Shown in pieces: positions 1 through 64,000 of a DNA stretch of 64,000 bases. Both the position numbers and the translations under genes were made by a program. The DNA lies in the NCBI GenBank assembly GCA_963813535.1, contig CAWEZH010000002.1:672001-736000 (forward strand), given 5' to 3'. The stretch's first letter is position 1; every line of letters begins with the position of its first letter. This DNA comes from an uncultured Chloroflexia bacterium (GTDB taxonomy: Bacteria; Chloroflexota; Limnocylindria; Limnocylindrales; CSP1-4). Under the pieces are notes generated by a model. That model was not told the DNA's origin. It did not search any database and was given only the letters and a program-made list of their open reading frames with translations.

Positions 1-2
1 TC

Positions 3-434
3 GGTGAGCGCGTGATCCTCCTCGACGACCTTGGGGACTGGCGGGGTCTCGGGACAGCGCTACATCTCGCCGAAGGTGGCCACCACGTCACGATCGTCGC
101 GTCGGGATCGGTGGTCGGCAATGGGCTCGCCCACAGCGCAGCGGATGTGCCGTTGCGCCGTCGGTTCGTGGAGGCCGGCGGCGAGATGCGGCCCGATACC
201 GTCGTCCTCGGATGGGACGGCTCGGCGGCGACCGTTCGTTCGACGCTCACCGGCCGCGAGGACCGGCTCATGGCAGACACCATCGTCATCGCCGAGACGC
301 CCGCACCGGAGACCGCCCTCCAGGACGCCCTGCGCGCCGAGGGCATCGCGTTCGAGGCGATCGGCGACTGCGTGGCGGCGCGGCGGGCCAGTCTGGCCAT
401 CTACGACGGACGCGAGCTCGCGCTGCGCATCTAG
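3..434 (+). CDS. C-terminal part of an FAD/FMN-dependent oxidoreductase (Old Yellow Enzyme / trimethylamine-dehydrogenase-like); 5'-truncated by the window
   Basis: Ends with AIGDCVAARRASLAIYDG, typical of the C-terminus of TMADH/OYE-FAD fusions; frame is open from the window start. Confidence 0.7.
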   Translation, partial: GERVILLDDLGDWRGLGTALHLAEGGHHVTIVASGSVVGNGLAHSAADVPLRRRFVEAGGEMRPDTVVLGWDGSAATVRSTLTGREDRLMADTIVIAETPAPETALQDALRAEGIAFEAIGDCVAARRASLAIYDGRELALRI

Positions 435-458
435 GCGGCGCGTACCATGGCGTCGACG

Positions 459-2009
459 ATGGCGACACAGGAACTCGATCCCGCCACCCCCGTCCGTCGT
501 GGACGCTCGGCTCGGCAAGCGGAACGCCTTGCCCGGGCGATGGAGACGCTCCCCTACCTGACCCGCAAGCTGCCCCCGGTCGAGGTGGTCTCGACCGATG
601 GCCTCGAGGCGATCGAGCACAATGCCGACACGCTCCTCCAGGAAGTCGGCATCGAGGTCGTCAACTTCCCGGAGGCGGTCGAGATCTTCCGCTCGGCCGG
701 CGCGGACGTGCAGGGCACCCGCGTCCGCTTCGAGCGCGGGATGTGCCGCGAGATCGTCCAGGCGTCCGCCCCACGCGTGTTCACCCAGATCGCGCGCAAC
801 GCCGCGCGCAGCGTCGTCATCGGCGATCCGCACATGGTCCTCGTGCCGACGTACGGGTCGCCCTTCGTCCACAACCTCGACGACGGTCGGCGCTACGCCA
901 CGATCGAGGACTTTCGCAACTTCGTGAAGCTGACCTACACGAGCACGACGCTCCATCACGGTGGCGGAACGCTGTGCGAGCCCACGGACCTGCCGGTCAA
1001 CAAGCGCCACTTCGAGATGGTCTACAGCCACATCCGCTATTCGGATCGGGCGTTCATGGGCTCGGTCACGCATCCGTCGCGGGCACAGGACTCGGTCGAC
1101 ATGGCCAAGATCGTCTTCGGGCCCGAGACGCTCGAGCGCGAGCACGTGATCATGGGCCTAGCCAACGCCAACTCACCGATGTCGTGGGACTTCAACATGC
1201 TGGGCTCGGCCAAGGTCTACGCCGAGAACAACCAGATCATGCTGATCACGCCGTTCATCCTGGGCGGGGCGATGGCGCCGGTCACCGTCGCCGCCGATGC
1301 CACGCAGACGCTCGCCGAAGCACTGGCCGGCATGGCCTTCTGCCAGATCGTCCGGCCGGGCGCGCCGGTCATCTTCGGTTCATTCGCGTCGTCGATGTCG
1401 ATGCAGACCGGGGCACCCACCTTCGGCACGCCGGAACCCCAACTCGTGCTGTTCGTCCTCGCAGCCCTGGCGCGCCGGCTCGGCGTCCCGTTCCGGAGCG
1501 GGGGCAACTTCACGGCCTCCAAGCTCCCCGACTACCAGGCCGCCTACGAGAGCGCGATCAGCTTCATGGCCACGATGCAGGCCGGCGTGAACTTCAACCT
1601 GCATACGGCCGGCTGGCTCGAGGGCGGGCTCGCCATCGGCTACGAGAAGTTCATGCTCGACGAGGACCAGGCCTCGATGACGGCGGCGTACATCGGCGGG
1701 GTGGACCTGACCGACAACGGGCTGGCGCTCGACGCCATGCTCGCCGGCGGACCCGGCCAGCATTTCCTGGGGTCGCCGCACACGCTCGCCAACTTCGAGA
1801 ACGCGTTCTGGCGTTCTGAGCTGTCGGACAACAACAGCTTCGAGCAATGGGAACTCAACGGCGCGCACGACGCCGCTGCCCGGGCCAACGCGCGCTGGAA
1901 GCAGCGACTGGCCGAGTACCAGCAGCCACCGCTCGACGAGGCCATCCACGAGGAGCTGCTCGCCTGGCTGGAGCGCCGGCGCGCGAGCTTCCCCGACTCG
2001 GACGTCTAG
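459..2009 (+). CDS. Trimethylamine methyltransferase (MttB) family, non-pyrrolysine type
   Basis: Motifs NANSPM, GGAMAPVT, MSMQTGAPTFGTPE, ASKLPDYQAAYE, HTAGWLEGG; no in-frame TAG; alternative ATG at 447. Confidence 0.9.
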   Translation: MATQELDPATPVRRGRSARQAERLARAMETLPYLTRKLPPVEVVSTDGLEAIEHNADTLLQEVGIEVVNFPEAVEIFRSAGADVQGTRVRFERGMCREIVQASAPRVFTQIARNAARSVVIGDPHMVLVPTYGSPFVHNLDDGRRYATIEDFRNFVKLTYTSTTLHHGGGTLCEPTDLPVNKRHFEMVYSHIRYSDRAFMGSVTHPSRAQDSVDMAKIVFGPETLEREHVIMGLANANSPMSWDFNMLGSAKVYAENNQIMLITPFILGGAMAPVTVAADATQTLAEALAGMAFCQIVRPGAPVIFGSFASSMSMQTGAPTFGTPEPQLVLFVLAALARRLGVPFRSGGNFTASKLPDYQAAYESAISFMATMQAGVNFNLHTAGWLEGGLAIGYEKFMLDEDQASMTAAYIGGVDLTDNGLALDAMLAGGPGQHFLGSPHTLANFENAFWRSELSDNNSFEQWELNGAHDAAARANARWKQRLAEYQQPPLDEAIHEELLAWLERRRASFPDSDV

Positions 2010-2018
2010 CACCCGCAG

Positions 2019-2975
2019 GTGGCCGCGCCGACCAAGCTGATCCTCGATGTCGATACCGGCACCGACGACGCGATCGCGCTCATGGTGGCAGCGCTCCATC
2101 CGGACATCGAGCTCGTGGCGGCGACCACCGTCAACGGCAACAACCCGGTCGCCTACTGCACGGACAACACGCTCCGGGTGTTCGACCTGCTCGACGCGCC
2201 GATACCCGTGCACGAGGGCGCAGCGTCTCCGCTGATCCGTGACGACTTCCCGATCCCCCGGGCCGTCCTGCACGCGGCCGGCAGCATGCACGGCCTCGAG
2301 CTGCCCATCCCCAAGCCGCGGTCCGTCAAACAGTCGCCCAATGCTGTGGAGTTCCTCATCGAGACGTACCTCGCGGCCACCGACGAGATCGTCCTGATGC
2401 CTGTCGGCCCACTCACCAACATCGCCCTCGCGATACGACGCGAGCCGCGGATCGTCGAGCGCATCCCCCGGGTGATCGTGATGGGCGGCGCGCACGACGC
2501 GGGCAACACCACGCCCTCCGCCGAATTCAACATCTGGGCCGATCCCGAGGCCGCGCAGGTCGTCTTCCGGGCCGGGCTCCGGGACGTGACGCTCATCCCA
2601 CTGGACGCCACCCATCGGGCACTGGTGTCAGCCGCGGACTGTGAGCGGCTCCGGGGACTCGGAACGCCTGCCTCGATGGCTGCCGCCGCGATCGTCGAGG
2701 AGCGGATCGCCGCGTACGACGACCTGCAGCCGATGGAGATCGCCCGCTCGGCACCGGTCCACGATGCGCTGTGTGTCGCGTATCTGGTCGACCCGGACGT
2801 CGTGACCGGTCGTCGCGTCCACGTCGACATCGAGACGAGCGGGGAGCTGACGGTCGGGCGGACCGTCATGGACACGCACGGACGCTTCGGTTCGGCGCCG
2901 AACGCCTTCGTCGCGTTCGATGCGGACGGTCCGCGGTTCGTCGAGCTACTGCTGGACGTCCTCGCCCGCTCGTAG
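2019..2975 (+). CDS. Inosine/uridine-preferring nucleoside hydrolase
   Basis: DVDTGTDD (DxDxGxDD), GPLTNIA, GNTTPSAEFNIWADPEAA, VHD motifs. Confidence 0.92.
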   Translation: MAAPTKLILDVDTGTDDAIALMVAALHPDIELVAATTVNGNNPVAYCTDNTLRVFDLLDAPIPVHEGAASPLIRDDFPIPRAVLHAAGSMHGLELPIPKPRSVKQSPNAVEFLIETYLAATDEIVLMPVGPLTNIALAIRREPRIVERIPRVIVMGGAHDAGNTTPSAEFNIWADPEAAQVVFRAGLRDVTLIPLDATHRALVSAADCERLRGLGTPASMAAAAIVEERIAAYDDLQPMEIARSAPVHDALCVAYLVDPDVVTGRRVHVDIETSGELTVGRTVMDTHGRFGSAPNAFVAFDADGPRFVELLLDVLARS

Positions 2976-5045
2976 CGCGGTCTCTTCGGCGGCGACGATC
3001 AGCTCGCCGCCGCGGTCCTGCAGCCGGCGCAGCTCCTCGAGCGGGATGTGGCAGCTCATCAAGTGGCCGGGCTCGACCTCCGCCAGGGGCGGCTCGGTCA
3101 CCTCGCACAGACCCGGGATCATCCGCGGGCAGCGCGTATGGAACACACAGCCCGACGGCGGGTTGGCCGGGCTCGGCACCTCACCCTCGAGCCGGATCCG
3201 GGTGCGCGGTTCGCCATCCAGGCTCGGGACCGCGGAGAGCAACGCTTCCGTGTACGGATGGTTCGGGCCCGTGAACACCGCCTCGGACTCGCCCACCTCC
3301 ATGATCCTGCCGAGGTACATCACGGCGATCCGATCGGCGAGATAGCGCACCACGCCGAGGTCGTGTGAGATCAGGAGGTAGCTCGCCTTGCTCTGTACCT
3401 GGAGCTCGGACAGGACGTTGAGGATCGCCGCCTGCACGGATACGTCGAGCGCGCTCGTCGGCTCGTCGGCCACGACGATCCGCGGATCCCCGGCGAAGGC
3501 ACGCGCGATCGCGACCCGTTGCTTGAGCCCGCCGGACAGCTGGCGCGGCTTCAGGTCGAGATGGCGCTGCGTCAGGCGCAGCGACGACGCCAGCGTGTCG
3601 ACGCGCTCGGTCACGGCCTTGCCACGCAGCCCCGTCAGCTTCGAGACGGAGCGCGACAGGATGTTGCGGACCGTCCAGCCGCGGTTGAGCGCGGAGTCGG
3701 GGTTCTGGAACACCATCTGGATCGAACGCTTGTCGGCGGTCGGTCGGCTGGCGGTATCGCCGGCGAGCGCATGGTCATCGAGCTCGAGCTGACCGCCGGC
3801 GTCGGGCGTCTCGATGCCAAGGATGGTCTTGGCCAGCGTGGATTTGCCCGAGCCCGACTCGCCCACAAGCCCGAGCGTCTCCCCGTCGTGGAGTTCGAGG
3901 TTGATCCCGACCACCGCCGGGACATCGCTGCCCGACGAGTGGAAGGTCTTCGAGACACCGGTGATGTTCAGTGCGAGGTCACCCATCGGGATGGCGGCCT
4001 GACCCACACCGGCAGCTGGGGCCTTGAGCTCGCCGATCCGCTCCCAGTGGTGGCAGCGGGTCCATTGCCCGTTCGCCAGCTCGACCACCGGCGGGATGAC
4101 CTCGCGACACAGATCGGTTGCCAGCGGGCAGCGATCCACGTAGACGCATGTCGGCAGCGGCGTCCCGATCTGGGGCAGGGTGCCCGGGATCGTGGCCAGC
4201 GGACGCTCCGACTTGCGGATGCCGTGGCGCGGCAGCGATTGGAGCAGACCGACGGTGTACGGATGCTGCGGGCGCTCGAAGACGGTGACCGCGTCACCCT
4301 CCTCGACGATCTTGCCGGCGTACATGACCCCGACGCGATCGCACATCGTGCGGATGACGCCGAGGTTGTGCGCGATGAGGAGGACGGCGGCGTTCGTCTC
4401 GGCGACCAGCGAGCGGACGAGGTCGAGCACGCTTGCCTCGACGGTCGCGTCGAGGCCGGTCGTCGGCTCGTCGAGCACGAGGAGCTGCGGATCGCAGGCA
4501 AGCGCGATGGCGATGACGATCCGTTGCTGCATCCCACCGGACAGCTGATGTGGGTAGCGCTGGTAGACGCGCTCCGGGTCCGCGATGTGGACGCGTCGCA
4601 GCGCCGCCAGCGCACTCTCGCGCGCCTGATCGCCGCTCTGGCCGAGGATCGTGAAGGCCTCGGCCACCTGCGGTCCGACCTTGGTGGTCGGGTTCAGGGC
4701 CCCGCCCGGGTCCTGATACACCATCGACGCGTGGTTCGTCCGGAACTCGCGGACCTGCTCGTCGTTCATCTTCGTGATGTCGTCGCCGCCCACGAGGATG
4801 CGACCGCCGGTGATCACCGCATTACGGGGCAGGTAGCGCAGCGCCGCGTAGGCCGTCGTGGACTTTCCGCAGCCCGACTCCCCGACGAGCCCGTACGACT
4901 CGCCCGGCTTGATGTCGAAGCTCACGTTGCGCAGCACCGGGCGTCGGATGCCACGCACGACATAGGCCAGCGAGAGGTCCTCGACGCGCAACGCCGCAGC
5001 CTGCGGCGTGGTCTCCGGGGGCGGCGGGGCGGCTTCGACAGTCAT
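2946..5045 (-). CDS. Peptide/nickel ABC transporter, fused dual ATP-binding protein
   Basis: Two Walker A motifs (GESGCGKST, GESGSGKST), two LSGG signatures, oligopeptide-type HPYT and C-terminal Cys motifs; start MTVEAAP overlaps the upstream stop. Confidence 0.92.
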   Translation of the reverse strand: MTVEAAPPPPETTPQAAALRVEDLSLAYVVRGIRRPVLRNVSFDIKPGESYGLVGESGCGKSTTAYAALRYLPRNAVITGGRILVGGDDITKMNDEQVREFRTNHASMVYQDPGGALNPTTKVGPQVAEAFTILGQSGDQARESALAALRRVHIADPERVYQRYPHQLSGGMQQRIVIAIALACDPQLLVLDEPTTGLDATVEASVLDLVRSLVAETNAAVLLIAHNLGVIRTMCDRVGVMYAGKIVEEGDAVTVFERPQHPYTVGLLQSLPRHGIRKSERPLATIPGTLPQIGTPLPTCVYVDRCPLATDLCREVIPPVVELANGQWTRCHHWERIGELKAPAAGVGQAAIPMGDLALNITGVSKTFHSSGSDVPAVVGINLELHDGETLGLVGESGSGKSTLAKTILGIETPDAGGQLELDDHALAGDTASRPTADKRSIQMVFQNPDSALNRGWTVRNILSRSVSKLTGLRGKAVTERVDTLASSLRLTQRHLDLKPRQLSGGLKQRVAIARAFAGDPRIVVADEPTSALDVSVQAAILNVLSELQVQSKASYLLISHDLGVVRYLADRIAVMYLGRIMEVGESEAVFTGPNHPYTEALLSAVPSLDGEPRTRIRLEGEVPSPANPPSGCVFHTRCPRMIPGLCEVTEPPLAEVEPGHLMSCHIPLEELRRLQDRGGELIVAAEETALRAGEDVQQ

Positions 5046-5962
5046 TCGGCCAGGACCGACTGTAGCGAGTCGGCGATGAAGTTGATCGCGACGACGGTGC
5101 TCGCGATGGCGAGCGCCGGGAACAACGTCGGCCACCAGACGCCGGAGATCATGTTCGTGTACTCATCGGCGATCGTCAGGCCCCAGTCGGCCGACGGGGG
5201 CTGGATGCCGACGCCGAGGAACGACAGCGTGGCGACCGTGAAGATCGCGTAGCCGAAGCGGACCGTCAGCTCGACCACGATCGGCGGGAGCACGTTCGGG
5301 AAGATCTCCCGAGAAAGGATGAAGAAGCCCGACTCACCACGGAGCTTCGCCGCGGTGACGTAGTCGAGCTGGCGTTCGGACAGCACCGCGGAGCGCACCG
5401 TGCGCGCGACGATCGGCGCGAACAGGATGCCGACCACCGCCACGACGACGCTTGGCGACGGCCCGAGGACCACGAGCGCCAGCAGTGCGACGAGGATGAC
5501 CGGCAGGGCAAGGAACGCTTCGACCAGGCGGCTCAGGACATCGTCGATGGTCCCCCGGTAGTACCCCATGATCAGACCGAGAAGCGTCCCGGCGCCGACT
5601 CCGAGGAGCGCGGCCAGCGGCGCGATGATCAGCACGTCGCGTGAACCGACCATCACCCGCGACAGCACGTCACGGCCCAGGCGATCCGTCCCGAAGATGT
5701 GCAGTTCCGTCGTGCCCGTCAGCGTCGTGAGCTGGCCAGGGGGCTGGTGGTTCCGCGTGAAGTCGTTGAACGGGTCATACGGGGTGATCGCCTCGCCGAG
5801 GATCGCCGTGAGGATCCAGCCGACGAGCACGACGATGCCGATGATGAAGGTCGGTCGGCGAAGGAGGACGCGTAAGGTCTCGCGCCTGGCTTGGGCGCGC
5901 TCGGACACGTTGCTGGCCGCCACAGGGGCGATCGCGGGGCCTGGGGTGATCGGGACATCCAT
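5042..5962 (-). CDS. Peptide/nickel ABC transporter permease (DppC/OppC-like)
   Basis: FGTDRLGRDVLSR, EAA-like loop, LSFLGVGIQPP; start at MDVPITPG. Confidence 0.9.
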   Translation of the reverse strand: MDVPITPGPAIAPVAASNVSERAQARRETLRVLLRRPTFIIGIVVLVGWILTAILGEAITPYDPFNDFTRNHQPPGQLTTLTGTTELHIFGTDRLGRDVLSRVMVGSRDVLIIAPLAALLGVGAGTLLGLIMGYYRGTIDDVLSRLVEAFLALPVILVALLALVVLGPSPSVVVAVVGILFAPIVARTVRSAVLSERQLDYVTAAKLRGESGFFILSREIFPNVLPPIVVELTVRFGYAIFTVATLSFLGVGIQPPSADWGLTIADEYTNMISGVWWPTLFPALAIASTVVAINFIADSLQSVLAE

Positions 5963-6915
5963 CAGCGTTCCGCGTCGAGTCGGATCCGCGGATTCATCCA
6001 GGCGATGATGACGTCCGCAACCAGCGTGGCGAGCATATACACGATGCCGATGATGATCGCCCCCGCGGTGAGCGTCGGGATGTCCTTGCGTTGCGCAGCG
6101 AACAGCATCGTCTGACCCATGCCGTTGTAGTTGAAGATGCGCTCGACGGCGATGATCCCGCCGAAGAGGTACCCGATCTGGACCGCGATCACGGCAACGG
6201 TCGGGATCAGCGCGTTGCGCAACACGTGGCGGGCCATGGTCTGTCGAGTGGTAAGGCCCTTCATCGTCGCGGTCCGCGTGTAGTCCGACTGGAGGACCTC
6301 GATCGTGCCGGCCCGCGTCATGCGTGCGATGTAGCCGAAGTACACGATCGCCATCGCGAGGGCAGGCAAGAGGAGATAGCGCAGCTCGGTCAGGAAGTCC
6401 GCGCCGCGGGGAGCTCGCGCGGTCACCGGGAGCCAGCCCAGCTGGACGCCGACCACGACGATGAGGATCGTGCCGGTGACGAACTCGGGAATCGAAGACG
6501 AGGTGAGGCCGAGCAGGACGACGGCGCGGTCGGCCGGTCGGTCGCGTCGGCGTGCCGCGATCAGGCCGGCGACGATGGCGACCGGGATGGTGATGATGAG
6601 CGCGAGCCCGGCCAGCTTCGCGGACCGAGCGATGGCCTCCGCCAGTGTCGGCAGCACGGGCTTGTTGGTGACGAACGAATCCCCGAAGTCGAGAGTCACG
6701 AGCCCGACCATCGAATCGACGTACCGCTCGATGATCGGTCGGTTCGTGCCCAGCCGCTCGTTCAGCGCATCGACGCTCTCCTGCGGCGCGAACGGTCCCA
6801 GGATCGTGCGGCCGACGTCGTTCGGCAGGACGTTGGCGATGATGAAGACGATCGAGGCGAGCAGCCACAACGTGAGGAGTGACAGGAGCAACCTGCGCGT
6901 GATGAATCGTGCCAT
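5962..6915 (-). CDS. Peptide/nickel ABC transporter permease (DppB/OppB-like)
   Basis: LDFGDSF, DYTRTATMKGL, HVLRNALIP, VERIFNYNGMG. Confidence 0.92.
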   Translation of the reverse strand: MARFITRRLLLSLLTLWLLASIVFIIANVLPNDVGRTILGPFAPQESVDALNERLGTNRPIIERYVDSMVGLVTLDFGDSFVTNKPVLPTLAEAIARSAKLAGLALIITIPVAIVAGLIAARRRDRPADRAVVLLGLTSSSIPEFVTGTILIVVVGVQLGWLPVTARAPRGADFLTELRYLLLPALAMAIVYFGYIARMTRAGTIEVLQSDYTRTATMKGLTTRQTMARHVLRNALIPTVAVIAVQIGYLFGGIIAVERIFNYNGMGQTMLFAAQRKDIPTLTAGAIIIGIVYMLATLVADVIIAWMNPRIRLDAER

Positions 6916-6957
6916 CGCGTGGCTCGCCCCATCCCCTCAGCTCGATGGATAGGCGAA

Positions 6958-6982
6958 GGCGACGGCCCGAGGGGCCGCCGCC
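6958..6982 (-). terminator. Intra-operon GC hairpin between the SBP gene and the permease (terminator or mRNA stabiliser)
   Basis: Inverted repeat ggcgacggccc-gag-gggccgccgcc just downstream of the SBP stop; no U-tract. Confidence 0.45.
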
Positions 6983-6997
6983 CTCACGTGGTGCCCG

Positions 6998-8716
6998 TTA
7001 GGCGACCTGCTGTGTCGTTGCGAAGGACATCTGACCCAGGGCGCTCGAGAACACCCCGGTGAACTTGTTCGAGTTGCCGGCGAGATAGTTGTAGAAGTAC
7101 GGCACGCCGACCGGGATGTCCGTGTTCAGGATCGTCTCGATCTTCGTGCACGCCGCCTTCTGGGCATCGACGCCGATGGCCGCCTGGAACTCGGCGAACG
7201 CTGCGTCGAACTCCGACGAGTTGTACTGCGACGAATTCCAGATGCCCTCGCTCTTGAGCGCCGCGTTCAGGTAGACGTCCGGCGTGGCGCGGTGGCCGTA
7301 GTCGACGATGCCGAGCTCGGCGGCGCCGGAGCACGGCGGACTGGCGGGCTCGGCCGGGCACCACTGGGCGCCGTAGAACGTGTCGAGGCTCTCGACCTCG
7401 ACGTTGAGCGTGATCCCTGCCTCCGCAGCCTGGCTCTTGAGAAGCGCAGTCAGGTCGGGGATCTCCTGCAGGTTGCCGGCATGCAGGGTCGCGGTGAGAC
7501 CTTCGGCACCGGCCTCTGTGAGGAGCGCCTTGGCCCGGTCGACATCACGCGTCCGCTGCGCCACGGACGCATCGAAGTACGGGTAGCCCTGCCAGATGAC
7601 GTGGTCGTTGGCCACCTCGGCCCGGCCCTGGAAGAGCTGCTGGACGAGCGCCTCGCGATCCCAGGAGAGCGCCAGAGCCTCGCGGACCTTGGCGTCCGCG
7701 AACTGGCCCTTGTCGACGCGCATCCAGATCTGCCGATGCAGGGCGGCCGGTTGCGCGATGAGCGTGAAGTTCGGGTCGGTAAGCAGGGCCGCCCCGGTCA
7801 GGACGTCGAACTGCACGATCGCGTCGACCTGGTCGCCCTGGTATGCCGTGATCATCGGCCCGGTCTCGTCGAAGAAGATGAATTCCGTGCTGTCGAGGGG
7901 CGTCTGTCCGCCCCACCACTCCGTGTTGCGCTCGAACGTCGCGCCTTCCTGCTGGTTGTAGTTCGTCAACTTCCAGGGACCGGTCCCCGTCGGGCGAGCG
8001 TCAGCCGTCGTGCCGGCCACGTAATCCTTGGGCGTGATGACCGTCTGCGCGTTGTAGATCGAGACGAGGTACGGGAAGTTGCCGTTGGCGCTCTCGAGGG
8101 TCATCGTCACGGTCGTGGGATCGGTCGCGACCGCGCCACCCGCGGGCAGGACGCCCTTCAGGCCCGAATTGCCCGCCGCGACGAGCCGCTCCATCGTGGC
8201 GACCACGTCGTCCGCCGTCAGCGGCGAGCTGTCGTGCTGCCACTTCGCGTCGGGGTTGAGCTTGAACGTCCAGACGGTGCCGTCTTCATTCGCCTCCCAG
8301 CTGGCGGCGAGCGCCGGCGAGAGGCCGCCCGGATCGGCGGGGTCCGTGTTCTGGCCGCACAGGAACTCGAACGACTGGGCGACGATGCCGTAGCCACCGA
8401 GGTCCTGCATCGCCACCGGGTCGACCGACACGGGGCGCTGGATCGCGCAGCGGATCGTGCCGCCGGCCACGGCCGCACTTGCCGACGCGCTGGCGCCGGC
8501 GCTCGCACTGGGACCAGCCGAAGCCGGTGCGGCGCTTGGGGTGCCCTGGCCGCAGGCCGCGAGGACCAGGCTGACCGCGGGCAGCGACAGCCCGATGACC
8601 GACGCGCGCGTGATGAATTGACGCCGGGAGATCCTGCCGCTCGCGAACGAGTCGACGAGATCGAGCTCGATAGGCGTCGCCTTTCGACGCACGAGATCAA
8701 GCCGGGAATAGTCCAT
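6998..8716 (-). CDS. ABC transporter substrate-binding lipoprotein (family 5) with Tat signal
   Basis: SRRQFI twin-arginine motif, LAAC lipobox, PTGTGPW; RBS gaggagg before ATG 8716. Confidence 0.9.
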   Translation of the reverse strand: MDYSRLDLVRRKATPIELDLVDSFASGRISRRQFITRASVIGLSLPAVSLVLAACGQGTPSAAPASAGPSASAGASASASAAVAGGTIRCAIQRPVSVDPVAMQDLGGYGIVAQSFEFLCGQNTDPADPGGLSPALAASWEANEDGTVWTFKLNPDAKWQHDSSPLTADDVVATMERLVAAGNSGLKGVLPAGGAVATDPTTVTMTLESANGNFPYLVSIYNAQTVITPKDYVAGTTADARPTGTGPWKLTNYNQQEGATFERNTEWWGGQTPLDSTEFIFFDETGPMITAYQGDQVDAIVQFDVLTGAALLTDPNFTLIAQPAALHRQIWMRVDKGQFADAKVREALALSWDREALVQQLFQGRAEVANDHVIWQGYPYFDASVAQRTRDVDRAKALLTEAGAEGLTATLHAGNLQEIPDLTALLKSQAAEAGITLNVEVESLDTFYGAQWCPAEPASPPCSGAAELGIVDYGHRATPDVYLNAALKSEGIWNSSQYNSSEFDAAFAEFQAAIGVDAQKAACTKIETILNTDIPVGVPYFYNYLAGNSNKFTGVFSSALGQMSFATTQQVA

Positions 8717-8838
8717 GGTGCCTGTCCTCCTCGACCATGTGACGGGACCCGTGATGCTCCGCACCACCATCCAGCCGGACGGTCCGTGCTGGGGAACTCC
8801 TCCGGAAGCCGCCACGGTAATGGCGTGCACCCCTCGCG

Positions 8839-10470
8839 TCAACGGACGGAGCGTTGTTCCTGAGTGACGACGGACCCGCGGAGGGCGTACGGACCCGCGT
8901 GGTCGATCCGCACATGAACGTCCTGGCCGAGGAGCGACACATCGCCCGGCAGGTGGACCAGCTTGTTGCCACGCGTCCGGCCCGAGACCCGCGGCCCCCT
9001 GTCGATACCCGGGCCGTCGTGGTCGTGCGTCCGCGGCGGAGCGAGGGCGTCGACGAGGACCTCCACCTCACGATCGAGCCAGCCGCGGTTGCGCTCCAGT
9101 CCGATGCGCTCCTGGACCGCCAGCAGCTGGTTCAGTCGGCGCCGCTTCACGTCGGGCGGCACATCGTCGGCGAGCTTCGTCGCCGGTGTCCCTGGCCGCG
9201 GCGAGTAGGCCGCGGCGAAGACCTGGTCGTAGCGGACGTCCTCGAGCAGGGCAAGCGTCCGTTCGAACTGGTCCTCGGTCTCGCCGCAGAACCCCACGAT
9301 CACGTCGGTCGAGATCGTGATGCCCGGGACGGCCTCGCGGATCCTGTCGAGCCGCTCGCGGTAGTGCTCGATCGTGTACTGGCGACCCATCCGGCGCAGC
9401 ACCGCGTCGTCGCCCGACTGGACCGGCAGATGGAGGTGCTCGCAGACGCTCGGACAGTCGGCCAGGGCCGCGATCAGCCGGTCGGACAGGTCCCACGGAT
9501 GGGAGGTCACGAAGCGCAGGCGCGGGACAGCCGGGCGGCCGTCGGCAGTTCGGAGGGCGTCGATGGCCCTGATGAGCTCGGCCAGGTCGGGTCGACCGTG
9601 CAGATCCAATCTGCGGCCCGCCCAGCGCTCGGCATCGACATGCGCGAAACGTGGCTCCGGGTCGAGGTCATGGCCGTACGAGTTCACGTTCTGGCCGAGC
9701 AGCGTGACTTCCCGATAGCCCGCTGCCGCCAGCGCCCGGGCCTCCTCCACGATGTCGTCGAACGGGCGGCTGCGCTCCGGTCCGCGGCTGAACGGCACGA
9801 TGCAGTAGGTGCAGGTCTTGTCGCAGCCGTAGATGATCGGCAGCCAGGCGCTGATCGTCGATCCGCGTGCGACGGTCCCCTCCCCGACCGCCCGAGCGCG
9901 TGTGCCGGACAGGTTGTCCGCGGCACCGACGACGGTCCGACCGACCGTCGTCGTCGCACCGATCGCACCGATGACACCCTGCGCGGACGCCAGTCCGAGC
10001 CTGTCGACGAGCTCGGGCTCCTCATCCGGCCGCAGGAACAGGTCGACTGCCGGATAGCGGCGTCGAAGGCCGTCACGCTCGGCCTCCCGGACCGCACATC
10101 CGGTCAGGACGACCCGCATGCCCGGGTTCGCGGTCTTGAGCCGGGCGAGATGGCCCTGCCGGCCGACGACCTTCTGCTCGGCGCCCTCGCGGATGGCACA
10201 GGTGTTGATGACGACGAGGTCGGCCGACTCGAACGAGTCGGCTTCCTCGCAACCCGCCGCGAGCAAGCGACCGGCCATCTCCTCGGAGTCGCTGCGGTTC
10301 ATCTGACAGCCGAGCGTCCACACGTGGAAGCGAGGCAGCGCCGCCGGCTCGAGCCGGTACTCGGTCAGCCGGTCGTCGACCGGTTCGGGGGCGCGCGGTG
10401 TCCGGACCGGCGCGGGCGCGACGACGTCCAGGACCGGCAGCGTTCGGGTGAGTGATCGAGGGGCAGCCAC
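8839..10470 (-). CDS. miaB: tRNA-2-methylthio-N6-dimethylallyladenosine synthase MiaB
   Basis: TLGCQMN, NTCAIRE, radical SAM CDKTCTYC, LLGQNVNSYG, C-terminal TRAM domain. Confidence 0.92.
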   Translation of the reverse strand: MAAPRSLTRTLPVLDVVAPAPVRTPRAPEPVDDRLTEYRLEPAALPRFHVWTLGCQMNRSDSEEMAGRLLAAGCEEADSFESADLVVINTCAIREGAEQKVVGRQGHLARLKTANPGMRVVLTGCAVREAERDGLRRRYPAVDLFLRPDEEPELVDRLGLASAQGVIGAIGATTTVGRTVVGAADNLSGTRARAVGEGTVARGSTISAWLPIIYGCDKTCTYCIVPFSRGPERSRPFDDIVEEARALAAAGYREVTLLGQNVNSYGHDLDPEPRFAHVDAERWAGRRLDLHGRPDLAELIRAIDALRTADGRPAVPRLRFVTSHPWDLSDRLIAALADCPSVCEHLHLPVQSGDDAVLRRMGRQYTIEHYRERLDRIREAVPGITISTDVIVGFCGETEDQFERTLALLEDVRYDQVFAAAYSPRPGTPATKLADDVPPDVKRRRLNQLLAVQERIGLERNRGWLDREVEVLVDALAPPRTHDHDGPGIDRGPRVSGRTRGNKLVHLPGDVSLLGQDVHVRIDHAGPYALRGSVVTQEQRSVR

Positions 10471-10523
10471 TGCGGCGTCATGGTACCCGTGCCTCGCCGC
10501 GAGCCCCGCTATCCTCGATGACC

Positions 10524-11306
10524 ATGGACCTCATCGCCCTGATCAGCGATCCGGAGATCTGGGTCGCCCTATTGACGTTGACCGTGCTCGAGATCGTCCT
10601 CGGCATCGACAACGTCATCTTCATCTCCATCCTCATCACGCGCCTTCCGGCAGACCAGCGGGACCGCGCACGGCGGGTCGGCCTCGGCCTCGCGATGGGG
10701 ATGCGCATCGCCCTGCTCCTGGCGATCAGCTGGATCATCGGGCTGACACAACCTGCGGTCACCTTGCTGGGCCACGCCTTCTCGTGGCGCGACCTGATCC
10801 TCATCGGCGGCGGCCTGTTCCTGCTATGGAAGGCCACCACCGAGATCCACGAGTCGCTCGAGGGCGAGGCGGCGCATCACACGGAGGCACCCGCGGCCGG
10901 ACGTTTCGGCGCGGTGATCGCGCAGATCGTCCTGCTCGACATCGTGTTCTCTCTCGACAGCGTCCTGACGGCCGTCGGGCTGGTCGACGACGTCCCGGTG
11001 ATGATCGCCGCGGTCGTCATCGCGGTCGGCGTGATGCTGATCGCGTCCGGACCGCTGTCGCGCTTCGTCCACGAGCACCCGTCGGTCAAGATCCTTGCCC
11101 TGTCGTTCCTGCTATTGATCGGCGTGACGCTCATCGCCGATGGCTTCGGGTTCCACATCGACAAGGCGTACATCTATGCCGCGATGGGTTTCAGCGTCTT
11201 CGTCGAGGCGCTCAACCTGCGTCGCCGGCACAAGGAGGCGGCGGTCGAGCTCCGGCCGACGTTCGTCAAGGAGCAAGCGGAGAGCGAGCCGACGGGAACG
11301 GCCTAG
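10524..11306 (+). CDS. TerC family membrane protein
   Basis: LEIVLGIDN and DIVFSLDSV motifs; about 7 TM segments. Confidence 0.93.
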   Translation: MDLIALISDPEIWVALLTLTVLEIVLGIDNVIFISILITRLPADQRDRARRVGLGLAMGMRIALLLAISWIIGLTQPAVTLLGHAFSWRDLILIGGGLFLLWKATTEIHESLEGEAAHHTEAPAAGRFGAVIAQIVLLDIVFSLDSVLTAVGLVDDVPVMIAAVVIAVGVMLIASGPLSRFVHEHPSVKILALSFLLLIGVTLIADGFGFHIDKAYIYAAMGFSVFVEALNLRRRHKEAAVELRPTFVKEQAESEPTGTA

Positions 11307-12232
11307 CGCCCGGCTGTCTGCGCGACGAGCGCCTCGCCGACCTCCGGAGGGACCCACAGCCGCGCGTGCGCGTCGCCATATGGGCCGAGGTCGCCGTGGT
11401 AGTCGGTGCCTCCGGTCATGACCAGGCCATGCGCGCGTGCCGTCTCGGCCATGACTTCGACGGTCGCCCTGTCGAAGGTCCGGTAGTACACCTCGAGGCC
11501 GCCCAATCCCGCGTCGACCAGCTCGCGGATCACATCCGGCCGGGTGGGCGCCTCGCGGAAATGGGCGAGCACCGGGAGTCCGTCCGCGGCGCGGATCGCC
11601 GCGATGGCGCCTTCGGGGCCAAGACCCTCGCGGCGGACGTACCCGGGCCCGCCGTGCCCGATGATCCGGGAGAAGGCGTCCTCGACGCTCGACGCGAACC
11701 CGGCCGCGATGAGCGCCCGCGCGATGGTCGGCCGGCCGATCGCGTCCTCCTCGGCCGTCGGCAGCGCGGCAACCTGCGCGTCGATCGGCATCCCGATCTC
11801 ACGAAGCAGCGCCACGGTCCTGTCGAACCGGGTCCGGCGGGCCCCGCGTTGGGCAGCCAGGATCGATTCGAACGCCTCGTCGTCGGGGTCCATCCCGAAC
11901 CCGAGGATGTGCAACTCCCACTCCCACAGACCGAGGTCGCGCATGACGAGCGCGTTGATCTCGACGCCCGGGATGAGCTGCACGCCGTCGGGGACGGCGC
12001 CAGCCATGTCGAGGTCGCGATAGCCGGCGAGCGTGTCGTGGTCGGTGAGGGAGAACGTCCGTACGCCCGCGGCGGCGACGTCGCGGATCAGCTCCGCAGG
12101 GGTGAGGACACCGTCCGACCGGGTCGAGTGGGCGTGCAGGTCGACCGTGGATGGCGCTGGTGGCTGGATCGAGCCGTCCGTTGCGGTCGGATCGTGGCGG
12201 CGGGAGCGACGTGGTCGGGGTCCGGCGGCCAT
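11303..12232 (-). CDS. PHP-domain phosphoesterase (TrpH/YciV-like)
   Basis: DLHAHSTRSDG, LTDHDT, GVEIN, TGGTDYHG. Confidence 0.9.
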   Translation of the reverse strand: MAAGPRPRRSRRHDPTATDGSIQPPAPSTVDLHAHSTRSDGVLTPAELIRDVAAAGVRTFSLTDHDTLAGYRDLDMAGAVPDGVQLIPGVEINALVMRDLGLWEWELHILGFGMDPDDEAFESILAAQRGARRTRFDRTVALLREIGMPIDAQVAALPTAEEDAIGRPTIARALIAAGFASSVEDAFSRIIGHGGPGYVRREGLGPEGAIAAIRAADGLPVLAHFREAPTRPDVIRELVDAGLGGLEVYYRTFDRATVEVMAETARAHGLVMTGGTDYHGDLGPYGDAHARLWVPPEVGEALVAQTAGR

Positions 12233-12267
12233 CGGCCGAGCCTAGCAGCGCATGTGGAGCCGAGCCA

Positions 12268-13143
12268 CTACACCTCGACCAGCTGCTGGATGCGCTCCAC
12301 CGCCAGCGCCCGGCCCGTCGCCGGATCGATATCGATCTGGGTGGCGTTGAACACGACCGGCCCCTCCCCCACCTCGAACCTGGTCGGGAGCGCGTTGATG
12401 AACCGCGGCAACACGGTCGATGGCTCGAAGCCGATCACGCTCCATACGGGTCCGGTCATGCCCAGGTCCGTCTGGTAGGCGGTCCCGCCGGGCAGGATCC
12501 GTTCGTCGCCGGTCACCACGTGCGTGTGCGTGCCGACGACTGCGCTGACGCGGCCGTCCAGGTGCAGCCCAAGAGCGTTCTTCTCGGACGTCAGCTCGCA
12601 ATGGAAGTCCACGAGCCGGATGGGCGGCAACGGTTCCGGCGCACTCGCCTCATCGAGCAGCGTATCGGCATCCGTGAACGGGTTGTCGATCGGCTGCATG
12701 TACGTGCGGCCCTGGAGGTTGATCACCGCCAGGTGCGATCCGTCGAGGGCGTCGAATGTGCCCCATCCTCGGCCCGGCACTCCGTGCGTGCCGTAGTTGT
12801 GCGGGCGCAGGACTCGCTCGCTCGACTCGAGATAGGGGTAGATCTCCTTCTTGTCCCAGACGTGGTTGCCGGACGTGATCACGTCCACGCCCGCATCGAG
12901 GAGCGCATCGGCCGTCGACGGCGTCAGACCCATGCCGCCGGCCACGTTCTCCCCGTTCGCAGTGACGAAATCGATGCCACGCTCCTCGCGGAGATCCGGG
13001 AGCACCTGCTCGACCGCCTGTCGCCCGGGCTTGCCGATGAGGTCACCGATCATCAGCACGCGACAGGCACCGGCCGGCCGTGGCGCGTTGCCGTTCGGTG
13101 GGTTGCCCAGCCGAGTGCGTCCGGCCGTCGATGCGGGGTCCAT
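12268..13143 (-). CDS. ymdB: YmdB-like metallophosphoesterase (2',3'-cyclic nucleotide phosphodiesterase)
   Basis: GDLIGKPG, NGENVAGG, TSGNHVWD, DFHCELTSEK, GTHTHV, TDLGMTG; downstream of rny as in Bacillus. Confidence 0.92.
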   Translation of the reverse strand: MDPASTAGRTRLGNPPNGNAPRPAGACRVLMIGDLIGKPGRQAVEQVLPDLREERGIDFVTANGENVAGGMGLTPSTADALLDAGVDVITSGNHVWDKKEIYPYLESSERVLRPHNYGTHGVPGRGWGTFDALDGSHLAVINLQGRTYMQPIDNPFTDADTLLDEASAPEPLPPIRLVDFHCELTSEKNALGLHLDGRVSAVVGTHTHVVTGDERILPGGTAYQTDLGMTGPVWSVIGFEPSTVLPRFINALPTRFEVGEGPVVFNATQIDIDPATGRALAVERIQQLVEV

Positions 13144-13255
13144 GGGCGGTGAGTCTACCGGCGCTTGACGCGGCCCGATACGATGGCTGACCTGGTGCGC
13201 GTACGCACCACCAGGAGATCCCCCGCGCCGGGACAAGGCGCGAAGGTATGGAGCG

Positions 13256-13450
13256 ATGACCGAGCGCATCCCTCATCGCCGGCGTGCGAGCGACCGTGCC
13301 GACGAACGTGCCAACCGAGCCGCCAAGCTCGGCGACCTCGTCGCACTCTGGGTCGCGAGCGGCCAGGCCGAAGCAGCGCGTCGACGTCGGGCCGAATGGC
13401 TCGAGCGTCAGGACCAGCGCGAGACGACGGCGACCCTCAGAGACGCCTGA
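13256..13450 (+). CDS. Small hypothetical protein (64 aa)
   Basis: ATG with ggag just upstream; TACGAT box at 13179-13184; fills the intergenic space. Confidence 0.4.
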   Translation: MTERIPHRRRASDRADERANRAAKLGDLVALWVASGQAEAARRRRAEWLERQDQRETTATLRDA

Positions 13451-13453
13451 CCG

Positions 13454-13648
13454 CTAGGGCCGTCGCTTGACGGTACCCGCGACGGCATCCCGGAGCTCGC
13501 GTTCCGCCACGTCCGGGTCGTCCGTCTGGATCGCCTCGACCACGGCCGTCGCGACGGTCGAGTCCTCGTCCTCGATGTCGAGGTCGACCACGCGATCCGC
13601 ATCGGCGAAGAAGATCTCGATGTGGCGACCGGGTATCGACTGTCTCAT
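13454..13648 (-). CDS. Small acidic hypothetical protein (64 aa)
   Basis: GC3-biased codons; TAGCTT box 7 nt before the ATG. Confidence 0.55.
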   Translation of the reverse strand: MRQSIPGRHIEIFFADADRVVDLDIEDEDSTVATAVVEAIQTDDPDVAERELRDAVAGTVKRRP

Positions 13649-13809
13649 CGACCCGAAGCTACGCTGGCGCGCCTCGCATCGGCGTTTCAGTTGGGCGGTC
13701 GTTCGACGCAGGCGAGGTCATCAGGCGCCGTAGCGCGGCATTTCGTTGCTCCGCCGCACCACTCGAGCCGGCTCGGCGTATGGCAGGCGATGTCTGTGTG
13801 GCGATCGAC

Positions 13810-15339
13810 CTACTTGGCGTACTCGACGGCGCGCGTCTCGCGGATGACCGTGACCTTGATCTGGCCCGGATAGGTCAGCTGCTCTTCGATCTTCTTCACG
13901 ACATCGCGCGCCAGGCGCGTGGCGGTCAGATCGTCGATCTCCTCGGGCCGCACGAGGATGCGTACCTCGCGACCGGCCTGGACGGCGAACGACTTCTCGA
14001 CCCCGATGAAGCTCTCGGCGATCGCCTGCAGGTCCTCGAGCCGCTTGACGTAGGTGTCCATGGTCTCGCCGCGAGCGCCCGGTCGGGACGCGCTGATCGC
14101 ATCGGCGACCTGCACGATCGGTGCCTCCAGGCAGGCGTACTCGACCTCCTGGTGGTGCGCCGCGATCCCGTTGATCACCTTGAACGGCAGGTTGTGACGC
14201 TGGGCGATCTGGGCGCCGATGGCGGCATGCGGACCCTCGACCTCATGGTCGACAGCCTTGCCGATGTCATGGAGCAGACCGCCCATCTTGGCGATCTGGA
14301 CGTCGGCGCCGATCTCGGCTGCGATCACCGCCGCCAGGTGACTCGTCTCGACCACGTGGTTGAGCACGTTCTGTCCGTAGCTGGTGCGGTACTTGAGCCG
14401 CCCGAGGAGCTTGATGATCTCGGCGGGCAAGCCCGGGACCCCAGCTTCGTAGGCGGCCTGTTCGCCGGCCTGGCGGATGACGAGGTCGACCTCGGCGCGG
14501 GCCTTGGCGACGACTTCCTCGATCCGGCCGGGGTGGATGCGTCCGTCGGCGATGAGCTTGGTGATGGCGATACGGGCCACCTCGCGGCGCACGGGATCGA
14601 ACCCGCTCAGCACGACCGTCTCCGGCGTGTCATCGATGATCAGGTCGATGCCGGTCGCCTGTTCGAGCGCGCGGATGTTGCGACCTTCACGACCGATGAT
14701 CCGGCCCTTCATCTCGTCCGATGGCAGGTGGACGACGCTGACCGTGTGCTCGGCGGTGTGGTCGGCGGCCACGCGCTGCATCGCGGTCAGGACGATGTCG
14801 CGGGCCTTGTCCTGGGCCTCCTCGCGCGCACTGCGCTCGATCGCCCGGGACAGCTTCACGGCGTCGTGTTCGGCTTCGACCCGGACGGCTTCGAGCAGCA
14901 TGGCCTTGGCATCCTCTGCGCTCAGGCTCGAGACCCGCTCGAGCGCGGCCACCTGCTCCTGCGTCGCCCTGGCGAGGTCGTCCTTGGCCTTGTCGAGCTC
15001 TCGCTCGCGGTCGAGCAGCTTCCTGTCGCGTTGCTCGAGCATCTCCGTCCGCTGATCGAGCTGTTCGTCACGCTGGATCAGGCGCCGTTCCTGGGCCGCG
15101 AGCTCGTTGCGACGGGTCCGTGCCTCTTCCTCGGCTTCCCGGCCAAGGCGGAGCTTCTCGTCCTTCGCCTCGAGGATCAGTTCCTTCTGGCGGGCGCGGG
15201 CCTCGGCTTCGATGCGGCGGGCTTCTGCCTGCGCGGCCTTCATGCCCTGCGAAGCCCACATCGTCCGGCCCAGGGCGCCGAGCAGCACCCCGCCGACGGC
15301 AGCCAGAAGCGCCACCGCCACCACGATCGGTGTTTCCAT
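13810..15339 (-). CDS. rny: Ribonuclease Y
   Basis: N-terminal TM plus coiled coil, KH motif [16 protein letters not shown] motif [19 protein letters not shown]; RBS ggagg. Confidence 0.97.
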
Positions 15340-15550
15340 CGGTTTCCTCCCATCCGGACCGGATCATGCGGCCGGACGCGTTACGTAGACGAGGGCACGA
15401 TCGCGAAGATCGAGGAGGAAGCAGCCACCGCATCAGCGGTACCTGGTGCGGACCGTCGCTGCGACGGTCCGGGCCCCCTCGTTGGGCCGCGATCGGGCCG
15501 ATCCTTCGTTCGGAACGCCGTTAACAGGCGGCGCCTGGAACGTTGCTTGT

Positions 15551-15579
15551 AGCGTAGGCCCGGGGCAGGAACGGGTCAA
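15551..15579 (-). promoter_or_regulatory. Sigma70-type promoter of rny
   Basis: TTGACC-N17-TACGCT on the minus strand, about 205 nt upstream of the rny ATG. Confidence 0.7.
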
Positions 15580-15597
15580 CCGACCGCCTCGGCGACC

Positions 15598-15673
15598 GAC
15601 ATAGAACGACGGCGCCTTGGGGGGAAAGACGCCGTCGTTCTGGGCAGGCTTCGGTGTCGTGTCGCCATGCCGG
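15598..15673 (-). ncRNA. Candidate ~70-nt sRNA ending in a six-C-loop hairpin
   Basis: Lies between a duplicated promoter cassette (-10 GACACT at 15679-15684) and hairpin AGAACGACGGCGUC-UUUCCCCCCAA-GGCGCCGUCGUUCU (15603-15641); no credible ORF. Confidence 0.45.
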
Positions 15674-15678
15674 CCGTG

Positions 15679-15801
15679 AGTGTCGCGCCATGGGTGGCAG
15701 GCGGCGAGCCTGACCATGGTCCCGCCTAAAGTCGGTCGAGGGCGGTCCCATGCGGCCCGGTGCGGTGTCGCCGGTCACCGACGCCCCTCCGACAGTACGG
15801 G
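15679..15801 (-). promoter_or_regulatory. Promoter cassette copy B with DosR/NarL-like boxes
   Basis: Blocks CCCGTA, CGGTGACC-nnn-GACACCGCACCGG, CGGGACCATGGTCAGG and a -10-like GACACT; same spacing as 16731-16851. Confidence 0.6.
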
Positions 15802-15820
15802 CAACGCACGGCGGGTATGC

Positions 15821-15853
15821 GACGACGGCGTCGTGGGGGGCGACGCCGTCGTC
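15821..15853 (-). terminator. 13-bp perfect hairpin with CCCCCCA loop after the secreted-protein gene
   Basis: GACGACGGCGTCG-CCCCCCA-CGACGCCGTCGTC, starting 16 nt after the stop codon. Confidence 0.7.
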
Positions 15854-15869
15854 TGGATGCCGGGTAGGG

Positions 15870-16664
15870 TCAGTGGTTCTTCGAGTTGCCCTTGCCGTGC
15901 TCCTTGGCGAGCTTCGCGGCATCGCGTGCGGCCTTGGCGGCCTCGCGAGCGGCCTTCTTCTCGGCCTTGGCGGCAACTCGTTCGGCCCTGGCGGCCTCGC
16001 GTGCGGCCCTCGCAGCCTCGTGGTCCTTCTTGGCAGCTTCGCTGACGGCACCGCCGTGGTTGCAGTTCTTGCCGCCGATCGCACCAGACTGCGCGACCGT
16101 CGAGACCCACTTGCCGTGGCCGTTCTTCTGCTCGTCGATCGCGGGATCGCGCTCGGGCGGGGCGACCTCGACACACTCGGTCGTGGGGTCGTCTGCGGCC
16201 GCCTCGTCGGCAGCCTCTTGCGCGCTGTCCTCGGCGCAGACTTCGGTCGTCACCCGTACGGCGTCGAGGGCCGGCTCGGTCACCGGCCCGGTCACGGGCT
16301 CCTGCGGGGTGGCGTCGTGGCACGAGCCGTGCGCGACCCAGCTTACGTAGCCGCCGTGGTTGCAGTTCTTTCCACCGATGCGATCGCTGTGCGCCGCCTC
16401 GGAGACCGAGATCGTCCCGTCACCGTCGCGATCGACGGCGGCCTCGGCCGAGGCTTCCGCCTCCGGGTCAGCTTCCGCTGCCACGGTCGCAGGATCCTCG
16501 CAGGAATCGTCGATATCGTTGCCGTTCGTGTCGACGAACGCCGCGACCATGCCGGTCGGGGGAGCCTGGGCAAGCCTGGTCTGCGCAGCCGCGAAGGCGA
16601 CGAGGACCAGCAGGAGCCCCAACCAGATGACGGTCACCCAAGTCGGTCGAATGGATCTATGCAC
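15870..16664 (-). CDS. Secreted hypothetical protein with EF-hand-like DxDxDG loops and a duplicated GGKNCNHGG motif
   Basis: Hydrophobic N-terminal signal, DTNGNDIDD, DRDGDGTIS, two IGGKNCNHGGxVS, Lys/Ala-rich C-terminus; aagga upstream of GTG. Confidence 0.8.
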   Translation of the reverse strand: MHRSIRPTWVTVIWLGLLLVLVAFAAAQTRLAQAPPTGMVAAFVDTNGNDIDDSCEDPATVAAEADPEAEASAEAAVDRDGDGTISVSEAAHSDRIGGKNCNHGGYVSWVAHGSCHDATPQEPVTGPVTEPALDAVRVTTEVCAEDSAQEAADEAAADDPTTECVEVAPPERDPAIDEQKNGHGKWVSTVAQSGAIGGKNCNHGGAVSEAAKKDHEAARAAREAARAERVAAKAEKKAAREAAKAARDAAKLAKEHGKGNSKNH

Positions 16665-16730
16665 CGCGTCCTGTTTCCTTCCCCGGAGTCAGGGCGTCAA
16701 CGGCGATCGCCGGGATCAGCACCGGCGCCG

Positions 16731-16851
16731 AGTATCTCGGCATGAGGCCCGGCCAACGACCCTGACCATGGTCCCGGCCGTCGTGGGTCGCGAGGGGTCT
16801 GGGCGCATCCGGTGCGGTGTCCGTGGTCACCGTACCAGCCGTGGTTACGGG
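16731..16851 (-). promoter_or_regulatory. Promoter cassette copy A with DosR/NarL-like boxes
   Basis: Same blocks as 15679-15801, with -10-like GATACT 66 nt upstream of the secreted-protein start. Confidence 0.6.
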
Positions 16852-16859
16852 TGGCCACC

Positions 16860-17414
16860 TCATCCATCCGCATCCGCGTCCGCGTCGAGCGTGACGCGGG
16901 CGGCCAGCTCCCGGCACGTCTCGGGGTCGAAGCCGTTGCGGGCCAACAGCGCATAGGCGCGCTCGCGTCGACGTCGTGGATCGGCGACCCGGTCGAGTGT
17001 CCGGGCGTGCTTATCCAGGAGTCGTTCGCCGGCGGCGCGATCCGGGGCGGCATCCGACGCCTCCGCCGATCGCCGCGCGCCGAGAACGAGGTCGACGACG
17101 GCGCGATCGATCCCCTTCAGCCGCAACTCGTTCTGCAGTGCGCGCTCACCTCGCGGCCTCGCCCGGTCCCGGGACTCGACCCAGGCGCGCGCGAACGTCT
17201 CGTCGTCGAGCATTCCAAGGTCGGTCATCCGGGCGATCGCACCGTCCACTAGCTCGGTTCGATAGCCCGCCGACGTCAGCCGCCGGCGCACCTCCGCCAC
17301 GGACCGCGACCGAGCCTCGAGAAACCGCGCCGCCGCCTCGAGCACGACCTGCGGATCCTCGACCGCACCGCGCCGCTCCCGCCCCTCCGCGTAACTCTCC
17401 CGCCTGCGGGCCAC
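16860..17414 (-). CDS. recX: Regulatory protein RecX
   Basis: RSVAEVRRRL, LDDETFARAWV, LQNELRLKGI, LARNGF; directly downstream of recA. Confidence 0.9.
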   Translation of the reverse strand: MARRRESYAEGRERRGAVEDPQVVLEAAARFLEARSRSVAEVRRRLTSAGYRTELVDGAIARMTDLGMLDDETFARAWVESRDRARPRGERALQNELRLKGIDRAVVDLVLGARRSAEASDAAPDRAAGERLLDKHARTLDRVADPRRRRERAYALLARNGFDPETCRELAARVTLDADADADG

Positions 17415-17541
17415 GGCTCTAGGTCGGCGTTCAGGTGGTCCGGATGCAAGGCCGCCACGAGCACCGGCGCGAGCGCACTCTGTTGTGCGTGAGCGCCGGC
17501 GCGCAGTGGCGAACGCCGCAGACGGGCCGCATGACGCCGAC

Positions 17542-18597
17542 CTATTCCGCTTCTTCGATGCCTTCGACGGGGATGGGCGTCTCCGTGATCTTCCCGCGAA
17601 TGCGCGACTCGATCTCGGCGGCGATTTCCGGGCTGGTCTTGAGGAAGTCCTTGGAGGCCTCACGACCCTGGCCCAGCCGCGTCTCGCCGAAGTTGAACCA
17701 GGCGCCCGTCTTCGTGACGACGTCCATGGCGACACCGACGTCGAGCAGGCCGCCTTCCTTGGAGATCCCCTCGCCATACATGATGTCGAACTCGGCGACC
17801 CGGAACGGCGCTGCGACCTTGTTCTTGACGACCTTCACCCGAGCGCGGTTGCCGACCGACTCGGTGCCGGTCTTGATCGTTTCGACGCGGCGGATGTCGA
17901 GCCGGACCGAGGCGTAGAACTTCAGCGCGCGGCCGCCCGGTGTCGTCTCCGGGTTGCCGAACATGACGCCGATCTTCTCGCGCAACTGGTTCGTGAAGAC
18001 GAGGGCCGTGTTCGAGCGCGAGACCGCGCCGGTCAACTTGCGCAACGCCTGGCTCATCAGCCGGGCCTGGATGCCGACGAACGAATCGCCCATCTCGCCT
18101 TCGATCTCGGCCCGTGGCACGAGCGCCGCGACCGAGTCGACCACGACGCAATCGATCCCGCCGGAGCGAATCAGCGTCTCCGTGATCTCGAGGGCCTGTT
18201 CACCGGTGTCCGGCTGCGAGACGAGTAGCTCATCGACGTTGACGCCGCAGGCGCGAGCGTAGGCAGGATCGAGCGCGTGCTCGACGTCGATGAAGGCGAC
18301 GACTCCGCCACGCGCCTGGGCCTCGGCCAGGACGTGCTGGCAGACGGTCGTCTTGCCCGACGACTCCGGACCGAAGATCTCGGTGATCCGGCCGCGCGGG
18401 ATGCCGCCGACGCCGAGGGCCAGGTCCAGCGCGATCGACCCGGTCGGGATCGAATCGACCGCCTGCCGCTCGGCCGACCCGAGCTTCATGATCGCGCCAC
18501 GACCGAATTGCTTCTCGATCGCCGATAGCGCCGCGTCGACCGCCTTGCCGCGCTCCGCGACCGCCCGTTCCGCCGCGCGCTCGTCCGTCATCGCCAT
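17542..18597 (-). CDS. recA: Recombinase RecA
   Basis: [37 protein letters not shown]. Confidence 0.99.
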
Positions 18598-18670
18598 CCG
18601 TTCGTCACGCTCCTCATCGATCGGTCCGATCCGTCAGCGGAGCCTTCCACGGTGGCGTCCGTCCGGCCGG

Positions 18671-18835
18671 TCAGGCCTCGTCCGTGTCGTCCTCGACGAC
18701 TGGCTTCTCCTTGCGCGGCTTGCGGATGACCTCCACGTTCTGCGGCGGTTCCGACAGCGGCGTCAGGCTCGGCTGGGCGAGCTTGGTCTTCGGCTTCTTC
18801 TTTTGTTCTTTGCGCGGTCGATCCCGAGAGCCCAT
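18671..18835 (-). CDS. Small charged protein (54 aa), not in the ORF track
   Basis: MGSRDRPRKEQKKKPKTKLAQPSLTPLSEPPQNVEVIRKPRKEKPVVEDDTDEA; GGAGG RBS, TG-n-TACCTT box, strong GC3 bias. Confidence 0.75.
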   Translation of the reverse strand: MGSRDRPRKEQKKKPKTKLAQPSLTPLSEPPQNVEVIRKPRKEKPVVEDDTDEA

Positions 18836-18877
18836 CGCGTCGCCTCCGCGTCGTCATGCAAGGTATCAATGGATCCT

Positions 18878-20053
18878 TCACGCGGACTGCTCGGCGACTT
18901 CACTGCCACTCGACCGACCCGCGCGTGAGCGTAGATCGGACATCTCGGCGGGGAAGGTGCCGGCCCGGATCGAGGCTCGGATCCTGAGCATGAAGTCTAG
19001 GGTGAAGGTCAGGTTGTGACAAGTCGCGAGGCGGTAGGCGAGCAACTCCTTGGCACGGAACAGGTGCGCCAGGTAGGCCCGCGAGAATTGGCGGCACAGC
19101 AGGCACGGACAGTCCTCCTGGACTGGCGCTGGATCGTCGAGGAACGCCCGGTTGCGCAGGTTCAGTCGACCGCCTGGCACCCACAGTTGCCCGTTCCGTG
19201 CCACCCGCGCCGGCAGCACGCTGTCGAACAGGTCGATCCCCCGATGGACCGCCTCGAGCAGATCGGCCGGCGAGCCGAGACCCATCAGATACCGGGGTCG
19301 CGGATCCTCGCCGAGGGCCGGGACGGCGACGTCGAGCGTCGCATCGCGCTGCTCGGGCGTCTCGTCACCCGCCAGACCGCCGATGCAGATGCCATCGAAC
19401 GGCAGACCGGCGATGAACCGCGCCGATGCCTCGCGCAGGTCGGGGTCGAGGCCTCCCTGGACGATCCCGAACATCGCCTGATCGGCACGCGTGTGGGCGG
19501 CCAGCGAGCGCTCCGCCCAGCGATGCGTCCGGGCGGTCGCATCGGCGACCACCTCCAGCGGCGAGGTCGGGTAGACCGGCTGGTCGAAGGCGACCGCGAC
19601 GTCGGAACCGAGCGCCTCCTGAACGGCCGTCGCATGCTCGGGCGTGAACTGGTGGATCGAGCCGTCGAGATGCGAGCGGAACGTCACGCCGTCGTCGTCG
19701 ACGACGCGGAGGTCGCCGAGCGAGACGACCTGGAACCCGCCAGAGTCGGTCAGGATCGGGCGATCCCAGTCCATGAACGTATGCAGCCCGCCGAGCCGGG
19801 CGATCCGATCGTGGCCCGGCCGGAGATACAGGTGGTACGTGTTGGCCAGGATGATCGACGCCCCGGTGTCCTTGAGGTCGTCCGGTGTCAGCGCCTTCAC
19901 CGTCGCGTTCGTGCCGACCGGCATGAACTGGGGCGTCTCGACCGCGCCGTGGGGCAGCGTCAGCACCCCGGTCCGTGCCCGCGTCGACCCGTCGCTCGGG
20001 GGTGGTGTCGAGACCTCGAACCGCGTCGACGACGAGACGAAGGGTCCGGTCAC
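18878..20053 (-). CDS. tgt: tRNA-guanine transglycosylase
   Basis: [49 protein letters not shown]...H zinc site. Confidence 0.96.
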
Positions 20054-21156
20054 GCCTCGTCCGTTCCGTCGGGTTCGTCCGCGCCACGCGTGTCGTCCCA
20101 GAGGCTCGGCATCCCGGGGTCGACGCGACGCGGCGGCGGGATCTCGTAGCCCAGGGCCGACAGGTGCCCCCGACCGAGGTCGGTCGCGATGCGCCCTTGC
20201 GGGGTCCGGTCGATGAAGCCGAGCCGGAGCAGGAACGGCTCGTGCACGTCCTCGATGGTGTCGACCTCCTCGGACAGCACCGCGGCGAGCGCAGCGACGC
20301 CGACCGGCCCGGAGGCGAACTTCTGGACGATCGCGGCGAGCAGCTTGCGGTCCGCCGAATCGAGACCCTCGTCGTCGATCTCCATGCGCCGCATCGCCTC
20401 GCGCGCGGTCACCTCGTGGACGATCCCGTCGCCGTGCACCTGGGCGTGGTCGCGGACACGCTTCAGCAGGCGATTGACGATGCGCGGCGTACCTCGGCCG
20501 CGACGGGCGATCGCTCGGGTCGCCTCTGCATCGATGGGCACGTCGAGGATCTCGGCCGAGCGCTCGACGATCTCGGTCAGCTCGTCCTCGGTGTAGAAAT
20601 CGAGCCGGTACGTCGCCCCGAAACGGTCACGCAACGGGGAGCTGATGCGACCCGCGCGGGTCGTGGCCCCGACGACGGTGAACGGTTTCAGGCTGAGCCG
20701 CAGGCTCCGCGCGCTCGGTCCCTTGCCGATCATCACGTCGAGCGCGAAGTCCTCCATCGCCGGATACAGGATCTCCTCGACTGCCCGATTGAGTCGATGC
20801 ACCTCATCGATGAAGAGGACGTCGCGCTCATCGAGCGATGTGAGGATCGCGGCGAGGTCGCCGGCCCGCTCGATCGCCGGACCCGATGTGTAGCGCACGT
20901 TCACACCGAGCTCGCGCGCGACGATCGTGGCCAGCGTGGTCTTGCCGAGACCGGGCGGTCCATACAGCAGGATGTGGTCGGCGGCCTCTCCCCTGGCCTT
21001 CGCGGCCTGGAGCAGCACCGACAGGTTCGACTTGACCTCGGCCTGTCCGATGTACTCGCTCAGCGTCTTGGGTCGGAGGGACCCCTCGACGACGGGATCT
21101 GCCTCTTCGTCGAGCTCGGCGGACAGGATGCTCATGCCGGTGGCGTCGTCGACCAT
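20050..21156 (-). CDS. ruvB: Holliday junction helicase RuvB
   Basis: [39 protein letters not shown]. Confidence 0.98.
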
Positions 21157-21164
21157 CGCGCGCG

Positions 21165-21203
21165 ATGGTAGCACAAGCGCCGCCTATTTCGCACGCATGT
21201 TCT
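21165..21203 (-). promoter_or_regulatory. ruvB promoter with putative LexA (SOS) box
   Basis: AGAAC-ATGC-GTGCG (one mismatch to GAAC-N4-GTTC) over the -35 region; TG-c-TACCAT 8 nt before the ATG. Confidence 0.55.
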
Positions 21204-21230
21204 AGGCCCGCGGGCCGCTTGCAGCGCGGC

Positions 21231-21716
21231 TCAGTACAGCCCCATCTCCCTCCGCAGGGTGATGAGCGCGTCCTCCTCCTTCTCACTCACGCGGACAGAC
21301 CCGAAGCCGAGGAACCCGCCCTCCCGGGAGGCCTCGGCCGTCGCCTGGGCGATGCCGAGGACCCAGCCCTTGAAGGCCTTGCTCTCGTCCGGCGCGGCCT
21401 TGCGATCGAGGGCCTCGAGATCCAACCCGAGCTGGTTGAGCAGCTGCGCCGCCTGCTTCTCGCTGTTCTGGGTCTGCGGCATCGGCAGCTCGTCCTTCGA
21501 GCCTTCGGTGGCCTTGATGGCGGCGACGACCGCAGTGACGAGTTCTGCCGCCGCATCGGGAACGGGGTGCCCCGTGATGGCTTCGTAGAGGCCCTTCATC
21601 TCGCCGAAGATGCCCAAGGTGCTCATGTCCGAAACGGCGATGTACCCGCCGGCCAGGATCGGCGCCCGCACGATGCCCACCCATTCCTCGTCGGTGTAGT
21701 CCGCCTTGGTCGTCAT
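21231..21716 (-). CDS. Conserved hypothetical protein (possibly TerB-like fold)
   Basis: MTTKADYTDEEW... and C-terminal EGGFLGFGSVRVSEKE; RBS ggag. Confidence 0.75.
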   Translation of the reverse strand: MTTKADYTDEEWVGIVRAPILAGGYIAVSDMSTLGIFGEMKGLYEAITGHPVPDAAAELVTAVVAAIKATEGSKDELPMPQTQNSEKQAAQLLNQLGLDLEALDRKAAPDESKAFKGWVLGIAQATAEASREGGFLGFGSVRVSEKEEDALITLRREMGLY

Positions 21717-21833
21717 GGCTCCCTCGCTGCTGGTCGTGGCCGGCCGAGATCGGATGGTGCGCATAGCGCCGGCGGTCGTCCACCGCGCTGACCGGCGTCT
21801 TTCGCGCACGATGGCCGTCTACCATGGCGCGTC

Positions 21834-22709
21834 ATGCGGCCCGACCCGGACGTGACGACCGGCACCCTCCTGCGGCTCACGGCGTTCACGACCGAACCGT
21901 CCGGGGGCAATCCCGCCGGCGTCTGGATCGGGGACGCGCTGCCGTCGGACGACGAGATGCGGCGCACGGCGGTCGATGTCGGCTTCTCCGAGACGGCGTT
22001 CCTCGCGCCGGACGGCTCCGGCGCCCCTGGCCACCTGCGGGTTCGCTACTTCAGCCCGGCCAAGGAGATCGACTTCTGCGGGCACGCCACGATCGCGGCC
22101 GGTGTCGCCCTGGCCGAACGAGGCTGGCCGGGATCGCTCGTGCTGCAAACGAACGACGGGGTCATCGACCTCGATGTCGTCCGCGATGCCGCCGGCCGCT
22201 TCGAGGCGACGCTCACATCAGTCGAACCCTGGGTCCGCGAGCTCCCCGAGGGGCTTCTCCAGCGCCTGCTCGACCTCCTCGGCTGGCAGGGGGAAGCGCT
22301 CGACCCCGCCCTGCCCCCAGCCCTCGCATTCGCCGGCGTCCGCCACCCGATCATCGCCGTGCGGGACCTGGCGACGCTCGCGCGCCTGACGTACGACTTC
22401 GAGGCGATGCGCGCGCTCATGCTCGAGCACGACCTCACGACGTTGCAGTTGCTGTGGCGCGAGGGTCCGCTCCGATTCCGCGCCAGGGACCCATTCGCGG
22501 CTGGTGGCGTGGTCGAAGACCCGGCCACCGGCGCAGCCGCCGCCGCCCTTGGCGCGTACCTGCGGGAACGCGGCGAGATCACCGCCCCGTCCACGTTCGA
22601 GGTGATCCAGGGCGTCGAGATGGGTCGACCGAGCCTGCTCACCGTGTCGATCGTCGAGGGCGACCGGCGCGTGCGCGTAGCGGGGAACGCCGTCCCGATC
22701 CCGGACTAG
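21834..22709 (+). CDS. PhzF family isomerase
   Basis: AFT..GGNPAGV, GFSETAF, EIDFCGHATIA, EDPATGAA, QGVEMGRPS. Confidence 0.93.
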   Translation: MRPDPDVTTGTLLRLTAFTTEPSGGNPAGVWIGDALPSDDEMRRTAVDVGFSETAFLAPDGSGAPGHLRVRYFSPAKEIDFCGHATIAAGVALAERGWPGSLVLQTNDGVIDLDVVRDAAGRFEATLTSVEPWVRELPEGLLQRLLDLLGWQGEALDPALPPALAFAGVRHPIIAVRDLATLARLTYDFEAMRALMLEHDLTTLQLLWREGPLRFRARDPFAAGGVVEDPATGAAAAALGAYLRERGEITAPSTFEVIQGVEMGRPSLLTVSIVEGDRRVRVAGNAVPIPD

Positions 22710-23305
22710 TCGCGCAGCAGGGTCCGCAGCGCGGCCTTGACCCGCTCCTCGAGCGTCCCGCCGATCTCCGAATCGGCCAGGGCCGTCCGCGACGCCTCGC
22801 GCGCCTCGGCAAGCGAGTAGCCGAGCGCCTGGAGCGCCGCGACCACCTCGGTCTCGGCCGCGCCACGTGTCCCGACCGCACCGGGCTCCACCGCCGCGAC
22901 GCCGGCCGCCGCGACCTTCTCCTTCAACTCGAAGATCACCCGCTCGGCGAGCTTCTTGCCGATGCCGGGGATCGATACCAGGACCGCCTGATCGCCGGTC
23001 ATGATCGCGAGCTGCAGGTCGGCCGTCGGCCTCGAACCGACGATGGCCAGGGCGACCTTCGGCCCGACGCCGGTCACGGTCAGCAGCAGGTTGAAGAACC
23101 CGAGCTCCTCGGCGTTGCGGAAGCCGTACAGCGCCTGCTGGTCCTCCCGGACGAGGTGGTACGTGTGCAGCTTCAGTCGCCCGCCGGCTGCCGCGGACGC
23201 CACGACGGACGGCGCCGCGAAGACGCGGTAGCCGATCCCCCCGACCTCGATGACCACGGAATCCGCGGTGATCGCCCCGACCACCCCGTCGACCGACGCG
23301 ATCAC
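22706..23305 (-). CDS. ruvA: Holliday junction DNA-binding protein RuvA
   Basis: VREDQQALYGF, VTGVGPK, IPGIGKKLAER, ALQALGY. Confidence 0.97.
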   Translation of the reverse strand: MIASVDGVVGAITADSVVIEVGGIGYRVFAAPSVVASAAAGGRLKLHTYHLVREDQQALYGFRNAEELGFFNLLLTVTGVGPKVALAIVGSRPTADLQLAIMTGDQAVLVSIPGIGKKLAERVIFELKEKVAAAGVAAVEPGAVGTRGAAETEVVAALQALGYSLAEAREASRTALADSEIGGTLEERVKAALRTLLRD

Positions 23306-23314
23306 CCGACGCGC

Positions 23315-23941
23315 CTAGGACGCCGAGCGCTTGGCGGCGCGCGCCTCGGTCTTCTCGAGGGCGAGCGCCTCGCGAACGGCACGGTCGAACCCGGACTCGC
23401 CTCGGGCGATGGGCGCGACGGCCGCGCGATCCATGACCGCGGACGAGGGCCCGAACTCCTGCGCAGATCCCTCGCGGGCGCTGTTCGCCGCCCAGACGGC
23501 GATCGCGAGCGCATCCGCGGCGTCGTCCGGATGCGGGCGTTCGGCCATGCCGAGGACGACCTGCACCATCCGCTGGACCTGCTCCTTGTCAGCCGCGCCG
23601 TAGCCCGCGACGGCCGACTTGACCTCGTTCGGGGTCGCTTCGACGACCGGCACCCGATGCTGCGCGGCGGCCAACAGCACGACACCTCGCGCCTGGCCGA
23701 CGCCGAAGGCCGTCTGCGCGTTCTTCGAGAAGAACAGCCGCTCGACCGCCATGAGCGCAGGGCCGTGGACGGCGACGAGTTCGTCGACGAGCGTGTGGAT
23801 GGCCAGCAGCCGATCGGGCAGCGCGGTGTCGGGCGATGTCACGAGGCACCCGTGATCGACCTCGCGGAGCCGACCCCGGCTCGATTCGACGATCCCGTAT
23901 CCCAAAGCCGCTGTCCCCGGGTCGATCCCCAGGATGATCAC
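23315..23941 (-). CDS. ruvC: Holliday junction resolvase RuvC
   Basis: [39 protein letters not shown]; GTG overlaps the yebC stop. Confidence 0.95.
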
Positions 23942-24691
23942 CCGGCGACCTCGGCGAACAGCTCCTCGGGGATATCGAAGTTGGCGGTCACGCGCGAGAC
24001 GTCGTCGAGATCCTCGAGCTGCTCGACCAGGCGCAGCGCCTGGCGCGCTTTCGGTTCGTCCAGCTCGACGGTCTGCTTGGCGATCATCGTCGACTCGGCC
24101 GACTCGACCGGGACGCCCGCTCCCTCGAGCGACGAGCGGACACGCTCGAGGTCGCCCGGTGTCGTGTAGATCTCGATGGCCGACTCGTCGTCCGTGTCGA
24201 CGTCCTCGGCACCGGCGTCGATCGCGGCCAGCGTGACCTCGTCCGCATCGATGCCGTTCCGGGCGACCGTGATCAGCCCGCGCGGCTCGAACTGCCAGGC
24301 GACCGCGCCAGAGCCCGCGAGCTGTCCGCCCGCTTTCGTGAACATCGATCGGACCTCGGCGGCTGTCCGGTTCCGGTTGTCGGTCTGCGCCTCGACCAGC
24401 AGGGCCACACCGCCCGGGACCGTAGCCCTCGTACACGATCTCCTCGAACTGGTCAGCCTCGCCGCCGCCGGTCGCCTTCTCGATCGTGCGCTTGATGTTG
24501 TCGGCCGGCATGTTGACGGAGCGGGCCTTCTCGATGGCCAGCCTGAGCCGGTAGTTGGCATCCGGATCGCCGCCACCGAGACGTGCAGCCACGGCGATCT
24601 CGCGTGCGACCTTGGTGAAGAGTGCCCCGCGCTTGGCGTCGTTCGCGCCCTTCTGGCGCTTGATCGTCGACCACTTGGAATGACCTGACAT
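23938..24691 (-). CDS. yebC: YebC/PmpR family protein, split by a +1 frameshift near 24415 (probable sequencing error)
   Basis: [11 protein letters not shown]...YEGYGP in one frame; [17 protein letters not shown]...LEDLDDV in the next frame. Confidence 0.9.
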
Positions 24692-24785
24692 CGCGGGCGG
24701 GAGTATAGCCGACTATGATGGCCGGACCCCCCGCTCCGAGGCCTCGTCAGGCACCCATCGACACCGCAGGAGGATCGTCGACCCG

Positions 24786-26873
24786 ATGACGATGAAGAGC
24801 GTCGATCTGCCCCACCTCCGGAGCGTCGTCCTGGCTGGTCACGCCGGTAGCGGCAAGACGACGCTCGCCGAGCAACTGCTCTTCAGGGCCAGCGCGATCC
24901 CCCGGTTGGGCAAGGTCGACGATGGCACGGCCCACCTGGATTTCGAGCCCGAGGAGCAGAAGCGTCGCGAGTCGCTGAGCCTCGCCGTCGGGACGTTCGA
25001 GTACGACGGCACGCGCATCTCGCTCGTCGACACGCCGGGCTACCCGGACTTCGTCGCAGACATGATCGAGGGCTTCGCCGCGGTCGATGGCGCACTGTTC
25101 GTCGTCGACGCATCGGCCCCCATCGAGGCCGGCCTCGAACAGGCGGTGGCGCTCGGACGATCGAGCGGCCGGGCCGCGTGCTTCTTCATCAACAAGTCGG
25201 ATCGCGAGAACGCCGACCCGACCGCAGCGCTCGACGCCCTCCGCGCGACGTTCGGCGACAAGATCGCCCCGCTGCAGCTCGCCATCGGCGCCGCCGAGTC
25301 GTTCGGCGGCTACGTCGACCTGGTCCACCGCAAGGCGTACGAGTGGGACGGCTCCAAGGAGGTCGAGATCCCGATCCCCGACGAGCTGGCAGGGGAGGTC
25401 GACAAGCGCCGCGACCAGCTGCTGGCGGCCGCCGCCGAGGCCGACGACGACGTCCTGGTCAAGTACCTGGAGGGCGAGGAGGTCTCCGACCCCGAGTTGG
25501 AAGCCTGCCTGCGGAAGGGCGTCAAGGAGAGCGTCCTCGCGCCCGTCCTGGTCGGCTCGGCAGCCAGGGGCATCGGCCTCCAGGCCCTGCTCGACGCGTT
25601 CACCCGCTACCTCCCCTCCCCGGCCGACGAGGCCCCGGTCAAGGCGACCGACAAGGCCGGCGCGACCAGCGACGTGCCGGCCGACGAGAGCGGGCCGCTG
25701 CTCGTGCGCGTCTTCAAGACGACTGCCGACCCGTTCGTCGGGCGGCTGACATACCTGCGCGTCCTGTCCGGCACGCTCAAGTCACAGGCCCACGTGTGGA
25801 ACACCACCCGTGACGAGGACGAGCGGATCGGCCAACTGCTGCTCCTCCATGGCAAGGAACAGGAACCCATCGGCGAGCTGAAGGCCGGTGAGATCGGGGC
25901 GGTCGCCAAGCTGGCCGTGACCGAGACCGGTGACACGCTCGGCGCGAAGGAGAAGGGTCTCCGCTTGTCGCCGCTCGAGTTCCCGGCGCCGTCGCTGGTG
26001 GTCGCCATCGAGCCGGTCTCGAAGCAGGACCTCGACAAGATGGGTCCCGCGCTGGCCCGCCTGCTGGAGGAGGATCCGACCGTCCGCCTGGAGCGGACCG
26101 CGACCGGCGAGCAGGTGCTCCGGACGATGGGTGAGGCCCACACCGCCGTCACCCTCGAGCGGCTCAAGCGGAAGTTCGGGGCGGCCATCCAGACGCACAT
26201 CCCGAAGGTCCCGTACAAGGAGACGATCCGCGGCACGACCAAGGTCCACGGTCGGTACAAGAAGCAGACCGGCGGCCACGGCATGTTCGGTGACGTCTGG
26301 ATCGAGCTCGAGCCGAACCCCGAGGGTGGTGTCGAATTCGCCGAAAAGATCGTCGGTGGCTCCGTGCCGAAGGGGTTCTTCCCTGGCGTCGAGAAGGGCA
26401 TCCGCGAGGCGGCCGCCGAGGGTGTCCTCGCCGGCTATCCGCTGTCCGACTTCAAGGCCACGCTCTACGACGGCTCATTCCACACGGTCGATTCGAACGA
26501 GCTGTCGTTCAAGATCGCGGCGTCGATGGCACTCAAGGAAGGCGTCCACCAGGCGAAGCCGGCCCTCCTCGAGCCGATCATGCTCGTCGAGATCCGCATC
26601 CCCGAGGCGTACATGGGTGAGGTCAACCGCGATCTCAACGGTCGCCGCGGCCGGGTGCTCGGGATGGATTCGGACGGCGGCGTCCAGATCATCACGGCCC
26701 ACGTCCCGCAGGCGGAGCTGTTCTCGTACGCCACGGAGCTGCGCTCGCTCGCCCAGGGCCGTGGGTCGTTCACCGCGTCGCTCGACCACTACGAGGACGT
26801 TCCGTCGCACCTCGCCGAGAAGGTGATCGCCGAACACCGCCAGACCGTGGAGGCCGGGCACGGCGGGCATTGA
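24786..26873 (+). CDS. fusA: Elongation factor G paralog (EF-G2 type)
   Basis: GHAGSGKTT, DTPGYPDF, NKSD, KKQTGGHG, DGSFHTVDS; lacks the RGITI switch I motif; outside the str operon. Confidence 0.9.
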   Translation: MTMKSVDLPHLRSVVLAGHAGSGKTTLAEQLLFRASAIPRLGKVDDGTAHLDFEPEEQKRRESLSLAVGTFEYDGTRISLVDTPGYPDFVADMIEGFAAVDGALFVVDASAPIEAGLEQAVALGRSSGRAACFFINKSDRENADPTAALDALRATFGDKIAPLQLAIGAAESFGGYVDLVHRKAYEWDGSKEVEIPIPDELAGEVDKRRDQLLAAAAEADDDVLVKYLEGEEVSDPELEACLRKGVKESVLAPVLVGSAARGIGLQALLDAFTRYLPSPADEAPVKATDKAGATSDVPADESGPLLVRVFKTTADPFVGRLTYLRVLSGTLKSQAHVWNTTRDEDERIGQLLLLHGKEQEPIGELKAGEIGAVAKLAVTETGDTLGAKEKGLRLSPLEFPAPSLVVAIEPVSKQDLDKMGPALARLLEEDPTVRLERTATGEQVLRTMGEAHTAVTLERLKRKFGAAIQTHIPKVPYKETIRGTTKVHGRYKKQTGGHGMFGDVWIELEPNPEGGVEFAEKIVGGSVPKGFFPGVEKGIREAAAEGVLAGYPLSDFKATLYDGSFHTVDSNELSFKIAASMALKEGVHQAKPALLEPIMLVEIRIPEAYMGEVNRDLNGRRGRVLGMDSDGGVQIITAHVPQAELFSYATELRSLAQGRGSFTASLDHYEDVPSHLAEKVIAEHRQTVEAGHGGH

Positions 26874-26897
26874 CCCGCCGACCCAGCGACGCCGGCC

Positions 26898-29510
26898 GTG
26901 GGGGGTGAGCCGCCGCCGGACGATCTGACCGCGGAACAGCCGCCGGCCGTGCCGGAGCCGCCGGGCGTGCCGGAGCCGGTCAGTGCCGACCCCTCGCCTC
27001 TGCCGGAGCCCGCTCCAGCGCTCCCTCCGCCGCCCCCGCTGTTCGGCCAGCCCGTGCCGGCGGCCATCGCGCCGCCGCCGCAACCAGGCATCCCCGCCAC
27101 CGTCGGCGGCACCCGCCTGCGGTGGATCGCCTTCGCGGCCGGCGTCCTCGGCCTGATCCTCGGCGCGACCGCGGTCCGGTGCGCCGCCTTGCTCAGCGGC
27201 CGGATCGACCCCGACCTCGTCTCGACCCCCGAGCTCGAGGCGTTCGGCACGGTCGCGATCATCACGCGCTTGGCATTGCTCGTCGTCGTCATCGCTGGGG
27301 CGGTCGCCGGCCGGCGCTGGGCGGACCGGATGCGGCGATCGCTCGCGCTTCTTGGTGACGACCGGCCGCTCTCGGCACCCGCGCGTCGGACGACCCAGGT
27401 CGCGATCGCTCTCGGGCTCATCGGCCTGGTGCTGGTCGTCGTCGGGACGCTGATCCCGGTGCTCGGGTCCGGTCGGGATCCCGCGCGTATCGGATGGGTC
27501 GTCATCGCCCTCGGAGCCCTGCTCCTGCCGATCGCGGCCGGCCTGTCCATCTGGCTGATCGGCGACATCGAGCGGCGCGAGGCCGTACAGATCCATGCCC
27601 GTTGCCCCTGGTTGCCCGCACCGGGCGACCGCGATCGCCGATGGCCCATCGCCGCGATCGCTGCCCTCGCCGTCGTCGCGATCGTCCCGCCATCGCTCGA
27701 CGTTCCGTACTTGACCAGCGACCGCGTATGCCGCGCGACGGAGCTCGAATGCCGCTGGGTCCTCGTCCAGGCAGACCAGGTCGCGAACGATCCGCGGGGC
27801 CCGACGCGGCTGCTCCACTACGGCCTCCACCGAGCCACGGGCACGCCACAGGGAACGCTCGTCATCGCGACCGGGGGACCGGGGATCAGCGGCATCGCCT
27901 ATGCGGACGCGACCGTCCGCGCGCTCGATCCTCGACTCGTGGAGAGCCTCGACATCGTCCTGTTCGACACGCGCGGCGTCGGCAATTCCGACTACGTCGA
28001 CTGTCCGGTCGCCAGCGAGCGCTACCAGTCGACGCTGTGGTTCGACGCCGTCGCCGCGGTGATCGACGACTTCGTCACGGCCTGCATCGGCGAAACGGGG
28101 GTCGATCCGGGGCGGCTGGCGGAGTTCGGCAGCATCCAGCTCGCCGAGGACATCGAGACGATCCGACGCGATCTCGGCATCGAGCGCATCGCGCTGTACG
28201 CCGAGAGTTACGGCACGGTCGCCGCCCAGCGCTACGTGGTCGCCCACCCGGAGCACGTCTCAGCGCTGATCCTCGACGGCGCCATCGACATCGCCCAGCC
28301 GACCGACGCCACGTGGATCGAGGCGACGCGCGGGTTCGATGACGTGCTCCAGCGAACCCTCAGGGCCTGCGCCTCGACCACGGGGTGTCGCTTCCACGAC
28401 GCATCGGTCTGGAACAACGTCCTCGGCTCGCTCGAAGGCGGGACCGTGTCGGCCTCGTATGCCGACGTGGATGGTGCGGTCACGGACTGGCCGCTGACCG
28501 CCGAGGCGGCGCGCGACACGTTGATCGATGCGATGTACGACCGGGTCGGTCGGATGCTGACGTTGCGTGCTTTGACGGCCGCGGAAGCCGGCGACTGGGT
28601 ACCGCTCGCCCGGATGATCTATAGCGGCTCAGGGCCGTACTCCACGTCGAGCATCGCGTCGGACTTCACCTACTACGCGACGTCATGCGCGGATCGCTTC
28701 GTCGACGGCCCCGACACGGACGCCGGGCAGTACCTGGACTGGCTCGCGCGCTCGCCATTCGCGACATCCCCCGCCGGCAGCGTGTACCTGTCGAGCGCTG
28801 CGTGCCACGCGTGGCCGCTGCCACCGGGCACGACCCCGCCGGTCGCTGTCCCCGGGACCGCCGACTTCCCGGTGCTCATCCTGGCCGCGACGGGCGACCC
28901 GATCACGCCGGCGGCGCACGGGCAGCGAATCTTCGACCGATATCGCTCGATCGCCGACACGTACCTGATCGAGACCCGCGACGGCCCGCACGTGACGTTC
29001 GCGCGCGGATGGGCCTGCCCCGATGACCTCGTGATCGACCTCCTGATCCACGGGACCCGACCGTCGCAACCGCGCACGTCGTGCCCCGGTGACATCGTCG
29101 CTCCGTACCTCGAATTCCCGGAGACCGCCAGCGGGGATCCGATCGCCGATCGCGCGAGCGCGCTCGACCTCGAGCTCCTGGCGCACCCCGATTACTGGGC
29201 ATGGGACGGCAGCGCGCCGCTGGCCGTCGGCTGCCGCTACGGCGGGCGGATCGAGGTCCAGGCGAAGGCGGATCCCGACGACCGCATCGAGCACATCACC
29301 ATCGATCGCTGCGCGGTCGTGCGCGATGAGCCCATGTCGGGCACGGGCACCTACCGCGGCCTCGACGAAGCGGAGTTCGACGTCGAGTCGCCGCGGATCG
29401 AGTTCACCTACCGGATCGTCGGCGCGAACCGCTACACGATGGACGACGCGGGAATCTCGGCGACCTGGAGCGGTCGGTATCAGGGTCGCGCGTACGAGGG
29501 CAGCCGCTGA
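26898..29510 (+). CDS. Membrane-anchored alpha/beta hydrolase (tripeptidyl-aminopeptidase-like)
   Basis: Pro-rich N-terminus, about 5 TM, GGPG, FDTRGVG, AESYG nucleophile elbow, GDPITP, GPH. Confidence 0.8.
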   Translation: MGGEPPPDDLTAEQPPAVPEPPGVPEPVSADPSPLPEPAPALPPPPPLFGQPVPAAIAPPPQPGIPATVGGTRLRWIAFAAGVLGLILGATAVRCAALLSGRIDPDLVSTPELEAFGTVAIITRLALLVVVIAGAVAGRRWADRMRRSLALLGDDRPLSAPARRTTQVAIALGLIGLVLVVVGTLIPVLGSGRDPARIGWVVIALGALLLPIAAGLSIWLIGDIERREAVQIHARCPWLPAPGDRDRRWPIAAIAALAVVAIVPPSLDVPYLTSDRVCRATELECRWVLVQADQVANDPRGPTRLLHYGLHRATGTPQGTLVIATGGPGISGIAYADATVRALDPRLVESLDIVLFDTRGVGNSDYVDCPVASERYQSTLWFDAVAAVIDDFVTACIGETGVDPGRLAEFGSIQLAEDIETIRRDLGIERIALYAESYGTVAAQRYVVAHPEHVSALILDGAIDIAQPTDATWIEATRGFDDVLQRTLRACASTTGCRFHDASVWNNVLGSLEGGTVSASYADVDGAVTDWPLTAEAARDTLIDAMYDRVGRMLTLRALTAAEAGDWVPLARMIYSGSGPYSTSSIASDFTYYATSCADRFVDGPDTDAGQYLDWLARSPFATSPAGSVYLSSAACHAWPLPPGTTPPVAVPGTADFPVLILAATGDPITPAAHGQRIFDRYRSIADTYLIETRDGPHVTFARGWACPDDLVIDLLIHGTRPSQPRTSCPGDIVAPYLEFPETASGDPIADRASALDLELLAHPDYWAWDGSAPLAVGCRYGGRIEVQAKADPDDRIEHITIDRCAVVRDEPMSGTGTYRGLDEAEFDVESPRIEFTYRIVGANRYTMDDAGISATWSGRYQGRAYEGSR

Positions 29511-29583
29511 TCCGCGACGGTCGTCGACGAACCGCAGCGTGTCACCATAGGTGTCGATCCCGACCGCCCGAGGACGCCGCTCG

Positions 29584-30723
29584 ATGAGCCCGACGCCCGT
29601 CACCTTCGCGACGCCGAACCAACCGTCGTCGTACACGTGGGAAGCGACCAACGAGGAGGTCGCCGAACGGTACGGGGTGCCCATCGACGAGATCGTCCGG
29701 TTCGACCTGAATACCGCACCCCTCCCGCCCGACCTCGCCCAGCGCGTGATGGACGCGGGGCGGTTCCACACATCGTTGTCGGAGTACCCGCCCGCCGACT
29801 ATCGACGTCTGGTCGAGGCAGCCGCCGGTCGATATGGCGTCGACACGGAGGAACTGGTCGTGGGTGCCGGGGCGGACGAGATCCTCGACGTGATCGGCAA
29901 GACGTTCCTGGTCGAGGGATCCCACGCCATCATCCCCGTGCCGACCTACGCGATGTTCCGCGTCATCACGGAACAGCGCGGGGCGGTCGCGACGCTCGTC
30001 CCGCGGCTCGGCCCCGGCGAGGGCTATGCACTCGACATCCCGGCCGTGCGCGAGGCGGCACGAGATGCCGCGCTGCTGTGGCTCTGCTCCCCCAACAACC
30101 CGACCGCGCAGTCCGAGCCGGACGGCACGATCGAGACGCTGCTAGGACTCATTTCGGCCGACGCGGCCTCGGACGTCCGACCGGTGCCGATCGTCGTGAT
30201 CGACGAGGCATATTCCGAGTTCGCGGGTCGGACGCTGGCGGCGTTGCGGTTCGCCCACCCGAACCTCATCGTCATTCGGACGGCCAGCAAGGCCTACGCG
30301 CTGGCGGGTCTGCGGGTCGGCTTCGCCATCGCCCGACCGGAGCTGGTCGCTCGGATGAACCCGATCCGTCCGCCGGGGTCCGTCTCCACGGTATCGGTGA
30401 CCGTCGTGACCGAGGCGCTGCTGGACGACGATCTGGCGGCCTCGAACGTCGCGCGCGTGGCGGAAGAACGGGAGCGGCTCATCGCGGGGCTATCTGACGC
30501 TGGCTGGTCGGTGGGACCGTCGACCACGAACTTCGTGCTGGTGGACCTGGGCTCGGTCGATCATGCCGCGGCTGCTGCCGAGGCCCTCCTCCGACGTGGC
30601 CTGGTGCCCCGCACGTTCCCGGAGACCCACCCGCTGGCCGACCACCTCCGATTGACGGTCCGCAGCCCCGAGCAGAACCACCGTCTGATCGCCGCAGCCC
30701 GGGAGCTCGAAACGGCGTCGTAG
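29584..30723 (+). CDS. hisC: Histidinol-phosphate aminotransferase
   Basis: GADEIL, CSPNNPT, DEAYSEF, RTASKAYALAGLRVGF. Confidence 0.88.
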   Translation: MSPTPVTFATPNQPSSYTWEATNEEVAERYGVPIDEIVRFDLNTAPLPPDLAQRVMDAGRFHTSLSEYPPADYRRLVEAAAGRYGVDTEELVVGAGADEILDVIGKTFLVEGSHAIIPVPTYAMFRVITEQRGAVATLVPRLGPGEGYALDIPAVREAARDAALLWLCSPNNPTAQSEPDGTIETLLGLISADAASDVRPVPIVVIDEAYSEFAGRTLAALRFAHPNLIVIRTASKAYALAGLRVGFAIARPELVARMNPIRPPGSVSTVSVTVVTEALLDDDLAASNVARVAEERERLIAGLSDAGWSVGPSTTNFVLVDLGSVDHAAAAAEALLRRGLVPRTFPETHPLADHLRLTVRSPEQNHRLIAAARELETAS

Positions 30724-30751
30724 CGCTCCGGGCTGAGGCGCGGATCCAGGG

Positions 30752-32056
30752 CTACCGCTGCAGGCGCCCGATCTCCCGTCGACGCTTGCCGATGCGCACG
30801 TCCAGCCACTCCCCGCCGACCAGCTCCGGGACGTCGGCGCCGTCGGCGACCCGTGTGCCGTTGACCGTCACCCCACCGCCCGCGATCAAGCGACGGGCCT
30901 CTCCGCGCGACGGGATGACCCCGGCATCGGCCAGCAGCCCTGCCAGGCCACCGGCCATGACCTCGGACGTGAACGTGAACCCGCCGGTCGAGTCGAAGAG
31001 CGACCGGAGCACCTGCGGGTCGGAGATCGATTCGCCGGAGAAGAGGGCCGCGCTGTCGGACTCGGCCTGGGCGGCGAGGGCTTCGCCGTGTGTTCGCGCG
31101 GTGATGTCACGCGCAAGGGCGCGCTGGGCGGCGCGGGTCTCAGGATGCTCCGCAAGCTCGGCCTCGAGGCCCGCGATGCGCTGGCGGTCGAACTCGGTGA
31201 ACCAGCGCAGGTACGTGCCCACGTCCCGGTCGTCCGCGTTGAGCCAGTACTGGTAGAACGCGAACGGCGTCGTCCGCTTCGGGTCGAGCCAGATCGAGTC
31301 GCCCGCGTCGCTCTTGCCGAACTTGGAGCCCGATGGCGAGAGCAACAGCTTGTAGGCCAGCCCGTGAGCGGGCTGCTCCGGGGCGTCCTCCCCTACCCCG
31401 CTGGTCCGCCGGATCAGCTCGAGCCCCGCGGTGATGTTGCCCCACTGGTCGGCGCCGCCCATCTGGAGCTCCACGCCCAGCGTCCGGTGCAGGTGCCAGA
31501 AGTCGTACGCCTGGAGGAGCATGTAGCTGAACTCGGTGTAGGACAGCCCGCGGTCGAGGCGTACCTGGACGGAGTCCTTCGCGAGCATGTACGGGATCGT
31601 GAAGTGCTTGCCCGTGTCACGCAGGAAGTCGATGAGCGACAGCTCGCCGAGCCAATCGAGGTTGTTGACCATCGATGCCGCGCCGGCCCCCGGGCTGAAG
31701 TCGAGAAACCGCTCGAGCTGGCCGCGGATGGCCGCAACGTTCGTCTCGAGGGTCGGCCGGTCCAGCAGGTTGCGCTCGGTCGACCGACCGGACGGGTCGC
31801 CGATCATCCCGGTCCCACCGCCGACGACGGCGATCGGCCGCCCGCCGGCCCGCTGCAGCCGGAGCAACCCGAAGATCGGGACGAGGTGGCCGGCATGGAG
31901 CGAATCGGCACTCGGGTCGAAGCCGATATACCCGGAGATCGGCCGGCCCGTGGCGAGTCGATCGGCCAGACCGGGGGTCGTGGCGTGCAGGATGCCACGC
32001 CACTCGAGCTCGTCGAGGAGGTCCGCGCCGCCCTCCCCTGAGCGTGCCGCCGTCAC
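30752..32056 (-). CDS. tyrS: Tyrosine--tRNA ligase
   Basis: YIGFDPSADSLHAGH, IGDPSGR, QMGGADQWGNI, KFGKS, C-terminal S4 domain. Confidence 0.97.
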   Translation of the reverse strand: MTAARSGEGGADLLDELEWRGILHATTPGLADRLATGRPISGYIGFDPSADSLHAGHLVPIFGLLRLQRAGGRPIAVVGGGTGMIGDPSGRSTERNLLDRPTLETNVAAIRGQLERFLDFSPGAGAASMVNNLDWLGELSLIDFLRDTGKHFTIPYMLAKDSVQVRLDRGLSYTEFSYMLLQAYDFWHLHRTLGVELQMGGADQWGNITAGLELIRRTSGVGEDAPEQPAHGLAYKLLLSPSGSKFGKSDAGDSIWLDPKRTTPFAFYQYWLNADDRDVGTYLRWFTEFDRQRIAGLEAELAEHPETRAAQRALARDITARTHGEALAAQAESDSAALFSGESISDPQVLRSLFDSTGGFTFTSEVMAGGLAGLLADAGVIPSRGEARRLIAGGGVTVNGTRVADGADVPELVGGEWLDVRIGKRRREIGRLQR

Positions 32057-32139
32057 AGAGCGGTGCGCCGCGGCGTCTGTCCCGAGGCGGCCGCCCAAGT
32101 CCGGTCGTTCACGAACCCTATGCTATCGTGCGGGCTCAG

Positions 32140-34839
32140 ATGCAGACCACCCTGGCCAGGCGGCAGCGTCATCGACGCTCGCTGGATCGTCGGCCGACCG
32201 GGCGAAGCGGAACCATCCTCCGCGGCATCCTCATCGCCATCCCGATCGTCATCATCCTTGTGACGGTCCTGACCGCGGGCGCTGGGGCGCTGTTCACCGT
32301 GGCCGCGTACAACTTCTACGCGCAGGGCCTGCCCGACCCCGGGGCGGCACTCAACGATCTCCGGTTCGAGCAGCAGACCATCGTCTACGACCGGACCGGC
32401 AAGGTCGAGCTCGCACGACTGGGCACGCTGCGGCGCGAGGTCACCACGTTCGCGAACATCCCCGATGAGATGCTCGATGCGACGACGGCCATCGAGGACC
32501 AGGGCTTCTGGACGAATCCCGGTTTCGACCCATCGGCCATCGTCAGTGCCGGCCTCGACACGCTGGCCGGCCGGCCGCGTGGCGCGTCGACCATCACCCA
32601 GCAGCTCGTCAGGGCGCGGCTCCTGCCCCCCGAGGCGTTCGCCGATACGACGTACGAACGCAAGATCCGCGAGATCATCCAGTCGATCCGGCTGACCGAG
32701 GCGTATCCCGGCGACAAGGGCAAGCAGGACATCATCACCGCCTACCTGAACCAGAACTTCTACGGCAACCAGACGTACGGCGTGAAGGCGGCGGCACGCG
32801 GGTACTTCGGGAAGTCGCTCGACGAGCTGAGCCTCGCCCAGTACGCGATCCTCGCGGCGATCCCACAGTCACCGACCAGGTTCGACCTCATGCGCAATGC
32901 CGAGGAGGTCTGCCTCGACGAGAAGCCGCCGGACCCCGACTCCGAGGAGTCGTGCAAGAAGCTCCAGCTCGAAGTGCCGGCGACATCCGAGATCGTCCAG
33001 CGCCGCAACTACATCCTCGACCTGATGCGGACGCGCAGCCCGCTCAGCGGAGCCCGCCACAACGACGCGGAATTCGACGCGGCAAAGCTCGAGCCGGTCG
33101 TCATCAAGCCGCAGGCGCCCGCGACGTGGCGCGCCGCCCACTTCGTCTGGCAGGTGCGCGAGGCGCTGACGACCATCCTGTGCCCCGACGAGCCGACCGA
33201 ATGCGAGAAGGTCGACACCGGGGGCTATCGGGTCACCACCACGCTCGACTGGAAGATGCAGAAGGTCGCCGAGAAGTGGACCTACGTCGCCGCGCGAGCC
33301 CCCCACTCCAGCAACCCGCGCAAGATCCTGCGGCAGTACAAGATCCCCGCCCGGGAATGGAGCTGGATCCTCAACCTGCGCGGTCGCAACATCCACAATG
33401 CCGCCTCGGCGGTGACGGACTACCGCACCGGCGAAGTCCTCGCGTATGTCGGCAGCGCCCGATACACGGGCAAGGGCAACAAGAAGTTCCAGCCGCAGTT
33501 CGACGTCCTGTCGGACGGCTGGCGCCAGCCGGGATCGTCGATCAAGCCGATCGACTACGCCATCGGCATCGACGACGAGACGCTGACCGCGAGCACCATG
33601 TTCATGGACGTCACGACGAATTTCGGGCGGGGCTTCACGCCGACCCAGGCCGACAAGAAGGAACGCGGCCCGGTCCGGCTTCGCTCGGCGCTCCAGTTCT
33701 CGCTGAACATCCCGGCCATCAAGGCCACGCTCATCCAGGGTCTCGATCACACGTTCGAGCGCAGCCAGGACTTCGGGCTGGTGTTCCCGCCGTCGGCGAT
33801 CCCGGTCACCTCGATGGGCATCGGCACACTCGAGACGCACCCGATCGACATGCTGTCGGCGTACGGGGCGCTGGCCAACGGCGGCGTTCGGATGCCCCGC
33901 CAGCTGATCACCAAGGTCGTCGACGAGAACGGCGTCCAGGTCTGGCCACAGGATGATGACACCACGGCCGAAGGCACCGAGGTCGTGAGCCCGCAGGCGG
34001 CCTACATCGTGTCCGACATCCTGGCCGGCAACACGGTCATGGGCGTGAACCCGTATTGGGGCAAATTCGCGGTCTACTCCAAGAACGGCCGGCGTCGGCC
34101 CGCCGCGTACAAGACCGGTACGACCAATGACAACCGCGACGTCCACGCCTACGGCTTCCTCGCACCGCCCGCCAACAAGAAGCAGCCGGCCCTCGCGGTC
34201 GGCGTGTGGATGGGCAACAGCAACAACCAGCCGAACAACGGCAGCCTCTCGCTCGACTCGTCCGCGCCGTTGTGGTCGGCGATGCTCGAGGAGCTCAGCT
34301 CCAAGTACCCGGTCGCCAGCTTCAAGGCGCCGGGCGGTCTCACGACCGCGACGGTCGACGCGTTCACCGGTCTCAAGCCGGGCCCGTTCACGAAGAAGAC
34401 CGTCAAGGAGTTGTTCATCAAGGGCACGGCCCCCAGGGAGCGCGAAACGTTGCGCGTGTCCCGCGAGGTCGACCAGGCATCCGGCCTGCTGTGGCGGACC
34501 GGTTGCGTCGGCCCGAAGGTCAGCCGGGGCTTCTTCAACCTCAACGAGGTCGAGAGCAACTTCCCGAACTGGCAGAAGGCGAACCGGAACTGGGCGTCAC
34601 GCGCCGCCCGCGGCGCGGGGACACGCGGGGGGCCGGAGGGGACCCGGACCTCCTACTTCTATGACGGTGCCTTCACGCCGTTCGGCAAGTCGTGGGGTGC
34701 CCCGTTCGCGCCGAGCGGCAGGTGCCCGATCGCACCCGTCGCGACACCGCCGCCGTCGTGCGATCCATTGCTCCCCGAGCTGTGTCTTCCGCCCGAACCA
34801 CCCAAGCCCGACAAGACCAAGCCACCCAAGCCGCCGTGA
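32140..34839 (+). CDS. Class A penicillin-binding protein (transglycosylase/transpeptidase)
   Basis: IEDQGF, GASTITQQLV, RKIREI, YLNQNFYG; SSIK, SLN and KTGT transpeptidase motifs. Confidence 0.93.
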   Translation: MQTTLARRQRHRRSLDRRPTGRSGTILRGILIAIPIVIILVTVLTAGAGALFTVAAYNFYAQGLPDPGAALNDLRFEQQTIVYDRTGKVELARLGTLRREVTTFANIPDEMLDATTAIEDQGFWTNPGFDPSAIVSAGLDTLAGRPRGASTITQQLVRARLLPPEAFADTTYERKIREIIQSIRLTEAYPGDKGKQDIITAYLNQNFYGNQTYGVKAAARGYFGKSLDELSLAQYAILAAIPQSPTRFDLMRNAEEVCLDEKPPDPDSEESCKKLQLEVPATSEIVQRRNYILDLMRTRSPLSGARHNDAEFDAAKLEPVVIKPQAPATWRAAHFVWQVREALTTILCPDEPTECEKVDTGGYRVTTTLDWKMQKVAEKWTYVAARAPHSSNPRKILRQYKIPAREWSWILNLRGRNIHNAASAVTDYRTGEVLAYVGSARYTGKGNKKFQPQFDVLSDGWRQPGSSIKPIDYAIGIDDETLTASTMFMDVTTNFGRGFTPTQADKKERGPVRLRSALQFSLNIPAIKATLIQGLDHTFERSQDFGLVFPPSAIPVTSMGIGTLETHPIDMLSAYGALANGGVRMPRQLITKVVDENGVQVWPQDDDTTAEGTEVVSPQAAYIVSDILAGNTVMGVNPYWGKFAVYSKNGRRRPAAYKTGTTNDNRDVHAYGFLAPPANKKQPALAVGVWMGNSNNQPNNGSLSLDSSAPLWSAMLEELSSKYPVASFKAPGGLTTATVDAFTGLKPGPFTKKTVKELFIKGTAPRERETLRVSREVDQASGLLWRTGCVGPKVSRGFFNLNEVESNFPNWQKANRNWASRAARGAGTRGGPEGTRTSYFYDGAFTPFGKSWGAPFAPSGRCPIAPVATPPPSCDPLLPELCLPPEPPKPDKTKPPKPP

Positions 34840-34869
34840 TCGACGGGCGGCACCGTCGAGCCCGACCGA

Positions 34870-37230
34870 TCAGAGGCTGACGACCGTCGCCCCGTCCCCA
34901 CCCTCGCCACGTTCGCCGGGTCGAGCCGACCGAACGAGCGGATGTACGGCGGCGGCTTCCCGGACGGCGTCGCGGAGCGCGCCGGTCCCGAGCCCGTGGA
35001 TGATCGTGACCGAGCCGAGACCGGCCACGGTCGCGTCATCGAGATAGCGGTCGAGCGCCTCGAGCGCCTCCTCGACCCGGGCACCACGCAGGTCCAGCGA
35101 GGAAGCGACGCTGCGGGCACGCTCGAGGCGGAGTGATGCAGCATTCGAGGTCGCCGCGGGGTTCGAGCGTCCGGCCGACGCGCCGACGGCCGTCGGCGCA
35201 CCGATCGCCGGGACGAGGTCGTCCACCTCCACGGTGACGCGCATGCCACCCGCCTCCAGGGTGGCCCGTCGGCCGCCCTTCTCCAGCGACGCGATCCGTC
35301 CCTCCCAGCCCCCCGTCCGGCTCCGGGCGCGGTCGCCGACCGTCCAGTCACGCCGCTCGTCCGGCTCCGGCGAGAGCTCGGCGGGCTCGCTGGCCGGCAG
35401 CCGGTCGGCCACCGCCTCGGCGCGCGCGAGGGCCGCGTCGACCGACGCCGCCGTGACGGTCTCCCGTTCGAGCATCCGGCGGGTCGAGGCCAGCTCGGTG
35501 CGCAGGTCATCGACGATGCGGTCCGCCTCCTCGCGGGCAGCCCGGACCTGCTCGTCGCGCTCGCGCCGCGCGCGTCGACGCTCCTCCTGGGCCGTGCGCA
35601 GCGCCTCCGCCGCACGCACCTCGGCCGACCGCGCCCGCTCGAGCGCCTCGCTCGTCTCCCCTTCGGTCGCTCGGATCGACGCCAGGGTCGCCTCGAACGA
35701 CAGCTGCGCCTCGGTCAGGCGTGATCGGGCGTCGTCCACGATGGCCTCCGGGAGCCCGAGCCGTTCGGCGATCGCGAAGGCCTGGCTGCCCCCGGGCAAC
35801 CCGATCGTCAGCTTGTACGTCGGCGACAGGGTGTCCAGATCGAACTCGACCGCCGCGTTGCGTGCCCCGGCAGTCGTGTGCGCGTATGCCTTGAGCTCGG
35901 CGTAGTGGGTCGTGGCGGCCACGATGGCTCCGGCACGGATGAAGTGGTCGAGCAGCGCCTGGGCGAGCGCCGAGCCCTCGGTCGGATCGGTCCCGGCACC
36001 CAGCTCGTCGAGCAGGACCAGCGTGTCGGGTCCGGCCTCCGCCACGATCGCGGTGATGCGGCGGAGATGCCCCGAGAACGTCGACAGCGACTGGGCGACC
36101 GACTGCTCGTCCCCGATGTCCGCGAACACGTCGCGCCAGACCGGCAACCGGCTGCCCGCCTCGGCCGGGACGTGGAGCCCTGACTGATGCATCAGGCTCA
36201 GCAGCCCCAGGGTCCGGAGGGTGACCGTCTTGCCGCCCGTGTTGGGGCCCGTGACGACGAGCGCCGTGTAGCCATCGCCGATCCGGATGTCGATCGGGAT
36301 CACCCGGCCGGTCAGACCCGGATGACGCGCCGACAGCAGGACGACCTCCGGACGATCGGCGGTCTCGGCTCGGGTCGCGTCCATCTCGGCGGCCAGCGCC
36401 GCCTTGGCGGCCCACAGGTCGAACCGCGCCAGCGCGTCGAGCGTCTCGCGCAGGGCCGTGGCGTTGACCGCGATGAGCGCCGATAGCTCGTCGAGGATGC
36501 GGGCGACCTCTTCCTGCTCGGCCGCCTGTGCCTCCCGCCAGGCGTTGCCGAGCTCCACCGCCACGAGCGGTTCGACGAACAGGGTCTGACCGCTTCCGGA
36601 CGCGTCGTGGACGATGCCCTTGACCCGCGATCGCGCCTCGGCCTTGACGGGGACGACGTACCGACCATTGCGCAACGTGACGATCGGCTCCTGGAGCGCA
36701 TTGCCGAGCTCGGCCCCGACCAGCGAGTCGAGCCGGCGGCGCAGCCGGTCATAGGCGACGCGGACCGCGGCCCGCAGCCCGCCGAGGCGTGGCGAGGCGG
36801 TGTCCAGCAGCTCACCGACGGGGTCGAAGCTGCGCGCCAGCGTGCTCCGGACGGCAGGCAGCGGATGGAGCTCGCGCCCGAGGTCGCGCAACAGCGGGCG
36901 ACGCTCGTCGGCGAGCGACGTCGCCAGACGGGCGGCCGCGTCGAGCGTGTCCGCGATGGCCAGGAACTGCTCCGGCTCCAGACGGCCGCCGCGGGCCGCC
37001 CGTTCGACGGATGGCTCGATGTCGTGCGCGCCGCCGACACCGACCCCGGCTCGATCGGCCAGGAGCGCGCGCGCCTGATCCGTCTCGTCGAGCCGGCGCG
37101 CGACGACGACGGTGTCGGACGACGGCTCGAGCGCCTCGGCCAGGCGACGTGACGGCGGGAACGAGGTCGCATCGGCGAGGCGCTGCCGGACGAGCGGGAA
37201 CTCGAGGAGCGCCTGTGAGCGAGCGTCCAC
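34870..37230 (-). CDS. mutS2: Endonuclease MutS2
   Basis: TGPNTGGKT, DIGDEQS, LSTFS, DELGAGTDP, C-terminal Smr domain IIHGLGTG. Confidence 0.96.
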   Translation of the reverse strand: MDARSQALLEFPLVRQRLADATSFPPSRRLAEALEPSSDTVVVARRLDETDQARALLADRAGVGVGGAHDIEPSVERAARGGRLEPEQFLAIADTLDAAARLATSLADERRPLLRDLGRELHPLPAVRSTLARSFDPVGELLDTASPRLGGLRAAVRVAYDRLRRRLDSLVGAELGNALQEPIVTLRNGRYVVPVKAEARSRVKGIVHDASGSGQTLFVEPLVAVELGNAWREAQAAEQEEVARILDELSALIAVNATALRETLDALARFDLWAAKAALAAEMDATRAETADRPEVVLLSARHPGLTGRVIPIDIRIGDGYTALVVTGPNTGGKTVTLRTLGLLSLMHQSGLHVPAEAGSRLPVWRDVFADIGDEQSVAQSLSTFSGHLRRITAIVAEAGPDTLVLLDELGAGTDPTEGSALAQALLDHFIRAGAIVAATTHYAELKAYAHTTAGARNAAVEFDLDTLSPTYKLTIGLPGGSQAFAIAERLGLPEAIVDDARSRLTEAQLSFEATLASIRATEGETSEALERARSAEVRAAEALRTAQEERRRARRERDEQVRAAREEADRIVDDLRTELASTRRMLERETVTAASVDAALARAEAVADRLPASEPAELSPEPDERRDWTVGDRARSRTGGWEGRIASLEKGGRRATLEAGGMRVTVEVDDLVPAIGAPTAVGASAGRSNPAATSNAASLRLERARSVASSLDLRGARVEEALEALDRYLDDATVAGLGSVTIIHGLGTGALRDAVREAAAVHPLVRSARPGERGEGGDGATVVSL

Positions 37231-37242
37231 GCTGGCCCGCCC

Positions 37243-37932
37243 TCAGCGGGCGCGCGGGCCCGAGACCGACGGATGGCCGGCGATCGAGAACCGCCAGGGC
37301 CGTGCCGCCCACTCCGGGCCGGCGTACGCGACACCGATCCGTGGCGTGACGGCGACCCGATCCGGCTTGACCCTGTCAGCGCGGTCGTGAGGGTCCCGCT
37401 CGAGACGTAGCACCGAGGTCGGGTCACACAGGTCCGTCCCGGTGCGGCTCGTGTCGATGCCGAAGGCAGCGGCGACCAGCCCGGGACCGCTGGCCAGCCG
37501 CTGGATGGGCACCCGCGCCAGCCTCGACCGCGCCATGGTCATGCCGTCAGGGGTCCGTGCGGCCTTGCGCCGTCCCTCGACGACGAGGCGGTCGCGCCGC
37601 ATCTCGGCCAGGCCGGCAAGCGGCTCGACCGCACGGATCAGGACCGCGGCCGGGGCGCCCTCCGTCCCCGTCACCACGTTGAGGCAGTCATACATCCCGT
37701 AGACAAGGTACACGTACGCGATACCGGGCAACCCGGCCATGACCTTGTTGCGCCGCGTGCTGCCGAACCGGGCGTGGGACGCCCGGTCGTCGGGGCCTCC
37801 GTAGGCCTCGACCTCGACGATGCGTGCGACGCGGCGTCCGGTGTCGTCGTCGCGGACGAGCCGCGCGCCGAGCAGGTCGCGGGCGACGTCCGGCGTGGCC
37901 CCGGCCAGGCTCCCTCGATCGAGGACGCTCAG
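37243..37932 (-). CDS. DNA-3-methyladenine glycosylase (MPG/AAG family), probable CTG start
   Basis: VARDLLGARL, RIVEVEAY, DRASH lie in frame upstream of the track ORF; YVYLVYGMY, AVLIRA, GPG, TPRIGV, PWRF. Confidence 0.9.
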   Translation of the reverse strand: MSVLDRGSLAGATPDVARDLLGARLVRDDDTGRRVARIVEVEAYGGPDDRASHARFGSTRRNKVMAGLPGIAYVYLVYGMYDCLNVVTGTEGAPAAVLIRAVEPLAGLAEMRRDRLVVEGRRKAARTPDGMTMARSRLARVPIQRLASGPGLVAAAFGIDTSRTGTDLCDPTSVLRLERDPHDRADRVKPDRVAVTPRIGVAYAGPEWAARPWRFSIAGHPSVSGPRAR

Positions 37933-38516
37933 GTGGCGCCGCCCGGGTACATCGCCTTGAGGTTGCTCGGGATGAACAGACCCACCAGGACGAAGAAGGC
38001 CGGGATCAGCGTGTCGCGGAAGATGTCGACGATCCTCGACGTATCAAGGAAGGTCCACAGATCGCGCAGGAACCCGAGCTCCGTCGACCGCGGTTCCTGC
38101 CCGAGGCGATAGTACGAGTCGAGGATGATGATCAGCGCACCAAGGATGACCGCCGCCTGGACCAGTCCGAGCAACCCGCCGATGATCTCGTCGAGGAAGC
38201 GCGCTTTCTGGAAGAGCGGCTGCGGGTGATAGAAGCCCTGGGCGACGATCGCGAACGCGAGCGACGCGGCGACGAACACGGTCAGGAACCCGATCATGTA
38301 GCTGTAGGCCGGATTCTGGTCGGTCCAGTTCGAGCGCAGGAAGGTGGCCAGCGGTTCGGCGACGTTGGCCGCGAGCAGGAACGAGAACGTGACTGACGCG
38401 AGTCCGATCAGCCGTCGGATCGTGCCCTGGGCGAAGCCCAGGACGAAGAAACCTCCGAAGAAGATGACGATCAGCCAGTCGGCGAACGGGACGCCGGCGA
38501 GATCCCCGAGATCCAC
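37929..38516 (-). CDS. CvpA (colicin V production) family membrane protein
   Basis: GFAQGTIRRL, four TM segments, LDEIIGGLLG; aaggagg RBS; lies between pheT and mutS2. Confidence 0.82.
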   Translation of the reverse strand: MDLGDLAGVPFADWLIVIFFGGFFVLGFAQGTIRRLIGLASVTFSFLLAANVAEPLATFLRSNWTDQNPAYSYMIGFLTVFVAASLAFAIVAQGFYHPQPLFQKARFLDEIIGGLLGLVQAAVILGALIIILDSYYRLGQEPRSTELGFLRDLWTFLDTSRIVDIFRDTLIPAFFVLVGLFIPSNLKAMYPGGAT

Positions 38517-38640
38517 CGAACCTCCTTGGTGACGGTTCGAGCCGGTGATCCGGCGCGAGAGCCGCGCAAGGGTAGCAGCGGCTTCTCGCGCGTCGCAAGC
38601 AGCCCGCCGCGCGCGCCGTCCGGTACTTTCGGGCTAGGCG

Positions 38641-41127
38641 CTAGGTCCTGAGTCGGCCCCCGACGTCGCTCGCGAGACCCGCCGTGATGTCTGCCACGGC
38701 GTTGTCTGCCTCGTTCTCGACCAGCGTCCGGTCGTCCGCCCCGAACGCCAATCGATACGCGAGGCTCTTCTCCTCGTCGCCCAGTGGCCGCCCGCGGTAG
38801 ATGTCGAACAGGGTCACCGTGCGCAGGAGCGGACCTGCGTGGCGCCGGATCGAGGCCACGACCTCGCCCGCGGGGGTCGCGTCCGCGACGATCACCGCGA
38901 GATCGCGGTCGACGATCGGATGGCGAGACGGGCTCGAGACGCGGGGCGTGTCGGGTTGCCCGCCCGACAGGCCCGCGACGGCCAGCTCGGCGACGAGGAT
39001 GCGGTCCACGCGCAGCTCGAGCTCGTCGATGACCGATGGGTGCACCTCGCCCACCCGGCCCGCGATCTGTCCGTCTGCGATGACCCGCGCCGCCCGGCCC
39101 GGATGCAGGTTCGGGTCGTCCTCGATGGGCGAGTAGCTGGGTCGCGCGAAGCCCAGCCGCTCGGCGATCAGCTCGATGATGCCCTTGGCATCGTCGAGGT
39201 CGTACGGTCGCGCCGGGCGGTCCCAGGTCGGGACGTCGGCCGCGCCGGTCAGCGCGAGGCCGAGACGCCACCATTCGTGGGTCGAATCGCCCTCCTCGGT
39301 CGCGCCGTAGCCCTTGCCGACCTCGAAGATGGCGACATCCGGTCGTCCGAAGCGCGTGTTCGTCGACACGACCTCGAGGAGACTCCCGATCAGGCTCTGG
39401 CGGAGCACGGAGTGCTGGCTCGACAGGGGGTTGGTGACGGTGAGCGGTCGACCGCCAGCCTGGCCCTCCCCCGGCACGAGAGCGTCGGCGATCGGACCGA
39501 AGCGCTCGACCATGGCCGGCGACACGAGGGCGAACGTGACGGCCTCGGACAGCCCGATCCCCGCCAGCGTCTCCCGGACGGCATCGCGGATGCCGAGGGG
39601 CGAGTGCCGGTAGGGCGGCGATGGCGTGTCCGGCAGGATCTCGGGGATGGTGTCGTACCCCCGGATGCGCGCCACTTCCTCGGCGATATCCGCCTCGATC
39701 AACAGGTCTCGCCGCCAGGTCGGCACGGTCGCGACCAGGGTCTCGGCCTCGCCAGGGTCGATCTCGAGCGGCTGGGGCGCCGCCGCGACGAGGACTCGCA
39801 TGCCAGGACCCGCCGCTTCGGTCGAGACGCCGACACGCTGGAGCACGTCTGTCTGCTCGGCCGGTGACGACGAGGTCCCGAGCAGACGATCGATACGCGC
39901 CGGTCGGAAGGCCACCTTGATCGGCAGCGGCTCGGTGGCGTTCGTGTCGACGGCACCGACCGCGACCTGCCCCCCGGCCCACTCCGTGATGAGCCGTGCT
40001 GTGCGGTCGGCACCAAGCTTCGCGAGCCGGTGCTCCTGGCCCTTCTCGAACCGGAGGCTTGCTTCGGACCGGAGCGAGTAGCGGAAGGCCGTCCGCCGGA
40101 TGCTGATCGGGTCGAAGATCGCCGACTCGACGACGACGTCGTGCGTCTCCGGTCCGATCTCCGACTCGGCGCCACCCATCACGCCGGCGATGCCGATCGG
40201 ACCCTCCGGGTCCGCGATGATCAGCGTATCCGGCGTGAGCTCGCGAACGATGTGGTCGAGCGTCTCCAGGCGCTCGCCCTGGCGGGCGAGGCGCACGACG
40301 ATCCGGCCGTCGTTGACGGCTGAGGCGTCGAACGTGTGGATCGGCTTGCCGAGTTCCAGCATCACGTAGTTGCTGACGTCGACGACGTTGCTCACCGGCC
40401 GCTGTCCGGCGGCCAGCAGCCGCATCTGGACCTGATCCGGCGACGGACCGACGGTGACGCCACCGACCCAGCGGCCGACGAACCTCGTGCACAGGCCGGG
40501 TTCCTCGACGTCGACGCGGAGCCGCTCGGCGATGGGTGGCCCGGTCTCGGGCGGGTCCGTCTCCGGGAATCGGACGGACGCTCCGGTGACGGCCGACACC
40601 TCGCGCGCCAGGCCGACGAGGCTCAACGCATCGCCCCGGTTGGGCTTGACGTCGACGTCGAGCACGATGTCGCCGTAGAGATCGGTCAGGGCCGCGCCGA
40701 GCGGTGCATCGGTCGGCAGGATGAGGATCCCATCCGCGTCGGTCGTGAGACCCAATTCGTCACCCGAGCACAGCATCCCGTTGCTGACGACACCCATCTT
40801 CTCGGTGCGCTCGATCCGTCGACCGCCCGGGAGCACGGCACCCGGGAGCGCGACGGGGACACGTTGACCGACCGCGATGTTCGTCGCGCCGCACACGATG
40901 TCCAGCACCTCGCCGTCTCCCATCCGCACGCTCGTGAGCGACAGGCGATCGGCGTTCGGGTGTTTCTCGACCGTCAGGAGCTCACCGACGACGACGTTCT
41001 GCCAGTCCGAGCCCCAGCGCTCGACGCTCTTGACCTCCATGCCGAGCAGCGTCAGCCGCTCCGCGAGCTGCTCAGGCGTGAACTGGACATCGACGTAGTC
41101 GCGGAGCCAGGACAGCGGGACCCTCAT
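38641..41127 (-). CDS. pheT: Phenylalanine--tRNA ligase beta subunit
   Basis: MRVPLSWL, HPNADRL, IVCGA, PNRGD, RFEKG, EEVARIRGY, FDX-ACB domain. Confidence 0.98.
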   Translation of the reverse strand: MRVPLSWLRDYVDVQFTPEQLAERLTLLGMEVKSVERWGSDWQNVVVGELLTVEKHPNADRLSLTSVRMGDGEVLDIVCGATNIAVGQRVPVALPGAVLPGGRRIERTEKMGVVSNGMLCSGDELGLTTDADGILILPTDAPLGAALTDLYGDIVLDVDVKPNRGDALSLVGLAREVSAVTGASVRFPETDPPETGPPIAERLRVDVEEPGLCTRFVGRWVGGVTVGPSPDQVQMRLLAAGQRPVSNVVDVSNYVMLELGKPIHTFDASAVNDGRIVVRLARQGERLETLDHIVRELTPDTLIIADPEGPIGIAGVMGGAESEIGPETHDVVVESAIFDPISIRRTAFRYSLRSEASLRFEKGQEHRLAKLGADRTARLITEWAGGQVAVGAVDTNATEPLPIKVAFRPARIDRLLGTSSSPAEQTDVLQRVGVSTEAAGPGMRVLVAAAPQPLEIDPGEAETLVATVPTWRRDLLIEADIAEEVARIRGYDTIPEILPDTPSPPYRHSPLGIRDAVRETLAGIGLSEAVTFALVSPAMVERFGPIADALVPGEGQAGGRPLTVTNPLSSQHSVLRQSLIGSLLEVVSTNTRFGRPDVAIFEVGKGYGATEEGDSTHEWWRLGLALTGAADVPTWDRPARPYDLDDAKGIIELIAERLGFARPSYSPIEDDPNLHPGRAARVIADGQIAGRVGEVHPSVIDELELRVDRILVAELAVAGLSGGQPDTPRVSSPSRHPIVDRDLAVIVADATPAGEVVASIRRHAGPLLRTVTLFDIYRGRPLGDEEKSLAYRLAFGADDRTLVENEADNAVADITAGLASDVGGRLRT

Positions 41128-41213
41128 GAACGGCCACCCTCAACGGGGTACGGGCACTCGCCCTCCGAAGGCGGAGGCGACGCCCATGCGAGCCATCCGA
41201 CTGAGGATCTCAT
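41124..41213 (-). repeat. MIRU/REP-like hairpin insert carrying a 29-aa ORF that overlaps the pheS stop and the pheT start
   Basis: ATGA overlap at both ends; MRSSVGWLAWASPPPSEGECPYPVEGGRS; imperfect internal inverted repeat. Confidence 0.5.
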
Positions 41214-42250
41214 CGGAACTGCTCCAGGAAGCGGAGGTCGTCCTCGAGGAAAAGCCGGAGGTCGGTGATGCCGTGCTTGAGCATCTTGATCCGCTCCGGG
41301 CCCATCCCGAATGCGAAGCCCTGGTAGCGCTCGGGGTCGAGGCCGCCGTACTGCAGGACGACCGGGTGGACCATCCCGGCGCCCAGGATCGTCATCCAGC
41401 CGGTCCGACCGCAGGCGGGACAGCCGACACCACCGCAGACGAGGCACTCGACGTCGAACGCCACGGACGGCTCGGTGAACGGGTAGTAACCCGGTCGGAA
41501 GCGGGTCTTCTTGTCTGACCCGTACATCGCCTTCGCGAACTGGTCGAGGAGGCCCTTCAGGTCGGCCATCGTCGTCCCCTCGTCGACCATCAGGCCCTCG
41601 ACCTGGAAGAACTCGGAGCCGTGACTGGCGTCGATCGATTCGTACCGGAAACACCGACCGGGAAGGAGCGCCCGGATCGGCGGCGTCTCGGTCTCCATGA
41701 CCCGGATCTGGCCGGGCGAGGTGTGCGTGCGCAGGAGCCGGCCCTCGACGTCGACGTAGAGCGTGTCCCACAGGTCGCGCGCGGGATGATCGGGCGGGAT
41801 GTTCAGCATCTGGAAGTTGGTGACGTCGTCCTCGATCTCGGGGCTCTCGTAGGACACGAACCCGAACTGCCCGAAGATGTCGGCGATCTCGCGCATCGCC
41901 TCGATGCTCGGGTGCAGGGTGCCGCGACGGATCGGGCGGCCGGGCGTCGTGACATCGACCGACTCTGCCCGCAGACGCGTCTCGAGCTCGCTGCCCCGGA
42001 GCGCCGTGCCGCGCTCCGCAAGCGCCGCTTCGATCGACGTCCGGACCGCGTTCGCGATCGCACCGACCTTGGGTCGATCCTCGGCCGGGAGCGACCCGAT
42101 GCCACGCAGGACGGTCGTCAGCCGGCCCTTCCTGCCCAGGATGTCCAGCTCGAGCGCCTCGAGCGTGGCAGCGTCGTGCGCGGCCGTGACCGACGCCAGC
42201 GCGTCGGCCTGGAGTCCTTCGAGGTCGCGGGTCAGGTCGGCGAGGTCCAC
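41210..42250 (-). CDS. pheS: Phenylalanine--tRNA ligase alpha subunit
   Basis: HPARD, LLRTHTSPGQ, FFQVEG, YPFTEPS, GAGMVHP, FAFGMG. Confidence 0.98.
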   Translation of the reverse strand: MDLADLTRDLEGLQADALASVTAAHDAATLEALELDILGRKGRLTTVLRGIGSLPAEDRPKVGAIANAVRTSIEAALAERGTALRGSELETRLRAESVDVTTPGRPIRRGTLHPSIEAMREIADIFGQFGFVSYESPEIEDDVTNFQMLNIPPDHPARDLWDTLYVDVEGRLLRTHTSPGQIRVMETETPPIRALLPGRCFRYESIDASHGSEFFQVEGLMVDEGTTMADLKGLLDQFAKAMYGSDKKTRFRPGYYPFTEPSVAFDVECLVCGGVGCPACGRTGWMTILGAGMVHPVVLQYGGLDPERYQGFAFGMGPERIKMLKHGITDLRLFLEDDLRFLEQFR

Positions 42251-42285
42251 GGTCCCTCTTGCGTGCGGGTGTCGGGTCCCGGAAT

Positions 42286-42323
42286 CATGAACCCTCGAGC
42301 GTCGACGACGTCGAGGGTTCGTG
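42286..42323 (-). terminator. Hairpin after rplT
   Basis: Inverted repeat catgaaccctcga...tcgagggttcgtg about 30 nt downstream of the rplT stop. Confidence 0.6.
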
Positions 42324-42353
42324 TAGGACTCGGGTCGTCGATCGACGCGGCTG

Positions 42354-42704
42354 CTACGCGCCCTTGGCCGCTTCGGCGATCCGCCCGAACGTCGCGCTGT
42401 CGCGGATAGCCAGGTCGGCCAGGATCTTGCGATCGATCTCGATATCGGCGCGCTTCAGACCGCTGATCAGCTGGCCGTATGTCATGCCGTTCTGGCGCGC
42501 CGCCGCGTTGATGCGGACGATCCACAGCTCGCGCATCTGGCGCTTGCGCTGCTTGCGGTCGCGCGTCGCGTAGGCGAGCGCGTGGAGCAGCGCCTCGCGG
42601 GCGGGCTTGATCAGCTTCGAGCGCGTGCCGCGGCGACCCTCAGCAGCCTTGAGCAGCCGCTTGTGGCGCTTGTGGGCGGTGACGCCTCGCTTGACTCGTG
42701 CCAT
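42354..42704 (-). CDS. rplT: 50S ribosomal protein L20
   Basis: [37 protein letters not shown]. Confidence 0.98.
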
Positions 42705-42717
42705 GGGTGAGGGGCTC

Positions 42718-42915
42718 CTAGAGGTACGGCAGCAGGCGCCGGACCTGCTTGGCGTGCTGGGGCTTCATCAGGGTCTTGCCCGCGTAGCGCCGGGTGCGGC
42801 GCGACGACTTGATCTCCAGGTGATGGCCACGCCACGCATTGACCCGGATGACCTTGCCGCTGCCGGTCACGCCGATGCGCTTCTGGGCCGCCTTGTGGCT
42901 CTTCATCTTCGGCAC
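42718..42915 (-). CDS. rpmI: 50S ribosomal protein L35
   Basis: [13 protein letters not shown]...LLPYL; between infC and rplT. Confidence 0.96.
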
Positions 42916-42922
42916 GCTGGCC

Positions 42923-43792
42923 TCACTCTCCTGCTTGAACGGGCTCGGGCTCCTGGGCGGCCGGCGCCTTTTGGGCGGGGGCGGCTGGTCGGGGCTCGAC
43001 GGTCTTCTTTGGTGCAGCCGGCGTCTCCGCCGGTGCGTCCGGTGGCGTTTCGGCCGGTTTGGCCGCGACGGCCTTCGTGTCCGCCGCTTCCGGCTTTTCT
43101 GCCTCCGGCTTTTCTGCCGCGGCCGGCGTCTCCGCCGGTGCGTCCGTTGGCGTCTCGGTCGTCGCATCGGCCGGTTGGGCCACGACGGTCTTCGTATCTG
43201 GCGCGGCCGGCGTCTCCGCCGTCGCGTCGGCCGGGATCACATCCGGCGCGTGCTTTCGGTCCGGTGCGTCGTGGCTCTTGGGCTTGTGGAGCGATGCCAT
43301 CGTGATGTGCATCGACTTGCCCTCGAGCAGCGGCGTCCGTTCCGCGACTCCGTGCTCTTTGACTCGATCCACGAACCTGGCGATCAGGTTCCGGCCGATC
43401 TCCGGGTGGGTCAGTTCCCGACCCCGGAAACGCACCGTCACCTTGATGCGGTCACCGTCCTCGAGGAACTCGACCGCGCGGTGGACCTTGGTATCGAAGT
43501 CGCCGACGCCGATCTTCGGTGTCAGGCGGACTTCCTTGAAGGTGATCGAGCGCTGCTTGCGCTTGTTCTCCTTCTCCCGCTTCGTCAGTTCGTACTTGTA
43601 CTGACCGAAATCGAGGAACCGGACCACCGGGGGCTGCGCCATCGGAGCGACTTCGACGAGGTCGAAACCTCGTTCCTGCGCCATCTCGAGGGCCTGCGGC
43701 GTGGGCATGACACCCAGCTGGGCACCCTCTTCGTCGACTACCCGGACCTGTGGGATCCGGATCATCGTATTTACACGCAGGTCTCGACTGAT
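42923..43792 (-). CDS. infC: Translation initiation factor IF-3, ATC start, long C-terminal extension
   Basis: ISRDLRVN..IRIPQVRVV, DLVEVAP, RFRGRE; RBS gagggg 6 nt before an in-frame ATC. Confidence 0.95.
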   Translation of the reverse strand: MSRDLRVNTMIRIPQVRVVDEEGAQLGVMPTPQALEMAQERGFDLVEVAPMAQPPVVRFLDFGQYKYELTKREKENKRKQRSITFKEVRLTPKIGVGDFDTKVHRAVEFLEDGDRIKVTVRFRGRELTHPEIGRNLIARFVDRVKEHGVAERTPLLEGKSMHITMASLHKPKSHDAPDRKHAPDVIPADATAETPAAPDTKTVVAQPADATTETPTDAPAETPAAAEKPEAEKPEAADTKAVAAKPAETPPDAPAETPAAPKKTVEPRPAAPAQKAPAAQEPEPVQAGE

Positions 43793-43863
43793 GGTTCACC
43801 CCTCTTGGTGCTGGATATCGAACCGACCGGCACGGGCAAACTGCCCCTACCGGGCGAGCGGGC

Positions 43864-43893
43864 AGGATAGCACAGGCCCTTTGAGACCGACAA
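43864..43893 (-). promoter_or_regulatory. Sigma70-type promoter of infC-rpmI-rplT
   Basis: TTGTCG-N18-TATCCT with an extended TG. Confidence 0.6.
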
Positions 43894-43917
43894 TGAAATG
43901 GCCACTCGGAGGGTGCA

Positions 43918-44430
43918 GTGCGAACCATCGACATCCTGGCGCTGTTCGACTTCACGTACTGGGCAGATCGGCAGCTGCTCGATGCCGCAGCGGCCGTGCC
44001 TGCCGACGATCTCGTCCGGCCCGCCTCGATCACATATCGGAACCTGCGAGACACGCTCGTTCACACCCTCGATGTGGAACTGACCTGGCGCCGACGCCTG
44101 CGCGGCGAGCCCAAGGAACTCTGGGACGTCTCGCTCGAGGTCGATGACTACCCGACGATCGGAGCGCTCCGTGAGCACTGGACGGCGGATGAAGCGGAGA
44201 TGCGAACGTGGCTTGGGTCGTTGGCCGACGAGGATCTTGTCGCCATCGTCGACGTCGGCAACAGCGATCGATTCCCGCTTTGGTACTACCTCGTCCACAT
44301 CGTCACGCACAGCGAACAGCAGCGCCGCGACGTCCAGATCCTGCTCAGGGACCTCGGCCACTCGGTGCCTGATCTGGAGTTCCTGTACTACGCGGACTCG
44401 GTCGAATCCGCTGCCGAGGACGCCCGATAG
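43918..44430 (+). CDS. DinB/YfiT family protein
   Basis: FTYWADRQLL, LRDTLVH, HIVTHSEQQR; ggagg RBS. Confidence 0.88.
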   Translation: MRTIDILALFDFTYWADRQLLDAAAAVPADDLVRPASITYRNLRDTLVHTLDVELTWRRRLRGEPKELWDVSLEVDDYPTIGALREHWTADEAEMRTWLGSLADEDLVAIVDVGNSDRFPLWYYLVHIVTHSEQQRRDVQILLRDLGHSVPDLEFLYYADSVESAAEDAR

Positions 44431-44487
44431 ACCTGGCCGGCGCGCAGCGACCGCGACGTGCGCTCCCTGCCCGCCCTGAGCGTCTCT

Positions 44488-44572
44488 TGGAACATGACAT
44501 GTTACGAGCGACCGCCGAACACTCGGGCCAGGGGAGCTTGGCTGTCACCTGGAACATCACGTGATGTTCCAG
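44488..44572. repeat. REP-like palindromes between convergent genes
   Basis: Perfect 24-bp palindrome CTGGAACATCACGTGATGTTCCAG (44549-44572) and a degenerate copy TGGAACATGACATGTTAC (44488-44505). Confidence 0.65.
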
Positions 44573-44610
44573 ATGCCGCTGGCGGCGGACCGTGGAACCC
44601 CCCCCGACTA

Positions 44611-45180
44611 TCACGTCCTGCGTGGCAGGCGGCTCACGAGCACCGCCGCGACCGTTCCCCCGATCAGCCCCAACGCGAGGTCACCGAGCGTGTCCGCGTA
44701 GGCGGTCGCAGCCTCGGGTGAGTCGGGGACGAATGCCACGTACTCGGCGAGCTCCCAGAGGACGGCGGTGCTTGCCGCCCAGCCGACACACAGCGCCGCG
44801 CGGGTCCACGGTCCCCAGGGTCCAGCCCGGAGCAACAGGCCGATCGCCGCCGTGTGGAGCGCCCAATTGACCAGGTGATTCGCGTCGTCCCACCACGCGA
44901 CCGTGTCGTACAGGTCGAGGGCGTTCCCGCCGACATCGATGAGGAACGGGAGACCCAGCAGGATGTCGGCGGCGACCGGGTATGGGAACGCCCGCGGCCG
45001 GCCGAGCACCCACCATCCGACCGGCAGGATCACTAGCGCGATGGGGTACACGAGCGCTCGCCCCGCGAACGCCTTGCCGGTGAACTGCGGCAGATCCGGG
45101 CTCAGGACCGCCCAGGCGAGGAGGACGACTGCCGCGACCTTGATCGCGACATCGACCGCGACGAGGCGGCGATCCGGCAC
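44611..45180 (-). CDS. Hypothetical membrane protein
   Basis: About 6 TM segments; LYDTVAWWDDANH, WELAEY, YADTLGDL motifs. Confidence 0.8.
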   Translation of the reverse strand: MPDRRLVAVDVAIKVAAVVLLAWAVLSPDLPQFTGKAFAGRALVYPIALVILPVGWWVLGRPRAFPYPVAADILLGLPFLIDVGGNALDLYDTVAWWDDANHLVNWALHTAAIGLLLRAGPWGPWTRAALCVGWAASTAVLWELAEYVAFVPDSPEAATAYADTLGDLALGLIGGTVAAVLVSRLPRRT

Positions 45181-45189
45181 GCGCCGACC

Positions 45190-47022
45190 CTACCCCACCC
45201 CCCGGGCTTGCGATTCGGCCGCCAAGCGATCTGCGAACGCCTCCCAGGGTTCGGCCGGCTGTTGCTCGCCGCCTCTCGTCCTGGGTGACGCTGTCCGCGC
45301 TTCGATCTCGCGATCGCCCAGCACGACCATGTAGGGCACCTTCTGCTCCTGTGCCGTCCGGATCTTGTACTGCATCCGGTTCGACGAGGCGTCGACCTCG
45401 ACACGCAGCCCACGCCCGCGGAGCACGTCGGCGAGCTCCGACGCCGCCTCGACATGCCGATCGGCGATCGGGATGACCACCGCCTGTACCGGCGCCAGCC
45501 ACAACGGGAATGCTCCAGCGAAGTGCTCGATGAGGATCCCGATGAAACGCTCCAGCGAGCCGTAGATCGCCCGATGGATGGCGATCGGGCGCTGCGGCTT
45601 GCCCTCCTCATCGATGTAGGTCAGGTCGAAGCGTTCGGGGAGCATCGTCAGGTCGATCTGGATGGTCGCCATCTGCCACTCGCGCCCGAGGGCGTCGTCG
45701 ATGTAGATGTCGATCTTTGGCGCGTAGAACGTGCCGTCCTTCGGCTTCAGCTCGTAGCTGATATCGGCGGCAGCGAAGGCCTCACGCGTGAGCTGCTCCG
45801 CCCGTTCCCACAGCGCCGGGTCGCCGATCGCCTTGTCGGGCTTGGTCGCGAAGGAGAACCGCGGCTCCAGTCCGAACCAACCGTATGACTCCCGGACCTC
45901 GCCGAGCAGCGCCACGATCTCGTCGGTCAGCTGGTCGGGGCGGACGTACAGGTGAGCGTCGTCCTGGATGAACTGGCGGACGCGCGTCAACCCTGACAGC
46001 GTGCCCGAGCGTTCGTTCCGGTGCAGCCGTCCGAACTCGCTGAAGCGCAGCGGCAGGTCGCGGTACGACCGCAGCGAGGAGCGGTAGATGAACGTCGACT
46101 CAGGGCAGTTCATCGGCTTGAGACTGAAGGTCTGGTTCTCGGACTCGACCAGGAACATGTTGTCGCGATACAGGTCCCAGTGGCCCGACTGGCGCCAGAG
46201 CTTCTCGGACACCACGATCGGCGTCGACACCTCCTGGTAGCCGCGTCGCTCCTGGAGCTCGCGCATGGCCGTCTCGAGCGTCCGCCAGATGCGCTGGCCC
46301 TTGGGGTGCCAGAACGCCGAACCGGGCGACACATCGTGGAACGAGAACAGATCGAGGGCGACGCCGAGCCGTCGATGGTCGCGCTTCTTCGCTTCCGCAC
46401 GACGCCAGAGATACGCGTCGAGCTCCTCCTGCGTGGCCCATGCCGTTCCGTAGACGCGCTGGAGCATCGGGCGTTTCTCGTCGCCGCGCCAATACGCGCC
46501 GGCGGTGCCGAGCAGCTTGAACGGACCGATCTTGCCCGTGCTCGCTACATGCGGTCCGCGACACAGGTCGATGAAGGGACCCTGCCGATAGAACGTGGTC
46601 GGCGGCATCGGCGTGCCGTCGCGCGTCGACGTCGTAGTCAGGTCGTCGATGATCTCGACCTTGAAGTCCTGACCCTGCTCCGCAAGACGTTCTCGGGCGA
46701 CCTCGGGGGTCTCCTCGGTGAGCTCGAACGGGTGGTCGGCGGCGATCGATTCGCGCATCCGCTCTTCGATCTTCGGCAGGTCATCAGGAGTCAGCGGCCG
46801 GGGCACGAGGAAGTCGTAGTAGAAGCCGTCCTCGATGACGGGCCCGATGCCGAGCTTCGTCCCAGGGAACAGGTCGAGGACGGCCTCTGCCAGGACGTGG
46901 GCGGCGCTGTGGCGCATGGGCCCGAGCTCGCCGGACGCGCCGTGGTCCATGAGCTCCGTCGCACTGCCGCGCTCCGGTGCGTCCAGGACCTCTTCGACCT
47001 CGATGTGCTCGTCGTCCGTCAT
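45190..47022 (-). CDS. thrS: Threonine--tRNA ligase (no N-terminal TGS domain)
   Basis: HSAAH, DLCRGPH, RDHR, LKPMNCP, HRNE.SG, IHRAIYGSLERF; aaggag RBS. Confidence 0.98.
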   Translation of the reverse strand: MTDDEHIEVEEVLDAPERGSATELMDHGASGELGPMRHSAAHVLAEAVLDLFPGTKLGIGPVIEDGFYYDFLVPRPLTPDDLPKIEERMRESIAADHPFELTEETPEVARERLAEQGQDFKVEIIDDLTTTSTRDGTPMPPTTFYRQGPFIDLCRGPHVASTGKIGPFKLLGTAGAYWRGDEKRPMLQRVYGTAWATQEELDAYLWRRAEAKKRDHRRLGVALDLFSFHDVSPGSAFWHPKGQRIWRTLETAMRELQERRGYQEVSTPIVVSEKLWRQSGHWDLYRDNMFLVESENQTFSLKPMNCPESTFIYRSSLRSYRDLPLRFSEFGRLHRNERSGTLSGLTRVRQFIQDDAHLYVRPDQLTDEIVALLGEVRESYGWFGLEPRFSFATKPDKAIGDPALWERAEQLTREAFAAADISYELKPKDGTFYAPKIDIYIDDALGREWQMATIQIDLTMLPERFDLTYIDEEGKPQRPIAIHRAIYGSLERFIGILIEHFAGAFPLWLAPVQAVVIPIADRHVEAASELADVLRGRGLRVEVDASSNRMQYKIRTAQEQKVPYMVVLGDREIEARTASPRTRGGEQQPAEPWEAFADRLAAESQARGVG

Positions 47023-47041
47023 GTTCGACTCCTTGGAATCA

Positions 47042-47265
47042 CGAAACCCCTCGTCCACTGCCAGGACGAGAGGCATCTCCCGCGGTCCCACCTGCGTTCG
47101 CCGGCTCGAGCCGACGCGCTTTGCTGTCGCGCTATCGGGCGACTCCCGGACCGGTTCGCCGGTCGCTCACGGGTGGTGCGGGTTCGGGGTTCGGTCTCCG
47201 GGCTCCCAGCCATGGCCCAGCTCTCTGTGGACGTTCCCCGAGACGCGTGTCCCGATCGATGCGTA
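47042..47265 (-). promoter_or_regulatory. T-box riboswitch of thrS
   Basis: AGAGA and GGCUG stem-I motifs, ACC (Thr) codons in the specifier region, T-box AGGUGGGACCGCG, terminator CCUCUCGUCC...GGACGAGGGG-UUU. Confidence 0.9.
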
Positions 47266-47370
47266 TGGTTCAGACCCGCCGGAATGGCCCGACGACAGAC
47301 ATGCATGGTAGCAGCCGAGCGTCCGCCGGCTCCGGCGACGCCTCGTTGGCGAACGGCTCGGAAAGGGATC

Positions 47371-47447
47371 TGGTGGGCGACACTGGACTCGAACCAGTGA
47401 CCTCTTGCATGTCAAGCAAGTGCTCTAACCAGCTGAGCTAGCCGCCC
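47371..47447 (-). tRNA. trnV: tRNA-Val (GAC)
   Basis: GGGCGGCTAGCTCAGCTGGTTAGAGC...CTTGC-TTGACAT-GCAAG...GGTTCGAGTCC...CGCCCACCA; full cloverleaf with encoded CCA. Confidence 0.98.
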
Positions 47448-47567
47448 GGATCACGCGGGGATCACCCTGATGACTGCACAGGAGCTCACCCGTCGCGGCC
47501 GTCAATCTAGCAGAGGCACCCGGACTCGTCACGCCTGTCGACCTGGGCGACTCCTCGCGCCCACCGA

Positions 47568-49157
47568 ATGATGCGCGGCCTCGCGTTGCGCCATCTCGCC
47601 GTAGCATACGGGGATGTTCAACGGAGATCGCCCCGGGCCGCACTCCTGACACGGATCCCGCTACACCCGCTCCTGTTCGCCGCGTATGCGGTCCTGTTCC
47701 TCTATTCCGCGAACCTTGCCCTGGTGCTGCCCATCGATGCGCTCGCGCCGCTGGCACGCGCCGTCATCGCTGCCGCCATCCTGACCGCGGTGCTCGCGCT
47801 CGTGCTCCGCGACATCCGCAAAGGGGCGATCGTGGCGTCGGCGATCGTGATCGCGTATTTCGGGTTCGGGCACGTCGCGGGGTTTCTCACCGGTCTCGGT
47901 CTCGGCGACGTGGCCCAGCTCGGAGTGTGGGCCGCGGTCGTCGTCGTGACGTTCGTCCTCGCCGTGCGCGGGTCAGCGAGAGTGCCGCAGGCGACTGCTG
48001 GCCTCAACGTCGTCTCCATCGTCCTGGTCGTGATCGCCGCCGCGACGATCCTGCCGTACGAGGTCACGCGGGCAGGTCAGGAGCCGGTCTCGCACGCGGC
48101 CCCCGTCCTGGCCGGATCCGACGCCGCGCCCGGGCGTGACATCTACTTCCTGATCTTCGACCGATACGGCTCGGCCGACGCGATCGAGCGCCGCTTCGAC
48201 ATCACCGACAACGAGATGTACGGCTGGCTCGAGGAGCGCGGGTTCCAGGTCCCGTCGAACAGCCACGCGAACTATCGGGCAACGGACTTCTCCCTGGCCG
48301 CGACCCTCAACATGCAGTACCTCGACAACCTGACGCGCGACATCGGCCGCACATCGGATGACCGGACGCCGGCACAGGACATGATCCGGGAGCACGAGGT
48401 CGGCCGCTTCCTGAAGTCGGAGGGATACCGGTACTACCAGATCGGGTCATGGTTCGGCCCCACCCGCTCCGTCACGATCGCCGATGAGAACCTCGCGTAC
48501 GGCGTCGCCAGCGAGTTCGAGACGGTCCTGAACGACCTGACGATCATGCCGGCGATCGACCGTGTCCGCGGCGTCGTGAGCGCCGAGCCGACGGAGCGCG
48601 ACCGCCATCGGGAAGGAAGCCTGTTCGGGTTCCGGCAGCTGCGCCGGGTCAGTACTGCCCCGGGTCCGAAATTCGTCTTCGCCCACATCCTCCTGCCGCA
48701 CGATCCGTACGTCTTCAAGGCTGATGGCTCCCCGCTGTCCGAAGCCGACGCGAAGGCCGCGCCGGAGGCTCGGCTCTATGCCGACCACCTGGAGTTCGCG
48801 AACACGCAGATCAAGGAGATCGTGGGGTACCTGCTTTCCGGTCCCGAACAAACCCGACCGATCGTGATCATCGAGGGCGACGAAGGGCCGTTGATGTGCC
48901 AGTCCCTCGACTGCGTGAAGAACACGCCCGAATACCTGCGGATCCGTCTGGGGAACCTTGTCGCGATGTACCTGCCGGGCGTGGAAGCGGTGCTGCCCGA
49001 CACGTTCACGTCCGTGAACACGTTCAGGGTGGTATTCCGCGAGTACTTCGGCGCCGACCTCGAGCCACTTCCCGACCGTAGTTTCACGTGGCCCGACAAC
49101 AAGCACATCTACGACTTCAAGGACGTGACCGAGCAGCTCATCGTTCCGGGTGAGTGA
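47568..49157 (+). CDS. Membrane-anchored alkaline-phosphatase/sulfatase superfamily protein (NoeB-like); start uncertain
   Basis: 5 N-terminal TM; DIYFLIFDRY, NYRATDFSL, HILLPHDPY, IIEGDEG. Confidence 0.8.
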   Translation: MMRGLALRHLAVAYGDVQRRSPRAALLTRIPLHPLLFAAYAVLFLYSANLALVLPIDALAPLARAVIAAAILTAVLALVLRDIRKGAIVASAIVIAYFGFGHVAGFLTGLGLGDVAQLGVWAAVVVVTFVLAVRGSARVPQATAGLNVVSIVLVVIAAATILPYEVTRAGQEPVSHAAPVLAGSDAAPGRDIYFLIFDRYGSADAIERRFDITDNEMYGWLEERGFQVPSNSHANYRATDFSLAATLNMQYLDNLTRDIGRTSDDRTPAQDMIREHEVGRFLKSEGYRYYQIGSWFGPTRSVTIADENLAYGVASEFETVLNDLTIMPAIDRVRGVVSAEPTERDRHREGSLFGFRQLRRVSTAPGPKFVFAHILLPHDPYVFKADGSPLSEADAKAAPEARLYADHLEFANTQIKEIVGYLLSGPEQTRPIVIIEGDEGPLMCQSLDCVKNTPEYLRIRLGNLVAMYLPGVEAVLPDTFTSVNTFRVVFREYFGADLEPLPDRSFTWPDNKHIYDFKDVTEQLIVPGE

Positions 49158-49222
49158 TGCGGATCGCCCGCCGGCGCTATCCTCGGTGGCCCGAGATCCC
49201 GACGTTGCCGAGGAGGGCACGC

Positions 49223-49405
49223 ATGATCCCGCTCCTTGCCTATATCGACCCGGGTTCAGGTAGCCTCATCATCCAGGCAGCGATCGCTGCCATCATCGCC
49301 ATCCCGATCTTCTTCCGCACACAGATCGCCCGGGCGATGCGGGCGATCCGGCGCTCGGACGACCACGAGCCGACGGGCGAGGATGACGCGGCCACCAGGC
49401 TCTGA
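49223..49405 (+). CDS. Small membrane protein with AYIDPGSGS motif (60 aa)
   Basis: aggaggg RBS; MIPLLAYIDPGSGSLIIQAAIAAIIAIPIFFR. Confidence 0.8.
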   Translation: MIPLLAYIDPGSGSLIIQAAIAAIIAIPIFFRTQIARAMRAIRRSDDHEPTGEDDAATRL

Positions 49406-50822
49406 CCTCCAGGATCCCGGCGCGCCGCACGCTGTCGGCATCGCCGACGGGCGCGACGCCGGGTCATTCCGCGATCCGAGCGGATTCGTCTTCTGGCGTG
49501 ATGGCCAGCCGTACCGCCAGATCCAACGAACGTTCGCGACCGAGTGGGACGGGTTCGAGGCGAGCCCGCTCAAGCGCCGCCTCCTCGACCAGCGACGACT
49601 GATCCCGTACGAGCCGGTCGGGCTCGACTTCGCGACCACGTCCGGCGCCCACGCGGTCATTCGACCGGAGCGGATCGAGTTCCTCAGCTATCCCTACGAG
49701 TGGACGTTCGGCGAGCTACGCGAGTCGGCGCTGCTGACGCTCGACATCCAGCTCGAAGCGATCGGCGCCGGGTGGACCCTCAAGGACGCGTCGGCCTTCA
49801 ACATCCAGTTCCACGACGGCCGCCCGATCCACATCGATTCGTCGTCGTTCGAGCCCCTCGAGGAGGGCGCGCCGTGGGTCGCCTACCGCCAGTTCTGCGA
49901 GCAGTTCCTGGCGCCGCTGGCGCTGGTTGGACGGCGCGACGTCCGGCTTTCCGATCTCCTCAGCGTCGAACCTGACGGGATCGCGCTCGACCTGGCAAGC
50001 CGGCTGCTGCCGCGGCGGACATGGTTCGACTTCGGCCTCCTTTCCCACGTGCACCTCCATGCCAGAGCCCAGCTCCGTCACGCGGGAGGAGACGACGATG
50101 GACGTGCGGCGCGGCGCACCCGCATCCCGCGGGCCCGCCTGGAAGGGGTGATCCGGAGTCTGCGCTCGACCGTCGCTGCGCTCGACTGGCGCGCAGGCGG
50201 CACGGAATGGGCTGACTACGCCGAGCACACGAGCTACGGCGAGCGGGCGGCGGCGGACAAGGACCGACTTGTCGACAGGTTCGTGCGCGAGCTGCCGGGA
50301 CGGCGCGTGTGGGACCTCGGCGCAAACACCGGTCGCTTCAGCCGGATCGCGGCCGAGGCGGGCAAGCGAGTCGTCGCCCTCGACATCGATCCGGCCGCTG
50401 CCGAGCGACACTTTCGCGCCGTCCGCGAGGCCGGGCGGACCGACATCCTGCCGCTCGTCGTCGACATCGCCAACCCGACCCCGGCGCTCGGCTGGGCCGG
50501 GCGCGAGCGGCGCTCGCTCCTGGAGCGGGCAGATGCAGATGCGATCCTCGCGCTCGCCCTGGTCCACCACCTCGCGATCACCCGGAACGTGCCGCTGCCG
50601 ATGCTTCTCGACCTGTTCGCGGAGCTTGCCCCGTGGGCGCTCGTCGAGTTCGTGCCCAAGGACGACCCGATGGTCCGGCGGCTCCTCGCCACGCGACGGG
50701 ACGTCTTCGCCGACTACGACCTGGACAGCTTCCGCGCGGCTGCGGGGATTCGCTTCGAGATCGTCCGCGAGGAGCGGATCGCTGACAGCACGCGGGTGCT
50801 CTTCCTCCTGCACCGACGCTGA
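49383..50822 (+). CDS. NoeA-like protein: kinase-like N-terminus plus class I SAM methyltransferase
   Basis: SFRDPSGFV, SYPYEWTF, LKDASAFNIQF, PIHID; WDLGANTG, ALALVHHLAI, VEFVPKDD. Confidence 0.82.
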   Translation: MTRPPGSDLQDPGAPHAVGIADGRDAGSFRDPSGFVFWRDGQPYRQIQRTFATEWDGFEASPLKRRLLDQRRLIPYEPVGLDFATTSGAHAVIRPERIEFLSYPYEWTFGELRESALLTLDIQLEAIGAGWTLKDASAFNIQFHDGRPIHIDSSSFEPLEEGAPWVAYRQFCEQFLAPLALVGRRDVRLSDLLSVEPDGIALDLASRLLPRRTWFDFGLLSHVHLHARAQLRHAGGDDDGRAARRTRIPRARLEGVIRSLRSTVAALDWRAGGTEWADYAEHTSYGERAAADKDRLVDRFVRELPGRRVWDLGANTGRFSRIAAEAGKRVVALDIDPAAAERHFRAVREAGRTDILPLVVDIANPTPALGWAGRERRSLLERADADAILALALVHHLAITRNVPLPMLLDLFAELAPWALVEFVPKDDPMVRRLLATRRDVFADYDLDSFRAAAGIRFEIVREERIADSTRVLFLLHRR

Positions 50823-50845
50823 CGGAGGCGACAACGTCCGGGGCA

Positions 50846-51006
50846 TAACAAGGCCCACGACGGATACCGCCGTGGGCTTCGTTACGGGCGACCGAAGCCG
50901 CCCGCGTCGCCGGTCCCTCGAAGGTTCGTGGCCGCCGACCGGTGGCTCACGGATGTTCCACGTCCGTGCCGAATCGGATGCCCCAGCAGTCGAGTCGCCA
51001 GCGGCC
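50846..51006 (-). ncRNA. Candidate stand-alone structured sRNA (~160 nt)
   Basis: TG-g-TAGGAT at 51012-51020, 10-bp closing helix at the predicted +1, cUUCGg tetraloop hairpin, terminator hairpin followed by UUGUU. Confidence 0.55.
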
Positions 51007-51072
51007 CGGGAATCCTACCAGAGGGTGCGCCAGAGGGACGAACCGAGGGCTGCCCTCCGCCCGATCGTCCGG

Positions 51073-51207
51073 TCAGTAGGCGGGGGCGACCGCAGAGGGG
51101 GCGGCAGACGGAGCCGGGGCGCCGCTCGAACCGCCACCGGACGGCGAGCACGCGCCGAGTGCGCCGGCGAGCACCAGGATCAGCGCAACGATCGATCGAC
51201 GGACCAC
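51073..51207 (-). CDS. Very small lipoprotein (44 aa)
   Basis: aaggagg RBS, GTG start, MVRRSIVALILVLAGALGA-C lipobox, Ser/Ala/Pro tail. Confidence 0.75.
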   Translation of the reverse strand: MVRRSIVALILVLAGALGACSPSGGGSSGAPAPSAAPSAVAPAY

Positions 51208-51237
51208 GCGAGACCTCCTTCTCACTCCTGCCATGGG

Positions 51238-51266
51238 ATTCGGCGGACCCCTGCCGACCGGTTTCC
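51238..51266 (-). promoter_or_regulatory. Possible ECF-sigma promoter of the small lipoprotein gene
   Basis: GGAAACC-N17-CGAAT, 30 nt upstream of the start codon. Confidence 0.4.
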
Positions 51267-51281
51267 CGTGATGATGGCCCC

Positions 51282-52094
51282 ATGGAGGGCTACGAGTTGA
51301 TCGATGCCGGAGCCGGTCGCCGTCTCGAACGGTTCGGTGCGCACGTGGTCGACCGTCCGCATCCGGGTGCCGACGACCATCGGCGCGCACCCGCGCGTTG
51401 GCAAGACGCGGATCTTGCGTTCGACAGAGACACGGGCTGGAGCGGCGACGGTCTGGCGACGGCCCGGTCTGGCTGGGATGTGGACCTCGAGGGTCTCGGA
51501 TTGGAGTTGCGCCCGACCGAGACCGGCCAGGTCGGCGTGTTCCCAGAGCACGCGGTCACGTTGCCATGGCTCCGCGACCGCATCGACGCGGCACCAGAGC
51601 GGCCCGACGTCCTCAACCTCTTCGCGTTCACCGGCCTCGCCACCCTCGCGCTCGCCCGAGCCGGTTCAGCCGTCGTCCATGTCGATGCGGCTCGGCCCGC
51701 CGTCGAGTGGGCACGCCGGCACGCGGCGAGGAACGGCCTCGAGGACCGACCGATCCGCTGGCTCGTCGATGACGCACGAGCGTTCGTCGCCCGAGAGGTC
51801 CGTCGCGGTCGCCGCTATCACGGCGTCGTGCTCGACCCACCGACATACGGGCACGGGCCGTCCGGCAAGGCGTGGCGGCTGTCGCGTGACCTCCAGCCGT
51901 TGCTGGACGACGTCCGTCGCCTGCTGGTGCCGGGCGCGTTCATCCTGCTGACCGCTCACGCGGCCGATCTCGACCCGGGTCGACTGGGCGGCTACCTGGG
52001 CGAAGCGGCGGAGGTCGGCGACCTGGTCATCACGGCGACATCGGGAGCGACCCTGCGGCTCGGTGCCTACGCCCGCCTGGGCCGCGCATCATGA
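51282..52094 (+). CDS. Class I SAM-dependent methyltransferase (RlmI/RlmK-like)
   Basis: YELIDAGAGRRLERFG, VGVFPEH, VLNLFAFTG, LDPPTYG. Confidence 0.88.
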   Translation: MEGYELIDAGAGRRLERFGAHVVDRPHPGADDHRRAPARWQDADLAFDRDTGWSGDGLATARSGWDVDLEGLGLELRPTETGQVGVFPEHAVTLPWLRDRIDAAPERPDVLNLFAFTGLATLALARAGSAVVHVDAARPAVEWARRHAARNGLEDRPIRWLVDDARAFVAREVRRGRRYHGVVLDPPTYGHGPSGKAWRLSRDLQPLLDDVRRLLVPGAFILLTAHAADLDPGRLGGYLGEAAEVGDLVITATSGATLRLGAYARLGRAS

Positions 52095-52921
52095 GCTCGA
52101 TGCCCAGCAAAACGATCGCCAGCCCGTCGAACCCCCAGATCAAGTCGGTCGCCCGGCTGCGAGATCGGCGACAGCGCGATTCGACCGGTCTGACGCTGGT
52201 CGACGGGGCGCGCGAGGTGCGCCGTGCGCTCGATTCGGGGATCGAGGTCGTCGAAGCGTTCGTGTGCGAGCCGATGCTCGCTGGTGAGGATGCCCGTGCC
52301 GCGCTCGACGCCATGGCGGCGCGCGGCATCCCGTCGGTCAGCACGACCGAGGCGGCGTTCGCCAAGGTGGCGTTCGGCGATCGGGCCGACGGGCTGATCG
52401 CGGTCGTTCGCGTGCCAGGGCTACTCCTCGATGACCTCGAGCTCCCTGCTGATCCCTTGATCGTCGTCCTCGAAGGCGTCGAGAAGCCCGGCAACCTCGG
52501 CGCCGTCCTCCGGAGCGCCGACGGTGCCGGCGCGGATGCGTTGATCGCCGCCTCGCCGCGGACCGACCTGTTCAATCCGAACGCCATCCGGGCGAGCGCA
52601 GGCACGATCTTCTCGATCCCGATCGCCGCCGCGCCACGTCCGGACGTCGTCGGTTGGCTGCGCGAGCGATCGATCCGGATCGTCGCTGCGAGGGTCGATG
52701 CCGATGAGCTCTATACCGCCACTGACCTGACCGGCCCGCTCGCCGTCGTGTTCGGGAGCGAGGCCGACGGCCTGACCGATGCCTGGGATGCCGCCGACAT
52801 CGCCGCCGCCCGGCTCCCGATGCGGGGCATCGCGGACAGTCTCAACGTGTCGGTGTCGGCCGCGGTGGTCCTGTACGAGGCGAGACGGCAACGCGACCGC
52901 AAGGCGCACACGCCAGACTGA
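52091..52921 (+). CDS. TrmH/SpoU family RNA methyltransferase
   Basis: SPSNPQIK, EKPGNLGAVLRSA, FGSEADGL, LPMRGIADSLNVS. Confidence 0.93.
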   Translation: MSSMPSKTIASPSNPQIKSVARLRDRRQRDSTGLTLVDGAREVRRALDSGIEVVEAFVCEPMLAGEDARAALDAMAARGIPSVSTTEAAFAKVAFGDRADGLIAVVRVPGLLLDDLELPADPLIVVLEGVEKPGNLGAVLRSADGAGADALIAASPRTDLFNPNAIRASAGTIFSIPIAAAPRPDVVGWLRERSIRIVAARVDADELYTATDLTGPLAVVFGSEADGLTDAWDAADIAAARLPMRGIADSLNVSVSAAVVLYEARRQRDRKAHTPD

Positions 52922-52925
52922 CGCG

Positions 52926-54308
52926 ATGGAATCGACGTTCGATCTCATCATCATCGGCGCCGGGCCTGGCGGTGAGGCGGCAGCCCACAAGGCTCGAGGC
53001 CTCGGAGCGACCGTCGTCATCATCGACCGGAAGTGGTTCGGCGGCAGCTGTCCGCACGTCGGCTGCCTGCCGTCAAAGGCGCTGCTCCACGGGGCCGCCG
53101 AGCACCACGCGAACCCGCGAACCTACGACTGGCCGCATGCATCGAAGCATCGCGACTTCATGATCAATCGCGCGCCCGACAAGCCGGAACCGGACGACAC
53201 TAGCCATATCCGAGCGCTGGAGACGGCGGGCGCGGTCTGCTATCGAGGCGATGCGCGGATCACCGGGCGGGGCCGCGTGACCGTTTCCCACGAGGGTGTC
53301 CGCCACGAGCTGTCGGCCTCAGACATCGTCATCGCCGTCGGCTCGCACTCGCGCGCGATCCGCATCCCCGGGATCGACGGCGTCGACGTCTGGACCAATG
53401 AACAGGCGACCCTCAGCAGGGAGCTGCCGCGGAGCATGCTGATCCTTGGTGGCGGGCCGACAGGCTGTGAGCTGGCACAGGTGTACGCCCGATTCGAGGT
53501 GCCGGTCACCATCGTCCAATCGGGCCCGCGGCTCGCACCGACCGACCACCCGCGCAATTCGGACGTCGTCCGCGCGACCCTCGAGGCGGATGGCGTCACG
53601 ATCCGCACGGGCGTCCGGGCCGTTGCCGCTCGCGCCGGCGCGGGTGCCGATGGCGCACACGTCGTCGATCTCGATGACGAATCGTCGGTCGAAGGTCACG
53701 TCGTGCTGGCCGCGATCGGCCGCGAGGTGCCACTCGACGACCTCGGTCTCGAGCACTACGGCCTCGATCTCAGCGGGCGGACGCCGCCCTATCCGCGTGA
53801 CGGGCGGATGCGGATCGCGGACGGCCTCTACGCCGTCGGTGATGCCGCCGGCCCGGAGCTGCACACTCACCAGGCCCACTACCAGGGCGAGCTGGCCGCG
53901 CGGATGGCTCACGGCGAGTCGGTCACGCCGGATTACCGCGCGTTGCCGCGTGCGACCTACACCGACCCGGAAGCCGCGTTCGTCGGTCTGTCGCTCGAGG
54001 GCGCCCGCGAAGCGGGCCTCGACGCGTTCGAACAGGTCGCCGACTTCGCCGAGAGCAGTCGCGGCTACGCCGTCGAGGCCAAGCTCGGGCACGTGACGAT
54101 CGTTTTCGACCGCGCCACACGACAGCTGGTCGGCGCGGCGATGGCCTGCCCCGACGCATCGGCGGCGATCCACGAGTGTGTGCTCGCGATCAAGGCCCGG
54201 ACGCCGGTGGACGTCCTGGCCGACACGATCCATGCGTTCCCGTCCACGTCGCGCATCTTCAACGGTCTCTTCGCGGACGCCCTCGCTGAGCTCGACCGCC
54301 CGGCCTAG
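52926..54308 (+). CDS. Pyridine nucleotide-disulfide oxidoreductase (Lpd/MerA-like)
   Basis: IIGAGPGG, GGSCPHVGCLPSK, GGGPTGCE, IHAFPS. Confidence 0.9.
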   Translation: MESTFDLIIIGAGPGGEAAAHKARGLGATVVIIDRKWFGGSCPHVGCLPSKALLHGAAEHHANPRTYDWPHASKHRDFMINRAPDKPEPDDTSHIRALETAGAVCYRGDARITGRGRVTVSHEGVRHELSASDIVIAVGSHSRAIRIPGIDGVDVWTNEQATLSRELPRSMLILGGGPTGCELAQVYARFEVPVTIVQSGPRLAPTDHPRNSDVVRATLEADGVTIRTGVRAVAARAGAGADGAHVVDLDDESSVEGHVVLAAIGREVPLDDLGLEHYGLDLSGRTPPYPRDGRMRIADGLYAVGDAAGPELHTHQAHYQGELAARMAHGESVTPDYRALPRATYTDPEAAFVGLSLEGAREAGLDAFEQVADFAESSRGYAVEAKLGHVTIVFDRATRQLVGAAMACPDASAAIHECVLAIKARTPVDVLADTIHAFPSTSRIFNGLFADALAELDRPA

Positions 54309-55945
54309 ACCTCGAACACGACCTTCCCGTCCATCAGGACGATCTGCGGGCGGGTCGTCGAGAGCGGTCCGCCGGGACTCACCGGTTCGTCGATCGCGGC
54401 GGCCGGGATGACCACGACGTCGGCGCGCTGACCGACCGTCAACCGGCCGCGGTCCGTCTGGCGCGCCGAGATCGGACCATCGATGCAGTTCGCCCGCAGC
54501 GCCCGGTCGAGCGTGAGCGACTGCTCCGGCGCGTACTCGGGCGTACCGCTCGGCCACCGGGCATCCTCGCGCCGGACGGCCAGCGCAAGACCGGGCCACG
54601 GGTCGTATGGCTCGACGGGCGCGTCCGTCCCGAACGGCATGACCGCCCCTGTGTCGGCGATGGCCTTCCAGGTGTAGCCCTCGGACTCCGCTCGATCGCC
54701 CCACAGCTTCCAGGCCTGCAGCGCATCGGAGCCGAGGTGGACCGGCTGGACGCTGGCCGCGATGCCCGCCGCTGCGAACCGGGGCCGGTCGTCCGGATGG
54801 AGCATCTGGGCGTGCTCGATCCGTGGCATCAGCGGCGAGGTCTGGGCGAACGGCGTCAGGACGTCGAGCGCGGCGCGCACGGCCGCGTCCCCGATCGCGT
54901 GGATCATCGTGGCGATCCCGCGGGCGGCCGCCCGCTCCACTCGCTCGCGCAGACCGTCCGGTTCGGTCATCCAGACGCCCCGCCGAAGCACGGGTGCCAA
55001 GGGCCGCTCGGGCTCGGCCTCGATGTCCTCCAGGAGCGCTGCCGTCCGCGATCCGAGCGAGCCGTCGGCGAAACATTTCTGCCAGCCGACGACCGCCCGC
55101 CCATCCGGCGCGGCCCCGAGTGGCGTGCCGCTTCGATAGCCGCGTTCGATCGCCGTCGCGACCGCGTCGTCGCGCATGCACGCGTGGACCCTGACCGGTA
55201 GTCGCCCGGACTCCGACAGCCGTGCATAGGCCGGGAACGAGTATTCCAACGACGGGTCGGGCGCGACACCGCCCGGGTCATGGCACGCCACGACGCCCAG
55301 CCGGACGAGATCCTGACCGACTTCGGTCAGCGTCTGGTCCAGGTCCGCCGCGGCCGGTGGCGGGACGTGGATCGTCACCAGCCTGGTCGCCGCTTCGTAC
55401 AGCACGCCTTCGGGCGACCCGCCGGCGGCACGGCGGATCACGCCGCCGGGAGGATCGCCCGCCGGGAGATCGGCTTCACGGATCGCCGCGTGACTCGCCC
55501 AGAGCGCGTGATGATCGTGCGCCCACAGGGCGGCGCGCCGGCCCGGCGCAACGGCCTCCAGGGCGTCGGCGGTCGGCCAGCCGCCCCATCGATCGGAGTC
55601 CCAGCCGTGGCCCTCGAGCCACGCGTCGGAGTGCAGCCGCTCGTGGGCGTCTCGAAGCCGCGCGAGCCCCTCCTCCAGCGTCCACGCATCCCCGAGGTCG
55701 ACATGCCGCGACGCGAGCGCCGCCTGCGCGAGGTGGAGGTGCGCATCGGTCAGTCCAGGGATCGCGACCTGATCGGGCTCCAGCGTGATCCGCACGGTGA
55801 AGGGGTCGGCACGGGTCTCGAGATCGATCTCCGACCCGGCGAACGCGACCCGGCCGTCGCGGATCCCGATCGCTTCGACCCAGCCGAAGCCGGAATCACC
55901 GGCGAGGGTCGCGATACGGCCGGTGATGAGCGTTTCGAGTGGCAT
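54305..55945 (-). CDS. Amidohydrolase family 3 (YtcJ-like)
   Basis: PGLTDAHLH, KCFADGSLGSRTA, HAIGDAA, RIEHAQ, FGTDAPVE. Confidence 0.92.
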   Translation of the reverse strand: MPLETLITGRIATLAGDSGFGWVEAIGIRDGRVAFAGSEIDLETRADPFTVRITLEPDQVAIPGLTDAHLHLAQAALASRHVDLGDAWTLEEGLARLRDAHERLHSDAWLEGHGWDSDRWGGWPTADALEAVAPGRRAALWAHDHHALWASHAAIREADLPAGDPPGGVIRRAAGGSPEGVLYEAATRLVTIHVPPPAAADLDQTLTEVGQDLVRLGVVACHDPGGVAPDPSLEYSFPAYARLSESGRLPVRVHACMRDDAVATAIERGYRSGTPLGAAPDGRAVVGWQKCFADGSLGSRTAALLEDIEAEPERPLAPVLRRGVWMTEPDGLRERVERAAARGIATMIHAIGDAAVRAALDVLTPFAQTSPLMPRIEHAQMLHPDDRPRFAAAGIAASVQPVHLGSDALQAWKLWGDRAESEGYTWKAIADTGAVMPFGTDAPVEPYDPWPGLALAVRREDARWPSGTPEYAPEQSLTLDRALRANCIDGPISARQTDRGRLTVGQRADVVVIPAAAIDEPVSPGGPLSTTRPQIVLMDGKVVFEV

Positions 55946-55951
55946 GGCCGG

Positions 55952-56943
55952 TCAGCGTACCGGGTCGGCGAGGAGCTCCACGAGATCGTCCCGCCCGAGC
56001 CCAGCGCCGAGACCCAGCGCGACCGCGACCCGAGCCTTGATGGCGCACAGCGTGCCGACCGGGATGGCACCGGCCCGCGCCCATGTCGCTCCTCCGCCAG
56101 GGAAGGCATAGGCCGTCGAGATCGCGCCCGAGGGGCAGCGCGAGGCCAGCACGACCGTGACGCCGTCGGCCATCGCCCGCTCCGCCGCCGCCAGCATCGC
56201 GGCGGACGTGTTGCCGGCGCCTGTCGCCGCCACGACGAGGCCGCGTGCGCCGGACCCGACGGCGCCGTCGATCATGGCCCCGTCAGAGCCGATCCCCGCC
56301 TGCACCAGCTCAACGCGAGCGCCGTCAATCGGCACGGGCCGGAGGCGACGTCGCGCACTGCGCTGGCCGCTCCAGCACGACCTCGCCGCCCTCCCCCACC
56401 CGGCCGAGCGACCCACGATTCGGCGAGCGGAACGTGTCGAGCGCCGTGGTGTGCATCTTGGTGGCGTCATCCGCCGCTTCGATCGTGCCTGCAAGCGACA
56501 CCACGACGCCTGCATCCCGCAGCGTCGGCGAGGCGGCCACCGACACCGCCCGGCGCAGGTTATCCGGGCCCTCGTAGCCCTCTTCGTGCGACGCCCGCAT
56601 CGCGCCGGTGACGACGACGGGCTTGGACGAGTCCAGGACGAGGTCCCACGCGAAGGCCGTCTCCTCGATGGTGTCCGTGCCCTGGACCACGACGACGCCC
56701 TCGATCGCCTCGTCGTCGAGCGCCTCCTGGACGACCCGGCCGAGCGTCATGAGGTCGGCGAACGTGAAGTGGCTGGCAGGCGTCAGCCCGCGGTCGATCG
56801 GGACGACATCCGCGATGGCATCGAGGCCCGATGTCCGGGACAGGATCGCCGCACCGTCCAGCGCTCGGAACGTTACCGCCAGCGATCGGGTCGAAGCCCA
56901 TGCTGATCGTCCCGCCCGTGAACACGGCGGCGACGCGTGCCAC
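55952..56943 (-). CDS. L-asparaginase, split by two +1 frameshifts (~56865, ~56370; probable sequencing errors)
   Basis: FTGGTISM, QGTDTIEETA, VVVTGAMR, GPDNL, ATGAGN spread over three frames. Confidence 0.85.
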
Positions 56944-56944
56944 C

Positions 56945-58471
56945 TCAGTCCCGGTCGGCGGGATCGGCCGGCCCGGACGGTGCCCAGGGTGGCGGCACGG
57001 GCGGCGGCGGTTCGGCGGGCGTGGCGGACGACTGTCCGCGCCATGACGGTCGATCGGCACCGAGCGCAGCCGCGAGCGGATCCTCGACGTGCGGGTCGGC
57101 CGTCGCACCGGCCGGTATGAGGTTCGGGTCACGGAGCAGGACGCTCGCGACACCGGCCAGCATCACGGCGATCGCCACGGTGAGCATCACCGTCGCCGTG
57201 CCGATGAAGTCGGAGATCGGCCCGACGACGATGATCGGCACGAAGCTCGACACCGACACCAGCATGAACAGGACACCGAAGACGCGGCCCCGCACGTCTT
57301 CGGGCAGATCCTCCTGGAGCTGCGTCTGTGCCGGGATCGCCACCGCCGAATAGGCGATGCCCGCGATGAAGGCGATAAAGACCACGATGGCGAGCAGGGA
57401 CGTGATCGCGGACAGGTCGAGCAGGTCACCGGCCCGGTCGACCCGCTGCAGGAACTGGCTGATCGGTCCGGCCACCGACAGCAGCGCGAGCATCACGCCG
57501 AGCAGGATCAGGCCGCCTTCGATGACCCGCCGACGCGGCAGGAACTTGCCATACGAGTTGAGCAACAGGATGCCCATCACGATCCCGAGGCCCAGCGGCA
57601 GCACGATCACCGCGATGTCCTTCGGGCGCAGCCCGAGGGCAGATTGCGCGAAGTCCGGACCAAGAACGCCCAGCACACCGACGAGCGACGCCGTAATACC
57701 GAGGTACAGCAGGGACCACGCGATCGACCGATTCGACCTGATGATCGCGAAGCCCTCGCGGAGCTGGACCAGCGTCGATTCCACCGCCTGCTGGGTCTCG
57801 CCGACGGTCGTCCCCTGCCCGTTCGCTCGGGCGGGCGGCGGCGACGTGGGGAGGGTCCAGCAGAACACGGCGGCCAGGAAGTACAGGCCGGCGACGACGA
57901 GGATCACGGCCTGCGGCCCGGCGATGCTGATCACCAGCGGACCAAGCAGCGCGAACCCCAGCGCGAATGCGGCGTTCAGCGTGAGTGTGAAGACGCCGTT
58001 CGCAGCCAGGAGCTGCTGCCGCGGCACGACCTCCGGGATCATGGCCGCCTCCGCCGGAGCGAAGAAGACCGTCACCGTCGACACGAACAGGTTGAGCAGC
58101 AACAACAGCAGCAGGTGATCGCCGACCAGGAAGATGCCGATCATCGCGAACCCGCGCAGCACGTTGGTCGCGATGAGGACCAGTCGCCGGTCGATCCGGT
58201 CGACGTAGACCCCGGCGACGGCCGAGAAGAGGACGGCCGGGACGAGGAAGGACAGGATCAGCAGGCTGACTGCCGTGTTGGGGTTGTTCTCCGATACGAC
58301 GACCGTCAGCCCGAACAGCACCATGTTGCCGCCGATCTGGGTCGCGGCCTGCGACAGCCAGAGACGGAGGAACGGCGGGTTGCGGAAGACGGCGAGGGGG
58401 CCCTCGCCGGTGCCGGGCTCGGTGCCCGACTCGATCGCGTCGGACTCGAGCGGCACCCCGGAGTCGGTCAC
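56945..58471 (-). CDS. MFS transporter (DHA3-like)
   Basis: FLRLWLSQ, AGVYVDRIDRR, FFAPAEAAMIP, LPEDVRGRVFG; 12 TM. Confidence 0.9.
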   Translation of the reverse strand: MTDSGVPLESDAIESGTEPGTGEGPLAVFRNPPFLRLWLSQAATQIGGNMVLFGLTVVVSENNPNTAVSLLILSFLVPAVLFSAVAGVYVDRIDRRLVLIATNVLRGFAMIGIFLVGDHLLLLLLLNLFVSTVTVFFAPAEAAMIPEVVPRQQLLAANGVFTLTLNAAFALGFALLGPLVISIAGPQAVILVVAGLYFLAAVFCWTLPTSPPPARANGQGTTVGETQQAVESTLVQLREGFAIIRSNRSIAWSLLYLGITASLVGVLGVLGPDFAQSALGLRPKDIAVIVLPLGLGIVMGILLLNSYGKFLPRRRVIEGGLILLGVMLALLSVAGPISQFLQRVDRAGDLLDLSAITSLLAIVVFIAFIAGIAYSAVAIPAQTQLQEDLPEDVRGRVFGVLFMLVSVSSFVPIIVVGPISDFIGTATVMLTVAIAVMLAGVASVLLRDPNLIPAGATADPHVEDPLAAALGADRPSWRGQSSATPAEPPPPVPPPWAPSGPADPADRD

Positions 58472-58740
58472 GATGGACGGTCGGGCGGGATCCCTGCGTT
58501 CGAGGGATGGTCGGGGGTCACAGCGGCCGTGATCGTCGCGTCCCCCCGCTCGACGAACCCGTCGAGCCGCCGCTCGAGCGTCGCGCGCTCGATCAGCACG
58601 TGCCGACCGCAGGTCCGACAGCGCAGCCCGATGTCCGCGCCGAGTCGGTCGACGAGCCATGTGTCGCCACCGCAGGGATGCGTCCGACGCAGGCGGAGGA
58701 CATCGCCGAGCAGCAGGTCGAGGATGGGACGGTCCGGCAC
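58468..58740 (-). CDS. DUF951 family protein
   Basis: GDVLRLRRTHPCGG.W...RLGADIGLRCRTCGR. Confidence 0.88.
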   Translation of the reverse strand: MPDRPILDLLLGDVLRLRRTHPCGGDTWLVDRLGADIGLRCRTCGRHVLIERATLERRLDGFVERGDATITAAVTPDHPSNAGIPPDRPS

Positions 58741-58753
58741 GGCGGGCAGGGTA

Positions 58754-59428
58754 TCAGAGGCGCGGGTGACCATGGCTCGGCACCAGGTCGCGTTCCGTCG
58801 CGGGCACGCCGATGCGATCGAGCGGGGTCACCTCGACGAGCACATCGGGCTGGGTGGCCGACAGCTGGGCGATGATGCCGCCCGGCCGGGTCAACGAACC
58901 GGTGAGCTTGTCGGGGGCACCGATGGCGCTCAGCGTGAACAAATCCTCGAGTGCGACGCCGTCCAGGATCACGGCCCCGGCCGCGCCGACGGCGACGACA
59001 CCGGGGACGAGCCGGAGGTCGTCGATCGCCATCGCCTCGGCGCCGGCGTTGCGCAGCTCGTTCACGAGGTCCTCGACGCCGGGACCGTCGATCGGTCCGC
59101 GCACAGTGATCGAGACACCCGGGCCCATCGCCGGGTCGGTGCCCGCGTAGAGCCGGACGCGCCGCAGATCGGCCCGCAGCTCGTCGACCGACGCGTCGCC
59201 TCGATCGGTGTTCTGGGCGAGGACATCGAGCTCGCGCTCGAGGGTCGCGACCTCGGTCCGGAGCTGGTCGTTGCGGTCGTCGAGGTTGGCCACGAGGACG
59301 GTGAGGTCCTGCGAGGACAGACCGGCGAACGCGGTGCTGCTCGCCTGGGTGCGGAGCTGGATCACCACGAGCAGGCCGAGCAGGAACGTGACCGCGGCGA
59401 TCGTGACCTGGTTCCGGCGGCGACGCAT
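58754..59428 (-). CDS. DUF881 family protein
   Basis: N-terminal TM, coiled coil, GPGVSIT, LVNELRNAGAEAMAI. Confidence 0.88.
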   Translation of the reverse strand: MRRRRNQVTIAAVTFLLGLLVVIQLRTQASSTAFAGLSSQDLTVLVANLDDRNDQLRTEVATLERELDVLAQNTDRGDASVDELRADLRRVRLYAGTDPAMGPGVSITVRGPIDGPGVEDLVNELRNAGAEAMAIDDLRLVPGVVAVGAAGAVILDGVALEDLFTLSAIGAPDKLTGSLTRPGGIIAQLSATQPDVLVEVTPLDRIGVPATERDLVPSHGHPRL

Positions 59429-59430
59429 GG

Positions 59431-60180
59431 CTAGGGTGCCGGCTCAGGGCGCGCGTAGCGCAGCGTGACCGTGCCGGCGAACGCCGGGATATCGACCGAC
59501 TCGGGCTCGGCGACCGACACCTGGATGCCGAACCCCTGGGCGCGCGTCCGGATGAGATCGACGAAGCCGGGCGACCCCCCGAGTCGCGGATACAGGTCGT
59601 CCGGCCCGATCGCGGTCACCTGGTACGGCCCGGCCAGGTACGCCGCGTTGACCAGGATCGACGGACCGACATCGATGATCGCGGTGGTCGGCGTGATGCG
59701 CTCACCGTTGACGGCGATGGCCTCGGCCCCGGCAGCCCACAGCTCCTCGACGACCGATCGCACGTCGCGTGCCCGGACGAGGTAGTCGGCCTGGTCGGCA
59801 CCGGGCCCGACCGGCTCCATGGAGTCCGCGAGCTGGAGGACGATGCCGGTGCCGGCGAGCGGGATCAGACCGGCGGCGATGCGTGCGTCCTGGAGCTCGT
59901 CGTTGAGCTGGCGGACGAGCTCGGCCGACCCCTCACCGGCCTGCTCCGTCGACTGGATGCTGGAGCGCAACTCGAGGATGCGCGCCTTGAGCTCCTCCTG
60001 GCGTCGCTGGAGCTGGGTCGCCGTCTCGACGAGCGGAGAGCGCTCCTGCGTCGTGTACCGGACGCGCGGTCCCTCGGCGGCGAGTTGCGCCGCGATGAGG
60101 AAGCCGAGGCCGAGCAGGGCCGCTCCGAGGGTGATCTGCCAGCTCGGGATCGACCGCAGGCGTGCCGTCATCGAGGTCAC
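59431..60180 (-). CDS. DUF881 family protein
   Basis: N-terminal TM, coiled coil, LWAAGAEAIAVNGERI, PYQVTAIG. Confidence 0.88.
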   Translation of the reverse strand: MTSMTARLRSIPSWQITLGAALLGLGFLIAAQLAAEGPRVRYTTQERSPLVETATQLQRRQEELKARILELRSSIQSTEQAGEGSAELVRQLNDELQDARIAAGLIPLAGTGIVLQLADSMEPVGPGADQADYLVRARDVRSVVEELWAAGAEAIAVNGERITPTTAIIDVGPSILVNAAYLAGPYQVTAIGPDDLYPRLGGSPGFVDLIRTRAQGFGIQVSVAEPESVDIPAFAGTVTLRYARPEPAP

Positions 60181-61508
60181 CGCTCGGCGCGCCTCGACCG
60201 CGCCGCCACCAGCAGTACGACGCCACCGATCACGACGACGAAGGCGATCCACAGGCCGATCGACGGGACCGACGAATCTTGGGGAACGGCCGGGCCGCTG
60301 ACCGCCGGTGGCGGCGTCGCGACCGTGCCAGGGGCGACCGATGGTGCCGTGCCCCAGTCGGCCGGCCGTGGTCCGGTCGGCGCGGGCTGGGGGCCGTACT
60401 TCACGGGTTCCTTGGCACCGAGGTCCGCCAGCCACGCATCGTTGAACGCCGCGACGTCCATGCCGATCGCTCCCTCGAACGCCTCGTCGTCAGTACGCCC
60501 ATCGGCATACGACCGGACCAGCGACACGAGCGTGTCCTGGCCGTGTTCGCGAACGAGGTAGTCGATCGCGCTGACGCTCTCGGAATAGGCGAGCCCGAAC
60601 CCCGATCCGGTCGGGAACTGCGCGACGAGGCCATCGAGCGGGATGAGCTCGCCAGAATCGCCGGCGTTCTCGACGGCCGCGCGGTCACCGGCGTCGAAGC
60701 CGACGCTCAAGTACACGGCGAGACCCTCGTTCAGCCAGCGCGGCGGGAAGTGGTACGGGTTGTCGACCGCGGTGTCGAACACCATGTGGATGAGCTCATG
60801 CGGGACGACGTTCTCGACCCAGGGGTCGTCGATGGATGACGGCTCGATGTTGGCGAACAGCGTCCGGATCTCGGCATTCGCCTGGCCGCCCACGTTCTCA
60901 CGCGTGCCGGGGCCGAGCGCGTCATAGAACGCGGAGGTGTCCGCGTAGATGAAGAAGTCGACGGGTTCGGTCTCCTCGACGCCGAGCAGCTTGGCGGTCT
61001 CCTCGACCTCCTGCTCGCCGATACGCAGGGCGCGTTCGCCGAAGGCCTGATCGCCCTCGTACCAGTGGACGCGGACGACGTCGCCCCGCAGCGTCTTCCA
61101 GTCGAAGCGCTCGTCGCTCACGACGGTCCGCGCCTCCGGGCCGGTCCGGACGACGCCGTCGGTCGTGATCCGCCAGCGGACGCGGACCGGGGTATTGGGC
61201 AGGATATGGGCGTCCGGTCCACCCAGCGTGTGCCTGAGCGTCGTCTCGCCCGAGCCGGATGGCACGGACACCTCGCTGACCAGCGGTGCCGGGCTATCGG
61301 CCATCGTCACGAGGACCTCGATGCGCTCGGGCGCGCCGTCGAGCGTCACCGGCTGCGTCGCGACGACGCCTGCGTCGAATGACCCTTCGATCGACGGCCG
61401 CCCGAACTCGACGTTGGCGGCTCGGACCGGCAGCGTGATGACGCCCGACAGGCCGAGGGATAGCGCGACGACCGTGACGGCACGCAGAGGTCGCAAGGGA
61501 GCCCTCAT
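60177..61508 (-). CDS. Secreted or membrane-anchored zinc metallopeptidase (peptidase MA-like)
   Basis: Signal peptide, HELIH, PRWLNEGLA, AYSES, C-terminal TM plus basic tail. Confidence 0.88.
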   Translation of the reverse strand: MRAPLRPLRAVTVVALSLGLSGVITLPVRAANVEFGRPSIEGSFDAGVVATQPVTLDGAPERIEVLVTMADSPAPLVSEVSVPSGSGETTLRHTLGGPDAHILPNTPVRVRWRITTDGVVRTGPEARTVVSDERFDWKTLRGDVVRVHWYEGDQAFGERALRIGEQEVEETAKLLGVEETEPVDFFIYADTSAFYDALGPGTRENVGGQANAEIRTLFANIEPSSIDDPWVENVVPHELIHMVFDTAVDNPYHFPPRWLNEGLAVYLSVGFDAGDRAAVENAGDSGELIPLDGLVAQFPTGSGFGLAYSESVSAIDYLVREHGQDTLVSLVRSYADGRTDDEAFEGAIGMDVAAFNDAWLADLGAKEPVKYGPQPAPTGPRPADWGTAPSVAPGTVATPPPAVSGPAVPQDSSVPSIGLWIAFVVVIGGVVLLVAARSRRAER

Positions 61509-63062
61509 GGCGCTTCCCACGCCAGCCCGGCGAAGCGCACGGAACCGAGGCCGTTCTGTCCGGCGCCGAGGAGCCCGTCCTTCGCCAGGGCCCAGCCGGT
61601 GCCGTAGCTCATCGCGACCACCGGAACGTCGCGCTTGACGACATCCTCGGCCCGATCGAACGCGGCTCGTGCCGCGGCCTCGTCCGACGATGCACCCGCG
61701 TCGGCGATCGCGGCATCGAAATCGGGCGAGCTCCAGCTCCCGTAGTTGTTGGCGGAACCCGACCGGAGGAGCACGCCGAGGAAATCGTTCCGGCCGGGAT
61801 AATCGGCGACCCACGAGAGGAACCACATCTGCGGTGGATCCGTGTCGAGGCGGTCGAAGTACGACCCGAAGTCCATCGTCTCCTGGTCGATCGCGACGCC
61901 GAGCTCCCGCTCGAGCTCGGCGACCACGGCTTCGTCATACGGACTGCCGCCCGTCACCAGCGTCACCGGCGGGAAGCCCCGGCCGTTGCGGTAGCCCGCC
62001 TCGGCAAGGAGCGCGCGAGCGCCATCCGGGTCGTGATCCGGCAGGCGATCGGCATCGCTGCGGTCCGGGATCCCCGGCGGAACCATCGATGTCGCCACGG
62101 CCGCCGGGTCGTCGACCGCAAGCCGGGCGATGCGGCGCCAATCGACCGCCGCGCCGAACGCTCGGCGCACGCGCACGTCGTCGAACGGTGGCTCGATGGT
62201 GTCGAAGCCGTAGTAGTCGGTCGACATCGCGGGCGTCGTTCGCAGCCGGGGTCCGAGCGTCGCGTCGTAGGCGATCCATGAGGCGTCGGAGCTGCCGATC
62301 GGTGCGTAATCGAGGTCGCCGGCCTCGAACTCGTCGACCGGGCTCGCACCGCCGAGCCCGGTCACGACCGTGACCGTGCCGATCGCCGGCGGACCGGCCC
62401 AATACTCCTGATTCGCCTCGAGCGTCATGGTGTCGGCGTCCTCGGAGGCGAGTCGGTACCCGCCGCTCGCCACGAACCCGTCGCCGGCGCTCAACGCGTC
62501 GGATCGGTCGATGCCCACCGGGACGACGGCCAATGTCGGGCTCGCGGCGATGGCCGGGAAGTCGGCGGCACGCTCGGTCGAGCTCGACGACGATCTCGTT
62601 CGTCCCGTCGTCCGCGGTCAGCCCGACGTCGCTCGTCGAGCCCTCACCGTCGGCGTACGCCGTCGCGCCGCGCACATCGGCCAGCAACGAGGCAAGGGGC
62701 GAGGGTGACGCCGGGTCGATGACGCGGAACCAGCTCCGCAGGACATCGGTAGCGTGCAGGGGCGATCCGTCGCTGAAGCGCAGGTCGGGGCGCAAGCGGA
62801 AGACGACGCGCCGCCCGTCATCCTCGACGCGCCACGACTCGGCGAGTGCCGGCCTCAGCTCGAGTGACTCGTCGAACGTCGTGAGCGTCTCGAATAGCTG
62901 CGAGACGATCGCCGAGCTCTGCGCGTCACCGGTCCGTGCCGGATCCAGATCCGACGGCGCCTCGAGGGCGATGCGGACGGAGCCCTCGGCGGCGCCAGCC
63001 GGTCGCCCTCCGCAGGCGCCGACGAACAGGCAGATGAGTAGAAGGGACACCCGGCGCCGCAT
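61505..63062 (-). CDS. OppA-like substrate-binding lipoprotein, split by a +1 frameshift near 62571
   Basis: MRRRVSLLLICLFVGAC lipobox, LDPA, PALAESW, FSDG; downstream frame has PPFDDVRVRRAF and WVADYP. Confidence 0.85.
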
Positions 63063-63142
63063 CGGCCGGAGTATACGGGCGGTACCCATCTGGGCCCTGT
63101 GAGCCGTCCGGGATCTGCACCGCGGGCCTCTACGATGTCGGT

Positions 63143-64000
63143 ATGACGTTGCGCATCCGGAACACACTGACGCGGTCGGTGGAGGCGGTCGAGCCGCTCG
63201 AACCCGGCCGCGTGCGGATGTACACGTGCGGCCCGACCGTATACCGCTTCGCGCACGTCGGGAACCTGCGCTCGAACCTGCTGGCCGACCTCATCCGACG
63301 CGTGCTGCTGTACCACGGCATCGAGGTGTTCCACGTCAAGAACATCACCGACGTCGGACACCTGCGCGAGGACGAGTTCGACCGCGGCGAGGACCGGATG
63401 CTGGTGCAGGCCGGTCTCGAGCACAAGTCGACGGCCGAGATCGCCGATGCGTACGAGGCGGCGTTCCATGCCGACGAAGCCCTCGTCAACATCCTGCCGG
63501 CACACGTCTTCCCACGGGCGACCGAGCACATCGACGAGATGATCCAACTCGCGGAAGAGCTCGAGGACCTCGGACACGCCTATGCCTCCGAGATCGGCAA
63601 CGTGTACTACGCGGTCGGCTCCTTCGACGGTTACGGCAGCCTGTCTGGCAACTCCCTGGCGGACCTGCGGGCCGGTCACCGCGGTGAGGTCGAACCCGAC
63701 AAGCGCGACCCGGCCGATTTCGCGCTCTGGAAGGGCGCCGGCCCTCGCCGCTCCCTGAAGTGGCCGACCCCGCGGTGGGGCGACGGCTTCCCCGGCTGGC
63801 ACCTCGAATGCTCGGCCATGGCTCGGCGCTACCTCGGTGACCGGTTCGACCTGCACACCGGCGGCATCGACAACATCTTCCCCCACCACGAGGACGAGAT
63901 CGCCCAGTCGGCGCCGCTCGTCGGCGGTCCGCCCGCCCGCGTGTGGGTCCACGGCGAGCATCTCCTGATGGCCGGCCGGAAGATGGCGAAGTCGGCCGGC
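63143..64000 (+). CDS. cysS: Cysteine--tRNA ligase, 3'-truncated by the window (absent from the ORF track)
   Basis: MYTCGPTVY..AHVGNLR, NITDVG, DFALWK, PGWHLECSAM, DLHTGGIDNIFPHHE, KMAKS. Confidence 0.97.
   Translation, partial: MTLRIRNTLTRSVEAVEPLEPGRVRMYTCGPTVYRFAHVGNLRSNLLADLIRRVLLYHGIEVFHVKNITDVGHLREDEFDRGEDRMLVQAGLEHKSTAEIADAYEAAFHADEALVNILPAHVFPRATEHIDEMIQLAEELEDLGHAYASEIGNVYYAVGSFDGYGSLSGNSLADLRAGHRGEVEPDKRDPADFALWKGAGPRRSLKWPTPRWGDGFPGWHLECSAMARRYLGDRFDLHTGGIDNIFPHHEDEIAQSAPLVGGPPARVWVHGEHLLMAGRKMAKSAG

Follow-up and report, generated by a model that had tools for sequence, protein, structure and literature searches.

A conserved rod-shaped RNA of soil Limnocylindria (Chloroflexota) that normally lies directly upstream of tRNA-Val(GAC) and persists where inserted DNA has separated the two

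Results

The locus and its features

The window is the whole stretch of DNA analysed here, 64,000 nucleotides from the genome of an uncultured member of Candidatus Limnocylindria (Chloroflexota), designated G000 among the G-numbered genomes of this study. Chloroflexota was also the guess, a right one, of an earlier sequence-only reading of the window. Judged by its conservation and covariation, the locus encodes a genuine structured non-coding RNA on the minus strand. Behind it lie a relic of a tRNA gene, a terminator-like hairpin and the remainder of an insertion that now separates the RNA from an intact tRNA-Val(GAC) gene. The features are listed below in minus-strand order, and minus-strand elements are given from their 5′ to their 3′ ends.

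51012..51041, minus strand: predicted promoter, with a -35-like TCGTCC (51041-51036), an 18-nt spacer ending in TGG, and a -10 TAGGAT (51017-51012)
50904..51006, minus strand: conserved rod-shaped RNA (type B), about 100 nt, defined by its match to covariance model R1 and by covariation
51003-50998 and 50913-50908, minus strand: closing helix P1, CGCUGG/CCGGCG, conserved in relatives
Within 50904..51006, minus strand: inner helices P2-P4
50968-50963 and 50953-50948, minus strand: helix P5, CACGGA/UCCGUG
50962-50954, minus strand: apical loop CGUGGAACA
50947-50942, minus strand: 3′ bulge AGCCAC
50907-50904, minus strand: 4-nt tail ACGC
50886..50903, minus strand: vestigial acceptor stem of tRNA-Val (minihelix), GGGCGGC (50903-50897), loop UUCG (50896-50893) and GUCGCCC (50892-50886)
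50846..50880, minus strand: terminator-like hairpin GCCCACGGCGG-UAU-CCGUCGUGGGC (50877-50853) and a weak U tract, within the end portion of the insertion
47448..50895: insertion of 3,448 bp between the element and the tRNA, delimited by synteny with three relatives
49236-50822, plus strand: insertion ORF of 528 aa with a SAM-methyltransferase-like C-terminus
47568-49157, plus strand: insertion ORF of 529 aa
47371..47447, minus strand: intact tRNA-Val(GAC), 3.4 kb downstream of the rod, with its own -10-like TAGATT (47509-47504)

All the minus-strand motifs listed by the sequence-only reading are present, among them the extended -10 (TGG-TAGGAT, 51020-51012) and the CACGGA/TCCGTG stem (50968-50963 with 50953-50948). 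Two details of that reading did not stand up in the comparison with relatives. The two CCCTCTGG repeats (51037-51030 and 51025-51018, 12 nt apart) exist, but only the promoter-proximal copy is common to relatives. The proposed long-range helix of GGCCGCTGGC (51006-50997) with GTCGGCGGCC (50939-50930), GGCCGCUGGC/GUCGGCGGCC, is possible in this sequence, but its 3′ partner varies in relatives and the conserved closing helix is P1. The next gene is convergent, as had been stated, since the plus-strand ORF ends at 50822. On the other side lies an RlmI/RlmK-like methyltransferase gene on the plus strand (ORF 50928-52094). Its homology with relatives begins at residue 89-115, which places the gene start near 51190-51270, so that the gene does not overlap the element.

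The predicted transcription start is the G at about 51005-51006. A -10 hexamer TA(T/G)(G/C)AT stands 4-7 nt ahead of model position 1 in 76 of 76 aligned copies, with GG directly before it in 73-74 of the 76, and a majority also have a TTGTCG-like -35 18 nt upstream. These features make up a conserved promoter of the sigma-70 type and uphold the earlier claim that the RNA has its own promoter; a generic promoter scan gave no match at this site.

Structure, covariation and strand

The rod was derived by eye and then tested on a plain MAFFT alignment of 10 sequences. In this alignment 93.8% of the cells are paired, versus 33.6-48.8% when the partners are slid by 1-3 columns, and 8 pairs change on both sides. 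A model-fitted alignment of 76 matches (74 distinct) gave 91.3% versus 34.0-47.1%, with 20 of 31 pairs changing on both sides, and none of 500 shuffles reached any of five measures. Since the model-fitted alignment is biased towards the structure, only the MAFFT test counts as independent.

On the alignment the rod consists of P1 (CGCUGG/CCGGCG), P2, P2b, P3, P4 and P5 (C-R-C-G-G/C-C-G-Y-G), the last closed by an 11-nt loop and followed by a 3′ bulge ARCCAA. Its largest internal loop is 1 x 7 nt. At a threshold of at least 95%, 33 columns are invariant. Among the invariant stretches are GCCGC.GG (5′ end), UGGAACACCC (P5 loop), G.GA.CCA (behind P5) and GCGA (3′ end). Rod length varies between 97 and 108 nt across copies, which argues against coding.

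The strand is fixed by bit scores, by U-G pairs and by the common orientation of the promoter and the tRNA. In the forward direction these loci reach 99-117 bits, in reverse only 26.7-42.6 bits, and U-G pairs are frequent, for example UG at pair 7-119 in 59 of 74 sequences. The strand cannot be told from folding energy alone (z = -2.95 for the minus versus -3.73 for the plus strand), and the case for a genuine RNA rests on conservation and covariation, not on energy. The earlier description of a non-coding structured RNA on the minus strand is borne out.

Distribution

BLAST searches with the region found the central ~120 nt in 18 of 24 genomes of the same genus and in none of 16 genomes of the sister family. 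The covariance model R1 matches the locus at 50903-51006 with 58 bits (E 1e-10). It has matches in 99 of 131 genomes of the genus, 97 of them with a single match, and none in the other 32. Some of the R1-negative genomes of the genus carry a longer type C form, described below (type C: 3 of 10 genus genomes). An order-level search matched 13 of 21 genomes of the genus and had one genuine match outside it, in G256. The matches in G159 and G153 (E about 0.01) lie in stretches that have no tRNA and look coding by eye, and they are likely false positives. R1 was found in 0 of 42 genomes of the sister family, whose genomes are 1.1 Mb in size. The best tRNA match in that family is a tRNA-Val(CAC) with a short leader (5 loci inspected) and is uninformative.

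An exact core pattern occurs in 76 stretches among 185,579 species genomes (one genome per species) and in no viral contig. All 76 are in metagenome-assembled genomes titled Limnocylindria, Limnocylindrales, Chloroflexia, Chloroflexota, Anaerolineaceae or Thermomicrobiales. In all, the family numbers more than 100 observed copies with strong covariation and has no Rfam match. With Rfam 15 the only match in the window at the gathering score is a tRNA, and the only match at the element up to E = 10, ncS037, is spurious (20.4 bits against a threshold of 112). The Chloroflexi-1 motif (RF01698), which is listed for Chloroflexus aggregans (PMC2864571), has no match at the element.

We found no description of the rod in the literature on tRNA-spacer-derived sRNAs (judged by title), on Limnocylindria and tRNA, or on Chloroflexi-1. 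Among the papers on Limnocylindria and tRNA, none concerns non-coding RNA by title and abstract. We regard the RNA as previously undescribed and as specific to this lineage of soil Chloroflexota.

The rod as a leader of tRNA-Val(GAC)

In relatives the element is followed by a spacer of 4-5 nt and then by tRNA-Val(GAC), which begins with GGGCGGC and has GTCGCCC as its 3′ acceptor strand. A full tRNA-Val(GAC) abuts the rod in 58 of 81 copies examined, where the two would share a transcript; in this genome the insertion has ended the adjacency. In 5 copies the rod is followed by no more than the tRNA's 5′ half, which reaches to the anticodon loop; in 2 the tRNA has its own promoter and lies at a distance of 91 or 148 nt; and in 16 there is no tRNA within 330 nt. 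The earlier description of a stand-alone gene therefore holds for the promoter but not for the native layout. There the rod is a 5′ leader, which RNase P would be expected to cut off; this genome encodes a type A RNase P RNA (C2:315611-315984). Attached copies have no terminator or alternative pairing between rod and tRNA, just the spacer.

The order element, tRNA-Val, T-box leader and thrS is kept in 45 of 69 loci. A nearly identical tRNA-Val(GAC) was matched in 121 of 121 genomes from 39 genera, a tally that includes the unpublished genome G272, on which no other result rests. None of the other tRNA and tmRNA genes of this genome (51 genes in all) has a comparable leader.

An insertion and an acceptor-stem relic

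In G103, G096 and G006 the sequences matching 52416..50896 and 47447..45869 are contiguous, and synteny with relatives ends at 50896. The 3,448 bp between these flanks carry the two ORFs listed above, which were annotated with Pfam and NCBIfam. The end of the insertion next to the tRNA bears a promoter and a leader, and the sequence of the detached tRNA-Val(GAC) agrees to 100% with that of the tRNA next to the element in relatives.

The UUCG hairpin noted earlier (GGGCGGC-TTCG-GTCGCCC, 50903-50886) is present, but it is what remains of the acceptor stem of the disrupted tRNA. Its two strands agree fully with those of the acceptor stem in the tRNA-Val gene of relatives, and the minihelix folds with -17.9 kcal/mol (z -3.8). 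It consists of the opening 8 nt of the former tRNA, 3 further nt of different sequence and the GTCGCCC at the end of the inserted DNA, after which comes the terminator. This terminator, a hairpin at 50877-50853 followed by CTTGTTAT, had also been seen correctly (a scan found 1 site versus 0.2 expected); it is, however, part of the 3.45-kb insertion and arrived with it. The earlier length of about 160 nt is accordingly too great: the conserved RNA has about 100 nt, and the last 60 nt are the tRNA relic and a terminator from inserted DNA. A AACGAAGCCCACGG...GTGGGCC module also follows the detached elements of G001, G008, G118, G131, G101, G080, G138, G064 and G024.

Four genomes share the junction GTCGCCC-G(A)TAACGAAGCCCACGG... 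and differ in the stretch that separates GTCGCCC from the element.

G064: tRNA 5′ half and a further 23 nt
G024: nucleotides 1-18 of the tRNA (13-bp hairpin)
G138: 9 + 6 nt
G000: 8 + 3 nt

G024 has a downstream gene in common with G000, though its element is of the longer type C. Other inserts hit the same point in the anticodon loop in G127, G129, G125, G041, G245 and G307. The insert of G129 (10.3 kb, between a 5′ half and a full copy of the tRNA) carries ordinary cargo, namely riboflavin synthesis, glycosyltransferases and GH65, and that of G008 measures 7.4 kb. No integrase was found among the 19 ORFs tested from these two inserts, and we rejected the label of a classical integrative island for them on this ground. 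The polarity of insertion is unusual for a tRNA gene, in that the incoming DNA brings a promoter and the tRNA's 5′ half instead of its 3′ half.

As a possible substrate of RNase P, the relic offers a stable 7-bp acceptor helix. Its 3′ side reads GUAA rather than ACCA, and 2 extra pairs are predicted at -1 and -2; this 2-bp extension of the helix past tRNA position +1 could hinder RNase P.

Other leaders of tRNA-Val(GAC)

We distinguish leaders of types A, B and C and bare promoters. Type A is a short hairpin, GCGRCGCG-ACGGAAC-CGCGYCGC, whose halves resemble P1 and its flanks (GAC...GGRAC). Type B is the rod at 50904-51006. Type C comprises longer forms of 115-155 nt that have in common a P5 hairpin with an (AC)NGGAAC(A) loop, a AUUCAACGG-like flank and a 3′ domain with an AGCCAGG loop. 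In several genera tRNA-Val is preceded by a bare promoter without a structured leader. Model R2, built for one type C group, matches 12 of 151 genomes of the family: 8 of 9 in genus g9, 1 of 2 in g35 and 3 of 10 in g1. Rfam searches of 16 related loci covering all leader types returned only tRNAs, a weak T-box elsewhere and a weak, spurious sRNA match (sot2652, E 0.61).

A kissing pair between the GGAAC loop and a downstream GGUUCC in the long forms was considered and rejected. RNAalifold pairs GGUUCCG with CGGAACC next to the tRNA, and G159 has GGCCCC with the loop unchanged, which further disfavours it. In G299 and G245, which belong to two genera, a near-identical structured leader with a GGAACA hairpin precedes a distal tRNA copy.

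Contigs from RNA-labelled libraries

Libraries labelled as RNA, from three studies, contain short contigs over the element. Such contigs cannot show ends or levels and may derive from DNA.

X16: 180 nt, spanning 50819-50999 with 4 differing letters and 1 gap; its labelling as RNA is also a guess
X17: 223 nt, spanning 50889-51110 with 7 differing letters and 5 gaps
X18: 151 nt, spanning 50913-51049 with 5 differing letters and 2 gaps, and with 16 loose letters besides

X17 extends about 100 nt upstream of the predicted start, which fits read-through from upstream, the arrangement of a relative, or DNA in the library. The flanking genes are not covered in X16-X18, and X20 covers only parts of the flanks; lack of cover in contigs is uninformative. 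We take these contigs as a weak hint that the rod is expressed, not that it has an independent start.

Discussion

A probable function of its own for the rod

The rod is about equally well preserved in detached and in attached copies. The means for the 22 detached copies are 27.5 intact pairs out of 31 and 32.3 retained invariant columns out of 33, and those for the 54 copies counted as attached are 28.3 and 32.9 (one of the latter, L052, has its tRNA at +148). Six detached copies (G001, G008, G118a, G118b, G131 and G101) share the junction GAAGAACGAAGCCC and are 78-93% identical to one another. Within this clade P1 has undergone a compensatory change (CGCUGC/GCGGCG versus CGUCGC/GCGACG). The tRNA relics beside the rod are decayed or deleted, while the rod is intact. 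The tRNA-Val gene has its own bare promoters in several genera and in genomes with a detached rod, from which it would be expressed without the rod.

The intact detached copies, the compensatory change in P1, the decay of the relics and the bare tRNA promoters together favour a function of the rod itself. We consider it somewhat more probable than the opposite that the rod is a stable RNA with its own function, acting in trans, rather than only a cis-acting leader. The paired ends, the invariant bases in helix, loop and bulge, the single copy, the tRNA-type promoter and the survival of detached copies all speak for a stable, trans-acting RNA. The proposal of the sequence-only reading, an undescribed trans-acting ncRNA, stands as far as the missing Rfam family and the intact detached copies go, and its trans action is an inference. 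The conservation behind it is broad (99 of 131 genomes of the genus; 20 of 31 pairs changing on both sides), and the covariance-model search found no Rfam family matching the element. The main weakness of the argument is that the detachment events may individually be too recent for visible decay. In many genera of the family tRNA-Val has nothing before it but a short hairpin leader or a bare promoter, which indicates that the rod is not universally required. The 32 genus genomes with no R1 match, the complete loss of the minihelix from the G001 clade and the failure to detect CsrA, Hfq or Ro/TROVE as a partner also count against this reading.

The course of events may be pictured as follows. 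Transcription would start at about 51005 from the conserved sigma-70-type promoter, and the first ~100 nt would fold into the rod, with the 5′ and 3′ ends paired in P1 and with the invariant apical loop UGGAACA and the invariant 3′ bulge ARCCAA on display. In the commonest, ancestral layout the rod ends 4-5 nt before tRNA-Val(GAC), and a cut by RNase P at tRNA +1 would leave it with a short 3′ tail. Here the rod was detached by DNA that went into the tRNA gene; the transcript would pass through the 7-bp acceptor-stem relic capped by UUCG and stop at the terminator borne by the insertion. The relic may still serve as a handle for RNase P or as a stabilising 3′ hairpin. Once released, the rod would probably act in trans by means of its invariant loop and bulge. 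Binding to a protein or RNP seems weakly favoured over antisense pairing.

A more detailed version of this reading is tentative. The rod would be a housekeeping-type RNA of the Limnocylindria that uses the tRNA as a built-in 3′-end signal, a bacterial counterpart of MALAT1-mascRNA; where insertions destroy the tRNA, the acceptor hairpin would be selected for trimming by RNase P, and the loop and bulge would bind a protein or RNP. The four deletion derivatives of differing length (G064, G024, G138 and G000) all retain both acceptor strands.

Alternatives to an independent RNA

The alternative that survives best, although we think it unlikely, is that the rod is purely a cis-acting 5′ leader of pre-tRNA-Val that serves transcription, folding or RNase P processing, and that the detached copies are relics that have yet to decay. 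Its attachment to the tRNA in 58 of 81 copies with a constant 4-5-nt spacer would be expected of such a leader. So would the short hairpin found at the same place in many other genera, from which the rod looks like an expansion, and searches for a trans partner (CsrA, TROVE, Hfq) found none. Against this, detached copies keep structure, invariant bases and promoter as attached ones do, one detached clade has diverged to 78-93% identity with compensatory changes in P1, the adjacent tRNA relics are decayed or deleted beside an intact rod, and tRNA-Val stands on bare promoters in several genera and in genomes with a detached rod.

Far less probable is a leader that senses a ligand or a tRNA, as a riboswitch, attenuator or T-box-like element, and controls read-through into the tRNA-Val and T-box-thrS unit. 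The position upstream of tRNA-Val, T-box leader and thrS, in an order kept in 45 of 69 loci, and the high degree of structure with invariant loops would suit such a control element. Attached copies, however, have no terminator or alternative pairing before the tRNA, the alignments show no conserved GUC specifier, no T-box model matches the element, and detached copies are conserved though just a terminator comes after them.

Equally improbable is that the rod is no host RNA but part of mobile DNA that targets tRNA-Val, as an attachment site or as a leader borne by an island. The anticodon loop of tRNA-Val is indeed a hot spot for several different inserts, and the near-identical leader at a distal tRNA copy in G299 and G245 suggests transfer with an island. 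The type B rod, however, lies on the resident side of the insertion with 1.5 kb of upstream synteny, is single-copy in nearly all genomes and is absent from the viral contigs, and no integrase was seen in the two inserts examined.

It is very improbable that the RNA is only the 3′ UTR of the small putative lipoprotein ORF upstream (51216-51073), which is on the same strand, ends about 70 nt before the RNA and is joined to it by the span of one RNA-library contig (50889-51110), given that a -10 hexamer stands at a fixed distance in 76 of 76 copies and that the ORF has no tblastn match in 69 related loci while the RNA is conserved.

The repeated insertions into tRNA-Val form a natural experiment in which a leader is separated from its tRNA and survives. 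As comparative evidence that the 5′ leader of a tRNA can be a functional RNA itself, this survival is unusually direct. With the rod, a large and uncultured lineage of soil bacteria, on whose RNA biology we found nothing published, gains a well-supported family of structured RNAs.

Comparison with known RNA families and systems

Several known families were considered and set aside. The earlier statement that the element is not tmRNA, SRP RNA or RNase P RNA agrees with the finding that SRP RNA and RNase P RNA are encoded elsewhere in the genome; the SRP RNA lies at C2:38894-38993 (75.1 bits), and RF00169 has no match at the element. A 6S RNA is disfavoured by the absence of a large central bubble from the ~100-nt rod and of any RF00013 match at the element. 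RF00013 finds nothing in this genome either, with a model that detects 6S RNA in only 5 of 14 control genomes. In this genome, which is 92.9% complete, no CsrA (PF02599), no TROVE protein (Ro60/Rsr) and no Hfq was matched, and we rejected a CsrB/RsmZ-type sponge, for which the GGA in the loops had spoken, a Y RNA and an Hfq-dependent sRNA.

The rod resembles SRP 4.5S and 6S RNA in its closing helix of paired ends, its conserved apical and internal loops, its strong constitutive-type promoter and its single copy. It differs in that SRP RNA is encoded elsewhere, that a 6S-like central bubble is absent and that neither Rfam model matches the rod.

T-box Stem I is likewise a long irregular hairpin in a tRNA-related context, and the same genome uses T-boxes. 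The rod differs from it in having no specifier codon, T-box sequence or antiterminator and in the place of its bulge, which is 3′ of the loop and 5 bp away. RF00230 has no match at 50700-51200, the alignments have no conserved GUC, and no terminator or antiterminator precedes the tRNA. A double T-loop like the apex of Stem I was considered, since UGGAA and AGCCA resemble T-loop pentads, and was rejected: the bulge is on the 3′ side, 5 bp from the loop, and the first U is replaced by A or C in some genera. Pairing of the loop with the T arm of the tRNA was rejected as well, only 4 bp being possible by eye.

Minihelices and hairpins are model substrates of bacterial RNase P, and the precursor of 4.5S RNA is another substrate. 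The relic resembles them in being an acceptor-stem helix that follows a 5′ leader and is capped by a stable tetraloop. Unlike them it lacks a 3′ RCCA, and its helix may extend 2 bp past +1.

RtT RNA of the E. coli tyrT operon and the 3′ETS-leuZ sponge are reportedly stable RNAs that are co-transcribed with tRNAs and freed by tRNA processing. The rod shares with them its place as a non-tRNA RNA on a tRNA transcript, an end that tRNA-processing nucleases would set and possible action after release. It differs in lying 5′ of the tRNA, so that RNase P would form its 3′ end, in being highly structured with strong covariation, and in persisting, once detached, as a separate gene that ends in a terminator; neither sequence nor Rfam links it to either of them.

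In MALAT1-mascRNA and in tRNA-linked snoRNAs and miRNAs, a tRNA-like fold downstream sets the 3′ end of the upstream RNA. The likeness lies in a tRNA or tRNA-like module placed directly downstream as a signal for 3′-end processing. The present system is bacterial, its downstream module is a real and essential tRNA, and the 7-bp relic is a handle by inference only. If the relic does act as a handle for RNase P, it would be a bacterial case of ending an RNA with a tRNA-like module, as has so far been described from eukaryotes and their viruses.

Short and long leaders of tRNA-Val(GAC)

A short hairpin, GCGRCGCG-ACGGAAC-CGCGYCGC, is conserved in many genera at 3-8 nt upstream of tRNA-Val(GAC) (loci L107, L108, L129, L135, L212, L216 and L218, among others). 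The long leaders may have expanded from this hairpin as an ancestral core. In other genera tRNA-Val is preceded by additional long leaders, each about 144 nt in length (L112 in genome G195, L118 in G210, and L115, L229 and L230), and the motifs they have in common include GUAGGUCAAG, AGUUAUCGGGU and GAGCACGAAAC. The loop CAGGAACACC of L118 is perfectly complementary over 10 nt to GGUGUUCCUG, near the tRNA. Only L229 and L230 among these leaders were scanned against Rfam, and in each the sole match was the locus's own tRNA.

Insertions into tRNA-Val(GAC) and displaced leaders

DNA has inserted repeatedly into the anticodon loop of tRNA-Val(GAC), with an unusual polarity. Examples are the insertion at 47448-50895 in the window and those in L254 (G129), L253 (G008), L084, L082, L273 and L274. 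On the 5' side, the old promoter and leader keep a truncated 5' half of the tRNA; the intact tRNA is found at the insert's distal end, preceded by a new promoter (TCTGCTAGATT type). The inserts are 1.4-10.3 kb in size and their cargo is ordinary; neither of the two that were checked showed an integrase.

A 151-nt structured leader upstream of tRNA-Val, containing a GGAACA hairpin and two CAGUUAU.GGGU motifs, is nearly identical in L122 (G299) and L213 (G245), which are from two different genera. In G245 it is placed before the distal tRNA copy, and the resident type C element, a longer related leader form, lies 7 kb upstream. These loci suggest that some tRNA-Val inserts bring their own leader and transfer between genera.

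The element is followed in L041 (G065) and L029 (G126) by degenerate tRNA-like sequences, in which the acceptor and D arm are present and the T arm is broken; these look like tRNA-Val copies in decay. Two genomes contain the rod twice: G118 (L061 and L077), where both copies are detached and each ends in a terminator, and G047, with two matches to R1, the covariance model of the rod.

ORFs flanking the element and tRNA-Val

51073-51216, minus strand: small ORF with a lipoprotein-like signal, LAGALGAC, and a tail rich in Ala, Pro and Ser
47059-47268, minus strand: divergent T-box leader, upstream of the synthetase ORF
45190-47091, minus strand: class II aminoacyl-tRNA synthetase, thrS-like, 633 aa, with a Thr/Ala SAD domain

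The small ORF upstream of the element is a doubtful gene. A tblastn search with it gave no match across 69 related loci; close relatives have a similar ORF terminating in ...APAY*.

tRNA-Val is followed by thrS in 45 of the 69 related loci. The T-box leader scores 37.4 bits (E 1e-6), far under the Rfam gathering score of 93, and the same weak T-box is located after tRNA-Val in G101. Both AGAGA and GGUGG.ACCGCG, hallmarks of T-boxes, are present in the window's leader.
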